DNA from: a virus
IMG/VR virus record: IMGVR_UViG_3300017917_000894
Coordinates: 8,294-72,293 of that record
Length of the DNA: 64,000 nt
Direction: 5' to 3' (one strand)
Shown piece by piece: positions 1 to 64,000 of this stretch. Under the pieces are notes generated by a model. It searched no databases and was not told the DNA's origin. It saw nothing but the letters and a program-made list of their open reading frames with translations. Position 1 is the first letter of the stretch. Each line of letters begins with the position of its first letter. The position numbers were made by a program, and so were the translations under genes.

Positions 1-884
1 AAGCAGAAGGTTGGGCATTCGGTGGTGCTAACATGTGTAAAATGGATATCACGCTCAAGCGTCTAATGACGCTTCGCGAAGACGGTTTGCTGAAAGGCAA
101 AAATTGGATCCACTTCCTGGGCACCGCTCAGTTAGATTGGAGTTGCTACTTAACTTTAATTCAAAGGGAAATTAGGAAACATATCAATGAAGAAATTACC
201 ATATCTTTTGACTGCGCCTCACCGTTTATCGCAACAGCACACGGACTTGTCTACACAAACGCAGTCCACACGCCAAAGAGGTGGAGTGTTATTATGGACA
301 AAGCCCCAGATAACAAAGCACTTGCAGGCAGCGACATCCCATTCCCATTCGAAAGTGAAGTCGGTCGCAGAATGACGTTAGGTGACATCTGTCACTATGC
401 TCCGGGTATGTTGAACAAGATTGGAAAAGAAGGTAAGACCTCGTGGGATAGTTTTGCTTACGCTCTCATGATGGGTCATAATGTTTATTGCCACATAGTG
501 GCCGTTCAACGTGCTCAGCAATTAATGGATATCGAAATTGCTAAAACTAAAGGAAAAATTAATTGGCGTGCTTGGAAAAAGGTCAAAGCTCAAGATATGA
601 GCGACGAATACAGTGACTGGGTTCCTCGAAATATTCTTTACTTTGCAAATTTTATCGAAGATCTGTTTAATACAAAAACTAAAGCCGATGCGTTTGATAT
701 GATTGAACAAGCTGGTCCATTTTTACGTTCGTTAGAAGGTGCTCGACTACAGGGAGGTCCTGCACAAAACAAATTCAATAGCCTATTTGAAATTGAAGAA
801 GTTACTAAGCAAGAAGAAATTGATCTTGCCAATCCAGATGATGACGAACTCCGCGCTTTAGAAGAAAGTGTCACAGGAGAATGA
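1..884 (+). CDS. dpdA: TGT-fold transglycosylase, DpdA-like (7-deazaguanine DNA insertion enzyme); 5'-truncated by the window edge
   Basis: The frame is open upstream of the ATG at 33 (AEGWAFGGANMCK...). It has TGT-like motifs GWAFGG, HFLG and ISFDCASP, and lies next to QueD-like and QueE genes. Confidence 0.65.
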   Translation, partial: AEGWAFGGANMCKMDITLKRLMTLREDGLLKGKNWIHFLGTAQLDWSCYLTLIQREIRKHINEEITISFDCASPFIATAHGLVYTNAVHTPKRWSVIMDKAPDNKALAGSDIPFPFESEVGRRMTLGDICHYAPGMLNKIGKEGKTSWDSFAYALMMGHNVYCHIVAVQRAQQLMDIEIAKTKGKINWRAWKKVKAQDMSDEYSDWVPRNILYFANFIEDLFNTKTKADAFDMIEQAGPFLRSLEGARLQGGPAQNKFNSLFEIEEVTKQEEIDLANPDDDELRALEESVTGE

Positions 885-885
885 C

Positions 886-1194
886 ATGATTACTAAAGAT
901 GAAGCATACGATATTATTCAACAAATCAATGAAAATGCCCATCAACAAGCATGGGATACATGGGAAGAAGCTGATAATCTAATGGAATCAGATGACGAAG
1001 ATGATTGGGAAGCTGCTGAGGAGCTTCGAGATCAAGCATCTACAGAACAATCCAATTATTTTAAAGAAGAGTTCGAGTCGTTAGACGAAGAAACTCAAGA
1101 AGCAATAATGCATTATGTCGACACAGATGAATCTTTTAGAGAAGAATTTGTAATGTGGTACGGTGAAGATAACTTCGATTCTGATTTCAATTAA
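886..1194 (+). CDS. Small, very acidic hypothetical protein (possible DNA mimic)
   Basis: AGGAG RBS before the ATG at 886; about one third D/E and only 4 K/R in 102 aa. Confidence 0.75.
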   Translation: MITKDEAYDIIQQINENAHQQAWDTWEEADNLMESDDEDDWEAAEELRDQASTEQSNYFKEEFESLDEETQEAIMHYVDTDESFREEFVMWYGEDNFDSDFN

Positions 1195-1203
1195 AGGACA
1201 AAT

Positions 1204-1620
1204 ATGGCTACCTGGAAAATTCAAAACTATCATAAAAAGAATGCCGTCGAAAGACAATTCTGGTCCAAGGACGGAGTTACTGTAACTAAAGACGAAGGGT
1301 TTCGTTGGGGAACGTGGACCTGCGAAAGCGAAGAAAAACCCGATATTGATCTAAATAACCCCGAGGGGTATGAAGTATTATTCGGTGACTATGATTGGGA
1401 AATGGAAGATATGAACGACGGCTGTTGGGTTGAATGGACGTTCCCAGACGATATGCCCGAAGAAGAGCAAGAGCGTATTCAAGCACTCTGGGACGAAGAT
1501 TGGTTTGAAGGTCTCGAAGGCGATGGTTGGTCTAACGACGATACTGAGCACTGGATCTACGGTCCTATTCAACTAACCAATGTAGACACCGGCGAAGAAT
1601 TCATCGGAGGAGAAGAATAA
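1204..1620 (+). CDS. Acidic Trp-rich hypothetical protein
   Basis: AAGGA RBS; 138-aa ORF in a tightly packed operon. Confidence 0.8.
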   Translation: MATWKIQNYHKKNAVERQFWSKDGVTVTKDEGFRWGTWTCESEEKPDIDLNNPEGYEVLFGDYDWEMEDMNDGCWVEWTFPDDMPEEEQERIQALWDEDWFEGLEGDGWSNDDTEHWIYGPIQLTNVDTGEEFIGGEE

Positions 1621-1856
1621 TGGCAACAAAGAAAAAAGCTGAATCTAAACCTACAAAATCTTTACGACAAGTAGAATGGCCCCAAGTAGAAAAGGGCTCA
1701 CACCTTACCGTTTATACTTACGAAAATGGAACGACGACGCTCGAATGGGACGACGAAGCACTGTTAAGAGATGTCCAAAATGCGTTGACAGAGTATGAAA
1801 ACTCTGCTAAAGTTAGTACTGTTAAAACTAAACGCAAGAAGAAAAATGAAGCGTGA
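1620..1856 (+). CDS. Hypothetical protein
   Basis: TAATG stop/start coupling with the upstream gene; 78 aa. Confidence 0.7.
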   Translation: MATKKKAESKPTKSLRQVEWPQVEKGSHLTVYTYENGTTTLEWDDEALLRDVQNALTEYENSAKVSTVKTKRKKKNEA

Positions 1857-2358
1857 TTACGAGAGTGGGTCCGAAAAAGATGTAGTATTCTTTTTCGGAC
1901 AAGAAGTCGAACACACACCCGCATTCGGTATGGACACTTTGTTTGTAACCGGTATCCAATCTATTACAACAATCGAATCAAAACTGCGTCCTCATATTAA
2001 ACATATTTTCTTCGGAGCTAATCACAGCTTCAATCCACAGACACCAGAAGAACATAGTCGATGGGAAGAAATGATTTATCACTTTCTTGACAAAGATTAT
2101 CTATGTTCATTAGATATTCCGATTAATCAAGTCGAAGAATTTCACGAAAGCGGCTATTGCGAATACGATAATTTTATTCCCCAGATCCGTGTACCAATTC
2201 CGTATATTCGTCTGTGGAACTACAATACTATGTTAAAAATCGACGATAAAGATTTTAAAGCAACCAATCCAGGTGTATGGTCACACAGTCTACATACACT
2301 AATGGATAGAAAAAATTTTACTGACTGGACAAAATACAAAGGGGATAAAATTCTATGA
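1846..2358 (+). CDS. Hypothetical protein within the modification cluster
   Basis: Likely start is the ATG at 1846, overlapping the upstream ORF. Globular sequence with EVEHTP and HIFFGANHSF segments. Confidence 0.75.
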   Translation: MKRDYESGSEKDVVFFFGQEVEHTPAFGMDTLFVTGIQSITTIESKLRPHIKHIFFGANHSFNPQTPEEHSRWEEMIYHFLDKDYLCSLDIPINQVEEFHESGYCEYDNFIPQIRVPIPYIRLWNYNTMLKIDDKDFKATNPGVWSHSLHTLMDRKNFTDWTKYKGDKIL

Positions 2359-2534
2359 TTACATCTAAAGTTACAAAACAAGCCGACAAATTGAGCACCG
2401 AGGAGAAGTTCCTAAAGTTGCTCGAAGGTATTGACTGGAAGTTGTGGGAAATTTATAATATGATGAAAGACAACCTTCCAGAAAAGCCCAAGGCTCTGTC
2501 CAAGCCAAGAAATACTGCTAAAAAAGGTGAATAA
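2355..2534 (+). CDS. Small hypothetical protein (59 aa, not in the ORF track)
   Basis: ATGA overlap with the upstream stop and TAATG overlap with the next start. Translates MITSKVTKQADKLSTEEKFLKLLEGIDWKLWEIYN... Confidence 0.7.
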   Translation: MITSKVTKQADKLSTEEKFLKLLEGIDWKLWEIYNMMKDNLPEKPKALSKPRNTAKKGE

Positions 2535-2737
2535 TGACCGAAGCTATTATCAAAGATAGTGCCGGATTTAGACTTTCTATTAAAAAGTGGAAATGTCTAA
2601 GACCTGCCGATATGAATGCTGTTGAATTTATTCAACAATCTAAAAATAAAGACGGCGAGGTTGATATGTCATCCACGTATCAATTTTTTATGACCGATAA
2701 CGAAATTCAACTTCTTTGCAAAGAATTGATCAAATGA
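2534..2737 (+). CDS. Hypothetical protein
   Basis: 67-aa ORF translationally coupled on both sides. Confidence 0.7.
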   Translation: MTEAIIKDSAGFRLSIKKWKCLRPADMNAVEFIQQSKNKDGEVDMSSTYQFFMTDNEIQLLCKELIK

Positions 2738-3120
2738 GCAATGAACTTAATATGATATGGGTTACCTTTCGTAAAGAAGGTATTCACATGTATCCGGCAG
2801 CAAATTATGACCCTAGACTTAAAACAGGCGACGAATACGACGTTAGTTTCCTCGGTACTCCGCATCGTCACATCTTCCATTTTAAAGTCTACATTCAAGT
2901 ATTTCACGATGATCGTGATATTGAGTTTATTCAGTTTAAACGTTGGCTAGAAAAGTGCTACAACGATGGCACACTTGAGCTCAACCACAAATCCTGCGAG
3001 ATGATTAGCCATGATCTTCATGCAATCATTAAAGCAAGATATCCGGCTCGCGAGATCTGGATTGACGTAAGTGAAGACGGCGAAAATGGCTGCTTCATTA
3101 AATTTCCATCAACTCTTTAA
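2734..3120 (+). CDS. dpdL: QueD-paralogous T-fold protein, DpdL-like (putative 7-carboxy-7-deazaguanine decarboxylase)
   Basis: LGTPHRHIF fits LxxxHRHxF rather than the QueD CxxxHGH motif. Also has SCE and VSEDGEN T-fold segments and a dpdA/queE context. Confidence 0.65.
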   Translation: MSNELNMIWVTFRKEGIHMYPAANYDPRLKTGDEYDVSFLGTPHRHIFHFKVYIQVFHDDRDIEFIQFKRWLEKCYNDGTLELNHKSCEMISHDLHAIIKARYPAREIWIDVSEDGENGCFIKFPSTL

Positions 3121-3137
3121 TTCAAACATAAAATAAA

Positions 3138-3359
3138 ATGGCACAACCTGCTTATATTCAAAAAACTCTTCGTATGAAACCGGAAGTTGAAAAGATCTTT
3201 GATGACCTCGATGCGTGGCTCGATCATTGTCGATTTAATCTTCTTAATTATGATCCTAGGGATCTTTACAGAAGTAAAGAATATAAAGAATTTGCTCGTG
3301 GGCAAAATTACTCCTATTCCGATAGAAGGCCTCGTAAATTTAATAAGAGCAAAGAATGA
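3138..3359 (+). CDS. Hypothetical protein
   Basis: 73-aa ORF overlapping the next start (ATGA). Confidence 0.7.
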   Translation: MAQPAYIQKTLRMKPEVEKIFDDLDAWLDHCRFNLLNYDPRDLYRSKEYKEFARGQNYSYSDRRPRKFNKSKE

Positions 3360-4429
3360 CAATCTTTCTTATTGATATCGAAGCAGTAGAAACTCGATAC
3401 ACAGGACAATGGAAAAAGCATGTACCAGAACTTCTTAAAAGGACAGGACATCAAATTCAAGTTATCAGTGGTCCTGAAGATATTCCTAGTGCCACTACTC
3501 CTGGCGCCTTTCTCAATTTTGGTGGGACTAATATCTATAAGTCTAGCCAAGTTGAGCAAATGGGTCGTTTATTTTGCTCCGGAGCAATTAAGCCTGGCGA
3601 TCATTTTTTGTTTACTGATGCTTGGCATCCTGGCATCATTAATCTAAAATACATGAGCGAACTTCTTGGCATTCCTGTCAAGATTCATGCTCTGTGGCAC
3701 GCTGGGTCATATGATCCTCAAGACTTTTTAGGTAGACTCATCGGTAATACTCCGTGGGTTAGACATGCTGAGAAAAGCTTCTTTCAAGCTATTGACTATA
3801 ACTACTTTGCTACTAAGTTTCATATCGAAATGTTCATGGAAAACCTGCTAAATGTTGATTTTAGAACAGGTGCTATGAGATATATGAACGACGGTACAAT
3901 TGTACAAACTGGTTGGCCAATGGAATATATGGACGATGCTCTTACGGTATATAAGAATATGCCTAAAAGAGATCTTATTCTATTTCCACATCGTATAGCA
4001 CCTGAGAAGCAAGTTGAGATATTTAGAGATCTCAAAGAACAGCTACCACAATATGAATTCATTGTATGTCAAGATCAACAATTGACTAAAAATGAATATC
4101 ATAACTTGTTAGGAGAAAGTAAGATTGTCTTTAGTGCTAATCTTCAAGAAACACTAGGTATCAGTTGTTATGAAGGTGCTATTGTTGATGCTATTCCAAT
4201 GGTTCCAGATCGACTAAGCTATAGTGAAATGTATCACGAAGGATTTAAATATCCCTCGGAATGGACTAAAGATTGGAATAGCTATCTTGCACACAGACAA
4301 CAATTATGTCATCATATCATTGTGACTATGACTCATTATGAAAAACGTATTCCGCAGGTAAGAAAACTTGCCAGCGATCTTAAAGAATACTTTTTTAGTG
4401 CAGACAAATTATTGGAAAATCTAAAATGA
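3356..4429 (+). CDS. GT-B fold (GT4-like) glycosyltransferase
   Basis: C-terminal FPHRIAPEKQ and QETLGISCYEG resemble the GT4 R..K and ExxG...E sugar-nucleotide motifs; 357 aa. Confidence 0.75.
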   Translation: MTIFLIDIEAVETRYTGQWKKHVPELLKRTGHQIQVISGPEDIPSATTPGAFLNFGGTNIYKSSQVEQMGRLFCSGAIKPGDHFLFTDAWHPGIINLKYMSELLGIPVKIHALWHAGSYDPQDFLGRLIGNTPWVRHAEKSFFQAIDYNYFATKFHIEMFMENLLNVDFRTGAMRYMNDGTIVQTGWPMEYMDDALTVYKNMPKRDLILFPHRIAPEKQVEIFRDLKEQLPQYEFIVCQDQQLTKNEYHNLLGESKIVFSANLQETLGISCYEGAIVDAIPMVPDRLSYSEMYHEGFKYPSEWTKDWNSYLAHRQQLCHHIIVTMTHYEKRIPQVRKLASDLKEYFFSADKLLENLK

Positions 4430-4902
4430 AATGGTTGTTAAATACATTAGAACGATTAGGTCGTAAACGAATTGTATTAGATAGACAAAGCAATGAGCCG
4501 TATCTCGAACGTTATTATGTATTTCTCCGCGACAGAAAGCGGTTTCCATTCAATGTGTTCCTGCACAAGTTTCTTAAATCAGATCCCGATGATGTGCATG
4601 ATCATCCATGGCCTTACGCTACTTTAATTCTTAAAGGCGGATATTACGAATGGATTCCGCAGTTCGCCGCTAACGGTAAAAAAATCGGTGAAGTACGAAA
4701 GTGGCGCGGCCCCGGTCATTTCCGTGTATGCAGTGCTACTTCTTACCATCGTATTGAGCTGTGCGAAAGTGTAGAGTGTTGGACACTGTTCATGCCGGGA
4801 CCTCAAAAAAGAGAATGGGGATTCTTAGTTCCTGGTCAAGAACACGATCGTTGGATTCACAACGATATCTATCTAACTCACAGAGCTATCAAAAATGATT
4901 GA
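4426..4902 (+). CDS. Cupin-fold protein
   Basis: HDHPW...ILKGGYYE...YHRI is a cupin-type His motif. Confidence 0.65.
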   Translation: MKWLLNTLERLGRKRIVLDRQSNEPYLERYYVFLRDRKRFPFNVFLHKFLKSDPDDVHDHPWPYATLILKGGYYEWIPQFAANGKKIGEVRKWRGPGHFRVCSATSYHRIELCESVECWTLFMPGPQKREWGFLVPGQEHDRWIHNDIYLTHRAIKND

Positions 4903-5278
4903 TACAATTTTTAATCATCTCCCTAACGATAAAGATGACAGTAATGCTCCATGGAATAATATTGTAAAAGAAGATTTTCATGTTGCAGTTTATCTCGATA
5001 AGTATCCCGTAAATCCAGGTCATCTTTTATTTGTCCCGAAGTATAACACCATCGGAGTTCTTCGTGAAGCATTTGAAGATGCCGTGCGTCACGGAAAAAA
5101 CAAAGTCGACGACGGTGAATGGGACGGATTTAATATTGGCCTTAATTACGGTAGAGCAGCAGGACAAACGGTTGATTGGCCGCATATCCATCTAATTCCG
5201 CGATTTAAAGGAGATATGGAAGACCCCACTGGGGGCGTTCGCCATGTTATTCCGGAAAAGGGAAACTATAAAAAATGA
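4895..5278 (+). CDS. HIT family nucleotide hydrolase
   Basis: [15 protein letters not shown] and [16 protein letters not shown]; the first His of HxHxH is replaced by Trp. Confidence 0.85.
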
Positions 5279-6378
5279 GAATCGAAGACGAAGTCAAACT
5301 CGATTTTAAAGACGTGCTTATCCGCCCTAAGCGTAGCACACTATCAAGTCGTAAAGAAGTTGAACTAAAACGTACATATAAATTTAAACACAGTGGCTGG
5401 GAGTGGACCGGTGTTCCTGTCATGGCTGCTAATATGGACGGAGTCGGCACATTTGACATGGCCGCAGAATTGTACGAACACAGGATGTTTACATGTCTTG
5501 TTAAAAGTTATTCTTTAGAAGACTTTGTCAATAAACAAGAAATTACATTCGGCAATTACTGTGCTGTAAGTACAGGCACTAGTGATCGCGACTGGACTAA
5601 GCTTCAACAGATATTAAATACTTTTCCAGAATTACATTTTGTCTGTATTGATGTGGCTAACGGTTACAGTGAGCACTTCGGCGACTTTGTTGCTAAAGTT
5701 CGAGAAAGATACCCAACACATACAATTATCGCAGGAAATGTAGTTACTGCTGATATGACACAGGAGTTAATTCTACGTGGAGCCGATATTGTTAAAGTGG
5801 GCATTGGCCCTGGTAGCGTTTGTACTACTCGTATTCAAACTGGCGTTGGCTATCCTCAGCTTTCTGCAATCATCGAATGTGCGGACGCTGCTCATGGTCT
5901 TGGTGGACACATTATTGCTGATGGCGGTTGTGCTTGTCCTGGGGATGTCGCTAAAGCCTTCGGAGCTGGCGCAGATTTTGTAATGCTAGGTGGCATGTTA
6001 GCCGGTCATGATGAAGGCGGTGGCAATGTGATCACTAAGTATATCAAAACTAATGAACTAGATCCGATTCCGAGAATGAGCGGTATCGATTACAACTACG
6101 AATTTCCTAAAATTGAAGAAAAGAAATTTATACAATTTTACGGAATGAGCTCAGACACTGCAATGAATAAGCACAGCGGTGGAGTAGCTGAATACCGGAG
6201 TAGTGAAGGAAGGACTGTATCTATCCCTTATAAGGGTGCTGTAAAAAACACTGTGTTAGATCTTCTTGGAGGATTGCGTAGCACCTGCACTTATGTAGGA
6301 GCACCTAGCCTAAAACAGTTGAGTAAATGCACTACATTTATTAGAGTCAATAGACAAATTAACGATGTTTTTCTATAA
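5275..6378 (+). CDS. guaC: GMP reductase
   Basis: [40 protein letters not shown] and YRSSEG are GuaC type 1 signatures. Confidence 0.93.
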
Positions 6379-7263
6379 GAGAAATTTTGTTATTTGTTGA
6401 TCTGCTCCATTGATACAAGAAATCATTTTACAAACCTGCGGTTCAACAGGCAATTCGAAACTTTTAAAAATATTTCCGTATTGCCCGTTGTTACAATTGC
6501 TTCCGTTAAGCCAACCGTCATGTGAAATACGTATTGTTTCAATCCCTAAATTACACAATTGACCTGTAAAACTAGGATTGTTTGCTACTGCTAGATCTTG
6601 TTTTTCCACAAATGTCAAGGGAACTTCTCTAAAATTATTTTCAACCCACTCTTTTCCAAAGAGTATTTCTTGTTGCTCTTTAGTATAAGGGTAAAGACCC
6701 CCGAAGGTATCGGCCTGTATATACAGCGGAGTTTTGTTAACATAAATTCCATGTTCTTGTTCTAAATCACTAGCCCGTCGGCAGTCTTGCTCAAAAAAGT
6801 CATGCCTTATAGGCACCGAAATATTTAGAGTTTTATTTTTACTTTGAAATATCTGTATAATAAATCTAACTAAATTAGGATTTTGCCAATAGTGATAGGT
6901 TAGATCTAGATGATCAATATAAGGTTCTACTGCCCACCAGTTTAACCACATCTTTCCGCCGGCAGTTTTCAAATACATTGTAGAGTTTTCTGTTTTACAG
7001 ATTTTTAACAATTCGGGAAAATCAAAAAATTCTAATAACTCTCCTCCGTCAAAATTCCAATGTATGGCCCTATCTAATCGTGCATAATGATCAACAATTC
7101 TTCTAGCTACAATTAAATAGGTTTCAATGCTTTCTGGCTTATCGCCGCCCCAAAATTTTGACGGGCAATAAGAACAACCACCTGTACAATAATTGGTTAT
7201 GTTCCAAAAAACTTTTACGTGTTTATTCATAAGTTCTAAATAATGTTGACTTTTATTCAACAT
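6373..7263 (-). CDS. Radical SAM protein with a C-terminal Cys cluster (start may be 7230)
   Basis: CTGGCSYC (CxxxCxxC), GGE motif, and C-terminal CNLG..CNNG..CKMISC (SPASM/twitch-like). Confidence 0.8.
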
Positions 7264-7274
7264 TCAGTTAATAT
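7246..7274 (+). promoter_or_regulatory. Sigma70-type promoter upstream of queE
   Basis: TTGACT-17 nt-TAATAT. Confidence 0.45.
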
Positions 7275-7298
7275 TGTAATTATCATTAAAGGTAAAGA

Positions 7299-8153
7299 AT
7301 GGCTAAAATTAAAATAAGCGAACTATTTTATAGTATCCAAGGCGAAGGACGGTACATGGGTGTACCTAGTGTCTTTTTAAGAACATTCGGATGTAATTTT
7401 ACATGCGACGGATTCGGTATGCCGAGAGGCGAGAAAACTAACGAACGACATGCTATTGCAGAGCGTGTCTTAGAATTTAAACAATATCGAGACCTGCCTC
7501 TTGTAAGCACCGGGTGCGATTCTTATGCCAGTTGGGATCCTAGATTCAAAGACCTTTCTCCATTGCTCACAACAGACAGTATTGCAGAAAGTATCTGCGA
7601 AATATTGCCACACAAGGAATGGCGAGATGAACATTTAGTTATTACCGGCGGCGAACCTTTGCTTGGCTGGCAGAAACAATATCCTGCATTGTTAGATCAC
7701 CCTAAGATGCAGAATCTTAAAGAGATTACGTTTGAGACTAATGGCACAATGAGGCTAACTAGTGCATTTAAAGAATACCTAGTTAAATGGCTAATGCCTC
7801 GTCCAGAATTTGAAAGAGAAATTACCTTTAGTGTCAGTGCTAAACTGCCAGTTAGTGGAGAACCGTGGGACGATGCTATCAAACCCGAAGTAGTCTGTGA
7901 TTATGAAAATTACGGAACGGTATATCTAAAATTTGTTATTGCTACAGAACAAGACTTTGCTGATGCAGAGTGTGCAATTGCCGCATATCGCAGTGCAGGA
8001 TTTACTGGACATGTTTATCTAATGCCAGTTGGCGGAGTGGAAAGCGTATACAGTCTTAATAATCGTCGTGTAGCGGAATTAGCAATGAAACACGGATTGA
8101 GATATTCAGACCGATTACAGGTTCCGTTGTTTAAAAATGAGTGGGGTACCTAA
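7299..8153 (+). CDS. queE: 7-carboxy-7-deazaguanine synthase (radical SAM)
   Basis: ELFYSIQGEG, FLRTFGCNFTC...CDS, ITGGEP, ETNGT and RLQ. Confidence 0.9.
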   Translation: MAKIKISELFYSIQGEGRYMGVPSVFLRTFGCNFTCDGFGMPRGEKTNERHAIAERVLEFKQYRDLPLVSTGCDSYASWDPRFKDLSPLLTTDSIAESICEILPHKEWRDEHLVITGGEPLLGWQKQYPALLDHPKMQNLKEITFETNGTMRLTSAFKEYLVKWLMPRPEFEREITFSVSAKLPVSGEPWDDAIKPEVVCDYENYGTVYLKFVIATEQDFADAECAIAAYRSAGFTGHVYLMPVGGVESVYSLNNRRVAELAMKHGLRYSDRLQVPLFKNEWGT

Positions 8154-8599
8154 TGCAAAAACTTGTAAGAAAATTTTTCGGTATTGATAAAATTGAATCC
8201 GAAATAGCAGAAGCTACTAGACAAAAATTAGAAGCAGAAGTTGCCGCAAAGGAAGCTCTCAAAGCCGCCGATTTGGCAAAAGAACAAGAACGACTAGCAA
8301 AATTAACACCTAAAGAATTAGCCACCGAAAATAAAGAACCTTGGGTAGCCGTTTTAGATACTCATGTAAACAAAGACAATATTAGAAATGGTTTTTTCGA
8401 ACTTGACTGGAATGAGTATTTTGTGTTAGAATTAAGACAAGCTGGATACACTGGCGAAACTGAAGAAGCTGTAGTAGATCAATGGTTCCAAGAACTTTGT
8501 AGGAATGTTGGCGCCGAAGCTAACATTAATATGGATCGTAGAGGCAGCGGATTTATCAATGTAAACAATTTAGGCGACGGACGTTCGGAAATTAGTTAA
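8153..8599 (+). CDS. Hypothetical protein
   Basis: TAATG-coupled ATG at 8153; N-terminal coiled segment followed by EPWV...GFFELDWN. Confidence 0.75.
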   Translation: MQKLVRKFFGIDKIESEIAEATRQKLEAEVAAKEALKAADLAKEQERLAKLTPKELATENKEPWVAVLDTHVNKDNIRNGFFELDWNEYFVLELRQAGYTGETEEAVVDQWFQELCRNVGAEANINMDRRGSGFINVNNLGDGRSEIS

Positions 8600-9588
8600 T
8601 GAAAACTTACATTCTGGTTGACACTGCAAATACATTTTTTAGAGCTCGGCATGTTGTTCGGGGGAGTCTTGAAGACAAAGTTGGTATGAGCTTACATACT
8701 GTTCTCGGCAGTGTTCGCAAGGCTTGGCGAGATTTTAATGGCGATCACGTGGTGTTCTGTCTCGAAGGCAGATCGTGGCGTAAGGATTACTACGAACCCT
8801 ATAAGCGTCAACGTTCCGAAGCTCGTGCCGCACAGAGTCCTAGAGAAGCAGAAGAAGATCGAGTGTTCTGGGAAACTTTTGATCAGTTCAAAGATTTTGT
8901 TATCAATAAAACTAATACCACGGTATTGCATAATACTCAGCTCGAAGCCGATGATCTTATTGCAGGCTGGATTAGATTGCACCCGCACGATAATCACGTT
9001 GTCATTAGTACGGATGGAGACTTTGCACAACTGATTGCGCCCAATGTACGACAGTACAACGGTGTCACTGGAATTACTACCACACACGAAGGGTACTTTG
9101 ACGAAAAAGGTAAACCTGTTGTAGATAAGAAAACTAAACAAGTAAAGCCGGCACCTGATCCAGAATGGCTGCTATTTGAAAAATGCATGAGAGGAGATCC
9201 CAGTGACAATATCTTTAGTGCGTATCCGGGTGTAAGAGAAAAAGGAACCAAATCTAAGGTCGGTCTTAGAGAAGCGTTTGCTGATCGAAATACAAAAGGA
9301 TACAACTGGAATAATCTCATGCTCCAACGATGGGTAGACCATGAAGGAGTAGAGCACCGAGTACTCGACGATTATTCAAGAAACAGTATGCTCTGCGATC
9401 TGACTGCACAGCCAGAAAATATTAAACAAATTATCGATCAAACTATTTTAGCCGAAGAACACAAGGTTAAAAATATAGCCCAGGTAGGTATTAGACTACT
9501 TAAATTTTGTTCTGAATATGATCTTCAAAAGATCAGTGAACAAGTGCAGAGCTATGCAGAACCGTTGAATGCGAGGTACGCCGAATGA
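8599..9588 (+). CDS. rnh: T4-like RNase H / 5'-3' flap exonuclease
   Basis: ILVD, SWRKDYY..YK..R, EADDLIA, STDGDFAQL and GDPSDNI are FEN/PIN motifs. Confidence 0.9.
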   Translation: MKTYILVDTANTFFRARHVVRGSLEDKVGMSLHTVLGSVRKAWRDFNGDHVVFCLEGRSWRKDYYEPYKRQRSEARAAQSPREAEEDRVFWETFDQFKDFVINKTNTTVLHNTQLEADDLIAGWIRLHPHDNHVVISTDGDFAQLIAPNVRQYNGVTGITTTHEGYFDEKGKPVVDKKTKQVKPAPDPEWLLFEKCMRGDPSDNIFSAYPGVREKGTKSKVGLREAFADRNTKGYNWNNLMLQRWVDHEGVEHRVLDDYSRNSMLCDLTAQPENIKQIIDQTILAEEHKVKNIAQVGIRLLKFCSEYDLQKISEQVQSYAEPLNARYAE

Positions 9589-10055
9589 ATGCAGTAAGTA
9601 AAGTTATAATTCCTAATAAAGAATGGATCATTAAAAATGATTCTCAAAAAATAGGCACTATTGCTAAGGGAAAAAAAGGATATTCTTTTTACCGCAAAGG
9701 TCAAAAATTTGAATTTAAATCCCTAGACGATATTAAGAAAGAAATCGATCTTCCCATTCTTGAGGATGCTCAAAAATCTGCGGTTGACGAAATAGTAAAT
9801 TCTATCTATGGATATCCTTGCAGTTCTCGACCGTTTGAACCTGTTTATAATGTAAAAAAGAAATTGCCCCTGTTTGCAAAAAGTTCTAAAAGCAAGAGTC
9901 AATATTGTGCAGGCTACTATGTAATTAAATTTCGTAAGGGATGGGTTAAGAGCTTTTGTCCTAAACTAATTACATTAGAAAGATATCCATTTCACGGTCC
10001 TTACAAAACTGAAATGGAAATGAGGTCTATTTTAAATGTAGTTAATAAAATATGA
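9585..10055 (+). CDS. Hypothetical protein
   Basis: 156-aa coupled ORF. Confidence 0.75.
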   Translation: MNAVSKVIIPNKEWIIKNDSQKIGTIAKGKKGYSFYRKGQKFEFKSLDDIKKEIDLPILEDAQKSAVDEIVNSIYGYPCSSRPFEPVYNVKKKLPLFAKSSKSKSQYCAGYYVIKFRKGWVKSFCPKLITLERYPFHGPYKTEMEMRSILNVVNKI

Positions 10056-10273
10056 AACAACTAAACACCCTTCCAATAGAAGACTTCTTAGATAAGACAC
10101 GATTAGCCATAAAAAGCAATCAAAAAAGCCTAACTTTAACCATAAAAGAGGCCACAGATCTTCAAAATAGCCTTGCATTAGTGATGACCAGACTAGCAGG
10201 ACATTTAGATCATTTAAATCAAAATCCTCCAGAGGAAATGATCCAGGTAAACCTTAATGGGGGAAAATTCTAA
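10052..10273 (+). CDS. Hypothetical protein
   Basis: 73-aa coupled ORF. Confidence 0.7.
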   Translation: MKQLNTLPIEDFLDKTRLAIKSNQKSLTLTIKEATDLQNSLALVMTRLAGHLDHLNQNPPEEMIQVNLNGGKF

Positions 10274-10312
10274 ATTGGAATAAATATATACGCACTTTTT
10301 AAGGAAGCGTAT

Positions 10313-10612
10313 ATGAGTCGGCCGAAACCGAAAGTTTTATTAGAGATAACCAATAAGAAAAACTATAAAACTGAACAAGTTTTAGAAGCCGATGCTATTT
10401 GGGCAGTTTTTTATCAAGACAAACCGATAAATCTCAAAACTAGCAGTTTCATTGCCCAACAAATTGGTCCCAAGTATAAAAAAGTTAGTTTTTCCAATAG
10501 CGGTCACGCCTTTAATCTTGCGGAAAAATTAAACAAAATGTTCAATTCCACAGAGTTTTCCGTATACAAACTTACAACAGGAACCAAGGTCGAGGATGAA
10601 TCAGAAGTTTGA
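10313..10612 (+). CDS. Hypothetical protein
   Basis: AAGGA RBS with AATAAATA upstream; 99 aa. Confidence 0.75.
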   Translation: MSRPKPKVLLEITNKKNYKTEQVLEADAIWAVFYQDKPINLKTSSFIAQQIGPKYKKVSFSNSGHAFNLAEKLNKMFNSTEFSVYKLTTGTKVEDESEV

Positions 10613-11000
10613 ACTAACAAGAATTGTGTTAGAGCACCAAGGTAAAGATACTTCTGAAAAAAACATAAAAAAATATATCCCTGCACTCTGGATAAATCCT
10701 AGACAAAAAGAAAAAGGCGGATTAAGGTTAACTCCGGCCGGTCTAGAAGCACTACAATCTGTCGGTTTCAAATATTACGAAATCAAAATTGAAGATCAAA
10801 TTCAATGGACCAACGATTTCATAATTTGGCTAGATCAAAACATCGAATGTCCATTTTTTGTAACTAATAGAAAAATTTGGGTATTCGGCGAACGACTGGC
10901 AGTTCAATTAGTGTTGTTTTCTGGCAACATTCAAAAATTCTATAAAGCTAAGAAAAAATCCAAGCTAAATCAAGAAACTATTGACAAGTCAGTGCATTGA
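10596..11000 (+). CDS. Hypothetical protein
   Basis: 134-aa ORF with a GAGG RBS. Confidence 0.7.
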   Translation: MNQKFELTRIVLEHQGKDTSEKNIKKYIPALWINPRQKEKGGLRLTPAGLEALQSVGFKYYEIKIEDQIQWTNDFIIWLDQNIECPFFVTNRKIWVFGERLAVQLVLFSGNIQKFYKAKKKSKLNQETIDKSVH

Positions 11001-11009
11001 CGCTATACT
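10981..11009 (+). promoter_or_regulatory. Sigma70-type (early) promoter for the AAA ATPase
   Basis: TTGACA (10981-86)-17 nt-TATACT (11004-09). Confidence 0.75.
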
Positions 11010-11052
11010 AATAGAACAGTAAGCAACTTGTTCAACTTTTTTGAAAGACATC

Positions 11053-12138
11053 ATGGCAAAAGAATCTATTTCAACTAACCGTACTGTTAGCCCCAACGAA
11101 GCCAAGGCGGCTATCCGTAAAGCTATTAAAAAGCAACGTCCTATTTTTATGTGGGGTCCTCCGGGCATTGGTAAGAGCGATATTATCAAGCAAATTGGCG
11201 AGGAGCAAGACCGCGATGTAATTGACGTTCGATTGAGTCTCTGGGAACCTACTGATATTAAAGGTATTCCTTATTACAATAGCCAAGCTAATACTATGAG
11301 CTGGGCGCCACCTGCTGAATTGCCTACTGATCCCGAATCTACTGCTATCCTATTCCTTGACGAATTGAACTCTGCGGCACCTGCTACTCAAGCGGCTGCT
11401 TATCAGCTAATCCTTAATCGTCGTGTCGGTACTTATGTACTTCCCAAGGGTGTTAGTATTGTTGCCGCAGGTAACCGCGAAACTGACAAGGGCGTTACTT
11501 ACCGTATGCCTGCTCCGCTGGCAAACCGTTTTGTTCACATTGAACTCCGTGTAGATTTTGACGACTGGCATCAATGGGCAGTCATGAATCGAATCCACGA
11601 ACAGGTCGTAGGTTATGTTGGTTTTGCTAAACAGGATCTGTATGACTTCGATCCGAAAGGTTCTAGCAAGGCATTTGCTACCCCTCGTTCTTGGTCGTTT
11701 GTCAGCGAATTGCTCGAAGACGACGATGTCAGCGAAAACACTCTTACCGATCTTATCTCAGGTGCAGTCGGAGAAGGCCTTGCTGTGAAGTTTATGGCTC
11801 ACCGTAAGGTTGCCAAGCAAATGCCTAAGCCCGAAGACATTCTAGCAGGCAAGGTTAAGAAGTTTGATATCAAAGAAATCTCTGCGATGTATTCTTTAAC
11901 CATTAGTCTGTGCTACGAGCTTCAAGAAGCTGACAAAAAGAAGGCTAAAGATTGGGATGCAATGGCCGACAACTTCTTTGGTTTCATGATGGATAATTTC
12001 CCAACTGAGCTAGTTGTTATGGGTGCTAAGGTTGCACTTACTAACTATCAACTGCCATTTGATGCTAGCAAGCTCAAGAACTTTGACAAGTTCCATGACA
12101 AATACGGAAAGTACATTATCCAAGCAATGGAAGGCTAA
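11053..12138 (+). CDS. MoxR-like AAA+ ATPase
   Basis: Walker A GPPGIGKS, Walker B LFLDELN, AGN, LANRF and TPRSW. Confidence 0.9.
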   Translation: MAKESISTNRTVSPNEAKAAIRKAIKKQRPIFMWGPPGIGKSDIIKQIGEEQDRDVIDVRLSLWEPTDIKGIPYYNSQANTMSWAPPAELPTDPESTAILFLDELNSAAPATQAAAYQLILNRRVGTYVLPKGVSIVAAGNRETDKGVTYRMPAPLANRFVHIELRVDFDDWHQWAVMNRIHEQVVGYVGFAKQDLYDFDPKGSSKAFATPRSWSFVSELLEDDDVSENTLTDLISGAVGEGLAVKFMAHRKVAKQMPKPEDILAGKVKKFDIKEISAMYSLTISLCYELQEADKKKAKDWDAMADNFFGFMMDNFPTELVVMGAKVALTNYQLPFDASKLKNFDKFHDKYGKYIIQAMEG

Positions 12139-12142
12139 AATT

Positions 12143-12163
12143 GGGCCCGTAAGGGCCCTTTTT
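12143..12163 (+). terminator. Rho-independent terminator
   Basis: GGGCCC-GTAA-GGGCCC followed by TTTTT. Confidence 0.75.
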
Positions 12164-12165
12164 AC

Positions 12166-12194
12166 TTGCTATTTGGCAAAAAAGAGTATATAAT
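12166..12194 (+). promoter_or_regulatory. Sigma70-type promoter for the VWA gene
   Basis: TTGCTA-17 nt-TATAAT, then an AAGGAG RBS. Confidence 0.65.
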
Positions 12195-12218
12195 AGTAGA
12201 ATACTAAGGAGTTATACA

Positions 12219-13484
12219 ATGAGCGCAGTAATGAAACAGGAAAAGCAAAAAAAGCAAGACTGGCTTGGCAAGGAATTTAGTTCTTCCGAAAAAGCTAAAA
12301 TTCTCGACAAGTTGATCACTGCTCGAGTCGGCCTGTTGCTTCGTCACCCGTTCTTCGGCAATCTTGCTACCAGAATGAAACTAGTCGACGCCAGCGATTG
12401 GTGTGCCACACTGGCCACTGACGGACGAACTTTTTATTTTAATTATGGATTTGTAAACAAACTCACTCCTAAAGAATGCGAATTCGGCTTTGCACACGAA
12501 GTTCTGCACAACGTATTTGATCATCTAGGCCGTCGAGATGGACGCGATCCTCAGTTGAGCAATATTGCCGCAGACTATGCTGTCAATCAAATCCTTAAAG
12601 ATGAACGCATCGGTACTGTTCCTCACTTCCTACAAATTTTTCAAGACGATCGATATCGCGGTAAGGCCTATGAAGAAATTTATGCCGACCTCTACGAAAG
12701 AGCAGAAAAAATCGATCTCAGTCAACTCGGAGAACTTCTTGACGAACACCTCGGTGACGAAGAAGGTGAAGGAGACGGCGACGGTGAAGGTGATGGCGAT
12801 CAAGAAGGTAAGGGTAAGCGTCCTAAATTAACTGCTGAAGAAAAGAAAAAGATTAGAGACGAAATTAAAGAAGCAATGGTAGCAGCCGCACAGGCTGCAG
12901 GTGCCGGCAGGGTGCCTGCCGGAGTAGCTCGATTGATTAAAGATTTTACCGAGCCTAAAATGGATTGGCGTCAACTGTTGCGTATGAATATTCAAAGTAT
13001 TCTTAAAAGCAATTTCAGCTTCGGGCGTCCGAACCGCAAAAGTCAACATTCCGGAGCTATTCTTCCAGGAATGATGAACGAAGAAACTATTGACGTTTCG
13101 ATCGCCATCGACATGAGCGGTAGTATCAGCGATGCAATGGCTAAAGATTTTATCAGCGAAGTCAAAGGTATTATGGATGAATACGTAGATTTCAAACTAG
13201 ATATCTGGTGCTTCGATACTGAAATCTACAACTATGCTCAATTTACTGGTGACAATGCCGACGAAATTATGGAATATGAATGTGCCGGCGGTGGTGGTAC
13301 AGATTTCGAAGCTAATTGGAAGTTCATGCAAGATCAAGAAATTACTCCGAAAAAGTTTATCATGTTCACCGATGGATATCCATGCGGTAGCTGGGGCGAT
13401 GAAGATTACTGCGATACATTGTTTGTAATCCATGGAAACGATTCTATCGTTGCACCATTCGGACAAACTGCCTATTACAAATAA
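12219..13484 (+). CDS. Metallopeptidase-like (HExxH) plus VWA domain protein (DUF2201-like)
   Basis: ATDG, AHEVLH, an acidic linker, MIDAS DMSGS, GGGGTDF and FTDG. Confidence 0.85.
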   Translation: MSAVMKQEKQKKQDWLGKEFSSSEKAKILDKLITARVGLLLRHPFFGNLATRMKLVDASDWCATLATDGRTFYFNYGFVNKLTPKECEFGFAHEVLHNVFDHLGRRDGRDPQLSNIAADYAVNQILKDERIGTVPHFLQIFQDDRYRGKAYEEIYADLYERAEKIDLSQLGELLDEHLGDEEGEGDGDGEGDGDQEGKGKRPKLTAEEKKKIRDEIKEAMVAAAQAAGAGRVPAGVARLIKDFTEPKMDWRQLLRMNIQSILKSNFSFGRPNRKSQHSGAILPGMMNEETIDVSIAIDMSGSISDAMAKDFISEVKGIMDEYVDFKLDIWCFDTEIYNYAQFTGDNADEIMEYECAGGGGTDFEANWKFMQDQEITPKKFIMFTDGYPCGSWGDEDYCDTLFVIHGNDSIVAPFGQTAYYK

Positions 13485-13515
13485 GGCAAAATTTAATTTG
13501 TCATAGAAAAATAGG

Positions 13516-13523
13516 TATAAATA
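13516..13523 (+). promoter_or_regulatory. T4-type late promoter
   Basis: TATAAATA just upstream of the ATG at 13537. Confidence 0.65.
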
Positions 13524-13536
13524 AAGTAGGTAGTTT

Positions 13537-13830
13537 ATGTCTCTAAATAGAGGAACAGTAAATCCGTTAAATGTATTAGGAGTAAGAAAATTAGAGTTTA
13601 TTCCTAACCATTTTTCTAAAATTACTGTCAAGCATAAAGTTGATACCAAAAATATAGAACATTGGATCGAATACAATTTAAATAGTAGATATGCTATCCA
13701 GATTAAACATGGATTAGATGACAATAGGAAAATAACATCTGTAACTATTATAGGTGTTGAAGATCCTAAAGAATTAACCATGCTTTCATTAGGATGTCAA
13801 TTTTTACATAACAAAAAGGATATATTTTAA
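13537..13830 (+). CDS. Hypothetical protein
   Basis: 97-aa ORF after a late-promoter motif. Confidence 0.7.
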   Translation: MSLNRGTVNPLNVLGVRKLEFIPNHFSKITVKHKVDTKNIEHWIEYNLNSRYAIQIKHGLDDNRKITSVTIIGVEDPKELTMLSLGCQFLHNKKDIF

Positions 13831-13831
13831 A

Positions 13832-14089
13832 ATGGAAACCCAAGACACAGTACAACCAACTCCCCCAGCACCGGAAATGCCAACTGGTACTCCTCCTCAG
13901 CAACCAGATCTTACAATCACTGATCTAGCAAATCTACGTGCCATCGTTGATGTAGCAGTGCGTAGAGGTGCATTCAGTGCATCTGAAGTATCTGGGGTCG
14001 GAGCAGCTTTTGACAAGCTCAACACTTTCCTAAACACCGTGGCACCGCCTAAAGGAGATCAACCTGTCCCGCCTGCCACACAGAAATAA
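13832..14089 (+). CDS. Hypothetical protein
   Basis: 85 aa with Pro-rich termini and a LTITDL...RGAF core. Confidence 0.7.
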   Translation: METQDTVQPTPPAPEMPTGTPPQQPDLTITDLANLRAIVDVAVRRGAFSASEVSGVGAAFDKLNTFLNTVAPPKGDQPVPPATQK

Positions 14090-14102
14090 TTAGGGGATAC
14101 AT

Positions 14103-14693
14103 ATGAAACATGTGGGAAAAATGAAGAACAACTCTGCTCGTGTAGCAGTTGTTTATAGAACACTACCTGGAGAACCTAACAGTGCTCTAGTAGTAGGCAC
14201 AAACGGGTTACCCGATGCCTATCACGATTCACTTATGGCTCTCATTGAGAGCGACTCGGGGCAACAGGCAAATGAACTGGCCGACATTCTAGCCGCTCGT
14301 CGATTTCCAGACGGCGAAGTTATGTTGGGATGGCTTCATGCACGTGGTCAACTAAAGAAAGTTCCCACTAGTCTTGTACTCATGACTCCTAACCCTCAAA
14401 CACAGATTCAACTAGACGAACTCAACAAGATGATTGCCGAACAAAAAGGTATTACAGTCGACGAACTAGCAATAGCGGAAGAATCTGCTAAAGAGGCAGC
14501 AAAAGCTGAAGAAATTATTGTTCCAACTGAATTAACTACATCGAGTCCAGCAGTCGAATCCGACGTAGTTAATGCGGCGGCTCTTCGTTCGATGGCTGAT
14601 AAGTTATTCAAAGAAGCGCAGGCTCTTCGTAAGAAAGCTGACGAAATGGAACCTCCTGTTAAAAAGGCAAAGACAGCAAAAGCCGAGGCTTAA
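14103..14693 (+). CDS. Hypothetical protein
   Basis: GGGG RBS; 196 aa with a C-terminal coiled coil. Confidence 0.75.
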   Translation: MKHVGKMKNNSARVAVVYRTLPGEPNSALVVGTNGLPDAYHDSLMALIESDSGQQANELADILAARRFPDGEVMLGWLHARGQLKKVPTSLVLMTPNPQTQIQLDELNKMIAEQKGITVDELAIAEESAKEAAKAEEIIVPTELTTSSPAVESDVVNAAALRSMADKLFKEAQALRKKADEMEPPVKKAKTAKAEA

Positions 14694-15175
14694 TGATCAA
14701 TTGTATAGTAGCAGTTGAACGTAACCAGGGCATAGGATTTAATGGTTCTATGCCCTGGCCTCGCCTTTCGGGTGATATGAAATGGTTTCGAGAACAGACA
14801 ACAGATCAAATCGTAATCATGGGTCGTAAGACTTGGGATAGTATAGGATCTAAATCTTTGCCAAATAGAATTAATCTTGTTTTAAGCAGATCAAAAATCG
14901 AAGGAGCAGATTGTTGTTCACCAGACACTGACTGGCTATTAGATTACTGCAAAACTTTTTATCCTTATAAAGAAATTTATATTATCGGCGGAAGTGCCGT
15001 TTATCAGCATTATCTAGACATTGTAGATCGATTTTATATTACAGAAATTGATGCTGATTATAAATGCGACACCTTCTTTGACTTAAATTATGTTCAAGAG
15101 AACTTTACAAAAGTTACAGAACATGCTACATTTACTGATCCAATAAAATATACAATTAAAGAATATAACCTATGA
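14693..15175 (+). CDS. frd: Dihydrofolate reductase
   Basis: IG..GSMPW, DMKWF, MGRKTW, LPNR and IIGG. Confidence 0.95.
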   Translation: MINCIVAVERNQGIGFNGSMPWPRLSGDMKWFREQTTDQIVIMGRKTWDSIGSKSLPNRINLVLSRSKIEGADCCSPDTDWLLDYCKTFYPYKEIYIIGGSAVYQHYLDIVDRFYITEIDADYKCDTFFDLNYVQENFTKVTEHATFTDPIKYTIKEYNL

Positions 15176-16056
15176 CACATCCAGAATTTGAATACCTAAA
15201 TCTTCTTCAATCAATATTAGATACCGGTGAACATAGACCGGACAGAACAGGCGTAGGTACTATCAGCAAGTTCGGAGTTCAAATGAGGTTTGATCTTTCA
15301 AAAGGATTCCCTGCTATTACAACAAAAAAATTAGCATGGAGAGCTGTAGTAAGCGAGCTACTGTGGTTCATTGAAGGAAGCGGAGACGAGTTTAGATTAA
15401 GAGAAATACTACACGGTAGCCGAAATAGCGATAAAAAAACTATATGGACTGACAATGCTACTGCTGACTATTGGGTTAAACGTCGGCTGCAAAGACACGC
15501 CGGTGACCTCGGGCGTGTTTACGGTGTTCAGTGGCGTAAATGGCGTCAACCTTTAATTCGAATTAATAAAGTTATCTTACAAAATTTAGATCAACTTCAA
15601 AACTTAATTGAGGGAATTAAAGCAGATCCATATGGACGCAGACATATTATTACGGCATGGAATCCCGGAGAATTAGAATTAATGGCATTGCCTCCTTGCC
15701 ATTTAATGTCTCAGTTTTACGTGAGTAATGGCAAATTAAGTTGCCAAATGTATCAAAGATCTGCTGATATGTTTTTAGGAGTTCCTTTTAACATTGCGTC
15801 GTATGCTTTATTCACACATATGATTGCACAGGTCTGCAATTTAAAAGTCGGCGAGCTTATTATCACATTAGGCGATGCTCATATCTACGAAAATCATATT
15901 GATCAGGTAAAAGAACAACTAGCAAGAGAACCGCTAAACTTACCGTTTCTGCAATTAAATCCAGAAGTTCAAGATATTACAAAGTTTACAATGGATGACG
16001 TTCACTTAATTGGATATGAAAGTCATAGCTCAATTAAAGCACCCATGGCTGTTTAA
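15172..16056 (+). CDS. thyA: Thymidylate synthase
   Basis: DRTGVGT, YGVQWR, MALPPCH, YQRSADMFLGVPFN and DAHIY. Confidence 0.97.
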   Translation: MTHPEFEYLNLLQSILDTGEHRPDRTGVGTISKFGVQMRFDLSKGFPAITTKKLAWRAVVSELLWFIEGSGDEFRLREILHGSRNSDKKTIWTDNATADYWVKRRLQRHAGDLGRVYGVQWRKWRQPLIRINKVILQNLDQLQNLIEGIKADPYGRRHIITAWNPGELELMALPPCHLMSQFYVSNGKLSCQMYQRSADMFLGVPFNIASYALFTHMIAQVCNLKVGELIITLGDAHIYENHIDQVKEQLAREPLNLPFLQLNPEVQDITKFTMDDVHLIGYESHSSIKAPMAV

Positions 16057-17321
16057 ACTTTAATCTCAATAGTTCCTTCAGTTCCGTCGAATGATTCAAG
16101 TGCTTTTCCGATAACAGCAGACGGGTGGTCTCCAACTATCGCTGCTATTGCGAAACCTGGTTTAGGACCGGAAACTAGTAGTTGACCTTTTTTCACAGGA
16201 CCTAGTACTTTACATTTTACACGACCAGCTAGTGCCACATAAGGATGAGTTAGATCAGTGCCAGCATCACTGTTCATCATATATGCAGGCTTTTCAGAAA
16301 TTACTCCTGCCACAGCAGTATCTGCTCTAACAATGGTTGTAGTAATTTCTTTGTCGCCGCCAATTATAACCACAGTACCGGGCTCATACACTGCATCAGA
16401 TGCGTATCTTTCTGCTAGATCGGCGTAATAGGCGCTGGTAGCAATACCTTTAAACAAGGAAGCTGTTACACTATTGTCTCCAGGATTATAATAAAAAGAA
16501 CTAGTTGTATAAACAGCAGATGCCTGACCGGCAACAGTAGATGTTGTATAAGGAATTGGTAAAATATTGTTAGTAACTGGAGTAGGAGTTAAAGAAAATC
16601 CTATTGCAAAGGTTGCGGTATTTGCTTCTACCGCATGTCGAGCACTACCCCAGAAATAAACGCCTTTAGATGCCGATTCCCCTGTAATATAGTCAGACCC
16701 AATGAGTGTAATTCCCTTTGCGATTGTAGCAGTTGTTTCAGAAGTATAAATTGGAAATCTTGGAAACGGCTCTTGAGTAGGCTGTGCAAGAGTGTATGTT
16801 TCGGCCGATACAACAGCTATGACATCATTGTTTGCTCCAATTATACCTTTAATATTAAACTTAGGTGTGCCAGGATCTTCTTCGCCGTATTCAACGTCAC
16901 CGCTCCAATAAGCCTTAGTATCAGAACCGCTTGGAGGACCAACTAATATAAAATCCTCACCGTTAAAAACATATAATTGTTTCTCACGATTATCAAACCA
17001 TAAATCGCCTGATACAAATTCTTTAGTACCTGCAGGATTGGTGTTGCTAACTTCAACATTTGCTACAGATTTCCAATTAGTATCGTCGTAGACATTAATT
17101 CTTCTATTTGTTACATCATACCACAATTGGCCTTTAATTGGTTTTTGTGGCGGAATAACATTAGAAAAATTTTCTAAAAGTTTTAAGAAGTTTTCGTTTT
17201 GCCATTCACCGTAACCTGCATAATTTCTACCTACAAAAAATAAATCTGTAGTTATATCTAATGATGCGTCTTGAACTGTTGTTAAAACGGTTCCGTCAGT
17301 TTTATTTAAAATGTAAGGCAT
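16053..17321 (-). CDS. Tail fibre-like protein with a C-terminal chaperone/autocleavage-type domain
   Basis: Shared N-terminal module NFLKLLENF..GQLWYD; C-terminal YADLAERY..GTVV..VALAGRV..IGKALE. Confidence 0.7.
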   Translation of the reverse strand: MPYILNKTDGTVLTTVQDASLDITTDLFFVGRNYAGYGEWQNENFLKLLENFSNVIPPQKPIKGQLWYDVTNRRINVYDDTNWKSVANVEVSNTNPAGTKEFVSGDLWFDNREKQLYVFNGEDFILVGPPSGSDTKAYWSGDVEYGEEDPGTPKFNIKGIIGANNDVIAVVSAETYTLAQPTQEPFPRFPIYTSETTATIAKGITLIGSDYITGESASKGVYFWGSARHAVEANTATFAIGFSLTPTPVTNNILPIPYTTSTVAGQASAVYTTSSFYYNPGDNSVTASLFKGIATSAYYADLAERYASDAVYEPGTVVIIGGDKEITTTIVRADTAVAGVISEKPAYMMNSDAGTDLTHPYVALAGRVKCKVLGPVKKGQLLVSGPKPGFAIAAIVGDHPSAVIGKALESFDGTEGTIEIKV

Positions 17322-17322
17322 A

Positions 17323-18345
17323 TTAATAAGTCCAAGATGAAGTTGAAATAATGTTTGTCAATGTACTAGCTATATAGGTTGCAGTATAGAGATTATAAGG
17401 TCTCCAATCCAATGTTCCTGGGATCACTTCTTCTAACCTAAAATGCCGTATTGTTGTACTTCTATAAGATCCAGTACTATAAACAGAAACTACTCTTGCT
17501 TCGGAATTTACATCATAATGCGTTGAAGTATTAGGAAATAACCCTGCTAAAATTACATTAGTTAATGTAGCATTTGATCTATTAAGACTATTATATCTTT
17601 CTGCCTGAGAAACACCAGATCCAATAGGATCTGCCCATGCATTAACTTCAAAATATGCAGTTAATGACTTATCAACCTTGTGACGTCCTCTTACAAACAG
17701 ATTGCCTTTAACATCTAAATCATCAATAACAGTTACACCTTTAACTACAGGAGTAACCACACCACTATTAAAATAAACTGTAGAACTACTTGCACTCATC
17801 TTAAATGAAGCTGTAGTTATAAGGGCCGTCGGAGATCCATAAGAATAAACCACACTGGCTTTTTGTTCAGCATTAAAATCATTGTCGTAAATCTTTACTC
17901 TCGACGGTTCCACTCCAAACTTTCCTAATTGAGCGGACACTGCTGGACCAATCAAATTCCAAGGTCCTGTAGGAGTAGATGTAGTGAATACATATAATTG
18001 TTGGCTTGTTGGATTAAACCAAAGTTCTCCAGAACTTGTAGAAATAGGCTGAGTTGAACTAATAGTAGCACCGTAAACTGGTTTCCACTCTGTTCCATTA
18101 TAAATTTTTAAAACTTTGTTAGTCGGCTTACTAGTATCGTACCATAATTGACCTGTTTTTTCATAGGCCGGGGGTGTAGCATTTGAAAAGCTAGTTAACA
18201 GCTTGGTAAAATTTGTATTAAAATATTGTCCGTAATTGTTAACGTTTTTTCCTACTAGATCTAAAGACGTTGATAAAGAATCTACTGTACCATCTGCAAT
18301 AGTAGTTAATATCGAACCGTCATTATTATAAATTATGTATGCCAT
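17323..18345 (-). CDS. Tail fibre/baseplate-associated structural protein
   Basis: Same N-terminal module as both neighbours; Ser/Thr-rich. Confidence 0.65.
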   Translation of the reverse strand: MAYIIYNNDGSILTTIADGTVDSLSTSLDLVGKNVNNYGQYFNTNFTKLLTSFSNATPPAYEKTGQLWYDTSKPTNKVLKIYNGTEWKPVYGATISSTQPISTSSGELWFNPTSQQLYVFTTSTPTGPWNLIGPAVSAQLGKFGVEPSRVKIYDNDFNAEQKASVVYSYGSPTALITTASFKMSASSSTVYFNSGVVTPVVKGVTVIDDLDVKGNLFVRGRHKVDKSLTAYFEVNAWADPIGSGVSQAERYNSLNRSNATLTNVILAGLFPNTSTHYDVNSEARVVSVYSTGSYRSTTIRHFRLEEVIPGTLDWRPYNLYTATYIASTLTNIISTSSWTY

Positions 18346-18348
18346 TTT

Positions 18349-20130
18349 TTATGTCTTTATAATGTAATAGACAGGTCTTCCACCTGTTGCAGTTGTTATA
18401 TTCATCATGTTAGGCACACTAAAATTACCCGCGGCGCCGCCATAACCGTATCCAATAACACCAAATAAGTCAGGGTGAGTTGTTATAGGATAACTAGATC
18501 CGTCACATAACAAAAATTCGTTGCCAATTAACATTGTTAATGTAGATGTTCCGTAGGGAATAATCATACCTGGCTGGAACACCTGTGCATAAACATCTGC
18601 TAAAAAGTCTTTTTTACTAATTTTTTGCAGACCAGTACCGGCACCAGTTGCAGTATTAACTACCATTAATGTTTGTGTAGCGGTCGTTGATGTAGTCAAC
18701 GACTGTCCAGTTACCATCAACGAAGTTGCAGTAACAACTAGATTAATATTTCCGCTGCCGTTAAAGTTATAGCCACCAGCAGTTGCCATGTGTCCAGTTA
18801 CTTTAAACTCGCGTGCTACTGCTAAAGTTGTTGCAGTGTTTACTGATCCGTTAATATAAACATAGGTGCCAGTTGATGCAATTTCAGAAACATAAATTCT
18901 TCTAAAGGCTTTACTTGAACTACCTAGATCGTAGCTATCATTTTCGTTAGGTTCAATTATTGACCCGCTACCACCTATAACTCCTAGCTTCATTTTTCCT
19001 GCAAAAGACGAAGTAGTTGCCACTGTTAAAGTATTTGCAGTTAATAATTTTCCAAAAGATCCGCTACCAGCAACAACTAAAGCCGAATTAGTCGTAGTTG
19101 TAATATTTACAGATCCTGAAAATTTACCAGATCCTGCTACATCTAAACTGACAGTAGGAACGCCGTTGTTAACGCCTATAAACCCACCTGATGTAAATTT
19201 TATAAAAGACTTATCATTAATTTCATCTTTAATACCAACTTTCATTGTAGAACTTTGTGTATTAGAATAATAAATTAATGCTTCTGAAGAGGTATTATAA
19301 ATTCTTATTGGCTTGTTAAGAACATCTTTTCTAACATACAGACCAGCTGAAGATTCAACGACAAACGTACCAGTGTGTATTTGAGGAATCGCTGTAGATT
19401 TATTTTTTAATACATCAGATGCTTTTACTGTAACACCGGGTGCAAGATATAATGAGGCTGCACTTTCTGCTACACCGTTATATCGTGCAACAATTTTAGA
19501 AGTTAAGTTTGTACCTTTTTTAATTGTAGTAAAACCATCAATTACAATTTTAGGTGTAAACTCATCATTTGAAATTATTTCAACTACTTTTCCGTTAACC
19601 CAATTAAGTATTATAGGATAACTTTCATTGGTATTGCTTTCGACCACAACAACTTCTGGTCCTGTTTTACTAATACCAGTTTCTACTTGAGGTCCAACAA
19701 TAGTCCATCCTGTCGAACTTTTAATTTTTAATTGATTGGCCGAAGTATCAACCCATATATCACCTAAGGTTACACCTGCACTATAACTTAGTGTAGGATC
19801 CGAATGCTGTTGATATATTCCGTTTGCAGCCGGCCATCTGTTACTGGTAATTTCGCCATTGTTAATTCTTAATACTTTTCTTGCCGGATTACTGGTATCA
19901 TACCATAATTGTCCCTTGACAGCATTTGCTGGAGGATTAGGGCCAGCAAAATTTTCCAATAATTTTAAAAAATTTTGTGCAGTATCAAGACCATAATTGT
20001 TATATCCGGGTCCCACTAAATCGAGACTAGTATCATAGTTATTCTTTCCTGGACCGACTGACGTTCCTAGAACTTCAATAGTTCCGGTATTAGTTGGATC
20101 TGAAAATCTAAGAGTATAGGAATTTGCCAT
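18349..20130 (-). CDS. Tail fibre protein with tail-collar domain
   Basis: C-terminal PGMIIPY..LLCDGSSY...LFGVIGY.YGG...F.VP..YIIK is a collar motif. Confidence 0.8.
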   Translation of the reverse strand: MANSYTLRFSDPTNTGTIEVLGTSVGPGKNNYDTSLDLVGPGYNNYGLDTAQNFLKLLENFAGPNPPANAVKGQLWYDTSNPARKVLRINNGEITSNRWPAANGIYQQHSDPTLSYSAGVTLGDIWVDTSANQLKIKSSTGWTIVGPQVETGISKTGPEVVVVESNTNESYPIILNWVNGKVVEIISNDEFTPKIVIDGFTTIKKGTNLTSKIVARYNGVAESAASLYLAPGVTVKASDVLKNKSTAIPQIHTGTFVVESSAGLYVRKDVLNKPIRIYNTSSEALIYYSNTQSSTMKVGIKDEINDKSFIKFTSGGFIGVNNGVPTVSLDVAGSGKFSGSVNITTTTNSALVVAGSGSFGKLLTANTLTVATTSSFAGKMKLGVIGGSGSIIEPNENDSYDLGSSSKAFRRIYVSEIASTGTYVYINGSVNTATTLAVAREFKVTGHMATAGGYNFNGSGNINLVVTATSLMVTGQSLTTSTTATQTLMVVNTATGAGTGLQKISKKDFLADVYAQVFQPGMIIPYGTSTLTMLIGNEFLLCDGSSYPITTHPDLFGVIGYGYGGAAGNFSVPNMMNITTATGGRPVYYIIKT

Positions 20131-20131
20131 C

Positions 20132-20764
20132 TTATGCTCCAGTGCTCAAACTTTGAATTCTTACAGTATAATCTACCTGTATCATTCTGTTTAATGATTT
20201 TTGAACAGGGTGGAAAATAACATGAGTTAACAACATTCCTGTATTAGGGCCTTCAGGGTTATATGATCTTAACCCGAGCTCATCAAAAACAAATTCGCCG
20301 TCCGAATTTGTTTCATTATCAAAAGCAGCCTGTGTACCAGGTTCACCAAAATCTAATAAGCAACTAACTAGAACATCAGTGTAAATTGTACCTGCTATAT
20401 GTCTAGTTTCCATAAAGTTTCTAGCAGGATCTAGACTATAAGAACTTTTAGCATCAACTGTTTTATAATAAGTTTGATTGTAAAGGCTTGCACCAGAACC
20501 GACATTATTAGGAGTCAAATAGGTAATTATACCAGTATTATCGATTCGTGTTCCACCATTACCGAATGCCATTTCGGCAATCGGGCCTTCTCCTTGATTA
20601 GAAATACTCTGTGCAAGTGCTATAGAAAAGTTTTCATAGTGAATAGCATTTCGTTTATTCACAAAAATTTCTTTAGAAATCGGATCATAAATTTTTATAT
20701 GACCCTGAATACTTACTGAGCTGTGATCTTTTGACAAATTGTTCATGTTTTTCATCCGTACCAA
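20132..20764 (-). CDS. Putative virion structural protein (baseplate/fibre adaptor)
   Basis: Lies in the tail operon after a CATAAATA motif; contains FGNGG, FDELGL and HPVQKS. Confidence 0.6.
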   Translation of the reverse strand: MVRMKNMNNLSKDHSSVSIQGHIKIYDPISKEIFVNKRNAIHYENFSIALAQSISNQGEGPIAEMAFGNGGTRIDNTGIITYLTPNNVGSGASLYNQTYYKTVDAKSSYSLDPARNFMETRHIAGTIYTDVLVSCLLDFGEPGTQAAFDNETNSDGEFVFDELGLRSYNPEGPNTGMLLTHVIFHPVQKSLNRMIQVDYTVRIQSLSTGA

Positions 20765-20790
20765 TATTTATGCATCTAAAAATTTAGATC

Positions 20791-22458
20791 TCACCTTCCG
20801 TAACGTAAAATGTTAGTTCTAGGCCAAACTTGACCTGCTGTTTTTCTAGGCCCAAGATTTACTTTAGGTGCTGCTTGCCCTTCTAATGGGCGAGGATTAT
20901 AAAAGGCCAAATACCTATTTTCACCATTAATTAAATCATTAGGGTCTCCAATACCTCCAGACGTAGTTGTTAACTGACCAAGTCTTGCCGAATTGATAAT
21001 GAATTCTTTAGCTGTTGAATTTTTAATTGTAGGCCAATGCTCGGCTGCACAAGCTAATACACCTGCAACTTGAGGAGATGCCATACTAGTTCCACTAAAC
21101 TTTGATAATCGATATGTACCATTTCGAGAATCCGGAACTGTAGTGTAAACTGTGGAATTAACTGAGCTTATAATTCTTTCGCCTGGGGCATATAAGTCAA
21201 CTCTACGTCCAGTTGAACTAAATGTAGATTTTCTTTCTGTTGATAACAAATTAACCGATCCGACAACAATAACATTAGGATTATTCCATGTACCCCTAGA
21301 ATAATAAGTAAGAACTGAACCAAATCGTTCTATATAGTTGTTATAATCTCTCGAGATTGTGGTAGAGAACGAGTCTAACGGTAGTCCGTCGTTTCCCGCG
21401 GCAGCTACAAATACAATACCTTCATTGATAGCATCTTGAATATCAGCATCAAGTGAAGCACTATAAATCGGTATTTGAACTGTGGTGCCGCTTACTAACA
21501 ATCCACGAGAGGTTAATTCTGAATCTGAAAAAGGAGGATCATATTCAACTCCCCGAAATCTTAACTTTGTAATATCAGAGATATTAGCAGTAACCGATAG
21601 TCCGTAACTATGATTAGTAATTGTAGGATTTTTTAATCCTGTTCGAGGATTAACAGGTTTATTTCTATGCCATACTCTAATATAATCAACCAATCTAGAA
21701 ATAGGAATTACGCTAGGAGAGGAACCATACGGACTAATATTGTAGATGTTAGCTTTTCTAGCCCATCCATGAGTGTTTCCGACAATAGTTCCTGCTACGT
21801 GACATCCGTGGTCGTTATCGGCTGTTCTATCAGATATACCGTCACCGTTATTATCAGGGTAGCTAGAATCAACATATGGTGTATATGTATAAGTTCCGTT
21901 TGCGCCGCCTGTGACCTGAGAATTTAAACTAAACCAATTAAATTGATTTACTCGACTGCCACCAGTTCCGTCTGCATTAGCCGCAAATTCAGGATGATTG
22001 GGATTTATTAGTCCGTCGACTACCACAACATCAACATCTCGGCCGTCTGCGGTAGTGGTAATTGTTCCACTGACGTTTGTAGTGGAATCTGATCCCCAAC
22101 CAGTCCTCTGTACTTGTTCAAAACAACGTAATAATCCCCAGTTTCTATGTGTTGAGGACACAGTATTTGATTTATTCCATAATGAACTAGTCTGTGTCCA
22201 CACTGGATTAACTGTTATACCTTGTTCTTCTAAATTTAATTCAACACTTAAAACCCTTGGATCTTTTTTAAGATTTTCAACTTCACCGTCGTATAGGTAA
22301 TAATGTGTATTTCTACTTACTGGTCGACGATCAGCAACACCAACTGGCCTACGAGGAACAAACCGAACCGTAGAAGAATTTTCCATATCATGGTAAAAAT
22401 TTTCTAAATCCTTGTAGTCTTTTAAAGTAACAATGTATTCTCTTAGACCAGTAGTCAT
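20791..22458 (-). CDS. Subtilisin-like S8 serine protease
   Basis: Catalytic triad VVVDG / HGCHVAG / GTSMASP, oxyanion AAGN, and an N-terminal prodomain-like segment. Confidence 0.92.
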   Translation of the reverse strand: MTTGLREYIVTLKDYKDLENFYHDMENSSTVRFVPRRPVGVADRRPVSRNTHYYLYDGEVENLKKDPRVLSVELNLEEQGITVNPVWTQTSSLWNKSNTVSSTHRNWGLLRCFEQVQRTGWGSDSTTNVSGTITTTADGRDVDVVVVDGLINPNHPEFAANADGTGGSRVNQFNWFSLNSQVTGGANGTYTYTPYVDSSYPDNNGDGISDRTADNDHGCHVAGTIVGNTHGWARKANIYNISPYGSSPSVIPISRLVDYIRVWHRNKPVNPRTGLKNPTITNHSYGLSVTANISDITKLRFRGVEYDPPFSDSELTSRGLLVSGTTVQIPIYSASLDADIQDAINEGIVFVAAAGNDGLPLDSFSTTISRDYNNYIERFGSVLTYYSRGTWNNPNVIVVGSVNLLSTERKSTFSSTGRRVDLYAPGERIISSVNSTVYTTVPDSRNGTYRLSKFSGTSMASPQVAGVLACAAEHWPTIKNSTAKEFIINSARLGQLTTTSGGIGDPNDLINGENRYLAFYNPRPLEGQAAPKVNLGPRKTAGQVWPRTNILRYGR

Positions 22459-22459
22459 A

Positions 22460-23182
22460 TTATGATTCCAATTGTAAAAGTGTTAATGTTACGGTAACTG
22501 TAGATGCCGACCCTGACTTATTAGTTGCTGCTAGATAAATCGTAGTTGCAGGAATAGCGTCATTATTAAATCCTAATACTCCGGGAGTGATTAGTTGTGT
22601 AAGATTACCGGCAGTTGTTATAACTTCAACAATAACTCCGGCGCCAGGTAATGGATCGTAGCCTTCATGCCTATTAGCAACATCGTTTGTTGCATTTGTA
22701 CTATCTGAATAAATTCTTACCCATGATGGTACATTTGTTTGCACTTTCTGCAACAAGTAACTCTTAAATCCAGTAGCAGTAAAAGTTCCAGTTGTGTTTG
22801 ATGATAGTATTATGCTACTACCAGTTGTAACGATTCTTGATCCTAACCCAACACCTCCGCCTCCACCAGAAACTGTACTCCATCCCGTATCATAATTTAA
22901 ATTACTTAATTTTGTTAGTACTTGACCTGTACTTCCTCCGTCTGGAATTCCGACTCCGTTTGCGCCGCTAGGGCCAGTTGGGCCGCCGCCGCTAGGGCCC
23001 GTCGGTCCTACTGGGCCTGCAGGGCCGGTCGGTCCATAAAATACTTGTCCTCCTAGATCGTCAACAACACGATCTAAAAGATCATCATATCTCATTCTTC
23101 TAGTTGCCTTTTCATCAACCATTAAGAAACTAGTAGCAGTAGTTCCTGTTGTGATAAAAGGTAATTGCGTAATCTTCGGCAT
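22460..23182 (-). CDS. Collagen-like repeat fibre protein
   Basis: GPTGPAGPVGPTGPS G-X-Y repeats and GGSTGQVL. Confidence 0.75.
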   Translation of the reverse strand: MPKITQLPFITTGTTATSFLMVDEKATRRMRYDDLLDRVVDDLGGQVFYGPTGPAGPVGPTGPSGGGPTGPSGANGVGIPDGGSTGQVLTKLSNLNYDTGWSTVSGGGGGVGLGSRIVTTGSSIILSSNTTGTFTATGFKSYLLQKVQTNVPSWVRIYSDSTNATNDVANRHEGYDPLPGAGVIVEVITTAGNLTQLITPGVLGFNNDAIPATTIYLAATNKSGSASTVTVTLTLLQLES

Positions 23183-23183
23183 C

Positions 23184-26100
23184 TTAATATCCTTCTAATG
23201 GGTTGTCATCATCATCAGTTAATTCAAAATTTGCATTATCTGTTAGAGCAGGAGTTCCACCATAATAATACTCGTCTGGTAATTCTGCTGTTTTGAATCT
23301 TATAAATTCGGCTTGTATGCTATCAGCAACAAGCAAACTAGTCATTGTTCCTTGCCATACTGTTCCTGTAGTGTGGCCAATATCAACTCTAACTCCTGGT
23401 ACAAAATCAGCAATATTTAACTTGAGTTCATAGTTTCCAGTTGTAGAATTGTATTCAACTTCAAATTCTGGAGGTAAAGTAACAAGACTTGTAACAGTTG
23501 TATAATAAGAAACTGTCCTATCGTGTACCTCAATACTGTTCTTACGTAAGGGTCTTCCTCCATAGCGAACTGTGATCTGATCTTTATAGGCTGCGGAATT
23601 TTTAAGTTGTACTCCGTCACCCCAAGATGCATATATAGATCCTGTATTAAATTCAAAACTTGATGTACTAATTACAAAGGTGTAAGTATTGTAGGTATTT
23701 GTAACCGTAGTTAATACGTAGGTACCAGTAGTTGAACTAGTAACATGATATTGCTTAAACATTTTGTCAGCATAAGGAATCTGCTGCTGTAAACTTTGAT
23801 CAACAACCTTAGTGCCAATTTCTGAGAAAGTTGCAGGACCTGTACCGTACATACTTCTTCTTAGATTAGAAAGTTTATTATCTCTCTTTTCAAAGAATTC
23901 AACACGCTCGCTATCAATGTAAATCACTCCGGGCACATTTTGAGCAGGGTTAGGAGGTATTAATCGAGAAGAATCTTCAACTTCAATCTCAATATCGTCG
24001 ACATTAAGTTCTTTTGTTAGTCTTGTTGAGTAGAATTCTGAAATTCTAGTGTAGTTATTTCTGTCAAATATATCTTTGAACATTCTATAACCTAAAACAA
24101 TATTAGTGTTCTTAGGAGAATTAATAACAGTGATTAAAATTTCATCGCCCGGATCAGCCACTATTAGTTCACTCAATTGAACAGTCTTAAGATCTGGCAA
24201 CAATTCATATTGTGACCCAGCTGTAATCTGAGATCCATTAATATAAACCCATATGTAACTGGCGCTCAATGCAGGCAAACTTAAAACATACCTGCCACTA
24301 GCATTGCCATTAAATCGTTCCGATCTTAGCATTATACCAGAGTTATCTTTAAAGGTTGTTAGTTTAACAGACCCAGATGCTAGTTGACTAGGATTTGAGA
24401 ATATTACCTGATTACCCATTACAACATAATCGTAATCCAATAAACTTTCAATAGCAATAGTGTCGCCGTTAGCTAATAAACCGTATGCTAATACAATCTG
24501 ACCGTTATTACCGTCTACTGTATAATCAAAGCCAGATCGTAATTGCACGCCATTAGCGTAAACTTTAACATTATTAATATCATAAGTACCGGGAGGTTGC
24601 ATCTCAGGACCGATATCATATGTTAATTGATTTCCGCCAATTTGATAATATGTTACATCAGGTGGATACAGTCGATACCTACCTTGTCCAAATGATGGTT
24701 CGTGTTCGACCAATATCTGAGAACTTATTGGTTCTAGAGTCGACACCATATTTGTAATTGTTAATAATGATGTTGCAGTGTCGATGGCAAATATCTCAGT
24801 CCACATTCCATTAAATTCAGGATAGTTAATACCAAAGAACCAAGCCTGAGCATTTACGCTACCTGTAGACATGTTATAAATCTTTACACTGGCTCTATTG
24901 TTATTATCGCCATATGGTTCAAGCATATAACCGTAATCTGTTGTAGTGTTAATCGAATCGATCTGAACACCATTAACAGTTACGTATGCACTCTTAACAT
25001 CTTCAATACTAGACAAACTAGGAATTGCAACACTAGACTCACCAACAACAGAAGCAATATTACTATCTAGATAGTAAGAACCTCCCATCGTAATCATTGT
25101 ATATCCAGCTCTTCCGTCCGATAACTGAGGTGCTATATACAATTTGTCTTCATATACAAAGAATTGATTAGTTGCTGTAAAGTTAAATGGATCTTTGTTA
25201 GGATCAAATCTTCCTTGACCGGCATATCTCCAATCTCCGCCGTCTGACGTACTATAAAATACATGACTGGTATTATTCTGAATAGAAGTCCACGAAACTT
25301 CAACATTTTCTGCACCGTTCGGAGAAGCAATGCCTGTAATAAATCCTGGCTCATTAGTTAGTGTAGCAACTTCTCTCCATGTATTTTCAAAAATCATTTC
25401 AACATACTGGTTAGTACCATCAGAGTATAAACCAACTTCATATTGATATGTTGGCAACTCGGGACTATTATTTCTGTATTGATAATGACTACCTTGGAAT
25501 CTTAATCTCCAATAATTAAAATTACCAACTGTACCAGAATCAAACCATAACCCAGGGGCCTGACCATTCTCAAGGGGTTGATCAAAAATTCCGATAGCCT
25601 GCCATAAATCGCAATACATAACCATGATTGACGGATTTTCAAGGGCATTTATGTTTAAAGGAGTATACTCATTATCTCCGCCGCCGAATGTTAGATAGCC
25701 GTTTGTACCAACATAAACCTCATTATAGACAGTACCAAACATATTCCAACCAAATCCTAACGAATAAGGTCCAGTAAACGTATCATCACCGGCCGCGGAT
25801 GCAATAGGAGAACCTGTTACTCCAATAGGTACCGCAGCTTCGGGACTATAATAAGGGCCAACAGTTTCGGGGTCGGGTGTTTCAGTTAATCGATCAAATA
25901 TTGCACCTTTGTATTCCACAGTTATACCGACTGCTTCATTGATCTTTTGAGATAATTTAGATACCGATGTAACACCTTGATATACCGGAACAGTTCCAGA
26001 AACGACTAACGGAGAGCTAAAGTTATCTTGTGTGTAAACACTTATGCCTACAGAATCTAATACATTACCTTTTACATGTTCTTCAGGAGCATGTCCGTGT

Positions 26101-29100
26101 TCAACACTTATAAATCCTGCACCGTCCCTAACAAGATCAACTGGACTTACTCCAAGTGCTCCGACAAAATTACCGGCACTATCCCATGAACCGGCCGACA
26201 ATTCAGTATCAACTCCGTTTACATTAAAATTGTCTTTCCAGAATTCAATCTTAGGATATCCGTGAACTACAACATCAAGAATATTAGTAGTTCCTTGAAG
26301 GAAAATAGTAACTCCTAAGTTTCCAGTTGCAGTGGCGCTTGTTAGATAGTATTCTGCTAATACTGGATAATTCGGTAAAGAATTTGTGTCGCCGTTTAAA
26401 TAGACCGAAGCAGTAGAAGCCGCATTATATGGAATTCCGGTGTCGTAAAATACCGTAGAAGTATTAGATACTGTATCTATGTTTCTATAAATTTCATAGA
26501 CTGTCCAGGTGTTAATTTCTTGTAAGACACTTGGAATATAAACAGAAGCAGTTGTAGATAATGTACGAGCCGATGTAGTAGACAGCACAGAAGTAGCGTG
26601 TGACCCTGTTCCTACAGCGGTGAATCTATCATTACCGACTCCTGTGACAACATATCTGCCGTTAAATCCAGTTAATGTTGCATTATTAACTCCGCTAATA
26701 TCAGCAATGTCACCAACTTTAATATCTCCACCAAAGTATTCTGTTGTATAGAAAACAACAGTTCCTGTGGTAGTTAATGTATCCGCCCAGATACGTTTAA
26801 TTCTAAAACGATAATCTGTTAAATTGATAGATTTAGTTGCTGTGTTAACACTTGCAACACTCATATTTTTCTTAATATAATTTGTTGCTGTATTTGTAAG
26901 TGTAATTTTTTGTCCAACAGAAATTCCAGTTAAGGTACTTAAGAACAATGTCGATGTACCATATGGAGCAGTCTTAATAAGATAAGAACTGGCATAATAA
27001 TCTGTTAAATCAGACCACGCTGAGTTAACATCATATATTCCTTGTCCCCACGGAGGACTATAATCAAAGGTCAATCCTTGAATTACAGAACTACTATACT
27101 CTGCACCCGACATTAACAATGGCAATTCTTTGCCAGGCATTTCTTCTGTTGGATTATAAAAGTTGTCAATTCTATCTACAGCATTATATAACTCAATATT
27201 TTTCTTGTATGTTACTTGTAGTGTTTGACCAAGTCCGGGAAGATAATTTAAAAACTTAAATCTACAGTATTTTTTAGTAGAACCATTATCTCTTACACGA
27301 TAATATTCTATTGTGTAGTCGGCTCCTAACACCAGTTTTTTGTCAAGCAAAGGAACAATAGTTGATTTGTCCGGATCGGCTAACCATTTAAGTTCAAAAG
27401 ATGATACTTCACCAGGACAGGTAAATGTCTCGGTAATTACAGATTCACCAATTTCGTTGTTTAATCCTATTCTATCAAATTTTAATTTAATATTATTTTT
27501 TCTTACAGGATTATTACCTATTACGACTGACATGGTTGCTGATACAACATTTGAGCCGCCGTTAATCAAAGAAATAATCGGAGGAGTAACATATCCAGAC
27601 CCCGGATTAGTAACTACTATATTATAAATTTCTCCATTTCGTAGATATGCTTCGGCAGCAGCGCCGGAACCTGTATCACCAGTTGCAGTTGTAAAGACTA
27701 CTATCGGTCTTTGAGTATACCCCGAACCGCCGTTGGCAATTAATACATCAGTAACTTCATACTTGTAATTGTCGTACCAATCTTTTCTAGGATATTCGTT
27801 TAGTAAAGAATTGCCTAAAGAAACTGTTTCAAAATTACCAGTTAAAGGATTGTAGTAGGAAGGAAGATCAAAGTCGGTTGTATGTATACCGGTATTTTCT
27901 AAATAGGTATATTCAGAAACATAATTTCTAACCTTTGTTCTATAAGGCTTTACTTCGTTAATATATTCTTCGAAATATTTTTCGTTGTCCAGCTTATAAA
28001 CTGATCTCTGGTCCAATTCTCCAATAGTATTGGTTACAGAAATAAAAGAAGTTTTAAATGCCCAATCTAATAACTTCTGTTCAGTTAACGCATATTTTAA
28101 TGCCTTGAAGAAGAATAGATTCCAATATACCTTTAGATTTTTTATAAAGATATCATCTTTAAGTGCGGTTAAAATAAAATTAAGTTCTAGATCAGGTAGC
28201 TGATCATACAATGTTTCTTCTAGGGTACCGACATCATAAGAATAATCACTCTGGGTATAATCCCATATTGTATCTAAAATTTGAATTGTTCCGCGTTCAC
28301 TATAGATTATGTCATACGAGGTAGAATAATCTCCAACTTGGTCATCGGCAACTCTTTCTAAAATTATATATCGGCCGTCGCCATAATTTTTGATCTTTAC
28401 ATAATCGCCGGGATCAATTTCTGTTATTCTGCTAAGTTCGTAGGTGTTATCTACTACATACCTATAGTCTTTATAACCATCATAGGTATCTTTAATCCAA
28501 TCTACATATTTCCAGAATAACGGTGTGTTGTAAGACTGGGTGCGTGTTCTGATCCAATATCTATTTCTATATTCAAAATCGTGTTTAGTCCAGCGCCCGC
28601 CGTAATTCGAATCAGCACTTACAACGACACTATGAGATCTTACTTCTAAAGTAATGTCTACATAATTTTGACCGTTATCTTCAATTGTTGCACCTACTAC
28701 TCTGCCGACAGCATCTATCTCAGTCTTGATAACTGCCCCGTTCCCGGTATTTGATGCAATTTTTACAGTAGGAGCAACAGAATACCCGAAACCAGGATTT
28801 GTAATTTCAACTGAAACTATTTTTCCGTTATACAAATCACAGACTAATTGGGCTCTTTCAAATTTAGTTGTGTCTATTAATTCTAATTCAGAAATATCGT
28901 CAATTAATAAATCGTACTCTTGATCAGTAATATCCGGAATTTGTTCAAAAGATAATAAATTCTCAAAGCTAAAATTACCGGTAATTTTTTCATCGATTAA
29001 CACAGAATTTGTGTAATCAATAAGATTGCGAAGAGCCTGCAATCTATCTTTAAACAAAGTCTGTTGAGGACGAATACCAATTCCGTATTTGCTTCTAAAC

Positions 29101-32100
29101 GACAAATCGGGGTCAGGAACTAACTTTCCTTGTTCGTCGTGACCTAATAAACTGTCGAACAATTTTTTGTTCAATAGAGGCGTAGGAATACTATTCGGAT
29201 CGCCTTCTCGAATTAAAATCCACTCTGTATGTCTCGGAACTGAATTGTTGGTACTGTCTACAGCAATGTTTGCATGTATATAAGAACCTACTAGGCTAGT
29301 ATTAATATTAGCAAATGCTACACTGTCTTTAGCCAAGACCATAACATGCTTGATGCCGTTGGCAACAGGATCAGCAATTAAACTTGCAACTTGATAAGAA
29401 CTTATTCTTCTATTTTTTACATCAGGAACAGTAACTTTATTCTTTACCCAGAAATAATAAACATTGTTAAAAGAATTTGTAAGAGAATTCCAAACTTGTT
29501 TAACTGACAGAATAGAATTATCAGGGTATTTAGGTTGTCCAGAGATTCCCCTTACAAGGCCTTCGTTTGTGTCTGCCTGAGCAGCCCATTCGCTAGGTAA
29601 TAGATCTGACTTTACCCATTCATATACATCAATCGATGCACCAGGGAATAATCGTCCCCAATTGTTCTTTTTATAAATTTCAGAACCTTGTTCATACCAC
29701 ATGTATTTTGCGGTACTTACATCCCACCACAGTTCGCCTACATGTTCGTCGATCCAATTAGTTTGATCATCGTTTACTGTACCTACTGTACCAATTGTAT
29801 AAACTGCAGGATCGGCCGCAGTTTTATATTTTATTTCTTGCTCTGCAATACCTGCAACTTTTCCTTTTATAGGATCAATTGCATCTAAATACTCAATAAT
29901 TGTTTCATTCTTAGAATCAATTAAAGCCACACGATTTATAGTATTAACATCAACAAGATCTTCTTGATAAGCTAATAAATTCCAACTGGTCTTATTCTGA
30001 TCAATCTTAGTATATTGGAAGAAAGTTGACTTATCTTCTCCGGTGCCTTCTGCATACCAAGGAGCCCCAACAAAAATACTTCTATTAGTTGTAGCTAAAG
30101 AATACCCATATCTGCTACCGTCGACTATATTATTATTCTTAAGCTCGTCGGCTATGACAAAATAATCGCCAAAGTTATTGTAAAGGTAAACAGACCCTGC
30201 ATCTGAAATAGGACTAAAGAATCGTGTAGTGTCGCTGTCAAATGTTGTTTCACCATCTCTGGTATTAATATCGAATTGACTTTGCTTAGATCTATTAACA
30301 CCAATGGAAGAAACAACCAACGATAGTTCATCTTTACTAATAGAGATAGATTGACCAAATTTTAAATCGTTGGTAGTTTCTGGATTTTCAATAATCTGCC
30401 TTAATACATAGGTACCAGTGCTGGTAAGATTTGTTGCTGTATAAATTGCAATCTTACCATATACCTGTCCTGCTTCTCTAGTTTCTTTAGAGGAAATTAT
30501 TAAGAATTTCCCAGAAGGACTAACTTCAATATCATGTCCGAACACATCAGTAGTGCCGAACGGAGAATATAATGTCTGCTTCCAAGAAAGGTTTGCATTA
30601 TAAATTTGAACAACACCAGTTGCAGTTGTTCCTTCTACATGGCCCGGCGCAGAAACAGCGATAAAATTACCATTAGTACTTCCCGAAATCTTTTCACCGA
30701 ACTGAGATTTTGAATCTAATATAACATTAGAATTTAAAACAATCCCCTGAGAATGTTGTGTAACTAAAACACTGCCGGTAGTGGTTGTATTAATGTAATA
30801 GCAGAATACATGACCAGTAGATGTATTAACAACACCGTCACCGGGCGCTCCAACTAAGAAAGTTGTACTATTCTGTGCAGAAACTTGATTAGTATACAAC
30901 GAGTGGCCGTATCTTAAATTAGCCGCTTTTTCAGTTGTGTCAGAATATGTTCCAGGCGCAAGTAAAACTAATTTTGTTTCTTCGAAATCAATTAATTGTT
31001 TTCTAGAACTAATTTTTATAAGACCTTGATTATCAAATGACTTGAATGTGCCTGTTCCTGTACTAACAACAATTGTCGCTGTAGTAGAGGTAGAAGAACG
31101 AACCTTACTAGCTGCCGGTGCTCCTGCTAAAAATAATTCTTTATTAATATCGTAGCCCAACGAATAACCAAAGTCTGTAGCGGTATTATTTTCACAATAA
31201 ATTTTACCGTCAGAATTTAAAATGTATTCAAACTGTTTACTAACCTCATCTTCAAATCTTTCAAATACAGCAATTCGACCTTCACTATCATAGATAGGCA
31301 AACTCCAAGATGGGGATGAAATTAAAACAATTGGACTGTCTTCATTAGCGTAGATTGTATGCCCCAATTGTTGAGCTGAAGGTATAGCCGGAGAATTTAC
31401 TGTCAATGCTACTTTATAATTGTCTACCTTTTCGTATACAGCCCATTTTTCCGGAGCTTGGTCGATCCAGATTTTATCTCCTTGCCCCAACCTAAATAGA
31501 TTTTTTACGTTCGAAATTTGTTCAAAGTCACTAAATCTAGCTGTTTCGAATTTAAAGAGAGCACCAAATGCCAACAGTTCTTCGTTTACAATAGTCGATA
31601 ATTCAGATGCAACAGTAAACTGATTGAGCTCAGGTACCCCGGTAACTCGATATACTCCATTAACTTGATTGTTGAAGGCTACAACAGAAACAATATCTCC
31701 AACTAATAATCCATGGTGGAAGTCGGTAACAAAAGTAATTTCTTCAGCAGGGGCACTAACAAACACTCCCGAAATTTTAGCCTTTTGTCTTGTATATCTG
31801 TAGACATCCCAATCACCGTTTTCTAAGAAACCTAACCAAATAGTGTCTCTATCTTTTACAGCAGAGTTATTAGCAATGTCTAATAGACTATCTTTATTAT
31901 ATGCCGTAGCAACAACATGATCAGGATTTACATAACCGGCGGAAAGTAATTTTATATTGTTATCAATAAATGTCGAATCTGAATAGACTGAGAAAATCTG
32001 AGATGCATCAAAATCGTTAGGTTTAATTAACAATCCTGTAGAAGATGTGTAATTAATTAACGGATTTTTATCAGTTGGGTCAGTATTAACAAACTTAACA

Positions 32101-35100
32101 ATATAAGGATTTTCTCTCTCGGTACTTTCTTCTAAAGCAAATTCATATTCTTTATAAGTTTCAAAACCGCCAAAATTACCTGCACGTATTGCCCATTCTT
32201 CTTTGTAGTCAATGATGCCTTGTCTTGTAAATGTTCCTGCCTTACTAATTTTATCTATTGCATTACGTGTTCCTTTTTCTCTAATAAACCCTTGATAAAA
32301 TTTATATTGAGTGATAGGATTTGTAAAGATATTAGATAGATAAGGACGTTGAGTATATCCCACTAGGCGTTGACTCAACTGTTGTTGTACGCTGTCAAAA
32401 TTATCGATATCTAAACTATAAAAATCTTCAAACTGATTAATCTTATAATCAAAGTTAGGTAACAGATCGGGAACGGGTTTTTCGTATAGTTTTGCCCATT
32501 TATTAAAATCAAACGATTCGACTGGATCAACATTAATTACGGCCTCATAATATGATCCATTATATCTAACTACAGAGCCAACTTGATAATATGTGTATTC
32601 CTGCCATTCGGCAATTTGAACATTATCGAAAATAAAACCAGGACTTGAATAATCTCCGTTCCAGTTAGCAGTCTTAAATCCAGAAAGTTTTACCCGACGC
32701 TGACGATATCCTGATTCAATATCGTATATTGTATCATTAAAAATAGTAGTATTATTGAACACCATCCCGTGTTCTTTTTGTACTAAGTGTAATACTGCAA
32801 AGAAAATTCCATCCTGTGTATCAACTGTTGAAATTGTACAAACACCATCTTCTCTGCTTAATGTAAATTTTTCTCTCGGAAATGCTCTACCATCAGCACC
32901 TAGTAGACTGTATTCATAATTTTTTCCCGTGATGTTATCTACAACAGAATTTGAAAACTTAAACTGTAGGCTATTAGCAAAAGGACTAAGAGTAATTAAA
33001 TTACCTTCGGACCAGTTTTGTGTAGTCCAATATAAAAATTCTTTTCCTGTGTACGTCCAGTCTAATACTTCTAAAAGATCAGTGTTGTATTCTTCAAATA
33101 TAAATCCGTCTTGTTCTAAGAAACGACCGTACCCTAGTACAAAATCAAATACAGCCTGATGGTTATCAAACTCTGTTCCATAAGGAATAATTGTGATTTT
33201 ATTTTCGTAGCCTGTTGGCAGTTCTGCCGAGACTCCACCAACGATAGGAAGACCGCTAAGACGCTGGAATAGGTTAGGGTCAAAGTCAGCACTAGCTGTA
33301 TGACCAGTTTTTACTCTGTAAAATTGATCGTTGTATCTTACAATCTGTCCCTGTTTATAATACTTGGTAGTATTTGTTTGAGCGCTGGTTAGATCGGCTG
33401 CGGTCAAACCGTTATTGCCGTAGGGAACAACTTCGATGTAATCGACAAATGGTGCCGAAACTCCACCAACGGTAATCGATTGGCTATTATTAGTTTTAAT
33501 TGGTTTATAAATTTGAAAATAAGGATTTGTTTTATCATATCCTCGTACAACAAATTTTCCGTTAACCAGTTGAACAATTATTCCAGATATGCGAGCAGCC
33601 TTAATAGGATTGCTGACATTTAGGATTAGAGAATAATCTTCTGGAGGTAACAATGCCCCTTTGCCAGTTGATACAGGATCAATACTATCAATAATTACCT
33701 GAAGTTTTTCTTTACTAGAGAATCCCCCTAGCTTATAGAAAAGATTGAAGTCGCAATAAGTTAAATCTCGAGTCAATATTTGAATATAATTCAAATCGAC
33801 TTGATTTCCCTTTTCAATAATTAAATTTCCAAATCCTGCTGCTTGATTGTTATCATTATCTAAAATTAATTTACTCGGAGCAATGTATAATTCGTTACTA
33901 TACAACAATTGATCAGAATTGTTAAATGATAGTCTACTTACGTCAAACATTACCGATGTATAAGTAGAAGGATTAAAAAGTGCAGCAAGGATGCTGAGAG
34001 CAAAAGGATAACTGCTACTTCTTCTCCATGCAAATTCTGCCGGACCGTAGTCGCCGAACTTCCAAGGACCTTTCTTAGATTGATAAGAAGAATCAGAAAC
34101 TAGGAAAGTATCTGGTGATTTTAAATTACCTGCAGAATCAACAGGAATAATTGATATTAATCCAGAACGTTTAAAATCATTTCTATATTCACCCGTTCCT
34201 CGAACAAATCCGTTTTCTAAATCGTTCCACAACACTGTATTATTAGAAGTGTAGGGAGCAGAACCGTAAGTTGATTGCCACCATGACGGTTCGCTTGTAA
34301 AACCTAACATCTCCCACGGATGTGTATTAGGTCTAACAGTGTCGTAGAAATATTCAAAAATTCCTTTCCAATTTCCAGGAATACTTTCACCAAAGATAGT
34401 GTCTAGTGCCTGATTATAATTGTATGTTAGCGGACTACCATCAATAAATGTTGAATTAGTTTCAAAGTCAACATTATAACTTCCTGCCCAGCGGATAAAA
34501 TCTTTTGTAAGGATATCAATAGCATCTTGCCTGCTGAACTTATCATTTCTAAAAGCGCCAGGTATTACTGCTAATACATCAAAAATTTTAGAATTGTATT
34601 CGACCTTAATATTATTAAAAATTCTTTTTTCAAATTCAAGTATTAAAACATCTCTATAATCATCAAATGCTTTAATAACGCTGCCGTCATGACACCTAAT
34701 TAATTTTATCGGAGAGTCTTGATACGATTCATCAAAATAAATTTCAGGTTCAAACTTAGGATACAAGCCTAGCTTGCTAGGTGTATAAGGAACGTATGAG
34801 CCTTGAGTATTTGAATAGGTATAAATTTTAACAATGTCAGTAGATGTTAGCGCAGAGCTAATTGTAATTGATTCATCAATCGAATCAATTGTATAATCTC
34901 TTCCAATTATTAATTGATCGTCGTTAACATAAACTGTAACTGCCTGAAAACTTAATGCAGAAGGATTATATTCTATTCCTAATGAATAAGTTCTGTTAAT
35001 TAATGGTCCTACAGTATATTCTTTAACAGTTCTATCAGAACCATAGGGAATCATATCAGACCTAAAATAAGGAGACCTATTATCTTTATTTTTGTTTATT

Positions 35101-37298
35101 AATTTTAACACTTCATCAACTGCATCTATCGGCAACAGTTGATCGTCGACCTTTTCTAAAAGTCGAATAAAATTCATTTTATATTGAATATACTGATCAG
35201 CGCCGTGTCGGAGTGCAGTTACTAAATTATGCTCAGATTTACCTAAAAATATTTCAGTAAATGCAATAGGATTTTTGTTAATAACTAAACGCTTACCATA
35301 TTTTGAAATATCAGCTATGTCTCGTAGGTTTCCTGTGCCGGGAAATTGTCCTTCAAACGAAGAAATTTTTCCAACCATAGTTCCAACATGATCAGATAGT
35401 TCGCTAAGAGTAAAATCAGCAATATCAGAATTTAAAGGATTGTTAGTTAAACTTAAAGGGGTTTCATAATACCCATTGCCATTAGGTATTTGATCAGTAA
35501 AAATTTCAAATTTTACCACATCATTAACTGCTAAAGGTTCTGCAAAGTTTACTTCAATAGAATTTCCAAATGCCGTAGTGCTAGTAACTCTAGAATTGTT
35601 TACATAAGAAATTATTTCTGTAGATGTAATATAAGGTTTATCTAAACTTGTAATAAACAAAGTACTGGTAGACTCTTCTACTGTTTGTAATTCAACGATA
35701 GGAATTTGCGTATCTTCTGCAATTTTCCAAACATTGATCAAAGACTCTGTATCATCAATATTATTAATTTTTAGATAACCGATGCCAGTTTTTATGACTC
35801 GACTCTTACCGCCTTCGGTAATATTAACAGTGTCAGTCATAAAATAATTGTGGAACAAATAACTTCCTATTCCTATGCTATTTTGATATTTTAAAGGAAA
35901 CCCTAAAACTTCATCATTGACTCCTGTCCCGATAGCATACCCGAAAATCTTAGTTCCCTGAAAATCATTGATCGACCCTGCTTCGGTATAACTAATTCCA
36001 TTTGTATCGTAAAGATCAAAAAGAGGTGCTTGATTTAGTCTATCGTGTTGTTGACTTAATTTCCAAGTTAACTCGGCTTCAGAATAATAAAAACTTTTAC
36101 CTCCATAAGCAGTTCCGTAATTAACAGATACAGAATCCATATTATCTGGAGTACTGACCAATACTAAATTAATAGTTGGTGTTTCACCTAGTGTAAAGTC
36201 AATTTGATAAATTTTATTTTTAATATCTTCATTACTGTCGGCAGTAAAAATAACACGCTGTCCTTGCTCTAATAAGATACCGTCAACATAATATCCAGCA
36301 GCACCCTGAACTGTAGCAAGTGCATTTTCTGTAGTATCATCAATTACATCTACATTTTGTTTTCCGATACGACCAAAGTTATACAATTGAAGATTTGCTT
36401 TAAATTCAATAATTGGTCTTCTAGCCTTAGCCTGTACTGATAATTCTAAGATCTGATTATTAATTTCAGCTGATATTTTAAGAACATCTTTATGGAACCA
36501 ACGATTATATCTAGTCCAAGGATTTAAATCTCGACTGGCCTTGTTAATTGTAATATATTCGGGATCGACAGGTAACTTAACGTCACTGTCGTATGGATAA
36601 TCATCAAATCCGTCAGAGTCAAATGTTTCGTTATAAACAGTTGCATAATTTTCGTTGACTTGCAGGTTATCAAAATTAACCAGTTGAATCGCTGATCCAA
36701 CTCCTTCTACAATGTACTCTCTTCCTTCGACAATTGTTGCAGTAGTCGAAGCAGTTGATTGTGTAAAGACAACTTTCAATCCGTTTGAAACTTCGTGTCC
36801 GCTAGGTAATGTAAAAGATGGTTGATTAATTAAATTGACTAGAACGTCAAATGAAGTATTGTCGATAAGAACAGCATCAGGACCATTAGGCATCCAATAA
36901 TAATCACTATAGTTGATTAATTTGTCCCAATCAATTAAAGGATCATACGAATAGTACGAAGACCTTAAAATTTTATCTAAGTTTTCAGTTTTTGCACCTT
37001 GAATAGTTAGTTCGTTGATAATGTCGTCAAAACCAATAACGTCATTGATGTTATTAATAGAGTCTTTAAAAACAAGTGCAGGTTCTAGTTGATAATTTTT
37101 TCGTAGTGGTAGATCTTCTTTTAGATAGATATCGGTTGTTGGATTATAATTAGGAGTTAATTTTGAACCTACATAACCATCGATTCTTTCAAGCTGAGGG
37201 GTAGCAATTAATTGATCAATGGTGCTAGATAAAAATTTTCTATTTTTATCTGATCGTAAATGCTCTGGTAAAAAATTAACCGATTTTTTATCTGACAT
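23184..37298 (-). CDS. Giant (4704 aa) virion structural protein, probably baseplate/adhesin
   Basis: Uninterrupted 14.1-kb ORF directly downstream of gp6. Contains FG-GAP-like repeats, CBM5/12-like modules and NPGxGY repeats. Confidence 0.8.
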   Translation of the reverse strand: MSDKKSVNFLPEHLRSDKNRKFLSSTIDQLIATPQLERIDGYVGSKLTPNYNPTTDIYLKEDLPLRKNYQLEPALVFKDSINNINDVIGFDDIINELTIQGAKTENLDKILRSSYYSYDPLIDWDKLINYSDYYWMPNGPDAVLIDNTSFDVLVNLINQPSFTLPSGHEVSNGLKVVFTQSTASTTATIVEGREYIVEGVGSAIQLVNFDNLQVNENYATVYNETFDSDGFDDYPYDSDVKLPVDPEYITINKASRDLNPWTRYNRWFHKDVLKISAEINNQILELSVQAKARRPIIEFKANLQLYNFGRIGKQNVDVIDDTTENALATVQGAAGYYVDGILLEQGQRVIFTADSNEDIKNKIYQIDFTLGETPTINLVLVSTPDNMDSVSVNYGTAYGGKSFYYSEAELTWKLSQQHDRLNQAPLFDLYDTNGISYTEAGSINDFQGTKIFGYAIGTGVNDEVLGFPLKYQNSIGIGSYLFHNYFMTDTVNITEGGKSRVIKTGIGYLKINNIDDTESLINVWKIAEDTQIPIVELQTVEESTSTLFITSLDKPYITSTEIISYVNNSRVTSTTAFGNSIEVNFAEPLAVNDVVKFEIFTDQIPNGNGYYETPLSLTNNPLNSDIADFTLSELSDHVGTMVGKISSFEGQFPGTGNLRDIADISKYGKRLVINKNPIAFTEIFLGKSEHNLVTALRHGADQYIQYKMNFIRLLEKVDDQLLPIDAVDEVLKLINKNKDNRSPYFRSDMIPYGSDRTVKEYTVGPLINRTYSLGIEYNPSALSFQAVTVYVNDDQLIIGRDYTIDSIDESITISSALTSTDIVKIYTYSNTQGSYVPYTPSKLGLYPKFEPEIYFDESYQDSPIKLIRCHDGSVIKAFDDYRDVLILEFEKRIFNNIKVEYNSKIFDVLAVIPGAFRNDKFSRQDAIDILTKDFIRWAGSYNVDFETNSTFIDGSPLTYNYNQALDTIFGESIPGNWKGIFEYFYDTVRPNTHPWEMLGFTSEPSWWQSTYGSAPYTSNNTVLWNDLENGFVRGTGEYRNDFKRSGLISIIPVDSAGNLKSPDTFLVSDSSYQSKKGPWKFGDYGPAEFAWRRSSSYPFALSILAALFNPSTYTSVMFDVSRLSFNNSDQLLYSNELYIAPSKLILDNDNNQAAGFGNLIIEKGNQVDLNYIQILTRDLTYCDFNLFYKLGGFSSKEKLQVIIDSIDPVSTGKGALLPPEDYSLILNVSNPIKAARISGIIVQLVNGKFVVRGYDKTNPYFQIYKPIKTNNSQSITVGGVSAPFVDYIEVVPYGNNGLTAADLTSAQTNTTKYYKQGQIVRYNDQFYRVKTGHTASADFDPNLFQRLSGLPIVGGVSAELPTGYENKITIIPYGTEFDNHQAVFDFVLGYGRFLEQDGFIFEEYNTDLLEVLDWTYTGKEFLYWTTQNWSEGNLITLSPFANSLQFKFSNSVVDNITGKNYEYSLLGADGRAFPREKFTLSREDGVCTISTVDTQDGIFFAVLHLVQKEHGMVFNNTTIFNDTIYDIESGYRQRRVKLSGFKTANWNGDYSSPGFIFDNVQIAEWQEYTYYQVGSVVRYNGSYYEAVINVDPVESFDFNKWAKLYEKPVPDLLPNFDYKINQFEDFYSLDIDNFDSVQQQLSQRLVGYTQRPYLSNIFTNPITQYKFYQGFIREKGTRNAIDKISKAGTFTRQGIIDYKEEWAIRAGNFGGFETYKEYEFALEESTERENPYIVKFVNTDPTDKNPLINYTSSTGLLIKPNDFDASQIFSVYSDSTFIDNNIKLLSAGYVNPDHVVATAYNKDSLLDIANNSAVKDRDTIWLGFLENGDWDVYRYTRQKAKISGVFVSAPAEEITFVTDFHHGLLVGDIVSVVAFNNQVNGVYRVTGVPELNQFTVASELSTIVNEELLAFGALFKFETARFSDFEQISNVKNLFRLGQGDKIWIDQAPEKWAVYEKVDNYKVALTVNSPAIPSAQQLGHTIYANEDSPIVLISSPSWSLPIYDSEGRIAVFERFEDEVSKQFEYILNSDGKIYCENNTATDFGYSLGYDINKELFLAGAPAASKVRSSTSTTATIVVSTGTGTFKSFDNQGLIKISSRKQLIDFEETKLVLLAPGTYSDTTEKAANLRYGHSLYTNQVSAQNSTTFLVGAPGDGVVNTSTGHVFCYYINTTTTGSVLVTQHSQGIVLNSNVILDSKSQFGEKISGSTNGNFIAVSAPGHVEGTTATGVVQIYNANLSWKQTLYSPFGTTDVFGHDIEVSPSGKFLIISSKETREAGQVYGKIAIYTATNLTSTGTYVLRQIIENPETTNDLKFGQSISISKDELSLVVSSIGVNRSKQSQFDINTRDGETTFDSDTTRFFSPISDAGSVYLYNNFGDYFVIADELKNNNIVDGSRYGYSLATTNRSIFVGAPWYAEGTGEDKSTFFQYTKIDQNKTSWNLLAYQEDLVDVNTINRVALIDSKNETIIEYLDAIDPIKGKVAGIAEQEIKYKTAADPAVYTIGTVGTVNDDQTNWIDEHVGELWWDVSTAKYMWYEQGSEIYKKNNWGRLFPGASIDVYEWVKSDLLPSEWAAQADTNEGLVRGISGQPKYPDNSILSVKQVWNSLTNSFNNVYYFWVKNKVTVPDVKNRRISSYQVASLIADPVANGIKHVMVLAKDSVAFANINTSLVGSYIHANIAVDSTNNSVPRHTEWILIREGDPNSIPTPLLNKKLFDSLLGHDEQGKLVPDPDLSFRSKYGIGIRPQQTLFKDRLQALRNLIDYTNSVLIDEKITGNFSFENLLSFEQIPDITDQEYDLLIDDISELELIDTTKFERAQLVCDLYNGKIVSVEITNPGFGYSVAPTVKIASNTGNGAVIKTEIDAVGRVVGATIEDNGQNYVDITLEVRSHSVVVSADSNYGGRWTKHDFEYRNRYWIRTRTQSYNTPLFWKYVDWIKDTYDGYKDYRYVVDNTYELSRITEIDPGDYVKIKNYGDGRYIILERVADDQVGDYSTSYDIIYSERGTIQILDTIWDYTQSDYSYDVGTLEETLYDQLPDLELNFILTALKDDIFIKNLKVYWNLFFFKALKYALTEQKLLDWAFKTSFISVTNTIGELDQRSVYKLDNEKYFEEYINEVKPYRTKVRNYVSEYTYLENTGIHTTDFDLPSYYNPLTGNFETVSLGNSLLNEYPRKDWYDNYKYEVTDVLIANGGSGYTQRPIVVFTTATGDTGSGAAAEAYLRNGEIYNIVVTNPGSGYVTPPIISLINGGSNVVSATMSVVIGNNPVRKNNIKLKFDRIGLNNEIGESVITETFTCPGEVSSFELKWLADPDKSTIVPLLDKKLVLGADYTIEYYRVRDNGSTKKYCRFKFLNYLPGLGQTLQVTYKKNIELYNAVDRIDNFYNPTEEMPGKELPLLMSGAEYSSSVIQGLTFDYSPPWGQGIYDVNSAWSDLTDYYASSYLIKTAPYGTSTLFLSTLTGISVGQKITLTNTATNYIKKNMSVASVNTATKSINLTDYRFRIKRIWADTLTTTGTVVFYTTEYFGGDIKVGDIADISGVNNATLTGFNGRYVVTGVGNDRFTAVGTGSHATSVLSTTSARTLSTTASVYIPSVLQEINTWTVYEIYRNIDTVSNTSTVFYDTGIPYNAASTASVYLNGDTNSLPNYPVLAEYYLTSATATGNLGVTIFLQGTTNILDVVVHGYPKIEFWKDNFNVNGVDTELSAGSWDSAGNFVGALGVSPVDLVRDGAGFISVEHGHAPEEHVKGNVLDSVGISVYTQDNFSSPLVVSGTVPVYQGVTSVSKLSQKINEAVGITVEYKGAIFDRLTETPDPETVGPYYSPEAAVPIGVTGSPIASAAGDDTFTGPYSLGFGWNMFGTVYNEVYVGTNGYLTFGGGDNEYTPLNINALENPSIMVMYCDLWQAIGIFDQPLENGQAPGLWFDSGTVGNFNYWRLRFQGSHYQYRNNSPELPTYQYEVGLYSDGTNQYVEMIFENTWREVATLTNEPGFITGIASPNGAENVEVSWTSIQNNTSHVFYSTSDGGDWRYAGQGRFDPNKDPFNFTATNQFFVYEDKLYIAPQLSDGRAGYTMITMGGSYYLDSNIASVVGESSVAIPSLSSIEDVKSAYVTVNGVQIDSINTTTDYGYMLEPYGDNNNRASVKIYNMSTGSVNAQAWFFGINYPEFNGMWTEIFAIDTATSLLTITNMVSTLEPISSQILVEHEPSFGQGRYRLYPPDVTYYQIGGNQLTYDIGPEMQPPGTYDINNVKVYANGVQLRSGFDYTVDGNNGQIVLAYGLLANGDTIAIESLLDYDYVVMGNQVIFSNPSQLASGSVKLTTFKDNSGIMLRSERFNGNASGRYVLSLPALSASYIWVYINGSQITAGSQYELLPDLKTVQLSELIVADPGDEILITVINSPKNTNIVLGYRMFKDIFDRNNYTRISEFYSTRLTKELNVDDIEIEVEDSSRLIPPNPAQNVPGVIYIDSERVEFFEKRDNKLSNLRRSMYGTGPATFSEIGTKVVDQSLQQQIPYADKMFKQYHVTSSTTGTYVLTTVTNTYNTYTFVISTSSFEFNTGSIYASWGDGVQLKNSAAYKDQITVRYGGRPLRKNSIEVHDRTVSYYTTVTSLVTLPPEFEVEYNSTTGNYELKLNIADFVPGVRVDIGHTTGTVWQGTMTSLLVADSIQAEFIRFKTAELPDEYYYGGTPALTDNANFELTDDDDNPLEGY

Positions 37299-37299
37299 A

Positions 37300-40200
37300 T
37301 TAACTTCCGGTACCTGTTTCTATATTTGACAATTTAAGCTGTGCTGCGGTAATTCCATCAATAACTTCAATATCATTGATTGAAACTCCGCTAATAAAAA
37401 TTTCATCCGACTGGCATGCTACTTCATAAAGGCTACCAAAACTATTATTATTTTTAGGAACAATAACAAAGTTTGTAATATCTGGTGTGAGACTATTCAT
37501 CACATACGCAGACAACTCGCTAAAATAAAATGTTTGTCCAAAGTTCCAATTTTCTAAAGCAAAAAATTGATTTATCGCATTTAATATTCTAGTTTTAATA
37601 TCATTATCAGTTGTTGCTCTATCTTGATTTCTAACTGCCTTAAACACTGCCTGAAGATTTGCTTCTGCTGTATTGCCAAACAATACTTTGTATTTTACAG
37701 GATGAAAAACAATTTCATCGCTAATTGCTTTAATTGGCTCTAGCTTTGATCTATAATTAGTTTCTAAACTTTGACTTGTTGGAGGTAAAGGTTTTGCATC
37801 TAGGTTACCTGATAACCAACTTCTGTATTCGTTATCATAAGAAACTGTTAAAACGTATACATCAATTAAATTTGTCTTAGATGGGTCGACTCGTCTGTCA
37901 TCTCCGCTGTTATGTACATAATGAAATTTTAGATCAGAACGACCTTGTTTACCAACATATTCATCGGTATAAACTAATGATGATGTTAAAGTTGACCAGT
38001 ACTTGACTACATTTTCATTTACGCCATAAAAATAAAATAAGTCGCCGTCATTAATAGGTTGGCCCAAAGATTCTTGATTGAGTTTATAAGAACTCCAAGA
38101 AGTTTCAGTTTCGATAGCATCTCTCACAGTTTCGTCAAGATTATATCTTAGACCGTCTGCTTGCTTTTTAAAATATATAAAACTGCTGCCGACAATTCTT
38201 TCAAAAGAATCAGGATCTGATATTTGACCAGTATTGTTGTTATCATAAAAACTAATAACAACTTTTTTCGGATCTATATAACCGTCGCTTTCAACAACAG
38301 CCTTATCAATCTGCCAAACTAAATCAGTGCCTATCTGTCCGGATAGATTAGAAGACTGCACCCATACACCAGATTCATTTTTAAAAATTTTGTTTGTCAC
38401 AGTATTAACGTAGAAGTCTCCAGACAACCCTAAAGAGCTTGAAGGATTAGACCCGCCGCCATACCATGTAGAATTAGTCGCAGGTTGAGGGTTTACAGAC
38501 AATACTTCAATTTTATCTTTAATAACAGTGTTAGAAATAAAGTCGTAATTAATAGAAGATTGATCGACAAAGAAAGATACTTGATCTTTACTCTCAAATG
38601 TATATTCTAATGTGCGATACCTAACTCGATATTTTTTGCCTGTCCAAGTAAACGAAATAAGCCAACTAGAATCTAAACCAAGATCTTCAACATTGTTTTG
38701 TGTACTTAGACTAAACTCGTCAGTAAGATTAACATTAGAATTTAAAATTAACGACCAACTTCTTGACACATTGTCGATTGTTAATCCAAAATTTCTTTGT
38801 GATTGACAGAAATTAACAATTTCGTTTTCTAATGCAAATCCTAGAACGCTTACATACTTAGGTAACACTTCTACGGGAATAGCACCGCTAGGAACTTTTG
38901 TTCCTAAAATTATAGGACCAGTTCCGTCATCCAATCGACCAATACCGCCGTTTGATCCATCGCCTATTATCTGTTTAACAGATGCCCAAATATATGTTTT
39001 TCCGTTTGCTGGTAAAACATTGTTTGACGGAATATTTTTTAAATTATTATTTTGATCAAAGTACTTTCCGTTAGGACTAATAAATTTTATTAGGGCGCCT
39101 GCTTCTGAATATCTTAAATTAGATTCAGAAAAAGTACCGACAGAAGTGGGGCCAGCTAAACTATTAAAATAACCCCTACTTTGTCCAGGAGTGACATTTA
39201 CTTCTACCCACGTTAAACTCAGACTAGACAGATTATAGTAATCATATTTGTCATAATAAAAAGATCGCATTGCAGCCGAAGCTACAATTTCAGATAGATT
39301 ATTTTTTATGATTGCAGTAATTTGATTTCTATTTGTAAATTCAAATTCAAAAAATTCTTCTTTAAAATTTTTGTAAAGTATACCGTCAGACGCAAATACA
39401 TCCACAGGACTGTATCTTCCTGTGATATCTTTAATATCAAAATATTTGCTTAATCCGCTAGATACTCTGTTTACACTTTTTACCTTTAGAATGTCAGTAC
39501 CGGCAGTTAGAGGACCAATATTATAATCCTCGCCAGTAATCATTCTGTTCTGCAGATAATAGGCCTGCGGTGCCTTGAGCTGTATGTTAGCATTTGTTTC
39601 AGTGCCAGCGGCATTAGAAACTGTATACTGCAAGCTCATTGTTAGTTTAAGTGTGTGAGATTGCCCTAGACCGTTTAAGTAAGGAACAGAAATTTCTATT
39701 CCAGTTAACTGCTCAGGTTTAATGACATAGTCTAAGCCGTTACTTTGACGATAGAACAATCTAAAATCACCTTTAGGTAAATCTCCGAATACTCCATCAG
39801 CAAAATTTAAATCGATTTGATCTTCATCTCGTGTGCTTACTGCATATATTGTTCTAAGACTATTTTGTAAACTGTTGTAAATGATATTATTTCCCACTAA
39901 AGCAGGAACCTGAGTCCATAAAGTAGAAAAATTACCATTTTTATCCAATTGCCATAACCAAATATCGGTGTTATTAATATCCGGAGTGTTAACACCTACA
40001 ATTTCATTAGGTACAGGATTATCTAAACTAAAGGTAGCTAAACTTATTGAGCCTTGTCTAAAATGTGTAAAGAATCCGGTATTTTCGCTAGCAGAACCTT
40101 TATTGTCATTTCTATAAATCATGCTAAATGCGTCTGCAGGCTTAGGAGGTTGTTCGTAAATAAAATCTTTTCCTGCAAAGGTGCAAGGAACGATTTCAAA

Positions 40201-40824
40201 ACTCATAGGAATACCGTTAATGTTTTTGTTAAAACTAAAAACAGGAACATCTTCATTTGAGCTGTTTATTTTATACTGCTCTGTATAAATGCCGGTAATA
40301 GTATCTCTATCAGCAGGGTTACCAAAATTTGAAGTCATTGCTGAATTCATAATATTGACAAACTGTTGATACCAGTCTGGATTAGTTGGATCATTCCAGC
40401 TGATCACTGTATTTGCTAAGTTAGTTCCGTTGCTATCGTAGACATTGTCTGATGTCGAAACCGCAGTAATTTTTAATAGGCCGTTAGCAGGAATATTTCT
40501 GGTTGGGCTATAACTAATTAATTGAGCTAATCTTAAGATGCTATCACGACGCTGTGCTGTTTCTAAGAAGTTTTCTCTAGCATTAAGATCAATTCTAAAA
40601 CTTAGATTTTGTCCGAGATAGGCAATAACGTCAATAAGAGCAATATATTCACTGCTGTCAATAAAATCATTAAATTCTTCAGGATAGTTTTCCTGAAGGT
40701 ACTGAATCATAGTACGGCGTAGCGTTTCAAAATCGTAGCTTTTGAAATCTGCATTTCTAAAAGATTGGTAAATTTTCTTCCAATCTTCTGCTACAAGTAC
40801 CTTGGTATTAGTTGCTGGAATCAT
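37300..40824 (-). CDS. Baseplate wedge subunit, gp6-like
   Basis: DFETLR, ENFLETA.RRDSILRLA..ISY and AP..Y..QNRMIT.EDY are gp6/BW motifs. Confidence 0.85.
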   Translation of the reverse strand: MIPATNTKVLVAEDWKKIYQSFRNADFKSYDFETLRRTMIQYLQENYPEEFNDFIDSSEYIALIDVIAYLGQNLSFRIDLNARENFLETAQRRDSILRLAQLISYSPTRNIPANGLLKITAVSTSDNVYDSNGTNLANTVISWNDPTNPDWYQQFVNIMNSAMTSNFGNPADRDTITGIYTEQYKINSSNEDVPVFSFNKNINGIPMSFEIVPCTFAGKDFIYEQPPKPADAFSMIYRNDNKGSASENTGFFTHFRQGSISLATFSLDNPVPNEIVGVNTPDINNTDIWLWQLDKNGNFSTLWTQVPALVGNNIIYNSLQNSLRTIYAVSTRDEDQIDLNFADGVFGDLPKGDFRLFYRQSNGLDYVIKPEQLTGIEISVPYLNGLGQSHTLKLTMSLQYTVSNAAGTETNANIQLKAPQAYYLQNRMITGEDYNIGPLTAGTDILKVKSVNRVSSGLSKYFDIKDITGRYSPVDVFASDGILYKNFKEEFFEFEFTNRNQITAIIKNNLSEIVASAAMRSFYYDKYDYYNLSSLSLTWVEVNVTPGQSRGYFNSLAGPTSVGTFSESNLRYSEAGALIKFISPNGKYFDQNNNLKNIPSNNVLPANGKTYIWASVKQIIGDGSNGGIGRLDDGTGPIILGTKVPSGAIPVEVLPKYVSVLGFALENEIVNFCQSQRNFGLTIDNVSRSWSLILNSNVNLTDEFSLSTQNNVEDLGLDSSWLISFTWTGKKYRVRYRTLEYTFESKDQVSFFVDQSSINYDFISNTVIKDKIEVLSVNPQPATNSTWYGGGSNPSSSLGLSGDFYVNTVTNKIFKNESGVWVQSSNLSGQIGTDLVWQIDKAVVESDGYIDPKKVVISFYDNNNTGQISDPDSFERIVGSSFIYFKKQADGLRYNLDETVRDAIETETSWSSYKLNQESLGQPINDGDLFYFYGVNENVVKYWSTLTSSLVYTDEYVGKQGRSDLKFHYVHNSGDDRRVDPSKTNLIDVYVLTVSYDNEYRSWLSGNLDAKPLPPTSQSLETNYRSKLEPIKAISDEIVFHPVKYKVLFGNTAEANLQAVFKAVRNQDRATTDNDIKTRILNAINQFFALENWNFGQTFYFSELSAYVMNSLTPDITNFVIVPKNNNSFGSLYEVACQSDEIFISGVSINDIEVIDGITAAQLKLSNIETGTGS

Positions 40825-40872
40825 GTTTTTTAGTATCCGATACCATATTTATGGAAAAATTATCTGGGTATT

Positions 40873-41310
40873 TTATTGTGCCAGAAGTCCTAAGTTCTGA
40901 TCAAATGCCAATCGCATTTTAATAGACTGGTCTGTGTTTTTCATTTGCAAAGTAATTTCTATTAAGAATCCTTGCTCGTATTCTCTAATATCAATCTGTA
41001 AAGGATAAACTCTGGGGTCAAAAGTACAAATTGTCTGAATATCTTGCTTGAGTAATTCTCGAACCTTCTCAGTCATTGGTTCCATTATGAGGTCCCATAT
41101 GATTGTTCCGAAGGCTGGATTCATCACTCTACTACCCTTCCTGGTATTAAAATGATTTAATATGTCTTGTTTGATTAGATCGAAGTCGTAGAGCTTTGAA
41201 CCGTAGTTTGTAGGATCTACGGTACTAAAACCTTTATAAAATTGTTCCTGTCTCTGCGTATGCTGTTGACTATAATTAGGAACATTGATTTCTAAATTCT
41301 TGTAGGGCAT
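40873..41310 (-). CDS. Baseplate wedge/sheath initiator, gp25-like
   Basis: LIKQDILNHFNTRKGSRVMNPAFGT..DPRV. Confidence 0.88.
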   Translation of the reverse strand: MPYKNLEINVPNYSQQHTQRQEQFYKGFSTVDPTNYGSKLYDFDLIKQDILNHFNTRKGSRVMNPAFGTIIWDLIMEPMTEKVRELLKQDIQTICTFDPRVYPLQIDIREYEQGFLIEITLQMKNTDQSIKMRLAFDQNLGLLAQ

Positions 41311-41317
41311 ACGTTAT

Positions 41318-43609
41318 TTATTGCCCCCCAGAACCAGTCTTAATAGGATTACCTTGACTGTCTGTAACTATTCCAGCAGTACCTGAACTTAAGGTATTAC
41401 CCTGAAGCTGACCTAAGAAACATTCGTAATATCCTTTTTTCTTGGCTTTAATATCAGGGGTATTAAACCCCACAGATTGGCAAGCGGCTTCAAAATACCC
41501 AGGATCATTTTGATTTGTCTTACATCTGTCTAACAAATATTTTACACTAACTTCTGCTGCAATAGCCGGATTAGACAACAGTTGCGGATTTGAAATTAAA
41601 TCCTGATTAACCTGTGTACCATAACGAGCATAATTGCTTCTGCCTGTTAACTGAATATATCCTCTGCCAATAAACTTTGCACCATCGCCTGGTAAAACAT
41701 TACCTAGGCCTTTGCCCTTTGCCGTCTGATATCCATATAAGAATTCAGGTAAACTGTTGTTAGGATTACCTGCATATTGTTGGGCAAGTGCTTTATCGCC
41801 TTTAAACACACTAGGAAATACCTGCAATAACCTATCAGCACTATAGTTAAATCCTTCTTCAACTAATTTCCAAGCACATTCTCCACCGGCAATACCTAGC
41901 AGACTTGCAACAGCATAAGGACTTGTTAATCCATATTTTGCGCAGGCTGCTTTTAATGCCGCAATTCCTGCCTGAGCCGATGCTGAATTTATTGCTTTAG
42001 CATATTCTGGATTACATGTTCCTGGTACAACTTCTGGCTGGTTTGCAGGTTGTTGCGTCCCGGCAGCCGGATTAGGAGGCACCCCACTTGCTGATCTGTC
42101 GGCAAGAGTAACATCGGTAGATTGAGCGCTAAACTTAGGAGGATTGATGCTTTCGTGCTGATCCCACGGCTCGTGTGTAGGAACCCGCTGCATAATACTC
42201 TTAATATCATCAGCTTTGTAAAAATTACCATCACTCCATCCTGTGCCTGGATTTCTATTAGGCAAAGAAAACAAAGGTAATGCCGGAGGCGGAGTCGGTG
42301 ATTCTGCAGAAGCTGGAGCATCTGCTGCTGGGCCGTTCCAGTGTATTTGAGCCCCTGACCCTAAAATATTTCCATTAGCACCAAAGTTTAAATTTCCTGC
42401 GGTTCCAATTTTAATATCAGCTTCTCCGCCGATGTCAATTCCTGCACCGGCTGTCTGTCTAATGTTATTACCAGCTGACAAATTAAAATCGCTGCCGGAA
42501 GAAAACTTGACTGTGTCTCCTACCGCTTCGTCTTTAGTACCTTTGATACTAATTTTTTGATCACCATCGACTATAAGATAATAATAACCACCGATATTTG
42601 TTTCTGCATTATTATTTGCTTTTATATTGATGTTACGACCAGCTTCAATGTTTATATCTCTATCTGCTCTAAAATTAAAATCATTTTCTGTGTGAATGCT
42701 AACACTGTCTTTAGCATAGATATCAATCTTACCATTGCTGGTCATTTCAATCCAAGCTGTTCCTTTGCTATTTGCAATATAGATTAAATCTTGGCTATTA
42801 TGTAGTAGTATTTGATGCCCTGTTCTTGTACGTATTCTTACTAATTCATTTTGTCCGTTAATATCTCCGTCATCCATGACAAACGTTGAGCCGCCAAGGC
42901 GGCTAACAGGTACTTGTATTTTTTGCGAATATCCTATAGTTCCTTTTTTAGCGCCTTGTCGTTCATCTAATGGGCCAGGTGTACTAATGCCGAACACAGA
43001 ACTAGGCACTTCTCGTCTAGCACTACTTGATGTTACACCTCTAACTTTATCTAACAACAACCCCTGCTGTAAAAGTCTGTCAGCAAATGGATGAATAGGT
43101 TTAGGATATTTTTCTACATTAGGGTCTTCAACTTTTTTAGTTGTCTTTAAAAACTCACCTACTGGTAGATAATCTGTTCCATACTTCCTTCTTTGCTCGT
43201 CTGTGATAGCGGTGTATTTGCTGGCAGCAATTCCAGGAACCATATGGTTTTGATAGAGATCGGTTACACAACCCATCCAGAATCCCTGATTAGGATCTCC
43301 ATCAATAAAAATAACCATAACTGTGGTACCGACATCAGGCGGCACCATCCAGAAACCATAACTTTTTTGTACAGAATTAAAATCGCTGCTGTTAGTTCCT
43401 TCAAATCTTTTCGAAGTATTTCCAGCAAAAGGACTTAGATATCGAACTACATAAGTTTCAGACTCGTTACTTGTAATGCTAGGGATTCCTTTAATGAGAG
43501 CAACTTCCAAGCAGCCCATATAAGAAGGGTCGAGATGATTAGTCACTTCTGCTAAAAAGGGACCGGGACTGGCTAACTTACCTTTTGTTCTTGTTTCAAT
43601 GCTTGACAA
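41318..43609 (-). CDS. gp5-like baseplate hub/spike with a C-terminal GH19 hydrolase domain
   Basis: TTG start with GGAG RBS; N-terminal OB-fold (PPDVGT.V..F.DGD), RTRTGHQ, beta-helix repeats, and GH19 motif GRGYIQLTGRSNY. Confidence 0.85.
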   Translation of the reverse strand: MSSIETRTKGKLASPGPFLAEVTNHLDPSYMGCLEVALIKGIPSITSNESETYVVRYLSPFAGNTSKRFEGTNSSDFNSVQKSYGFWMVPPDVGTTVMVIFIDGDPNQGFWMGCVTDLYQNHMVPGIAASKYTAITDEQRRKYGTDYLPVGEFLKTTKKVEDPNVEKYPKPIHPFADRLLQQGLLLDKVRGVTSSSARREVPSSVFGISTPGPLDERQGAKKGTIGYSQKIQVPVSRLGGSTFVMDDGDINGQNELVRIRTRTGHQILLHNSQDLIYIANSKGTAWIEMTSNGKIDIYAKDSVSIHTENDFNFRADRDINIEAGRNINIKANNNAETNIGGYYYLIVDGDQKISIKGTKDEAVGDTVKFSSGSDFNLSAGNNIRQTAGAGIDIGGEADIKIGTAGNLNFGANGNILGSGAQIHWNGPAADAPASAESPTPPPALPLFSLPNRNPGTGWSDGNFYKADDIKSIMQRVPTHEPWDQHESINPPKFSAQSTDVTLADRSASGVPPNPAAGTQQPANQPEVVPGTCNPEYAKAINSASAQAGIAALKAACAKYGLTSPYAVASLLGIAGGECAWKLVEEGFNYSADRLLQVFPSVFKGDKALAQQYAGNPNNSLPEFLYGYQTAKGKGLGNVLPGDGAKFIGRGYIQLTGRSNYARYGTQVNQDLISNPQLLSNPAIAAEVSVKYLLDRCKTNQNDPGYFEAACQSVGFNTPDIKAKKKGYYECFLGQLQGNTLSSGTAGIVTDSQGNPIKTGSGGQ

Positions 43610-43638
43610 ATTAAACTCCGACTTATAATTCTCAAATC

Positions 43639-46600
43639 TTATGCTTCAGATTCGTTATTTCTAAAATTTTGAACCAGCTTAGATAATGGACTTTGAGCAG
43701 ATTTACTTCCGAAAGTTTGTCCAACTGAACTAGAATTTTGAACATCTTTAACTACTGAAACTCCATTTATTGTTGATAACTGCGACTGGGCTGTTAAAAT
43801 TTTATCAGAAGCTGCTGTTCGATCAACACTATTTACTTGGGCTGTACTTTGCAATCTATTAACCAGAGCAGTTGCCAATGCGACCGGGGCGGCGGCAGTA
43901 ATTGGTTCTGGTGCCGTAGCATATGGCACCGTAGCAGGCAAATTTTTCACTTTAGATGCAGGAATGTAATCTAATACTAGTCCGGAGTTATGTGCCTGCA
44001 CTAAATCTGTATCAGCAGGAACATTTTTAACATAGTTAGAAACTTGGCTAGAAAGTTTGCTTTGTAGATTAGGACTTAGGCCGGACATTTTAGCTGCATC
44101 AAGACCGGCCTGAGCAGAAATGCCGTTAGGATCCGCCGGAGACGATATTTCTAATTTTGTTTTATTTTTAACATTAGAAATAAAATTAGATGCACCTGCT
44201 CCTATGCCTATTACAGTTTCTAATTCTTTACTGCTTAAATCTTTAATTGCTGAATTAGGTGACAGACTAGATGCTGGTAACACAGCATTGTTTATTGTTA
44301 ATCCTTGTTTTACATCCTGTGCAGTTGCATCAGCGATTGGGACACTAGTTCCAGGTAATTTTAATGTAGCACCATCACCAATACCAGAACCAACATTTGA
44401 TTTATTCAATAAAGATCCTAGTTTAGCACCTATCAAACTACCAGCAAGAACGCCAACTGCTCGCTTCACAGGAACATTTCCAGTCAGAACATTTGCTGCC
44501 ACAGCTACTACCGCCGCAGTACCTAGATTAGTTTGACTTAATGACGACAGTCCATTGTTGTTTAAACGAATATTACTTAATGGATCTGTTGAAATATTTT
44601 GACTAATGGCACTGGCATTAGATAACAACTGACCGTTTCTACCAATCAGACCGAATGTCTGTGGCTGTAGAGATGTGCTAATTCCGCCAAGACTACCAGG
44701 ATTGTCTGTAAAATTACTAGTTTCAAATGGTCTTCCAGAATTAGGTATAGAACGTCCTAATTGTGTAGCAACACTCTGAGAATCGGCTCTAGCAGCAGGA
44801 GCTAATCCCGGATTAGCATCTGCAACAGTTTGATTTTTTGGATCAGGCTCTGTGCTAACTGACTGTGCAATATTAGTGGCCTGAACATTGTAATCTAAAA
44901 TTTGCCCTGGCATTCGAACAATAGATAATTTTTGTGTAAATCTGCCATCTCTAAAACTGCTTCCGCATTGAGTAACCATATAGACACCACTAAACGGAAT
45001 TCGATTGGCATCAAAATACATGGTACCGCCCTGTTCTAAAGGTAGTATATCGATAGGATTTCTAAAATTTACAGTGATCATTAATGCCTGTTGATTAAAA
45101 GATGCTTCACCTCCTTTAAGTTTTCCAGGGCCGGCGGGCTTAGGATTATAATTGCCCATACCGCCTGTAACTAGATAAAAAGGATCGCCAGCAATTTCGA
45201 TGTCAGCTGTAATCATATTTGATTTACTGTTAACCACAGCATTGTGCAAATTTCTTGCTAGTTCGCTATAAGGATCAGACAGTGGCTGACTAGCTGTTCC
45301 GCTGTAACTTTGTATTTGCGTTTCAACTACCTGTTTAGGATTTAATGGAACTTGTAACTGCGAAGCTGTTTGATTGTCTACACTTGACTGTTTTGCTTGT
45401 GGCGTATTTTGATTTCCTGCGGCTGTTTTTCCGTCTGGCTGATCTTTTTGACCTAGTGCAGCAGGTATCGCTTCAAAATATAAAGTGTTAAAGTTCAATT
45501 TGAAACTTAATACGTCAACATTTAAACCGGTATAAAAATAATTGTATTCACGTCTACTTAATTTTTTAAGTTCTTTTTCATTTATAATATTATCTGCTAG
45601 ATTAGGTATCTTAGAATAATGAATTTTGTAAGGACTTACTACATAGGTAAAAATATGTGCAGGTCGTTTTAAATGTGGATTTTGAACGTCTGTTACTATT
45701 GTTTCAGTTCTTACTTGAAAGTAATCGACCATACCATACGCATCAGTATGTTTTTTAATATCTTTTAAAATATCTCTAATATATTCGCTGTCTCTAACAA
45801 CAGCACTGATAACATCATTTACATTCATTCCTTCCTGAAAGTGAACTGCGGTTTTTCCAGGAATATATTTGATCGATGCCGGGGCTTTTTCTTTTTCTTC
45901 CGGAGTAGGTTGACGTTTACCCTGTTCCTTATAGGCGCTTCGTATTCCGCTCTCTGCGGGATTAACCATTCCATACAGCGCATTGTCTCTAGACAGGTCG
46001 ACTAATTTTTTAGTAGGCAGCACACCCGATGTACTTTCTACCCATCCTTCAGTTTCATTCCAATCAACAAATTTTATTTTATATTCGTCAACTTCATTAG
46101 CTTTCCCATTTTTGTAAGCAGCAAGATACATTGTCGTGTTCTGCTCATTAAGACCTTTAACGAAGTTAGTCAAAATTTCCGAAACCGACGAGCCCGACAT
46201 TTTAATAGGTTTTTTAAGTTTATTAGGCTCTCCCATGTATCTTTGTTCGTAGGGGACACCATTACACTTATATCTCGTTCCTCTTTCAGTAACTTCAACT
46301 TCAACACCAGTTAATCCGAAAGGAAAATATCTTTCGCTATCTGGAATCTTAACAGGATCTTTAAAATCTAAAAGATCGTTATCGGGATATCCCCAAAATT
46401 CAACTTTCAACACAAAAGGAGCATTTATGTAACTAGTAAACCCTGCGGCTACTGCGGCAACATGCAATGCTTCAATAAAACCGTTAATACTATAAGGTTC
46501 TAAAATATCAAACTGAAGTTTAGTGGGCAGCGTAACATTTGCTTCTTTAGTGAAAGTCATAGTAGTATCTATTTCAACTTGATCAATAAACAGATCAAAT

Positions 46601-47079
46601 CTACCAGGACTGGTTGTGTTAAAATTTCTTACTAATTCAATATTTTCAATTTTTTTATCATTTACCGCAGTTTGTTTTATTTGAAGTCGTCTATCGCGTG
46701 CATCGTCATTAGCGGTAGGAACTGATGCATTAATTTCGTTGTCTGTAGGAGCGCCAGGAATTGTAAATCCTGAAATACCTTTTCCGCCGCTCTTAGCAAT
46801 TACAAAATCTAATGTACTTTCTCTTAACTTATCAGGGTTTTTTAGATAATCTTTGCTGAGGCCTGCAAGAGTAAAATGATATGAAATAGATCTATATCCG
46901 AATAAAACATTTTTTTCTCCGGATTGTTCTACAATCTGTTGAGCTTCTCTTTGTTCTTTTGTTTCTTTTGAATCTTTAGGTGGCGTTTTTCTTTCAACTT
47001 CGCTCGACTTTTGATTTTTAGAATCAGAAAGCGAGGGCGGAGTTGGCACAAATGCAGATTCGTATCCAGTGTATTCCAT
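43639..47079 (-). CDS. Large baseplate hub-like protein
   Basis: Upstream of gp5; I.GDP and FSGVY.V.....F..GRFTQKL resemble the hub (gp27/GpD) C-terminal strands. Confidence 0.6.
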   Translation of the reverse strand: MEYTGYESAFVPTPPSLSDSKNQKSSEVERKTPPKDSKETKEQREAQQIVEQSGEKNVLFGYRSISYHFTLAGLSKDYLKNPDKLRESTLDFVIAKSGGKGISGFTIPGAPTDNEINASVPTANDDARDRRLQIKQTAVNDKKIENIELVRNFNTTSPGRFDLFIDQVEIDTTMTFTKEANVTLPTKLQFDILEPYSINGFIEALHVAAVAAGFTSYINAPFVLKVEFWGYPDNDLLDFKDPVKIPDSERYFPFGLTGVEVEVTERGTRYKCNGVPYEQRYMGEPNKLKKPIKMSGSSVSEILTNFVKGLNEQNTTMYLAAYKNGKANEVDEYKIKFVDWNETEGWVESTSGVLPTKKLVDLSRDNALYGMVNPAESGIRSAYKEQGKRQPTPEEKEKAPASIKYIPGKTAVHFQEGMNVNDVISAVVRDSEYIRDILKDIKKHTDAYGMVDYFQVRTETIVTDVQNPHLKRPAHIFTYVVSPYKIHYSKIPNLADNIINEKELKKLSRREYNYFYTGLNVDVLSFKLNFNTLYFEAIPAALGQKDQPDGKTAAGNQNTPQAKQSSVDNQTASQLQVPLNPKQVVETQIQSYSGTASQPLSDPYSELARNLHNAVVNSKSNMITADIEIAGDPFYLVTGGMGNYNPKPAGPGKLKGGEASFNQQALMITVNFRNPIDILPLEQGGTMYFDANRIPFSGVYMVTQCGSSFRDGRFTQKLSIVRMPGQILDYNVQATNIAQSVSTEPDPKNQTVADANPGLAPAARADSQSVATQLGRSIPNSGRPFETSNFTDNPGSLGGISTSLQPQTFGLIGRNGQLLSNASAISQNISTDPLSNIRLNNNGLSSLSQTNLGTAAVVAVAANVLTGNVPVKRAVGVLAGSLIGAKLGSLLNKSNVGSGIGDGATLKLPGTSVPIADATAQDVKQGLTINNAVLPASSLSPNSAIKDLSSKELETVIGIGAGASNFISNVKNKTKLEISSPADPNGISAQAGLDAAKMSGLSPNLQSKLSSQVSNYVKNVPADTDLVQAHNSGLVLDYIPASKVKNLPATVPYATAPEPITAAAPVALATALVNRLQSTAQVNSVDRTAASDKILTAQSQLSTINGVSVVKDVQNSSSVGQTFGSKSAQSPLSKLVQNFRNNESEA

Positions 47080-47378
47080 TATAAGCTCAACACTCTTTTA
47101 ATTGTAGTTAACTTAGGCAAATATATTTTTTTACCTGCAGTCATGTCAAAGATAGGATCTTTAATCTTACTTTTATTTCTAACAGCAAACACCCACCACA
47201 AGTTTACATCTTGATATAAATCGTAGGCAAGGAGGTCTGGTCTGTTTTCATAAGTGTTTGTAATTTCAAACAGAACATCATCTTTTTCTAATGGCAAATC
47301 TCTAAAATTTAAAACATCAAGATAGCCATTAGTTAAATTTGTTATATAATAAGGACTTGATTTAGAATATAAGCTCAT
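47079..47378 (-). CDS. gp53-like / LysM-type baseplate protein
   Basis: RPDLLAYDLY...LWWVFA.RN...DP...G..I..P. Confidence 0.75.
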   Translation of the reverse strand: MSLYSKSSPYYITNLTNGYLDVLNFRDLPLEKDDVLFEITNTYENRPDLLAYDLYQDVNLWWVFAVRNKSKIKDPIFDMTAGKKIYLPKLTTIKRVLSL

Positions 47379-48184
47379 TAGATAAATCCTTGTTTCTTAA
47401 AGTCTGTAGAATTGTCTAGGTACTGGCTAACATTAAATTTCAGCATTTCATTTCTGCTGTACATTGGTAGACAATTAATTTGAATTGTAGAAATTGTAGG
47501 AACTGATGTTTCACTGAATTTGTCGCTAGCTGGCATAGTATAATAATCAACATTATCAGGAAGATCTATTCGATAGTTGGTTATTGCTACAGGAACGTTT
47601 TCAAACATCCATTCGCCGTGTCCGAATAACCTACAAACTGGAGGAGGGCTACCGCTGTCAGGATCTCCTGTTTTTCCGCCCGAACGCATTCTAGTTAGAG
47701 CTTTTAAGAGGTGCATGGTGCTTAGGTAAATTGCAGCATCACGATCGTTTGATACAGTAAACTTTCCTGCGATAGATATAGGTCCTACGCTAGATCTTTG
47801 ATAAAAGTTAATGGCAAAATTTGAATGCAAAGGAGTTTGACTAGCATAGTCTGCTTTAAATTCTACGTTGATACTAGGAGTATAGGGAAATACAATACCT
47901 CCCAAATTATATAATTCGTCAAATGGGCCAGCAGTATAGTTGCTCCAATAATTGTTAGGGACCATTATTTTAACACGATAATCTTTTCCAATTTGTTTGC
48001 CTTTAATATCAAAAACGTTTACTACAGTAGGTTGTTGTTCGGGAGGAAGGGCACCCTTCGAAACTCCGGGAACTTCACGTGTACCGAATGCCGCTGTCTT
48101 AAATAGAGTCCGATCTTTGATATTACTCGGAACTACTGTCGATGTTTCCTGGCTGGTATTGCCCACTATATTTTGATTGATCAT
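47378..48184 (-). CDS. Putative baseplate-tail tube junction protein (gp48/gp54-like)
   Basis: FPYTP, PPPVCRL and NVPV.I tube-like motifs; first gene of the minus-strand baseplate operon. Confidence 0.6.
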   Translation of the reverse strand: MINQNIVGNTSQETSTVVPSNIKDRTLFKTAAFGTREVPGVSKGALPPEQQPTVVNVFDIKGKQIGKDYRVKIMVPNNYWSNYTAGPFDELYNLGGIVFPYTPSINVEFKADYASQTPLHSNFAINFYQRSSVGPISIAGKFTVSNDRDAAIYLSTMHLLKALTRMRSGGKTGDPDSGSPPPVCRLFGHGEWMFENVPVAITNYRIDLPDNVDYYTMPASDKFSETSVPTISTIQINCLPMYSRNEMLKFNVSQYLDNSTDFKKQGFI

Positions 48185-48239
48185 AAAAATTTCCCTTATA
48201 CCTTATTTACTCCATAAATAAAACACTATTTTTACACTA

Positions 48240-48267
48240 TTGACAAATCAATTTCCTATGCTACAAT
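48240..48267 (+). promoter_or_regulatory. Sigma70-type promoter for the late sigma gene
   Basis: TTGACA-16 nt-TACAAT with an extended -10 TG. Confidence 0.65.
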
Positions 48268-48292
48268 ATGATGTGCAAGGATAATAAAAACA

Positions 48293-49204
48293 ATGACAAT
48301 AACAACAAGTCCGACAGGAAAGAAAGTAAAGTATCTAAACAACAGAGATTTGCTAGCAGAAATTCATAAAAGTAAGTGTAGTTTTTCTAGTTTTACCAAG
48401 AAAGAATACAGTCAGCATGACATAATCTTACCAAGTTTAGATAAAATAAACATTCGAACCATAGCTGACGCAAAACGAAATAGAGCAAAACGGCTTGGAC
48501 TAGAGATCTTCAATCAATCAAGATTAAACGGAGATCGAAAGATCAAACTAGCCGAGTGTACTCCAGACTACAAAACTATTCAAAAAACTGATCTAGTCTT
48601 TAGAATAATGACGTTTGATCATATTCCTCTTGCTCCGGGACGTAAAAAAACAACTAAAACAACCGCAGACACACACGATAAAGTTAACTTCCCCCCATTT
48701 CAACATTGGAAATTTAACGACCAAGGCGAACTAGAGTGCGTTGGTAAAAGTCACTGGAGAGGTGCACCTGACAACGGCAAGTTTAGTAAAGATCACGGTA
48801 GAATCACTGAAGAATTAGGAAAAATGTTCTTAAAACTCAGCGAGCGATATGCCCAGCGTAGTAATTGGCGAGGTTATACTTACGTCGACGAGATGAAGGG
48901 TCAAGCTATTCTTCAGTTAAGTCAAATTGGCCTACAATTCGACGAAAGCAAATCAGAAAATCCGTTTGCTTATTATACAGCCGCAGTCACCAACAGTTTT
49001 ACCCGTGTACTCAATATTGAAAAGAAAAATCAAAACATACGAGACGATATGCTAGAAGAAAATGGGTTAACTCCTAGTTTGACTAGACAATATCAACACG
49101 AGTATGCAGAAGAAACAGCTCGACAAGCCGAGCTGTATAAAAACTTTAGAATGCCTAAGAGTGAAGAATCTGATCCTGAAGAAGACGAAGAAACTGAGGC
49201 TTGA
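48293..49204 (+). CDS. Late-transcription sigma factor, gp55-like
   Basis: YLNN.DLL, NWRGYTY.DEM and FDE.KS.NPFAYYT...NSF; sits before gp47/gp46 as in T4-like phages. Confidence 0.85.
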   Translation: MTITTSPTGKKVKYLNNRDLLAEIHKSKCSFSSFTKKEYSQHDIILPSLDKINIRTIADAKRNRAKRLGLEIFNQSRLNGDRKIKLAECTPDYKTIQKTDLVFRIMTFDHIPLAPGRKKTTKTTADTHDKVNFPPFQHWKFNDQGELECVGKSHWRGAPDNGKFSKDHGRITEELGKMFLKLSERYAQRSNWRGYTYVDEMKGQAILQLSQIGLQFDESKSENPFAYYTAAVTNSFTRVLNIEKKNQNIRDDMLEENGLTPSLTRQYQHEYAEETARQAELYKNFRMPKSEESDPEEDEETEA

Positions 49205-49229
49205 CGTTTTTCAAACAGTTATATAAACT
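49201..49229 (+). promoter_or_regulatory. Sigma70-type promoter for gp47/gp46
   Basis: TTGACG-17 nt-TAAACT. Confidence 0.55.
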
Positions 49230-49249
49230 GTTAAGTAGGAGATGATTAT

Positions 49250-50263
49250 ATGAACCTTTTTAAGAAGGTAGCGTGTTTTACCGATATACATTTTGGTCTT
49301 AAATCAAATAGCGCAATTCATTTGCGCGATTGTGAAGAATTTGTAGATTGGTTTATTGAAACTGCTAAAAAGGAAGGCTGCGAAACTGCAATCTTCCTAG
49401 GTGACTGGAGTCACAATCGAAACAGCTTAAATCTGTTTACATTAGATTCCAGTCTAAGATGTTTAGAAAAACTAGGAGCTGCTTTTGAGCAATTCTTTTG
49501 GTTTCCAGGTAACCACGACTTGTTTTATAAAGACAAGCGTGATATTCATAGTTCAGCATTTGGCCGACATATTCCAGGCGTCACTGTGGTTGAAAAAGTG
49601 AGCACCATAGGTGATGTGACCTTAGTACCGTGGTTGGTAGGCGACGAATGGAAAACTATTAGTCAAGTCAAAAGCAAATACATGTTCGGACACTTTGAAT
49701 TGCCCCTGTTCTACATGAACGCTATGGTACAGATGCCCGATCATGGCGAATTACAGGCCGAACATTTTGTACACCAAGACTATGTTTTCAGCGGACACTT
49801 CCATAAAAGACAAAGTCGCGGAAAAATTCACTATATTGGAAATGCCTTTCCCCATAACTTTTCAGATACCTGGGATGACGCTCGAGGTATGATGACGTTA
49901 GAATGGGGAGGGGAACCGAAATATATTAATTGGGACAATGCTCCTAAGTACAGAACTGTTAAATTATCCGACTTAATTGACAAAAAAGATACCATAATGA
50001 AGTCAAAAATGTATCTTAAAGTAAATTTAGACATCGATATCAGTTTTGAAGAAGCAAATCTTATCAAGGAGACCTTTACCAATGATCACGATGTACGAGA
50101 AATTAGCCTTATACAGGACAAAACAAACCTTGACGGGACGTATGAAGACAATCCTGACGCAAAGTTTGAAAGCGTCGATCAAATTGTTTCAGAACAACTA
50201 GTGAACATCGATTCTACACAGATTGATAAAAAGATGCTACTAGAAATTTACAATAGCCTATGA
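49250..50263 (+). CDS. Recombination endonuclease subunit gp47 (Mre11/SbcD-like)
   Basis: DIHFG, LGD, GNHD, GH and SGHFH metallophosphoesterase motifs. Confidence 0.93.
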   Translation: MNLFKKVACFTDIHFGLKSNSAIHLRDCEEFVDWFIETAKKEGCETAIFLGDWSHNRNSLNLFTLDSSLRCLEKLGAAFEQFFWFPGNHDLFYKDKRDIHSSAFGRHIPGVTVVEKVSTIGDVTLVPWLVGDEWKTISQVKSKYMFGHFELPLFYMNAMVQMPDHGELQAEHFVHQDYVFSGHFHKRQSRGKIHYIGNAFPHNFSDTWDDARGMMTLEWGGEPKYINWDNAPKYRTVKLSDLIDKKDTIMKSKMYLKVNLDIDISFEEANLIKETFTNDHDVREISLIQDKTNLDGTYEDNPDAKFESVDQIVSEQLVNIDSTQIDKKMLLEIYNSL

Positions 50264-52041
50264 CATTCAAAATTAAAAATTTAACAGTGAAAAACTTTAT
50301 GTCTGTGGGCAATCAAACACAGGCAGTGGACTTCGGTAAGGAACACCTAACATTAGTTTTAGGATCTAATTTAGACCTCGGTGGCGATGACACTGGTTCA
50401 CGCAACGGTACAGGTAAGACTACTATTATTAACGCATTGAGTTATGCGCTCTACGGGCAGGCTTTGACAAACATCCGTAAAGAAAATCTTATTAACAAAA
50501 CTAACGGTAAGGCCATGTTGGTCACTGTTGAATTTGAAAAGGGCGGTGCAAAATATCGAATTGAGCGTGGTCGTAAACCCAATGTACTAAAATTATTTGT
50601 CAACGACAACGAAATTAAAAGCAAAGAAGAAGAAGACGAAAGCCAAGGAGATAGTAGAGAAACTCAAAAGGCAATCGAAGAAATGCTTGAAATGTCGCAT
50701 ACAATGTTCAAGCATTTAGTTGCACTAAACACCTATACAGAACCTTTTTTAAGTATGCGAGCCGCTGATCAACGCGAAGTCATTGAGCAACTGCTTGGTA
50801 TTACGTTACTTTCCGAAAAGGCAGAAGTACTTAAAAATCAAATCAAAGAAACAAAAGATAGTATTCAACAAGAAACTAACAAGATTGAAGCGATTAAAAC
50901 TGCCAACGAAAACGTGCAAAAAAGTATTGATAGCCTACAACTTAAAAGTAATGCCTGGGATAACAAGTATCAGCAAGACCTAGAAAATCTAGGAAAGGCA
51001 ATTGTTCAATTAGAATCAGTAGATATCGATGCTGAGTTGCAGGCGCACGTTGCCTTAAAGGCGTGGGACGACGCTAACACCAAGATTCGTAATCTTAACA
51101 AACAAAAAGCTACACTAGAATCTGCGGTAATTCAAGCTGAGAAAACTCTTAAGAAATATAGAACAGAATTAGAAAGCCTAGGAAATAAGAAATGTCATGC
51201 CTGTGATCAAGAACTTCACGACCACAAGCACGAAGAGATGACTGCTACTGCTACACAACATTATGAAGAAGCTTTCGAATACTTTCAGAAGATAAGTGCT
51301 CAACTTAAACAAATAGTAGAAGAAATAGGCGACGGAACACTTCCAAGTAAACCTAATACATTCTACGATACAGAAGCAGAAGCTCTAGGTCATAAAAATA
51401 ATCTTGCTAACCTAGAACGAACGCTTCTAGGAAAAGCAGAAGAAAAAAATCCCTATGCTGAGCAAATTGAAGAACTAAAACAAAAAGCTATTCAAGAAAT
51501 TAGCTGGGATGCTATTAATACATTGAGCAGATTAAAAGATCATCAAGAATTTTTACATAAACTACTGACTAACAAAGATAGTTTTATCCGTAAAAAGATT
51601 ATTGATCAAAATTTAACCTACTTAAACAAGCGACTGACCTATTACATTGATAAACTAGGACTTCCGCATAAGGTAGTTTTTCAAAACGACCTTACCGTAG
51701 AAATTACACAACTTGGGCAAGACTTAGACTTCGATAATTTGAGTCGTGGAGAACGCAATAGACTAATCTTAAGTATGAGCTTTGCCTTCCGTGATGTATG
51801 GGAAGGACTATATCAAAGCATTAATTTATTGTTTATCGACGAACTTGTAGATGCCGGCATGGATAGTGCTGGTGTAGAATCTGCTCTTGCTGTCCTAAAA
51901 AAGATGGCCAGAGAGAGAAATAAGAATATATACTTAATATCTCACAAGGATGAATTAGTAGGCAGAGTTAACAATGTACTTAGAGTAATAAAAGAGAATG
52001 GTTTTACCAGTTATTCAAACGATGTCGAATATGTCGAATGA
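50260..52041 (+). CDS. Recombination ATPase gp46 (Rad50/SbcC-like)
   Basis: NGTGKTT, coiled coil with CHAC zinc hook, LSRGE, FIDE and SH. Confidence 0.95.
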   Translation: MTFKIKNLTVKNFMSVGNQTQAVDFGKEHLTLVLGSNLDLGGDDTGSRNGTGKTTIINALSYALYGQALTNIRKENLINKTNGKAMLVTVEFEKGGAKYRIERGRKPNVLKLFVNDNEIKSKEEEDESQGDSRETQKAIEEMLEMSHTMFKHLVALNTYTEPFLSMRAADQREVIEQLLGITLLSEKAEVLKNQIKETKDSIQQETNKIEAIKTANENVQKSIDSLQLKSNAWDNKYQQDLENLGKAIVQLESVDIDAELQAHVALKAWDDANTKIRNLNKQKATLESAVIQAEKTLKKYRTELESLGNKKCHACDQELHDHKHEEMTATATQHYEEAFEYFQKISAQLKQIVEEIGDGTLPSKPNTFYDTEAEALGHKNNLANLERTLLGKAEEKNPYAEQIEELKQKAIQEISWDAINTLSRLKDHQEFLHKLLTNKDSFIRKKIIDQNLTYLNKRLTYYIDKLGLPHKVVFQNDLTVEITQLGQDLDFDNLSRGERNRLILSMSFAFRDVWEGLYQSINLLFIDELVDAGMDSAGVESALAVLKKMARERNKNIYLISHKDELVGRVNNVLRVIKENGFTSYSNDVEYVE

Positions 52042-52315
52042 ACAATTAGAAAAATACAAAGAACTATATTCTCAATTAATTGTTGAGCTTGTAGGGTTGC
52101 ATAATACGCATTTGTCTTTTATTAAACATGTCGGTCGAGATACCGGAACAGATACTCGACGGCATATTAGAGAAGTTGTACGTATTGCAACCGAGCTAAA
52201 AAGACAAGGTCAGAAAGTCTGTAAAGAAGAAATGGCCAATAAACGATTAGCTAAACAGCAGAAAAAAGAAAATAAAAATAAGAAAAAACGCAATGACTTG
52301 GTTATATCAAAATGA
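52031..52315 (+). CDS. Hypothetical basic protein
   Basis: Overlaps the gp46 stop; start uncertain (51998, 52022 or 52031). Confidence 0.65.
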   Translation: MSNEQLEKYKELYSQLIVELVGLHNTHLSFIKHVGRDTGTDTRRHIREVVRIATELKRQGQKVCKEEMANKRLAKQQKKENKNKKKRNDLVISK

Positions 52316-52718
52316 AGAAATATCTGTATTACCAGAAGATTGTGTAGGATTCGTTTATATTATTACAAACAAAACAAATAACAGAAAATACATTGGCAAA
52401 AAACTAGCAAAATTCTCAAAAACAACATATAAAACTGTAAAATTAAAAAACGGCACTAAAAAGAAAAAGAAAATTCGCAGCAAAATAGATTCAGACTGGC
52501 AAGAATATTATGGCTCTAATGATCAATTAAACAAAGATGTAGCACAACTAGGCAAAGAAAACTTTATTAGAGAAATACTTTATTTTTGTAAATCAAAGGC
52601 AGAATGCAGTTATATCGAAGCAAGAGAACAATTTAGCAGACGAGTATTAGAATCTAACGAATATTATAACGGACACATACAAGTCCGTGTCCATGGCTCT
52701 CATATATTAAAATCTTAA
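52293..52718 (+). CDS. Stand-alone GIY-YIG nuclease-domain protein
   Basis: GFVY...KYIG, YYGS, F.REIL, E and YYN motifs; Lys-rich insert; no C-terminal DNA-binding modules. Confidence 0.8.
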   Translation: MTWLYQNEEISVLPEDCVGFVYIITNKTNNRKYIGKKLAKFSKTTYKTVKLKNGTKKKKKIRSKIDSDWQEYYGSNDQLNKDVAQLGKENFIREILYFCKSKAECSYIEAREQFSRRVLESNEYYNGHIQVRVHGSHILKS

Positions 52719-52739
52719 GGCACTTTTAGCGGTAATAAG

Positions 52740-53170
52740 CTCAGCGTAGGCCAATATCTTACGCCCTAAACCTGGACCTCGGGTCACAGGGATGGAAATC
52801 TCTCGCCGCCAAGAGTACTCAACCACTGCCCGAAAGGATGAAGATCGCTAACTAAGACCTGCGATTTGGTTGTTTGAAAAGGAAAAAATAGGCAAAAAGA
52901 TGTAGGGTCTAACAAACGCCTACAGCATTTTATAACAAGATAGCGTTTATTATAAAATGTGCCGTTGAATAAAGACAGGATGAGCAGGTACCGGTCAACC
53001 GCCTGCGCTACAATAGTCCTAACGCTATGTGACTGTGCAACTCAGATGATGCCCAGCGTTCTTTGCCCTGTGCGGGCAAAGTGTGACCACTTAATCTAGA
53101 TGATATTAAATCGCTTCGCTTTAAAAATGCTTCGAGCGTTAGCGAAGAAGCAAACGAACGCAGTTCGTTT
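52740..53170 (+). ncRNA. Candidate large structured non-coding RNA (family unknown)
   Basis: About 10 stems, several with G-U pairs and GNRA loops on the + strand, plus an 8-nt loop-loop complementarity. No ORF of 60 aa or more. Confidence 0.6.
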
Positions 53171-53177
53171 ATAAATA
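53170..53177 (+). promoter_or_regulatory. T4-type late promoter
   Basis: TATAAATA upstream of ORF 53235. Confidence 0.65.
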
Positions 53178-53234
53178 ATTAAATCAAATTTTGACTAATT
53201 AATTCAAATAGTCTTATTGAGATAGGAATAAAAA

Positions 53235-53804
53235 ATGAAAATCAGCGAACTTATTGTCGAAGATCAAGTAGATGAACGAGTAGGGCAAGCTATCGGTAAG
53301 GCTTGGGGTGGAGCTATGCGAGGTGTCGGTGCAACTGCCGGTGGACTTGCAGGGTCGTGGGATGCAATGAAACAGGGTTATCGTGCAGGTAAAGCCGCAG
53401 TTTCTGGAAGAGCAAATTCCGATGATCAAGATCCGACATTGACTAGAAATCAATCAGGAACAACTTCTCCAGCTCAACAAGGATCAGCTACACAACAACC
53501 TGCAGGTTCGCAGTCTCAGACTTCTGCTCCTACCGGGCAGGCTGCAAGTACACCTAATCAATCTAATACTGGCACACCAGCTGGGGCTACTACAACTCCA
53601 GCAGCAATGAAAGCCGCTGAAATTGTAAAAGATTTAGATGACGTTTGGGATAAAGCTACTGCTGATCAAGGAAGTCAAACAACTTCAGTTCAAGTTCAAC
53701 AAAAAATTAGAGCAATGGCAAAAGCCGCTGGCATGGCAGGTCAAGTTGTTGAACGTAAAAAGATTGCAGAATTTCACAGCCGTTTTTTAGGAATGACTAT
53801 TTAA
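53235..53804 (+). CDS. Hypothetical late protein, possibly head-internal
   Basis: Late promoter; MKISELIVE..VDE N-terminus; Gly/Ala/Gln/Thr low complexity. Confidence 0.7.
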   Translation: MKISELIVEDQVDERVGQAIGKAWGGAMRGVGATAGGLAGSWDAMKQGYRAGKAAVSGRANSDDQDPTLTRNQSGTTSPAQQGSATQQPAGSQSQTSAPTGQAASTPNQSNTGTPAGATTTPAAMKAAEIVKDLDDVWDKATADQGSQTTSVQVQQKIRAMAKAAGMAGQVVERKKIAEFHSRFLGMTI

Positions 53805-54037
53805 AAGAACGGCAGTCCAGAATTTTTAGTAGTTTCTAAATTTTCTTCAATTAATTTTGAAATTATAAGTCGTTCGTCTGTGGTTAAAAGATGTGCTTCA
53901 GAATAACTTAGACTTCCTCTCATATACCAACAGAGTTTAACTAATTCTTCTTTAATGGCTTTTACATCTTTTTCGTAATCTTGAACTAATTTTTCAATTT
54001 CCGAAATGTTTAGTTGTAAAAGCCTTAAGCGAAAAAA
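53801..54037 (-). CDS. Un-annotated -1 frame ORF (gp51/tail-chaperone extension-like), probably reached by frameshift
   Basis: 78 sense codons, FFRLRLLQLNISEIEKLVQDYEKDVKAIKEELVKLCWYMRGSLSYSEAHLLTTDERLIISKLIEENLETTKNSGLPFF*. The only ATG is at 53923. It fills the gap exactly and overlaps the convergent stop. Confidence 0.7.
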   Translation of the reverse strand, partial: FFRLRLLQLNISEIEKLVQDYEKDVKAIKEELVKLCWYMRGSLSYSEAHLLTTDERLIISKLIEENLETTKNSGLPFF

Positions 54038-54894
54038 CTTGCGGCGTCAAAAGTTAACGGTACTTCAATAGTGTCACCGCTAAATCCTTTTTCTCGTAAT
54101 TCGTCTGTAATTGGAACAACAATTGGTTTAACAGAGTTTACTTCTTTAAGTTGTTCAAGATGTGTTTGAACAACATTAAAAATACTTTTATCTGCATTAT
54201 CAATAAACTCTTTTATAAATTCTGGATTGTCTGTCGATCCTTGGCTAGAGTCGACTCTGTATATGCTAGCTCCAACCATTCCTATGGTAACTCGTGTTAA
54301 TTTTGCAAAACTTTCTTTAAACACTTTTATTTTTTCTTCGTCACTGAGTGTATCTTCATTAGCTACCTGCATAATTTTTTGAGTTTCAAAACTCTGTATA
54401 GACATTTCAGTTACCTGTCGATAGTTAACTGGTCGAACAAATACTGTAAGATCATCGTTAATTGGCACATGAGGTACCCAAGTAATTCTATTCATTAGAT
54501 CATCTAATACGTAACGTAGGTCAACTACATACTCTAATTCAGTGTCGCCTATTTTTAACGGAGTAGTTAAACGTTCACCGTAGGTTGCAATACGTATAGC
54601 AATTAAAATTACGTCCATGTCAATACTAGGTACAGACCATGCATCTCGAATATTTGGAATACAATTTTGAATAACATCGACTACAGCTTGACCATTCATT
54701 AATGCATCGGGAATTTTTAACATTAACTCATCTTGTGCAGTCATTGAATAGACAGGATATTCACCATTTTCAGAAACATTTAGAGATCCTTCTGGCCAAT
54801 ACTTGCCTTCACTGGGCAATCGAATATAAATTTTTGGTTGCCTCATGAATGCAGTTAATGGGTTTTGTGGTCTAACTTGCCCAGGTGATGTCAT
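54025..54894 (-). CDS. Baseplate hub assembly/tail chaperone protein, gp26-like
   Basis: LPS.G, MTAQDE, D.DVILIAIRIATYGE and terminal SFFA; GGAG RBS; next to the tape measure gene. Confidence 0.75.
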   Translation of the reverse strand: MTSPGQVRPQNPLTAFMRQPKIYIRLPSEGKYWPEGSLNVSENGEYPVYSMTAQDELMLKIPDALMNGQAVVDVIQNCIPNIRDAWSVPSIDMDVILIAIRIATYGERLTTPLKIGDTELEYVVDLRYVLDDLMNRITWVPHVPINDDLTVFVRPVNYRQVTEMSIQSFETQKIMQVANEDTLSDEEKIKVFKESFAKLTRVTIGMVGASIYRVDSSQGSTDNPEFIKEFIDNADKSIFNVVQTHLEQLKEVNSVKPIVVPITDELREKGFSGDTIEVPLTFDAASFFA

Positions 54895-54906
54895 AATTTT
54901 GTCTCC

Positions 54907-54942
54907 GATAAATAAACTGTAATATAGGTAGTCTTATTTATA
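54907..54942. promoter_or_regulatory. Pair of opposed late promoters
   Basis: GATAAATA on + (54907-14) and TATAAATA on - (54935-42) in a 71-bp divergent gap. Confidence 0.6.
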
Positions 54943-54965
54943 TACGCAGATAATACGAAAATACA

Positions 54966-57221
54966 ATGGCTGAAGTCACCGGAAGAATAGGCAACGAAGA
55001 AGTTGAGTTAAACAATGCTGCCACAGAAGCTACCCTTAAAATGCTTCTTCAGGCTACACTCGCTGCGGCTAAAGGCTCTAAAGAAGATCTAAAGAAAATT
55101 GCAGAACTAGCAACTAAAGCTGGTCTTGATGGAGAAAGTATAGAACAGGCTAACAGAGCTGTTCAGGCTACTACTCCGCAAATGAATGCACTAGGTCGTG
55201 CATCATTTATTGTAGGTGCTACATTTGGACAAGTTGAACAAACCCTACAAACTGTATGGAAAACTGGAGAACTCCTAGCGTCTGGTAATGCACAGGCCAG
55301 TCAAATATTAAACAACATGGCAACAATGTTGCCTGGTCCACTAGCAGCAGTTACTAGAGGTTTATCGGCCCTAGCAGCATTCCAGGAAGGAATGCTGACT
55401 CAATATCAAACACTGACAAAAGCTGGTGTTAATTTTGGGGGTAGCCTAACTGATTTAAGATTGGCAGCTAGTCAAACTTATATGACTATGCAAGAGTTTA
55501 CTGCTCTTGCATCTGCAAATGCAGGAACATTTGCAAAAATGGGAGGCAGCGTTGATCAAGGTGCTAGATCATTTGTAACTTTGAGTAACACTCTTAATAA
55601 AAGCGAAATGGGCACAGGGCTGCGAGCATTAGGCATGACAACTCAAGAAGTTAATCAAGGTCTTGTTGATTACATTGCTTTAACAGGTGGTAGAACTAGA
55701 AAAGAATTAGAAAATACATCTGCTTTAACAAAAGGTGCAACTGAGTATCTAGAACAGTTAGACGGACTTTCTAAGTTAACTGGAGAAAGTAAAGAAGCTC
55801 TAGCAGCAAAAATGAAGGAAGAATCGGCTAATCAAGCATTTGAGGCATATCTATTAACATTAGATGAAGAAGGTCGTAAAAAAGCCAATGCCGCAAGATT
55901 AGAAGCTGAAGCACGCGGCGGCAAAGGAGCAGCACAAGCTCTGCAAGCTAAGTTAATGGGCTTACCTCCAATGACCGAAGCGGCTCAAAAATTTGTTGGC
56001 ACAATGCAAAATGGGAATCAAGCATTAGATGGGTTAGCTGCCGGAGTTTCCGATACTTCTAAAACAGTTGACGACGTTAAACGATCCGGTGCAGGGTTCA
56101 GTGCCGGACTAGCACAAGATGGTAGAAATTTAAAACAAGTTGGATCAGCTATGATTATGGCTGGTAAAGATACTGAACTCTATGGCAGAGCATTAAAAGC
56201 AGCCAACGATGCTCAACGAAATCAAATTACTAGCACTGAAGAACAAATTGCTTTTGAACGCAAAATTGCAGAAGAAGCAAGAAAACAAAAAGAATCAGAG
56301 GCTGCTGCCGCAGTAGAAACTAAAAAGGCCTTAGAAGAAATAGGGCAAAAATTATTGGCAGCGTTTATGCCAGTAGTACAAGTTGGATTAAAAGTAGTAA
56401 ATGCACTAGCACCTTTTGCTCCTGCTATAATGGCAGTTGTTGCCGCATTAGCAACTTTTAAAGCAGCAATGGCCGCAAGAGCAATGCTCGGCGGTGGAGG
56501 CGGATTACCGGGCCTTCCTGGAGGTGGCGGAGGTGCACCTGGTCCTGCTGGCGCTGGGGGTGCTCTCGGAACAATGGGAGCAGGAATGCGAGGTGCTGCC
56601 GCAGGTCTAAGAGCGTTTGCTAATCCTATGGTTATTGCTGGATCAGTTGGTTTTGGTGTTGCTATTGCTGCAATCGGCGCAGGACTTGCCGGTGCTACTT
56701 GGTTGATGGGTAAAGCATTGCCAACATTAGCCGAAGGCTTTATGAAATTTACCGAAATTGATGGCGTTAAGCTGGGAGGCAACGCTATGGGCATTGGTAA
56801 ATTGGGTATTGGTTTATTACCATTTGCACCTATGGCTATTTGGGGATTGCCTGTCGGTCTTGCATTAAACATGATGGGCGACGGCCTACAAAAAATTGCT
56901 TCAGTTGATCCGGTACAATTAGAAAAAGTAGCAGCCGGAATGGAAAGAGTTAAAGCTGCAACTCCTACAGTAGGCGAATCTATTCGAGCTGGTATTGCTG
57001 GTCTTGTATCAAAAGTTACAACCACTGCAGAACCTGCCAGTGGCGGTGGCGCACGTTCGGCAACTAGAGAAGATATCGGTGCATTAAATAATCTAGTTGC
57101 CGAGGTTAAGCGGTTAAATAGTGTATCTGCAGAAATGCTGAAATATGTTAAAGAAACAGCAGATCAAGCAAGAAAGAATGTAGAAGCTACTAAATCAATC
57201 AATGGGAACCTCTTTGCCTAA
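54966..57221 (+). CDS. Tail tape measure protein
   Basis: 751 aa, Ala/Gly/Leu-rich helical sequence with hydrophobic segments; next to the chaperone-like gene. Confidence 0.75.
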   Translation: MAEVTGRIGNEEVELNNAATEATLKMLLQATLAAAKGSKEDLKKIAELATKAGLDGESIEQANRAVQATTPQMNALGRASFIVGATFGQVEQTLQTVWKTGELLASGNAQASQILNNMATMLPGPLAAVTRGLSALAAFQEGMLTQYQTLTKAGVNFGGSLTDLRLAASQTYMTMQEFTALASANAGTFAKMGGSVDQGARSFVTLSNTLNKSEMGTGLRALGMTTQEVNQGLVDYIALTGGRTRKELENTSALTKGATEYLEQLDGLSKLTGESKEALAAKMKEESANQAFEAYLLTLDEEGRKKANAARLEAEARGGKGAAQALQAKLMGLPPMTEAAQKFVGTMQNGNQALDGLAAGVSDTSKTVDDVKRSGAGFSAGLAQDGRNLKQVGSAMIMAGKDTELYGRALKAANDAQRNQITSTEEQIAFERKIAEEARKQKESEAAAAVETKKALEEIGQKLLAAFMPVVQVGLKVVNALAPFAPAIMAVVAALATFKAAMAARAMLGGGGGLPGLPGGGGGAPGPAGAGGALGTMGAGMRGAAAGLRAFANPMVIAGSVGFGVAIAAIGAGLAGATWLMGKALPTLAEGFMKFTEIDGVKLGGNAMGIGKLGIGLLPFAPMAIWGLPVGLALNMMGDGLQKIASVDPVQLEKVAAGMERVKAATPTVGESIRAGIAGLVSKVTTTAEPASGGGARSATREDIGALNNLVAEVKRLNSVSAEMLKYVKETADQARKNVEATKSINGNLFA

Positions 57222-57223
57222 TT

Positions 57224-58933
57224 ATGAGCTGGAAAAAATACTTTACACCTGTTAATACTTCTGGGGCTCTCAGTCCAATTAGTGGATCTACAGGATCTCA
57301 CGCCAATCCTACACATAGAAACTATTCTAGTTTCTTACCAGATGTATATTCTGGGCACCCTAATCGTTTAGAACGTTACGGTCAATACGATACAATGGAT
57401 GCTGACAGCGAAGTAAACGCCGCATTAGATATTCTTGCTGAATTTTGTACACAACAAAACGAAGAAAATGGAACTCCTTTCCGTGTATTTTTTAAAGAAC
57501 AGGCTACTGCTACTGAAATAAAAATCATTAGGCAGTTGATGCAACAATGGACTAAGTCTAACAAATTTCAAACTAGAATGTTTAAAATTGTTAGAAATAC
57601 ATTCAAATACGGAGATGTATTCTTTGTCCGAGATCCAGAAACACAAAAATGGTTATATGTTGATCCTGCTAAAGTCGACAGCATCATTGTTAATGAAAGT
57701 GAAGGCAAAAAACCAGAACAGTACATAATTAGAGATTTTAATCCTAATTTAGAAACACTGGCAACTACTGCAATTAATCCAAGTAACGTTACTGGAGGCG
57801 GAAGCCAGTTTTCAAGTGGATATGCAGGCAGCAATGCAGGTGTTGGCATGAGTAGAGGTATGACTGGTTCTTATCCTACTAACTTAAATTCTAATAGATT
57901 TCAACGAAACGAACAGCAGTATGCAATTGATGCTAGACATGTAATTCATTTGAGTTTAAGCGAAGGATTAGATAACAACTATCCATTTGGTACTAGTTTG
58001 TTAGAAGCTATCTTTAAAGTCTATAAACAAAAAGAATTACTTGAAGATGCAATTATTATCTATCGTATTCAAAGAGCCCCAGAACGTAGAGTATTCTATA
58101 TCGACGTAGGTAATATGCCAAGCCATTTGGCTATGAGCTTTGTCGAGCGTGTTAAAAACGAAGTTAATCAAAGGCGCATCCCTAGTGTCACTGGCGGGAG
58201 CCAGAGCGTGATCGATGCCGGATATAATCCACTTTCTATTAATGAAGATTACTTTTTTCCGCAGACCGCCGAAGGCCGCGGCAGTAAAGTTGAAGTTCTT
58301 CCAGGCGGAACTAACTTAGGAGAAATTGATGATCTTAAGTATTTTACTAATAAGCTGTTTCGTGCTTTACGCATACCTAGCTCTTATCTACCTACCGGAC
58401 CTGACGACGGAGGATCTAACTTCAATGATGGTCGAGTTGGAACAGCATACATTCAAGAATTAAGATTTAACAAATACTGCGAACGGCTACAAAGCCTTTT
58501 ACACGAAGTATTTGACTCAGAATTTAAAATGTATCTACATAATAAAGGTATTAATGTAGACAGTAACATTTTTGATGTTAAATTTAATCCCCCACAAAAC
58601 TTTGCAAGTTATCGACAGGCCGAAATGGACGGAGTCCGAATGAACGTGTTTGGACAGGTAGCACAGATACCGTTCTTAAGTAAGAGATTTGCATTAAAGA
58701 GATTCTTAGGATTAAGTGCTGAAGAAATGGCAGATAACGAAAAGCTATGGCGTGAAGAAAATGTCGATGTAGATGAAGCGTTACCTGCTAATGCCGAATT
58801 AAGAAGTGTAGGTGTAACTGCCGCAGGTGTTGGCGGTGATATGTCTGCAATTGGCGGTGCCACTGTGCCACCGGCCCCAGAGACACCTACTGGAACAGAG
58901 ACAGCTCCTGAAACAACCCCGCCCGCAGCATAA
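57224..58933 (+). CDS. Portal protein gp20
   Basis: EDAIIIYRIQRAPERRVFYIDVGNMP, EDYFFP, LPGG.NLGEIDD and ELRF.K. Confidence 0.96.
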   Translation: MSWKKYFTPVNTSGALSPISGSTGSHANPTHRNYSSFLPDVYSGHPNRLERYGQYDTMDADSEVNAALDILAEFCTQQNEENGTPFRVFFKEQATATEIKIIRQLMQQWTKSNKFQTRMFKIVRNTFKYGDVFFVRDPETQKWLYVDPAKVDSIIVNESEGKKPEQYIIRDFNPNLETLATTAINPSNVTGGGSQFSSGYAGSNAGVGMSRGMTGSYPTNLNSNRFQRNEQQYAIDARHVIHLSLSEGLDNNYPFGTSLLEAIFKVYKQKELLEDAIIIYRIQRAPERRVFYIDVGNMPSHLAMSFVERVKNEVNQRRIPSVTGGSQSVIDAGYNPLSINEDYFFPQTAEGRGSKVEVLPGGTNLGEIDDLKYFTNKLFRALRIPSSYLPTGPDDGGSNFNDGRVGTAYIQELRFNKYCERLQSLLHEVFDSEFKMYLHNKGINVDSNIFDVKFNPPQNFASYRQAEMDGVRMNVFGQVAQIPFLSKRFALKRFLGLSAEEMADNEKLWREENVDVDEALPANAELRSVGVTAAGVGGDMSAIGGATVPPAPETPTGTETAPETTPPAA

Positions 58934-58941
58934 ATATTGCT

Positions 58942-59187
58942 ATGTTTCTAAGAGAATTCATTTATTTTGATCGCAAACATGCCGAAATGGCTGACGACCT
59001 AAGATACGAGTCGGATAAAGACACGTCGGTATTAGGGCCTAACGATACTAGAAAATCAGCACGATTGACATTAAAAATGCTTAATGATCTACGTAAAGCC
59101 AGTGACGCAAGAGAAAAAGAAATGAAGGAAGAGCTAGCATTAGTTAGAAAAATGTATGCTTCTCCACCTCCGGAAGCAGCGGCTTAA
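58942..59187 (+). CDS. Small head-associated hypothetical protein
   Basis: CATAAATA directly upstream; 81 aa with RLTL..LN.LRK. Confidence 0.7.
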   Translation: MFLREFIYFDRKHAEMADDLRYESDKDTSVLGPNDTRKSARLTLKMLNDLRKASDAREKEMKEELALVRKMYASPPPEAAA

Positions 59188-59374
59188 TAACTTATAACTT
59201 AATTTGTAAATTGCAGACTTAAATATTTTTAACAAAATAAAGAAAAATTTGTTAAAAATCATCACTCTAAGGTCAAAAACTGACGTTTTTTGGCCTATTT
59301 CGTGCATGTTTTCTCTACTCATATTAAATAACAACACAGCCTTGCCGCGAAACTAACATAGGAGAAAACCCGCA

Positions 59375-60400
59375 ATGTCTAAGTTTGAACAACTTTTAGA
59401 CTTGATTGTCAACGAAGAACATGACAAAGCTAATGAGCTTTTCCATGAGATCGTTGTAGAAAAGTCTAGAGAAATTTACGAAAATTTAATTGCAGAAGAA
59501 ATGGAAGACGATGTCGAAGAAAGCATGGACGACGACGTTGAAGAATCTGCTGACGAAGAAATGGACGAGTCCGCTGACGAAGAAATGGACGAGTCTACTG
59601 ACGAAGATGTCGAAGAAGCTGCTGACGAAGAAATGGACGAAGCTGCCGACGAAGAAATGGACGAGTCCGAAATGGACTTAGAAGATTCTTTTGAAGTCGA
59701 AGGCGACGACGAAGAAATGGGCGGTCCTGATAAGACTGATGACTTAGAAGGTGACATTTCTGCAGGTGACGACAAAGAACAAGCAATCTTTGATATTAAG
59801 TCTGCATTAGAAGAATTAGAAAGTGCTCTTGCTGCACTAGACGGAGAAGCTTCCGCCGGTGACGACATGGGCATGGGCGACGAAATGCCTGATGACGGTG
59901 GCGACGATATGATGGGCAAGCCAGCAATGGAAGGCCGTCGTATGACACGTGAGTACCGTGAAAAGGTAGGTAACGATTGGGAAAAGAACAGCCAGAAAGC
60001 ACAGGGCGTTTACGCAGGTGCAGGTACTGGTGATAAAGAAGGTGCTCCTGTAGAAGGAAAGAGCCCAATTGCTTCTGGTAAGAACAAGCCAGGCCCAGCT
60101 GGTGTTAACGCAGGAAACCTAAATCAAAGTGCTACTGAAGGTCAAAGCAACACAGGAACAAGCCCAGGTAAAGTAAACCACGGTATTACTCCTACTAAGG
60201 GAGACAAAATGGGTTCTGGAATGCAAAACGTTGATGGTAAGCAAAGCGGTGTAAAAACACTAAGCAAGCAACCGGGTCACGGTCCAGAAAAGAAAGGTGC
60301 TGCTCCAGGTCCAGTAGGTTCTGGTACAGGTGACAAAGCTGGTCAAACTAGCATTGATCCTGCAACAAGCAAGCAGTTCTTAAAGCCTTATAGCAAATAA
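59375..60400 (+). CDS. Acidic prohead core-like protein
   Basis: AGGAG RBS; lies between portal and protease like T4 gp67/gp68; acidic repeats and a Gly/Lys-rich tail. Confidence 0.7.
   Translation: MSKFEQLLDLIVNEEHDKANELFHEIVVEKSREIYENLIAEEMEDDVEESMDDDVEESADEEMDESADEEMDESTDEDVEEAADEEMDEAADEEMDESEMDLEDSFEVEGDDEEMGGPDKTDDLEGDISAGDDKEQAIFDIKSALEELESALAALDGEASAGDDMGMGDEMPDDGGDDMMGKPAMEGRRMTREYREKVGNDWEKNSQKAQGVYAGAGTGDKEGAPVEGKSPIASGKNKPGPAGVNAGNLNQSATEGQSNTGTSPGKVNHGITPTKGDKMGSGMQNVDGKQSGVKTLSKQPGHGPEKKGAAPGPVGSGTGDKAGQTSIDPATSKQFLKPYSK
59501..59668 (+). repeat. Seven in-frame 24-nt tandem repeats encoding ADEEMDES-like octapeptides
   Basis: Units such as gctgacgaagaaatggacgagtcc, gctgacgaagaaatggacgagtct and gctgacgaagaaatggacgaagct. 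Confidence 0.9.
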
Positions 60401-60413
60401 TTAGAGAACCTGG

Positions 60414-61046
60414 ATGAAACAATTATCTTATCTACGAGAACATTTAAGTTTTGATCAGTCCGGCATCATTATGGAGTCGGACGATAAAGATGGTAAGAAC
60501 CTTTATCTTAAAGGTATTGCTATCCAAGGCGGTATTCGTAACGCTAATCAGCGTGTCTACCCTGTAGATGAAATTGAACGTGCAGTTAAAACACTGAACG
60601 ATCAAATTCAAAACGGATATAGTGTTCTCGGAGAAGTTGATCATCCAGATGATCTTAAAGTGAATTTAGATCGTGTCAGCCACATGATTACAAACATGTG
60701 GATGGAAGGTCCTAATGGTTATGGCAAGTTTAAAATCTTGCCTACACCGATGGGTAACTTAATTCGCACTATGCTCGAAAGCGGTGTAAAACTTGGTGTT
60801 AGCTCACGAGGCAGCGGTAACGTTGACGATATGAGCGGTAAAGTATCCGATTTTGAAATTATTACTGTGGATATAGTTGCACAACCTAGCGCACCTGGTG
60901 CTTATCCTACTCCTGTTTATGAGCATTTAATGAATGCTCGTGGTGGGTTGAAGGCATATAAAGTCGCTACAGAAGTAAAAGAAGATCCAAAGGCCCAGAA
61001 ATATTTGAAGGAAAGTCTCCTGCAAATTATTAAAGGTCTAAAATAA
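60414..61046 (+). CDS. Prohead protease gp21
   Basis: N.N.RVY, GEVDHP, RVSH, GVSSRG.G and D.VAQPSAP.A. Confidence 0.95.
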   Translation: MKQLSYLREHLSFDQSGIIMESDDKDGKNLYLKGIAIQGGIRNANQRVYPVDEIERAVKTLNDQIQNGYSVLGEVDHPDDLKVNLDRVSHMITNMWMEGPNGYGKFKILPTPMGNLIRTMLESGVKLGVSSRGSGNVDDMSGKVSDFEIITVDIVAQPSAPGAYPTPVYEHLMNARGGLKAYKVATEVKEDPKAQKYLKESLLQIIKGLK

Positions 61047-61062
61047 GCCCGAGGAGAAATAA

Positions 61063-62151
61063 ATGTTGGACGCATTCAAGAGGTTAGTCGAGAGTGGTGT
61101 TATTTCAGAAGATATTGGTTCTGAATTAGAAACCGCATTGGCTACCAAAATTCAAGAGAATCGCGACCAAGTAACCGCTGAACTTCGTGAAGAATTTGCA
61201 CAGAAATACAACCATGATAAGAAGTTAATGGTTGAAGCAATCGACAAGATGTTAAGCGACAGATTGGCCGCAGAAATGGCCGAATTGCATGAAGACAAAA
61301 AAGCTCTAGCCGAAGCTAAAGCTGCATACCAGACAAAGGTTGCAGAAGATGCTAAAAAGCTAGAAGGATTTGTTCTTAAGCAATTAGGCAAAGAGTTAGT
61401 CGAATTCCAAAATGATCGTAAGAAAGTTAGCGAAAATTTTGAAAAATTAGAAAAATTCGTAGTACATGCCCTAGCTAAAGAAGTCAGCGAATTTGCTGCT
61501 GACAAGAAAGATCTAGCCGAAACTAAAGTTCGTCTAGTTCGTGAAGCTAAGAGTAAGTTTGATGAAATTCGTAGTGCATTTATTAAGCGTTCAGCCAAAG
61601 TTGTTGAAGAAGCAGTTAGCAAGAAACTTACAACTGAAATTACACAGTTGAAAGAAGACATTGATAGCGCTCGTAGCAATGACTTCGGTCGTCGTTTATA
61701 TGAAGCATTTGCACAAGAATATGCTGGTTCTTTCTTAAACGAAAAATCTGAAACAGCTAAACTGTTAAAGATTATTCAAAAGAAAGATCAACAACTAGCA
61801 GAAGCAAAAGAAGCTATTGCAGAAAAAGAAACTCTAGTAGAATCTACACAACGCGAAATTCGTGTTACAAAAGATTTAATGGAGCGTAAGCAAGTAATGG
61901 CCGAATTGATTTCACCACTAAGTGGTGATAAGAGAGCCGTAATGCAAGAATTGTTAGAAAGTGTGCAAACACAAAAACTGCGTTCTGCATTTGACAAATA
62001 CCTACCCGCTGTAATGGAAGGCGAAACAAAGAAAGTAGTTAAGAAGACTACTTTAAACGAGAGTACAGAAGTAACTGGCAATCGTGAAATGAAGCCCGAG
62101 GTAGGCTTAGACAACATTTTAGACATCCGTAAGTTGGCGGGTCTAAAATAA
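61063..62151 (+). CDS. Prohead scaffold gp22-like
   Basis: GAGGAG RBS; long acidic coiled coil between protease and capsid genes. Confidence 0.85.
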   Translation: MLDAFKRLVESGVISEDIGSELETALATKIQENRDQVTAELREEFAQKYNHDKKLMVEAIDKMLSDRLAAEMAELHEDKKALAEAKAAYQTKVAEDAKKLEGFVLKQLGKELVEFQNDRKKVSENFEKLEKFVVHALAKEVSEFAADKKDLAETKVRLVREAKSKFDEIRSAFIKRSAKVVEEAVSKKLTTEITQLKEDIDSARSNDFGRRLYEAFAQEYAGSFLNEKSETAKLLKIIQKKDQQLAEAKEAIAEKETLVESTQREIRVTKDLMERKQVMAELISPLSGDKRAVMQELLESVQTQKLRSAFDKYLPAVMEGETKKVVKKTTLNESTEVTGNREMKPEVGLDNILDIRKLAGLK

Positions 62152-62172
62152 TATTCAAGGAGACAATAAGAA

Positions 62173-63354
62173 ATGTCACAACTTTTAAATGAAAGATGGT
62201 CCGAGACCAAAGAAGCTCTGCTTGAAGGCCTACAAGGTACCCGTCGTGCTTCTATGAACGTATGCTTAGAAAACACACGTAAGTATCTTGCAGAAGCTGC
62301 TACAGCAGGTGCAACAAGTGCTGGTAATATCGCTACACTAAATCGCGTTATTCTTCCAGTTATTCGTCGTGTTATGCCTACAGTTATCGCTAACGAAATC
62401 GTTGGTGTTCAGCCAATGACTGGACCTGTTGCACAGATCCACACTCTACGTGTTCGTTATGCCGATGGCGTTGCTTCTGGCGACACAGTAACAGCAGGTG
62501 AAGAGGCACTAAGCCCATTCAAGATCGCTCAAGCATATTCTGGTAACAATGCTTCCAACGGTGGTGCAGCAGTAACATCCGCCCTAGAAGGTACACCAGG
62601 TAAGCGTATGAGCATTCAGATCTTAAAGACACCAGTTGAAGCTAAGTCTCGTAAACTAAGCGCTCGCTGGACCTTTGAGGCTGCACAAGATGCACAAGCA
62701 CAACAAGGTATCGACATCGAAGCAGAAATCATGGCTGCTCTAGCACAAGAAATTACTGCTGAAATCGATCAAGAGATCCTAACAAGCCTACGTAGCCTAG
62801 CCAGCGTAGAAGAAACATATGACCAAGCTCTAGTTTCTGGTACAGCTACATTCGTTGGTGACGAGCACGCTGCTCTAGCTATTCAGATCAACCGTGTAAG
62901 CAACTTAATTGCTCAGCGTACACGTCGTGGTTCTGCTAACTGGGCAGTTGTTTCTAACCAGGCTCTAACAATTCTACAGAGCGCAACAACTTCTGCTTTT
63001 GCTCGCACAACAGAAGGCACATTCGAAGCTCCAACAAACACCAAGTTCGTTGGTACTCTAAACGGTGCAATGCGTGTTTATGTAGACGCATACATGAGCG
63101 ATACAAACGACAACAACCAAGTTCTTCTTGGTTATAAGGGTTCTTCCGAGGCTGATGCCGCAGCATTCTACTGCCCATACATTCCTCTAATGAGCTCTGG
63201 TGTTGTTCTAGATCCAGCAACATTCGAGCCAGTAGTTGGCTTCCTAACACGTTACGGCTATGTTGAGTTAACAAACACAGCATCTAGCTTAGGTAACGCT
63301 GCTGACTACCTAGGTAAGGTTGCAATTACTTCTGCTAACGTTAGCTTCAAGTAA
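62173..63354 (+). CDS. Major capsid protein gp23
   Basis: RRVMP..IA.EIVGVQPMTGP, AKSRKL.A.WT.E..QD, EID.EI, FYCPYIPL and TRYG. Confidence 0.97.
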   Translation: MSQLLNERWSETKEALLEGLQGTRRASMNVCLENTRKYLAEAATAGATSAGNIATLNRVILPVIRRVMPTVIANEIVGVQPMTGPVAQIHTLRVRYADGVASGDTVTAGEEALSPFKIAQAYSGNNASNGGAAVTSALEGTPGKRMSIQILKTPVEAKSRKLSARWTFEAAQDAQAQQGIDIEAEIMAALAQEITAEIDQEILTSLRSLASVEETYDQALVSGTATFVGDEHAALAIQINRVSNLIAQRTRRGSANWAVVSNQALTILQSATTSAFARTTEGTFEAPTNTKFVGTLNGAMRVYVDAYMSDTNDNNQVLLGYKGSSEADAAAFYCPYIPLMSSGVVLDPATFEPVVGFLTRYGYVELTNTASSLGNAADYLGKVAITSANVSFK

Positions 63355-63374
63355 TCAACTTTTAGTTGTAGATC

Positions 63375-63403
63375 AAAAAGTCCGCTTCGGCGGACTTTTT
63401 TTT
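63375..63403 (+). terminator. Rho-independent terminator with a cUUCGg loop
   Basis: AAAAA-GTCCGC-TTCG-GCGGAC-TTTTTTTT. Confidence 0.92.
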
Positions 63404-63432
63404 GATTAAATATTTTTAATTCGGAGGCCGGT

Positions 63433-63858
63433 ATGAATAAAACTGCTCTTAAAGGATTTGAAAATATTTTAACAGAAACTTTAGAACTTCAAGGTTGGGA
63501 AATTCCCAACCCTGTAGTTAATTACACTGTTCAATTATTAGCCGAACGAATAGATAAAAATCCGTGGCAACCAGAGCCGAGTTTTGCAGAACGATATATG
63601 ACTATAAAATCAGTAGTTGATGCACAAACATTAGGTGACACTTGCTTTTTTACTCGCGCAGTTTTTCCAGAATTAGGACAACGTAGAGGAATTAATAGTT
63701 CTTATTATGTTGATATGGGACAAGGCTGCTACAGCTATGTTTTAAGAGTAGTACCAGATCCTGCTGTTAAACAAATGAGAGACCACTTTGAATTTTTAGC
63801 AGAAGTTGTGTGGACATCAGTTCGAGAGTTCGGTCATTTTCGCCCATTATGGGACTAA
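63433..63858 (+). CDS. Hypothetical protein
   Basis: GGAGG RBS; 141 aa with LGD.C.F...FP..RRG...YY..MG...Y. Confidence 0.75.
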   Translation: MNKTALKGFENILTETLELQGWEIPNPVVNYTVQLLAERIDKNPWQPEPSFAERYMTIKSVVDAQTLGDTCFFTRAVFPELGQRRGINSSYYVDMGQGCYSYVLRVVPDPAVKQMRDHFEFLAEVVWTSVREFGHFRPLWD

Positions 63859-63870
63859 ACCAATAAATAT

Positions 63871-63920
63871 TGAGTCTAGATTATTATGCGGAACCCACCG
63901 CGTAGAGCCTAGAACGCTCA
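63871..63920 (+). promoter_or_regulatory. Structured 5' leader hairpin of a late transcript
   Basis: AATAAATA at 63862-69, then nested TGAG/CTCA, TCTAG/CTAGA and TATGCGG/CCGCGTA stems before an AAGGAG RBS. Confidence 0.55.
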
Positions 63921-63938
63921 TAACAAGGAGAAAAACAA

Positions 63939-64000
63939 ATGGGACGTCCAATTAAATCAAAATATTTCGGAACTAGAAAAGGTCTAGGAGTAGGCGGCGA
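63939..64000 (+). CDS. Start of a late gene (3'-truncated), MGRPIKSKYFG...
   Basis: AAGGAG RBS and ATG at 63939; open to the window end. Confidence 0.7.
   Translation, partial: MGRPIKSKYFGTRKGLGVGG

What the first reader, a model, noticed from the sequence alone, without database searches (positions are those of the whole stretch)
52293..53170. Minimal GIY-YIG protein immediately followed by a ~450-nt ornate RNA-like element: possible nuclease-ncRNA system
Seen: the largest ORF-free gap in this gene-dense window starts at the GIY-YIG stop and is nearly tiled by stems. These are GCGTAGG/CTTACGC (52744-64), CCTG-GACC/GGTC-CAGG (52771-90), GAT-GGAA-ATC, a junction closed by CAACC/GGTTG (52820-72) holding CC-GAAA-GG and ATCGC/GCGAT, TGTAGG/CCTACA (52901-24), CATTTTATAA/TTATAAAATG (52926-59), GCAGG..CGG-TCAA-CCG-CCTGC (52984-53006), ATAGTC/GACTGT (53013-36) and CTTTGCCC/GGGCAAAG (53061-81). 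G-U pairs and GNRA loops favour + strand RNA. I see no terminator between the gene and the element. The protein is a bare 141-aa nuclease domain with a very basic insert (KTVKLKNGTKKKKKIR). Established: homing GIY-YIGs such as I-TevI get specificity from C-terminal DNA-binding modules, which are absent here; IscB/TnpB get specificity from an adjacent RNA; phages carry large RNAs such as GOLLD and ROOL. Inference: this is a co-transcribed RNA that could partner, guide or be processed by the nuclease, or a new large phage ncRNA class.
Basis: partly seen in the sequence, partly recalled or inferred. Interest (0 to 1): 0.85.

Follow-up and report, generated by a model that had tools for sequence, protein, structure and literature searches.

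The report
Full-length Polynucleobacter-1 twin-box phage RNA
The gene-free stretch behind a small nuclease gene of this uncultured giant freshwater phage encodes a real, knotted non-coding RNA of about 450 bases whose first third is an orphan RNA motif catalogued in 2010 and whose uncatalogued rest carries the same 7-letter word twice; its function, and any tie to the nuclease, remain unknown.

Summary
52719-53213 is the largest ORF-free gap of the window. It encodes a + strand, multi-pseudoknotted RNA of about 450 nt.

Its first 137 nt (52739-52875) are a full-length match to Rfam Polynucleobacter-1 (RF01718, 115.6 bits, cut-off 37). The remaining ~300 nt have no Rfam match. They are conserved with heavy covariation: 84 pairs, 96.9% paired against 34-45% in slid controls.

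Two single-stranded 7-nt boxes (AGATGAT at 53044 and 53098) are identical to each other in 114 of 120 distinct relatives, although 16 different words occur. I found no complementary partner.

The nuclease partnership is only weakly supported:
- In T4-like phage contigs the RNA follows the GIY-YIG gene in 134 loci, at one fixed syntenic site.
- Two loci have a PD-(D/E)XK nuclease there instead.
- One locus has an extra gene between nuclease and RNA.
- 43 loci carry the whole RNA in an unrelated setting (DUF6641, small tyrosine recombinase) with no GIY-YIG.
- A GIY-YIG homologue in phage Melnitz has no such RNA.

This scan has already reported the same RNA in at least eight other genomes. I class it as a new variant of a known kind, function unknown.

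The parts
52293..52718 (+). 141-aa stand-alone GIY-YIG nuclease gene (SegE_GIY-YIG family), upstream neighbour of the RNA
   Evidence: PF19835 E 2.6e-32 over residues 3-129. phrog_447 E 4.3e-36. AF2 model pLDDT 91.7. Best structural matches are I-TevI catalytic domain Z 8.2, a GIY-YIG restriction enzyme Z 6.7, UvrC N-domain Z 5.5 and T4 EndoII Z 5.2.
52719..53170 (+). Whole non-coding RNA, about 440-450 nt. The 5' end is not mapped and lies at or before 52729. The 3' end is taken as the end of the terminal hairpin.
   Evidence: Conserved from GIY stop to terminal hairpin in 44 distinct relatives (A1). 84 pairs are 96.9% paired, 50 with changes on both sides, 0 of 500 shuffles as high. No coding signal.
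52729..52733 (+). 5' leader strand GCGGU of a pseudoknot with GCCGC (52805-52809). It lies outside the Rfam model.
   Evidence: Helix 1: 5 pairs, 2 with changes on both sides, 95.5% paired.
52739..52875 (+). 5' domain: Rfam Polynucleobacter-1 RNA (RF01718), full length
   Evidence: 115.6 bits against a gathering score of 37, model positions 1-141 of 141. The Rfam pairs hold in 44 relatives.
52876..52900 (+). A-rich linker with conserved AGGCAA-AAAGA
   Evidence: Alignment A1. No pairs predicted.
52901..52924 (+). Hairpin H1 (UGUAGG/CCUACA)
   Evidence: Helix 10: 3 of 3 counted pairs have changes on both sides.
52926..52959 (+). Long hairpin H2. Its loop (52941-52946, UAGCGU) is the 5' strand of pseudoknot PK1.
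   Evidence: Helix 11: 12 pairs, 11 with changes on both sides.
52965..52967 (+). 5' strand (UUG) of pseudoknot PK2 with the loop CAA (52996-52998) of hairpin H4
   Evidence: Helix 13: 268-302 is CG 24 / UA 20; 271-301 is GC 17 / AU 13 / GU 10.
52978..53019 (+). Helix H3 (GGAU 52978-81 with GUCC 53016-19) enclosing hairpin H4 (52984-53005)
   Evidence: Helices 14-16. Pair 283-361 is GC 20 / CG 19 / GU 4 / UA 1.
53022..53027 (+). 3' strand (ACGCUA) of pseudoknot PK1
   Evidence: Helix 12: 6 pairs, 100% paired, 5 with changes on both sides.
53044..53050 (+). Box 1: AGAUGAU, preceded by GUGAC-N8-CUC, single-stranded
   Evidence: Identical to box 2 in 114 of 120 distinct elements, with 16 different words. 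Columns 391/451, 392/452 and 395/455 are 100% 'same'.
53061..53081 (+). Hairpin H5 (CUUUGCCC/GGGCAAAG) between the two boxes
   Evidence: Helix 17: 8 pairs, 3 with changes on both sides, 97.2% paired.
53098..53104 (+). Box 2: AGAUGAU, preceded by GUGAC-N8-UCU
53129..53151 (+). Hairpin H6 (GCUUC/GAAGC) with an internal tandem G.A/A.A and a GC-GNNA-GC tip
   Evidence: Helices 18-19. Non-standard pairs: GA 34 of 44 and AA 40 of 44.
53152..53170 (+). Terminal hairpin AAACGAAC-GCA-GUUCGUUU, presumed 3' end or terminator
   Evidence: A 7-8 bp hairpin sits here in 44 of 44 relatives, with different stem sequences. The U tract is weak: only 3 of 44 have 4 or more T in the next 8 nt. The consensus scan does not call it a terminator.
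53170..53177 (+). TATAAATA, like the T4 late-promoter consensus (recalled), ahead of the next gene (53235-53804)
   Evidence: Read. TATAAATA occurs near the 3' end in 11 of 44 relatives and [TA]ATAAATA in 31 of 44. Promoter function is inferred.

Best explanation
The gap is a gene for a stand-alone, trans-acting structured RNA of mobile genetic elements. It is the full-length form of the orphan Rfam motif Polynucleobacter-1.

Shown here:
- A + strand RNA of about 450 nt.
- A 5' domain that is the Rfam motif, extended by a leader pseudoknot.
- An A-rich linker.
- A 3' domain of about 300 nt with two further pseudoknots, six hairpins and a terminal hairpin.
- The same RNA in two unrelated settings: a lineage of giant T4-like freshwater phages, always between the gp55-gp47-gp46 operon with its small nuclease and the baseplate genes; and elements with DUF6641 and small tyrosine recombinase genes, where it is transcribed divergently from its neighbour and so needs its own promoter.

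Inferred:
- The knotted scaffold presents two single-stranded 7-nt boxes, each behind a GUGAC-N8-YYY lead. These boxes are the specificity part of the RNA.
- Only identity between the two boxes is conserved, not their sequence, and no complement exists in cis.
- The boxes are therefore most likely read by base pairing with, or by matching to, a variable nucleic acid supplied in trans.
- The GIY-YIG nuclease is a conserved neighbour and possibly a co-transcript in this phage lineage. It is not a required partner.
- What the RNA does for the phage is unknown.
For: - Rfam: RF01718 at 115.6 bits, full length.
- Structure: 84 curated pairs including three pseudoknots are 96.9% paired, against 33.7-44.9% when slid. 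50 pairs have changes on both sides. 0 of 500 shuffles reach any measure.
- Strand: G-U pairs are invariant at 18-97 (43 of 44), 137-160 (44 of 44) and 294-306 (44 of 44). Many A-U/G-U alternations would be A.C mismatches on the other strand.
- Not coding: 604 of 678 indel runs are not multiples of three. Column entropy is equal in the three phases (0.583, 0.574, 0.576). The longest open stretches lie in different frames and strands.
- Independence from the nuclease: of 192 loci, 134 have GIY directly upstream, 2 have PDDEXK_15, 44 have no T4-like gene directly upstream (one of these, L121, has GIY further upstream) and 12 are too short.
- The second setting: 40 of 43 such loci have a divergent DUF6641 gene. 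17 of the 21 with at least 1600 nt downstream have a small Phage_integrase ORF.
- L121 has a 266-aa ORF between GIY and the RNA.
- The Melnitz GIY homologue has no RF01718 match and no twin boxes.
- Boxes: 114 of 120 distinct elements have identical boxes, with 16 words. A tree built without the box columns needs at least 30 word changes, against a floor of 15.
- No consistent complement was found within the RNA or the flanks.
- The next gene has a TATAAATA-like word after the terminal hairpin.
Against: - No transcript data. No RNA run was listed, so the ends, own promoter and abundance are unknown.
- In the phage lineage no promoter is evident in the roughly 10-20 nt before the RNA, and no terminator precedes it. 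There the RNA may simply be the 3' end of the nuclease mRNA.
- The terminal hairpin has a weak U tract and the scan does not call it a terminator.
- Single-sequence folding of the 3' part is not better than shuffles on the + strand (z -1.32), and is better on the - strand (z -2.90).
- The neighbour is a small nucleic-acid-cutting or -joining enzyme in most loci of both settings. Chance synteny does not obviously explain that.
- The trans reader of the boxes is purely inferred.
- All loci were found through one exact word of the 5' domain. Relatives with a diverged 5' domain were therefore not sampled.
Confidence: 0.6

Rival explanations
1. Nuclease-RNA system. The RNA is a cofactor or guide for small enzymes that cut or join nucleic acids and lack specificity domains of their own: the GIY-YIG here, PDDEXK_15 in two loci, a small tyrosine recombinase in the other setting. 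The two boxes pair with the target.
For: - The RNA directly follows the GIY-YIG gene in 134 of 137 T4-like loci (134 GIY adjacent, 2 PDDEXK, 1 with an inserted gene). The spacing is conserved and no terminator lies between.
- In L042 and L148 an unrelated nuclease fold (PF24608, E 1e-25) fills exactly the same slot.
- A Phage_integrase ORF of about 190-225 aa, in which Pfam finds only the catalytic domain, lies downstream in 17 of 21 loci of the other setting.
- The boxes are variable and single-stranded, as guides are.
- The nuclease has a conserved, very basic beta-hairpin that could bind nucleic acid.
Against: - All T4-like loci share one synteny, so adjacency is inherited rather than re-assembled. 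GIY identity (57-86%) tracks gp46 identity (55-84%).
- The integrase-like gene starts at least 400 nt after the RNA and is missing in 4 of 21 loci.
- A gene can sit between GIY and the RNA.
- A homologue about 50% identical, with the same basic region, works without the RNA in Melnitz.
- More than 8000 family members exist, far more than the RNA loci seen here.
- No target-like complement of the boxes was found.
- Two identical guides have no precedent known to me.
Confidence: 0.12
2. Cis-acting element. The structure is a 3' UTR that stabilises or terminates the gp55-gp47-gp46-GIY operon mRNA, or a leader that regulates the downstream gene. The 2010 catalogue may have treated Polynucleobacter-1 as cis-regulatory; that reading of its table is partly recalled.
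For: - No terminator or evident promoter lies between the GIY stop and the RNA.
- The RNA ends in a hairpin.
- The 2010 table lists the motif with taxa 'Burkholderiales, fresh water/estuary' and y / y / ? marks. I saw only that passage, without the column heads.
Against: - 450 nt with three pseudoknots and co-varying boxes is far more than a terminator or stabiliser needs.
- The upstream and downstream genes differ completely between the two settings, while the RNA is kept whole.
- In the second setting it is divergent from its upstream neighbour, and at least 400 nt from the next gene on its strand.
- In the phage the next gene has its own TATAAATA-like word after the terminal hairpin.
- The downstream gene is on the opposite strand in several loci.
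Confidence: 0.08
3. The boxes act where only identity matters: at the DNA level as the crossover cores of two recombination sites, or at the RNA level as the jump points of a repeat-copying polymerase.
For: - Only identity of the two boxes is conserved, across 16 words and at least 15-30 concerted switches.
- There is no complement in cis.
- Tyrosine recombinase genes lie nearby in one setting.
- Recalled, not tested here: tyrosine recombinases need identical 6-8 bp overlap regions in partner sites, and template-jumping reverse transcriptases use short identical words at the two ends of their template.
Against: - The boxes are only 47-62 nt apart as direct repeats, which is very short for recombination.
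- No inverted binding arms flank them.
- The phage loci have no recombinase or reverse transcriptase nearby.
- 117 of 119 phage-class elements keep both boxes, so deletion products are not seen.
- The spacing is not a multiple of three.
Confidence: 0.05

Closest known systems
Polynucleobacter-1 RNA motif (Rfam RF01718; Weinberg et al. 2010, Genome Biol 11:R31, PMC2864571; I saw the search listing and one table passage)
   Same: 52739-52875 matches the whole 141-position model at 115.6 bits. All of its helices are kept, with covariation, in relatives. Freshwater origin fits the catalogue's 'Burkholderiales, fresh water/estuary'.
   Different: The model covers only the first third. It lacks the leader pseudoknot (52729-33 with 52805-09), the 3' domain of about 300 nt with two more pseudoknots, the twin boxes and the terminal hairpin. 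The family's function is unknown.
Large ornate RNAs of phages and bacteria (GOLLD, ROOL, OLE, raiA); comparison recalled, plus the listing of the cryo-EM preprint 10.1101/2024.12.08.627333
   Same: Several hundred nucleotides, multi-pseudoknotted, carried by phages and mobile elements, discovered by comparative genomics, function unknown.
   Different: No Rfam match to any of them at E up to 10. It is smaller than GOLLD and ROOL and is not next to tRNA genes (one search found no tRNA in the window). I do not recall twin co-varying boxes being described for those RNAs.
RNA-guided nucleases with an adjacent scaffold RNA (IscB/TnpB omega-RNA; IS110 bridge RNA); recalled
   Same: A structured RNA is encoded beside a small nuclease or recombinase gene, with short variable single-stranded segments in a conserved scaffold.
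   Different: - The enzyme is GIY-YIG, not RuvC/HNH or DEDD-serine.
- The co-occurrence is not obligate.
- The variable segments are two identical internal copies, not one terminal guide or two different loops.
- No target was found.
Stand-alone small GIY-YIG nucleases: I-TevI catalytic domain, T4 EndoII (DenA), SegE N-domain
   Same: GIY-YIG fold: Z 8.2 to 1ln0 and Z 5.2 to 2wsh. PF19835 match. Invariant Y22, Y33, E109 and N126. Like T4 denA (recalled), it is a nuclease of about 140 aa with no DNA-binding module, and here it lies beside the gp46/gp47 nuclease genes.
   Different: No significant sequence match to any solved structure (best E 0.14). It carries a conserved basic beta-hairpin at residues 40-66. 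It sits at a fixed syntenic site, unlike mobile Seg homing endonucleases.

Membership tests
Rfam RF01718 Polynucleobacter-1 RNA | Covariance-model score above the curated gathering score (37 bits) | tested here: met
   115.6 bits, E 2.2e-24, + strand, 52739-52875.
Rfam RF01718 Polynucleobacter-1 RNA | Full-length match with all model helices | tested here: met
   Model positions 1-141 of 141. 26 of the 29 mapped Rfam pairs are standard pairs in at least 39 of 44 relatives; the other three sit in gappy columns. Helices 2-9 are 95.5-100% paired.
Rfam RF01718 Polynucleobacter-1 RNA | Occurrence in Burkholderiales genomes and in freshwater or estuary metagenomes | tested here: inconclusive
   The window is an uncultured virus record. 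The one hit in species genomes is a 6.5-kb contig of a MAG labelled Haliscomenobacter.
Pfam PF19835 SegE_GIY-YIG | Profile score above cut-off (25 bits) over the whole domain | tested here: met
   112.1 bits, residues 3-129 against profile positions 1-123 of 123.
GIY-YIG nuclease superfamily | GIY-YIG alpha/beta fold | tested here: met
   AF2 pLDDT 91.7. The top four structural matches are all GIY-YIG nucleases, Z 8.2, 6.7, 5.5 and 5.2. Foldseek alone was weak: best GIY-YIG row E 0.58, probability 0.80.
GIY-YIG nuclease superfamily | Conserved catalytic Tyr (GIY), Tyr (YIG), Glu and Asn (residue roles recalled) | tested here: met
   Y22 (in GFVY), Y33-G35 (in YIG), E109 and N126 are invariant in 30 homologues. 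The assignment to catalytic roles is by recall and was not tested.
Homing endonuclease of the Seg / I-TevI type | C-terminal DNA-binding module joined to the GIY-YIG domain | tested here: not met
   141 aa, with the domain spanning 3-129. 50 of 53 distinct homologues are 139-147 aa. The best 120 of more than 8000 database relatives are 141-157 aa. The 'longer' length class was not searched.
Homing endonuclease of the Seg / I-TevI type | Sporadic, mobile distribution between conserved genes | tested here: not met
   The slot after gp55-gp47-gp46 is the same in all phage loci that have enough upstream DNA. 134 of 137 T4-like loci have it directly before the RNA.
RNA-guided nuclease with adjacent scaffold RNA (IscB/TnpB-like logic) | Obligate co-occurrence of enzyme gene and RNA | tested here: not met
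   43 loci carry the RNA without GIY-YIG. Melnitz has GIY without the RNA. L121 has a gene in between.
RNA-guided nuclease with adjacent scaffold RNA (IscB/TnpB-like logic) | Variable guide segment complementary to a target | tested here: inconclusive
   Variable boxes exist (16 words), but no complementary site was found in the RNA, the flanks or the window. Host genomes are unknown.
GOLLD / ROOL / other catalogued large RNAs | Match to the family's covariance model | tested here: not met
   No match in 52600-53300 other than RF01718. The seven other rows score 11.5-17.4 bits, far below their gathering scores of 37-75.

The most novel reading that the evidence does not exclude
The RNA is a programmable specificity module that serves interchangeable minimal DNA-cutting or DNA-joining enzymes: the bare GIY-YIG domain here, PDDEXK_15 in L042 and L148, and a small tyrosine recombinase in the other setting. 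Its two identical 7-nt boxes would pick, by pairing or by homology, the sequence on which the enzyme acts, for instance on competing phages or on an attachment site. That would be an RNA-guided system of a kind not yet described.
Probability: 0.06. Interest if true: 0.95.

Novelty: new variant of a known kind. Interest (0 to 1): 0.5.

Why it matters
Polynucleobacter-1 has been an orphan entry in Rfam since 2010. A full-text search for its name found one paper.

This locus and its relatives show three things:
- The catalogued 141 nt are only the first third of a triply knotted RNA of about 450 nt.
- The RNA is shared by giant T4-like phages and by unrelated integrase-bearing elements.
- Two exposed 7-nt boxes are kept identical to each other through at least 15, and by the tree about 30, changes of word.

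Conservation of identity without conservation of sequence, and without a complement in cis, is rare. It gives experimenters an exact handle: change one box, or change both.

For this window alone the gain is modest, because the scan has already described the same RNA in at least eight other genomes.

Tried and rejected
Other RNA kinds.
- tRNA or tmRNA in the window: none.
- Other Rfam families in the gap: only sub-threshold rows.

Coding region: rejected.

Complement of the boxes.
- Inside the RNA: no column pairs with the box columns. Their only strong partners are each other, or two-state splits that follow the tree.
- In the flanks of 152 loci, 1.08 Mb: 87 complementary and 96 same-sense extra hits, with no shared position.
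- One cluster at -61 (TTTCGCT) belongs to a single near-identical lineage, and the site is not complementary in L073.
- In the window: one complementary 10-mer site. Seven matches in all against 2.5 expected, two of them the boxes themselves.

Readings of the boxes, judged from the words and recalled consensus sequences. None fits all 16 words:
- -10 promoter-like words.
- Box C/D or K-turn.
- CsrA sites.
- Anticodon-loop or T-loop mimics.
- Chi-like words.
- A translational hop like that of T4 gene 60.

Pairing between the two N8 spacers: inconsistent across sequences.

A long-range helix GGC (52719-21) with GCC (53051-53): mostly one-sided changes, so left out of the structure.

T4 EndoII identity of the nuclease: fold Z is only 5.2 and there is no sequence match, so undecided.

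Cultured relatives. By gp46 the closest are Sinorhizobium phage Phosso and Pseudomonas phage PA5oct, 48-49% identical. Neither has a GIY-YIG homologue, an RF01718 match or twin boxes within 3.5 kb of gp46.

Expression. No RNA holder was listed by the look-up of sequencing runs.

Not tried: complex prediction, a covariance model of the 3' domain, and the 'longer' and 'shorter' length classes of the protein search.

Not seen: the supplements of Weinberg 2010, which hold that paper's description of the motif.
Full report
What is there.

The window is a 64-kb part of a 72-kb uncultured virus record. Around the finding it carries these genes:
- a late sigma factor like T4 gp55 (48293-49204);
- the SbcD/SbcC-like nuclease pair gp47 and gp46 (49250-52041);
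- a 105-aa ORF;
- the 141-aa GIY-YIG gene (52293-52718);
- the gap;
- a 189-aa ORF (53235-53804);
- a baseplate-hub gene on the other strand.

By gp46 the closest cultured phages are the giant phages Phosso and PA5oct, at 48-49% identity. With ORFs of 60 aa or more, 52719-53213 is by far the largest ORF-free stretch of the window: 495 nt against 220 nt for the next.

The RNA is real, and a third of it is known.

Rfam finds a full-length Polynucleobacter-1 RNA (RF01718) at 52739-52875 on the + strand, at 115.6 bits against a gathering score of 37. Nothing else in the gap reaches any family's threshold, and the window has no tRNA.

In these, not only the Rfam part is conserved. So is the whole stretch down to a terminal hairpin at 53152-53170.

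On 44 distinct sequences, RNAalifold predicted 74 pairs, 36 of them with compensatory changes. I then curated a structure of 84 pairs in 19 helices. It scored as follows:
- 96.9% of cells are paired, against 33.7-44.9% when the partners are slid by 1-3 columns.
- 50 pairs have changes on both sides.
- No shuffle out of 500 reaches any of the five measures.

The curated structure contains three pseudoknots:
- a leader strand GCGGU (52729-33) with the loop GCCGC (52805-09), which lies outside the Rfam model;
- UAGCGU (52941-46, the loop of the long hairpin) with ACGCUA (53022-27): six pairs, all 100% paired, five with double changes;
- UUG (52965-67) with CAA in the loop of the 52984-53005 hairpin.

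Invariant G-U pairs and many A-U/G-U alternations fix the + strand. There is no coding signal. Single-sequence folding energy of the 3' part is not remarkable on the + strand (z -1.32; the - strand gives -2.90). The evidence is therefore comparative, not thermodynamic.

GAT-GGAA-ATC and ATAGTC/GACTGT do not.

The twin boxes.

Two single-stranded words, AGAUGAU at 53044-50 and at 53098-104, stand 54 nt apart on either side of hairpin 53061-81. Each follows a GUGAC-N8-YYY lead.
- In the mutual-information scan the box columns are each other's best partners, with 100% identity rather than complementarity.
- In an alignment of 120 distinct full-length elements from both genomic settings, 114 have the same word in both boxes, although 16 different words occur. 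Five of the six exceptions differ by one letter.
- On a tree built from the RNA without the box columns, the words need at least 30 changes. The floor for 16 words is 15, and the FastTree topology is uncertain.

I found no complementary partner in the RNA, in up to about 14 kb of flanks of 152 loci or in the window. What is conserved is therefore identity between the two boxes, not their sequence. That points to a reader supplied in trans, or to a process in which only matching counts.

I noticed the repeats before consulting earlier notes. The name 'twin-box' is taken from those notes.

Is the nuclease a partner?

The protein is a bare GIY-YIG domain:
- PF19835 covers residues 3-129.
- The model has pLDDT 91.7.
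- The four best structural matches are GIY-YIG nucleases, led by the I-TevI catalytic domain at Z 8.2, rmsd 2.7 over 82 residues.
- Y22, Y33, E109 and N126 are invariant.
- The 'basic insert' is a conserved beta-hairpin of the family.
- The family is huge.

In the T4-like loci the gene sits directly before the RNA in 134 cases. But all these loci share one gene order, gp55-gp47-gp46-(small ORFs)-GIY-RNA-(variable)-baseplate hub. GIY identity to the window (57-86%) also tracks that of gp46 (55-84%). The adjacency is thus inherited within one phage lineage.

Four observations bear on partnership:
- In L042 and L148 the slot holds an unrelated PDDEXK_15 nuclease instead.
- In L121 a 266-aa ORF lies between GIY and the RNA.
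- 43 loci carry the whole RNA, twin boxes included, in a different setting. A DUF6641 gene diverges from it in 40 of the 43. A small Phage_integrase ORF lies 0.5-4 kb downstream in 17 of the 21 loci that are long enough. DUF6876 and a second integrase are also present. None of these loci has a T4-like gene.
- Phage Melnitz has a clear homologue of the nuclease, with the same basic region, next to ribonucleotide reductase genes. It is followed by a 148-nt gap with no RF01718 match and no twin boxes.

Neither gene needs the other. Still, the neighbour is usually a small enzyme that cuts or joins nucleic acid. I keep the partnership as a rival at 0.12 and its boldest form at 0.06.

Most likely working.

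The RNA is a stand-alone structured RNA of mobile elements. Its knotted scaffold displays two matched 7-nt boxes to a reader in trans. In the second setting it must have its own promoter, since it is divergent from its neighbour. In the phage it may be made as the tail of the nuclease operon, since there is no terminator before it, and it ends at the conserved terminal hairpin (44 of 44). After the hairpin, a TATAAATA-like word precedes the next gene. The steps from 'boxes are exposed and matched' to 'read by base pairing' are inference.

Novelty and prior notes.

A full-text search for 'Polynucleobacter-1' found only the 2010 catalogue, of which I saw one table passage. A search for GIY-YIG with structured phage RNAs listed no description of this RNA. 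In the 2023 survey of viral structured RNAs I read only passages found by keywords, none on this element.

The scan's own earlier notes describe the same extended twin-box RNA in at least eight other genomes, with the same open question. My results agree with them, and I re-derived them independently on this window's relatives. The finding is a new variant of a known kind. It is interesting as a family but adds little as one more instance.

Noticed in passing
window 63866-63941 (+): A second catalogued orphan RNA, freshwater-2 (RF02980, 56.2 bits against a gathering score of 49.9). It lies in a 142-nt ORF-free stretch at the very end of the window and contig.
   Followed up: no
L042 and L148, the slot directly upstream of the RNA: A 171-aa PDDEXK_15 (PF24608, E 1e-25) nuclease replaces the GIY-YIG gene between gp46 and the RNA. 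An unrelated nuclease fold thus fills the same position.
   Followed up: partly
L121, about 800 nt before the RNA: A 266-aa ORF (MKILFSGCSFSVGYG...) is inserted between the GIY-YIG gene and the RNA and ends 2 nt before it. The contig has a TARA name, so it may be marine.
   Followed up: no
L005, L010, L012, L013, L063, L071 and others: Several contigs begin or end inside or right at the 5' domain of the RNA. Assemblies would break like this at a sequence shared by many co-occurring genomes.
   Followed up: no
window 53129-53151: Hairpin H6 keeps a tandem G.A/A.A (34 and 40 of 44 sequences) under a GC-GNNA-GC tip. This looks like a kink-turn or loop-E type module, which is a possible protein-binding or tertiary contact site.
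   Followed up: no
window 51998-52315: A 105-aa ORF with a very basic tail overlaps the GIY-YIG start by 23 nt. It has no Pfam or PHROG match, and recognisable relatives stand in only 17 of the 71 viral loci.
   Followed up: no
L196 (PA5oct) about 6520-8034 and L197 (Phosso) 6902-7915: Both cultured giant relatives have stretches of 1-1.5 kb near gp46 that are poorly coding or unannotated. These hold no Rfam match and no twin boxes. Whether they hold other RNAs was not examined.
   Followed up: partly
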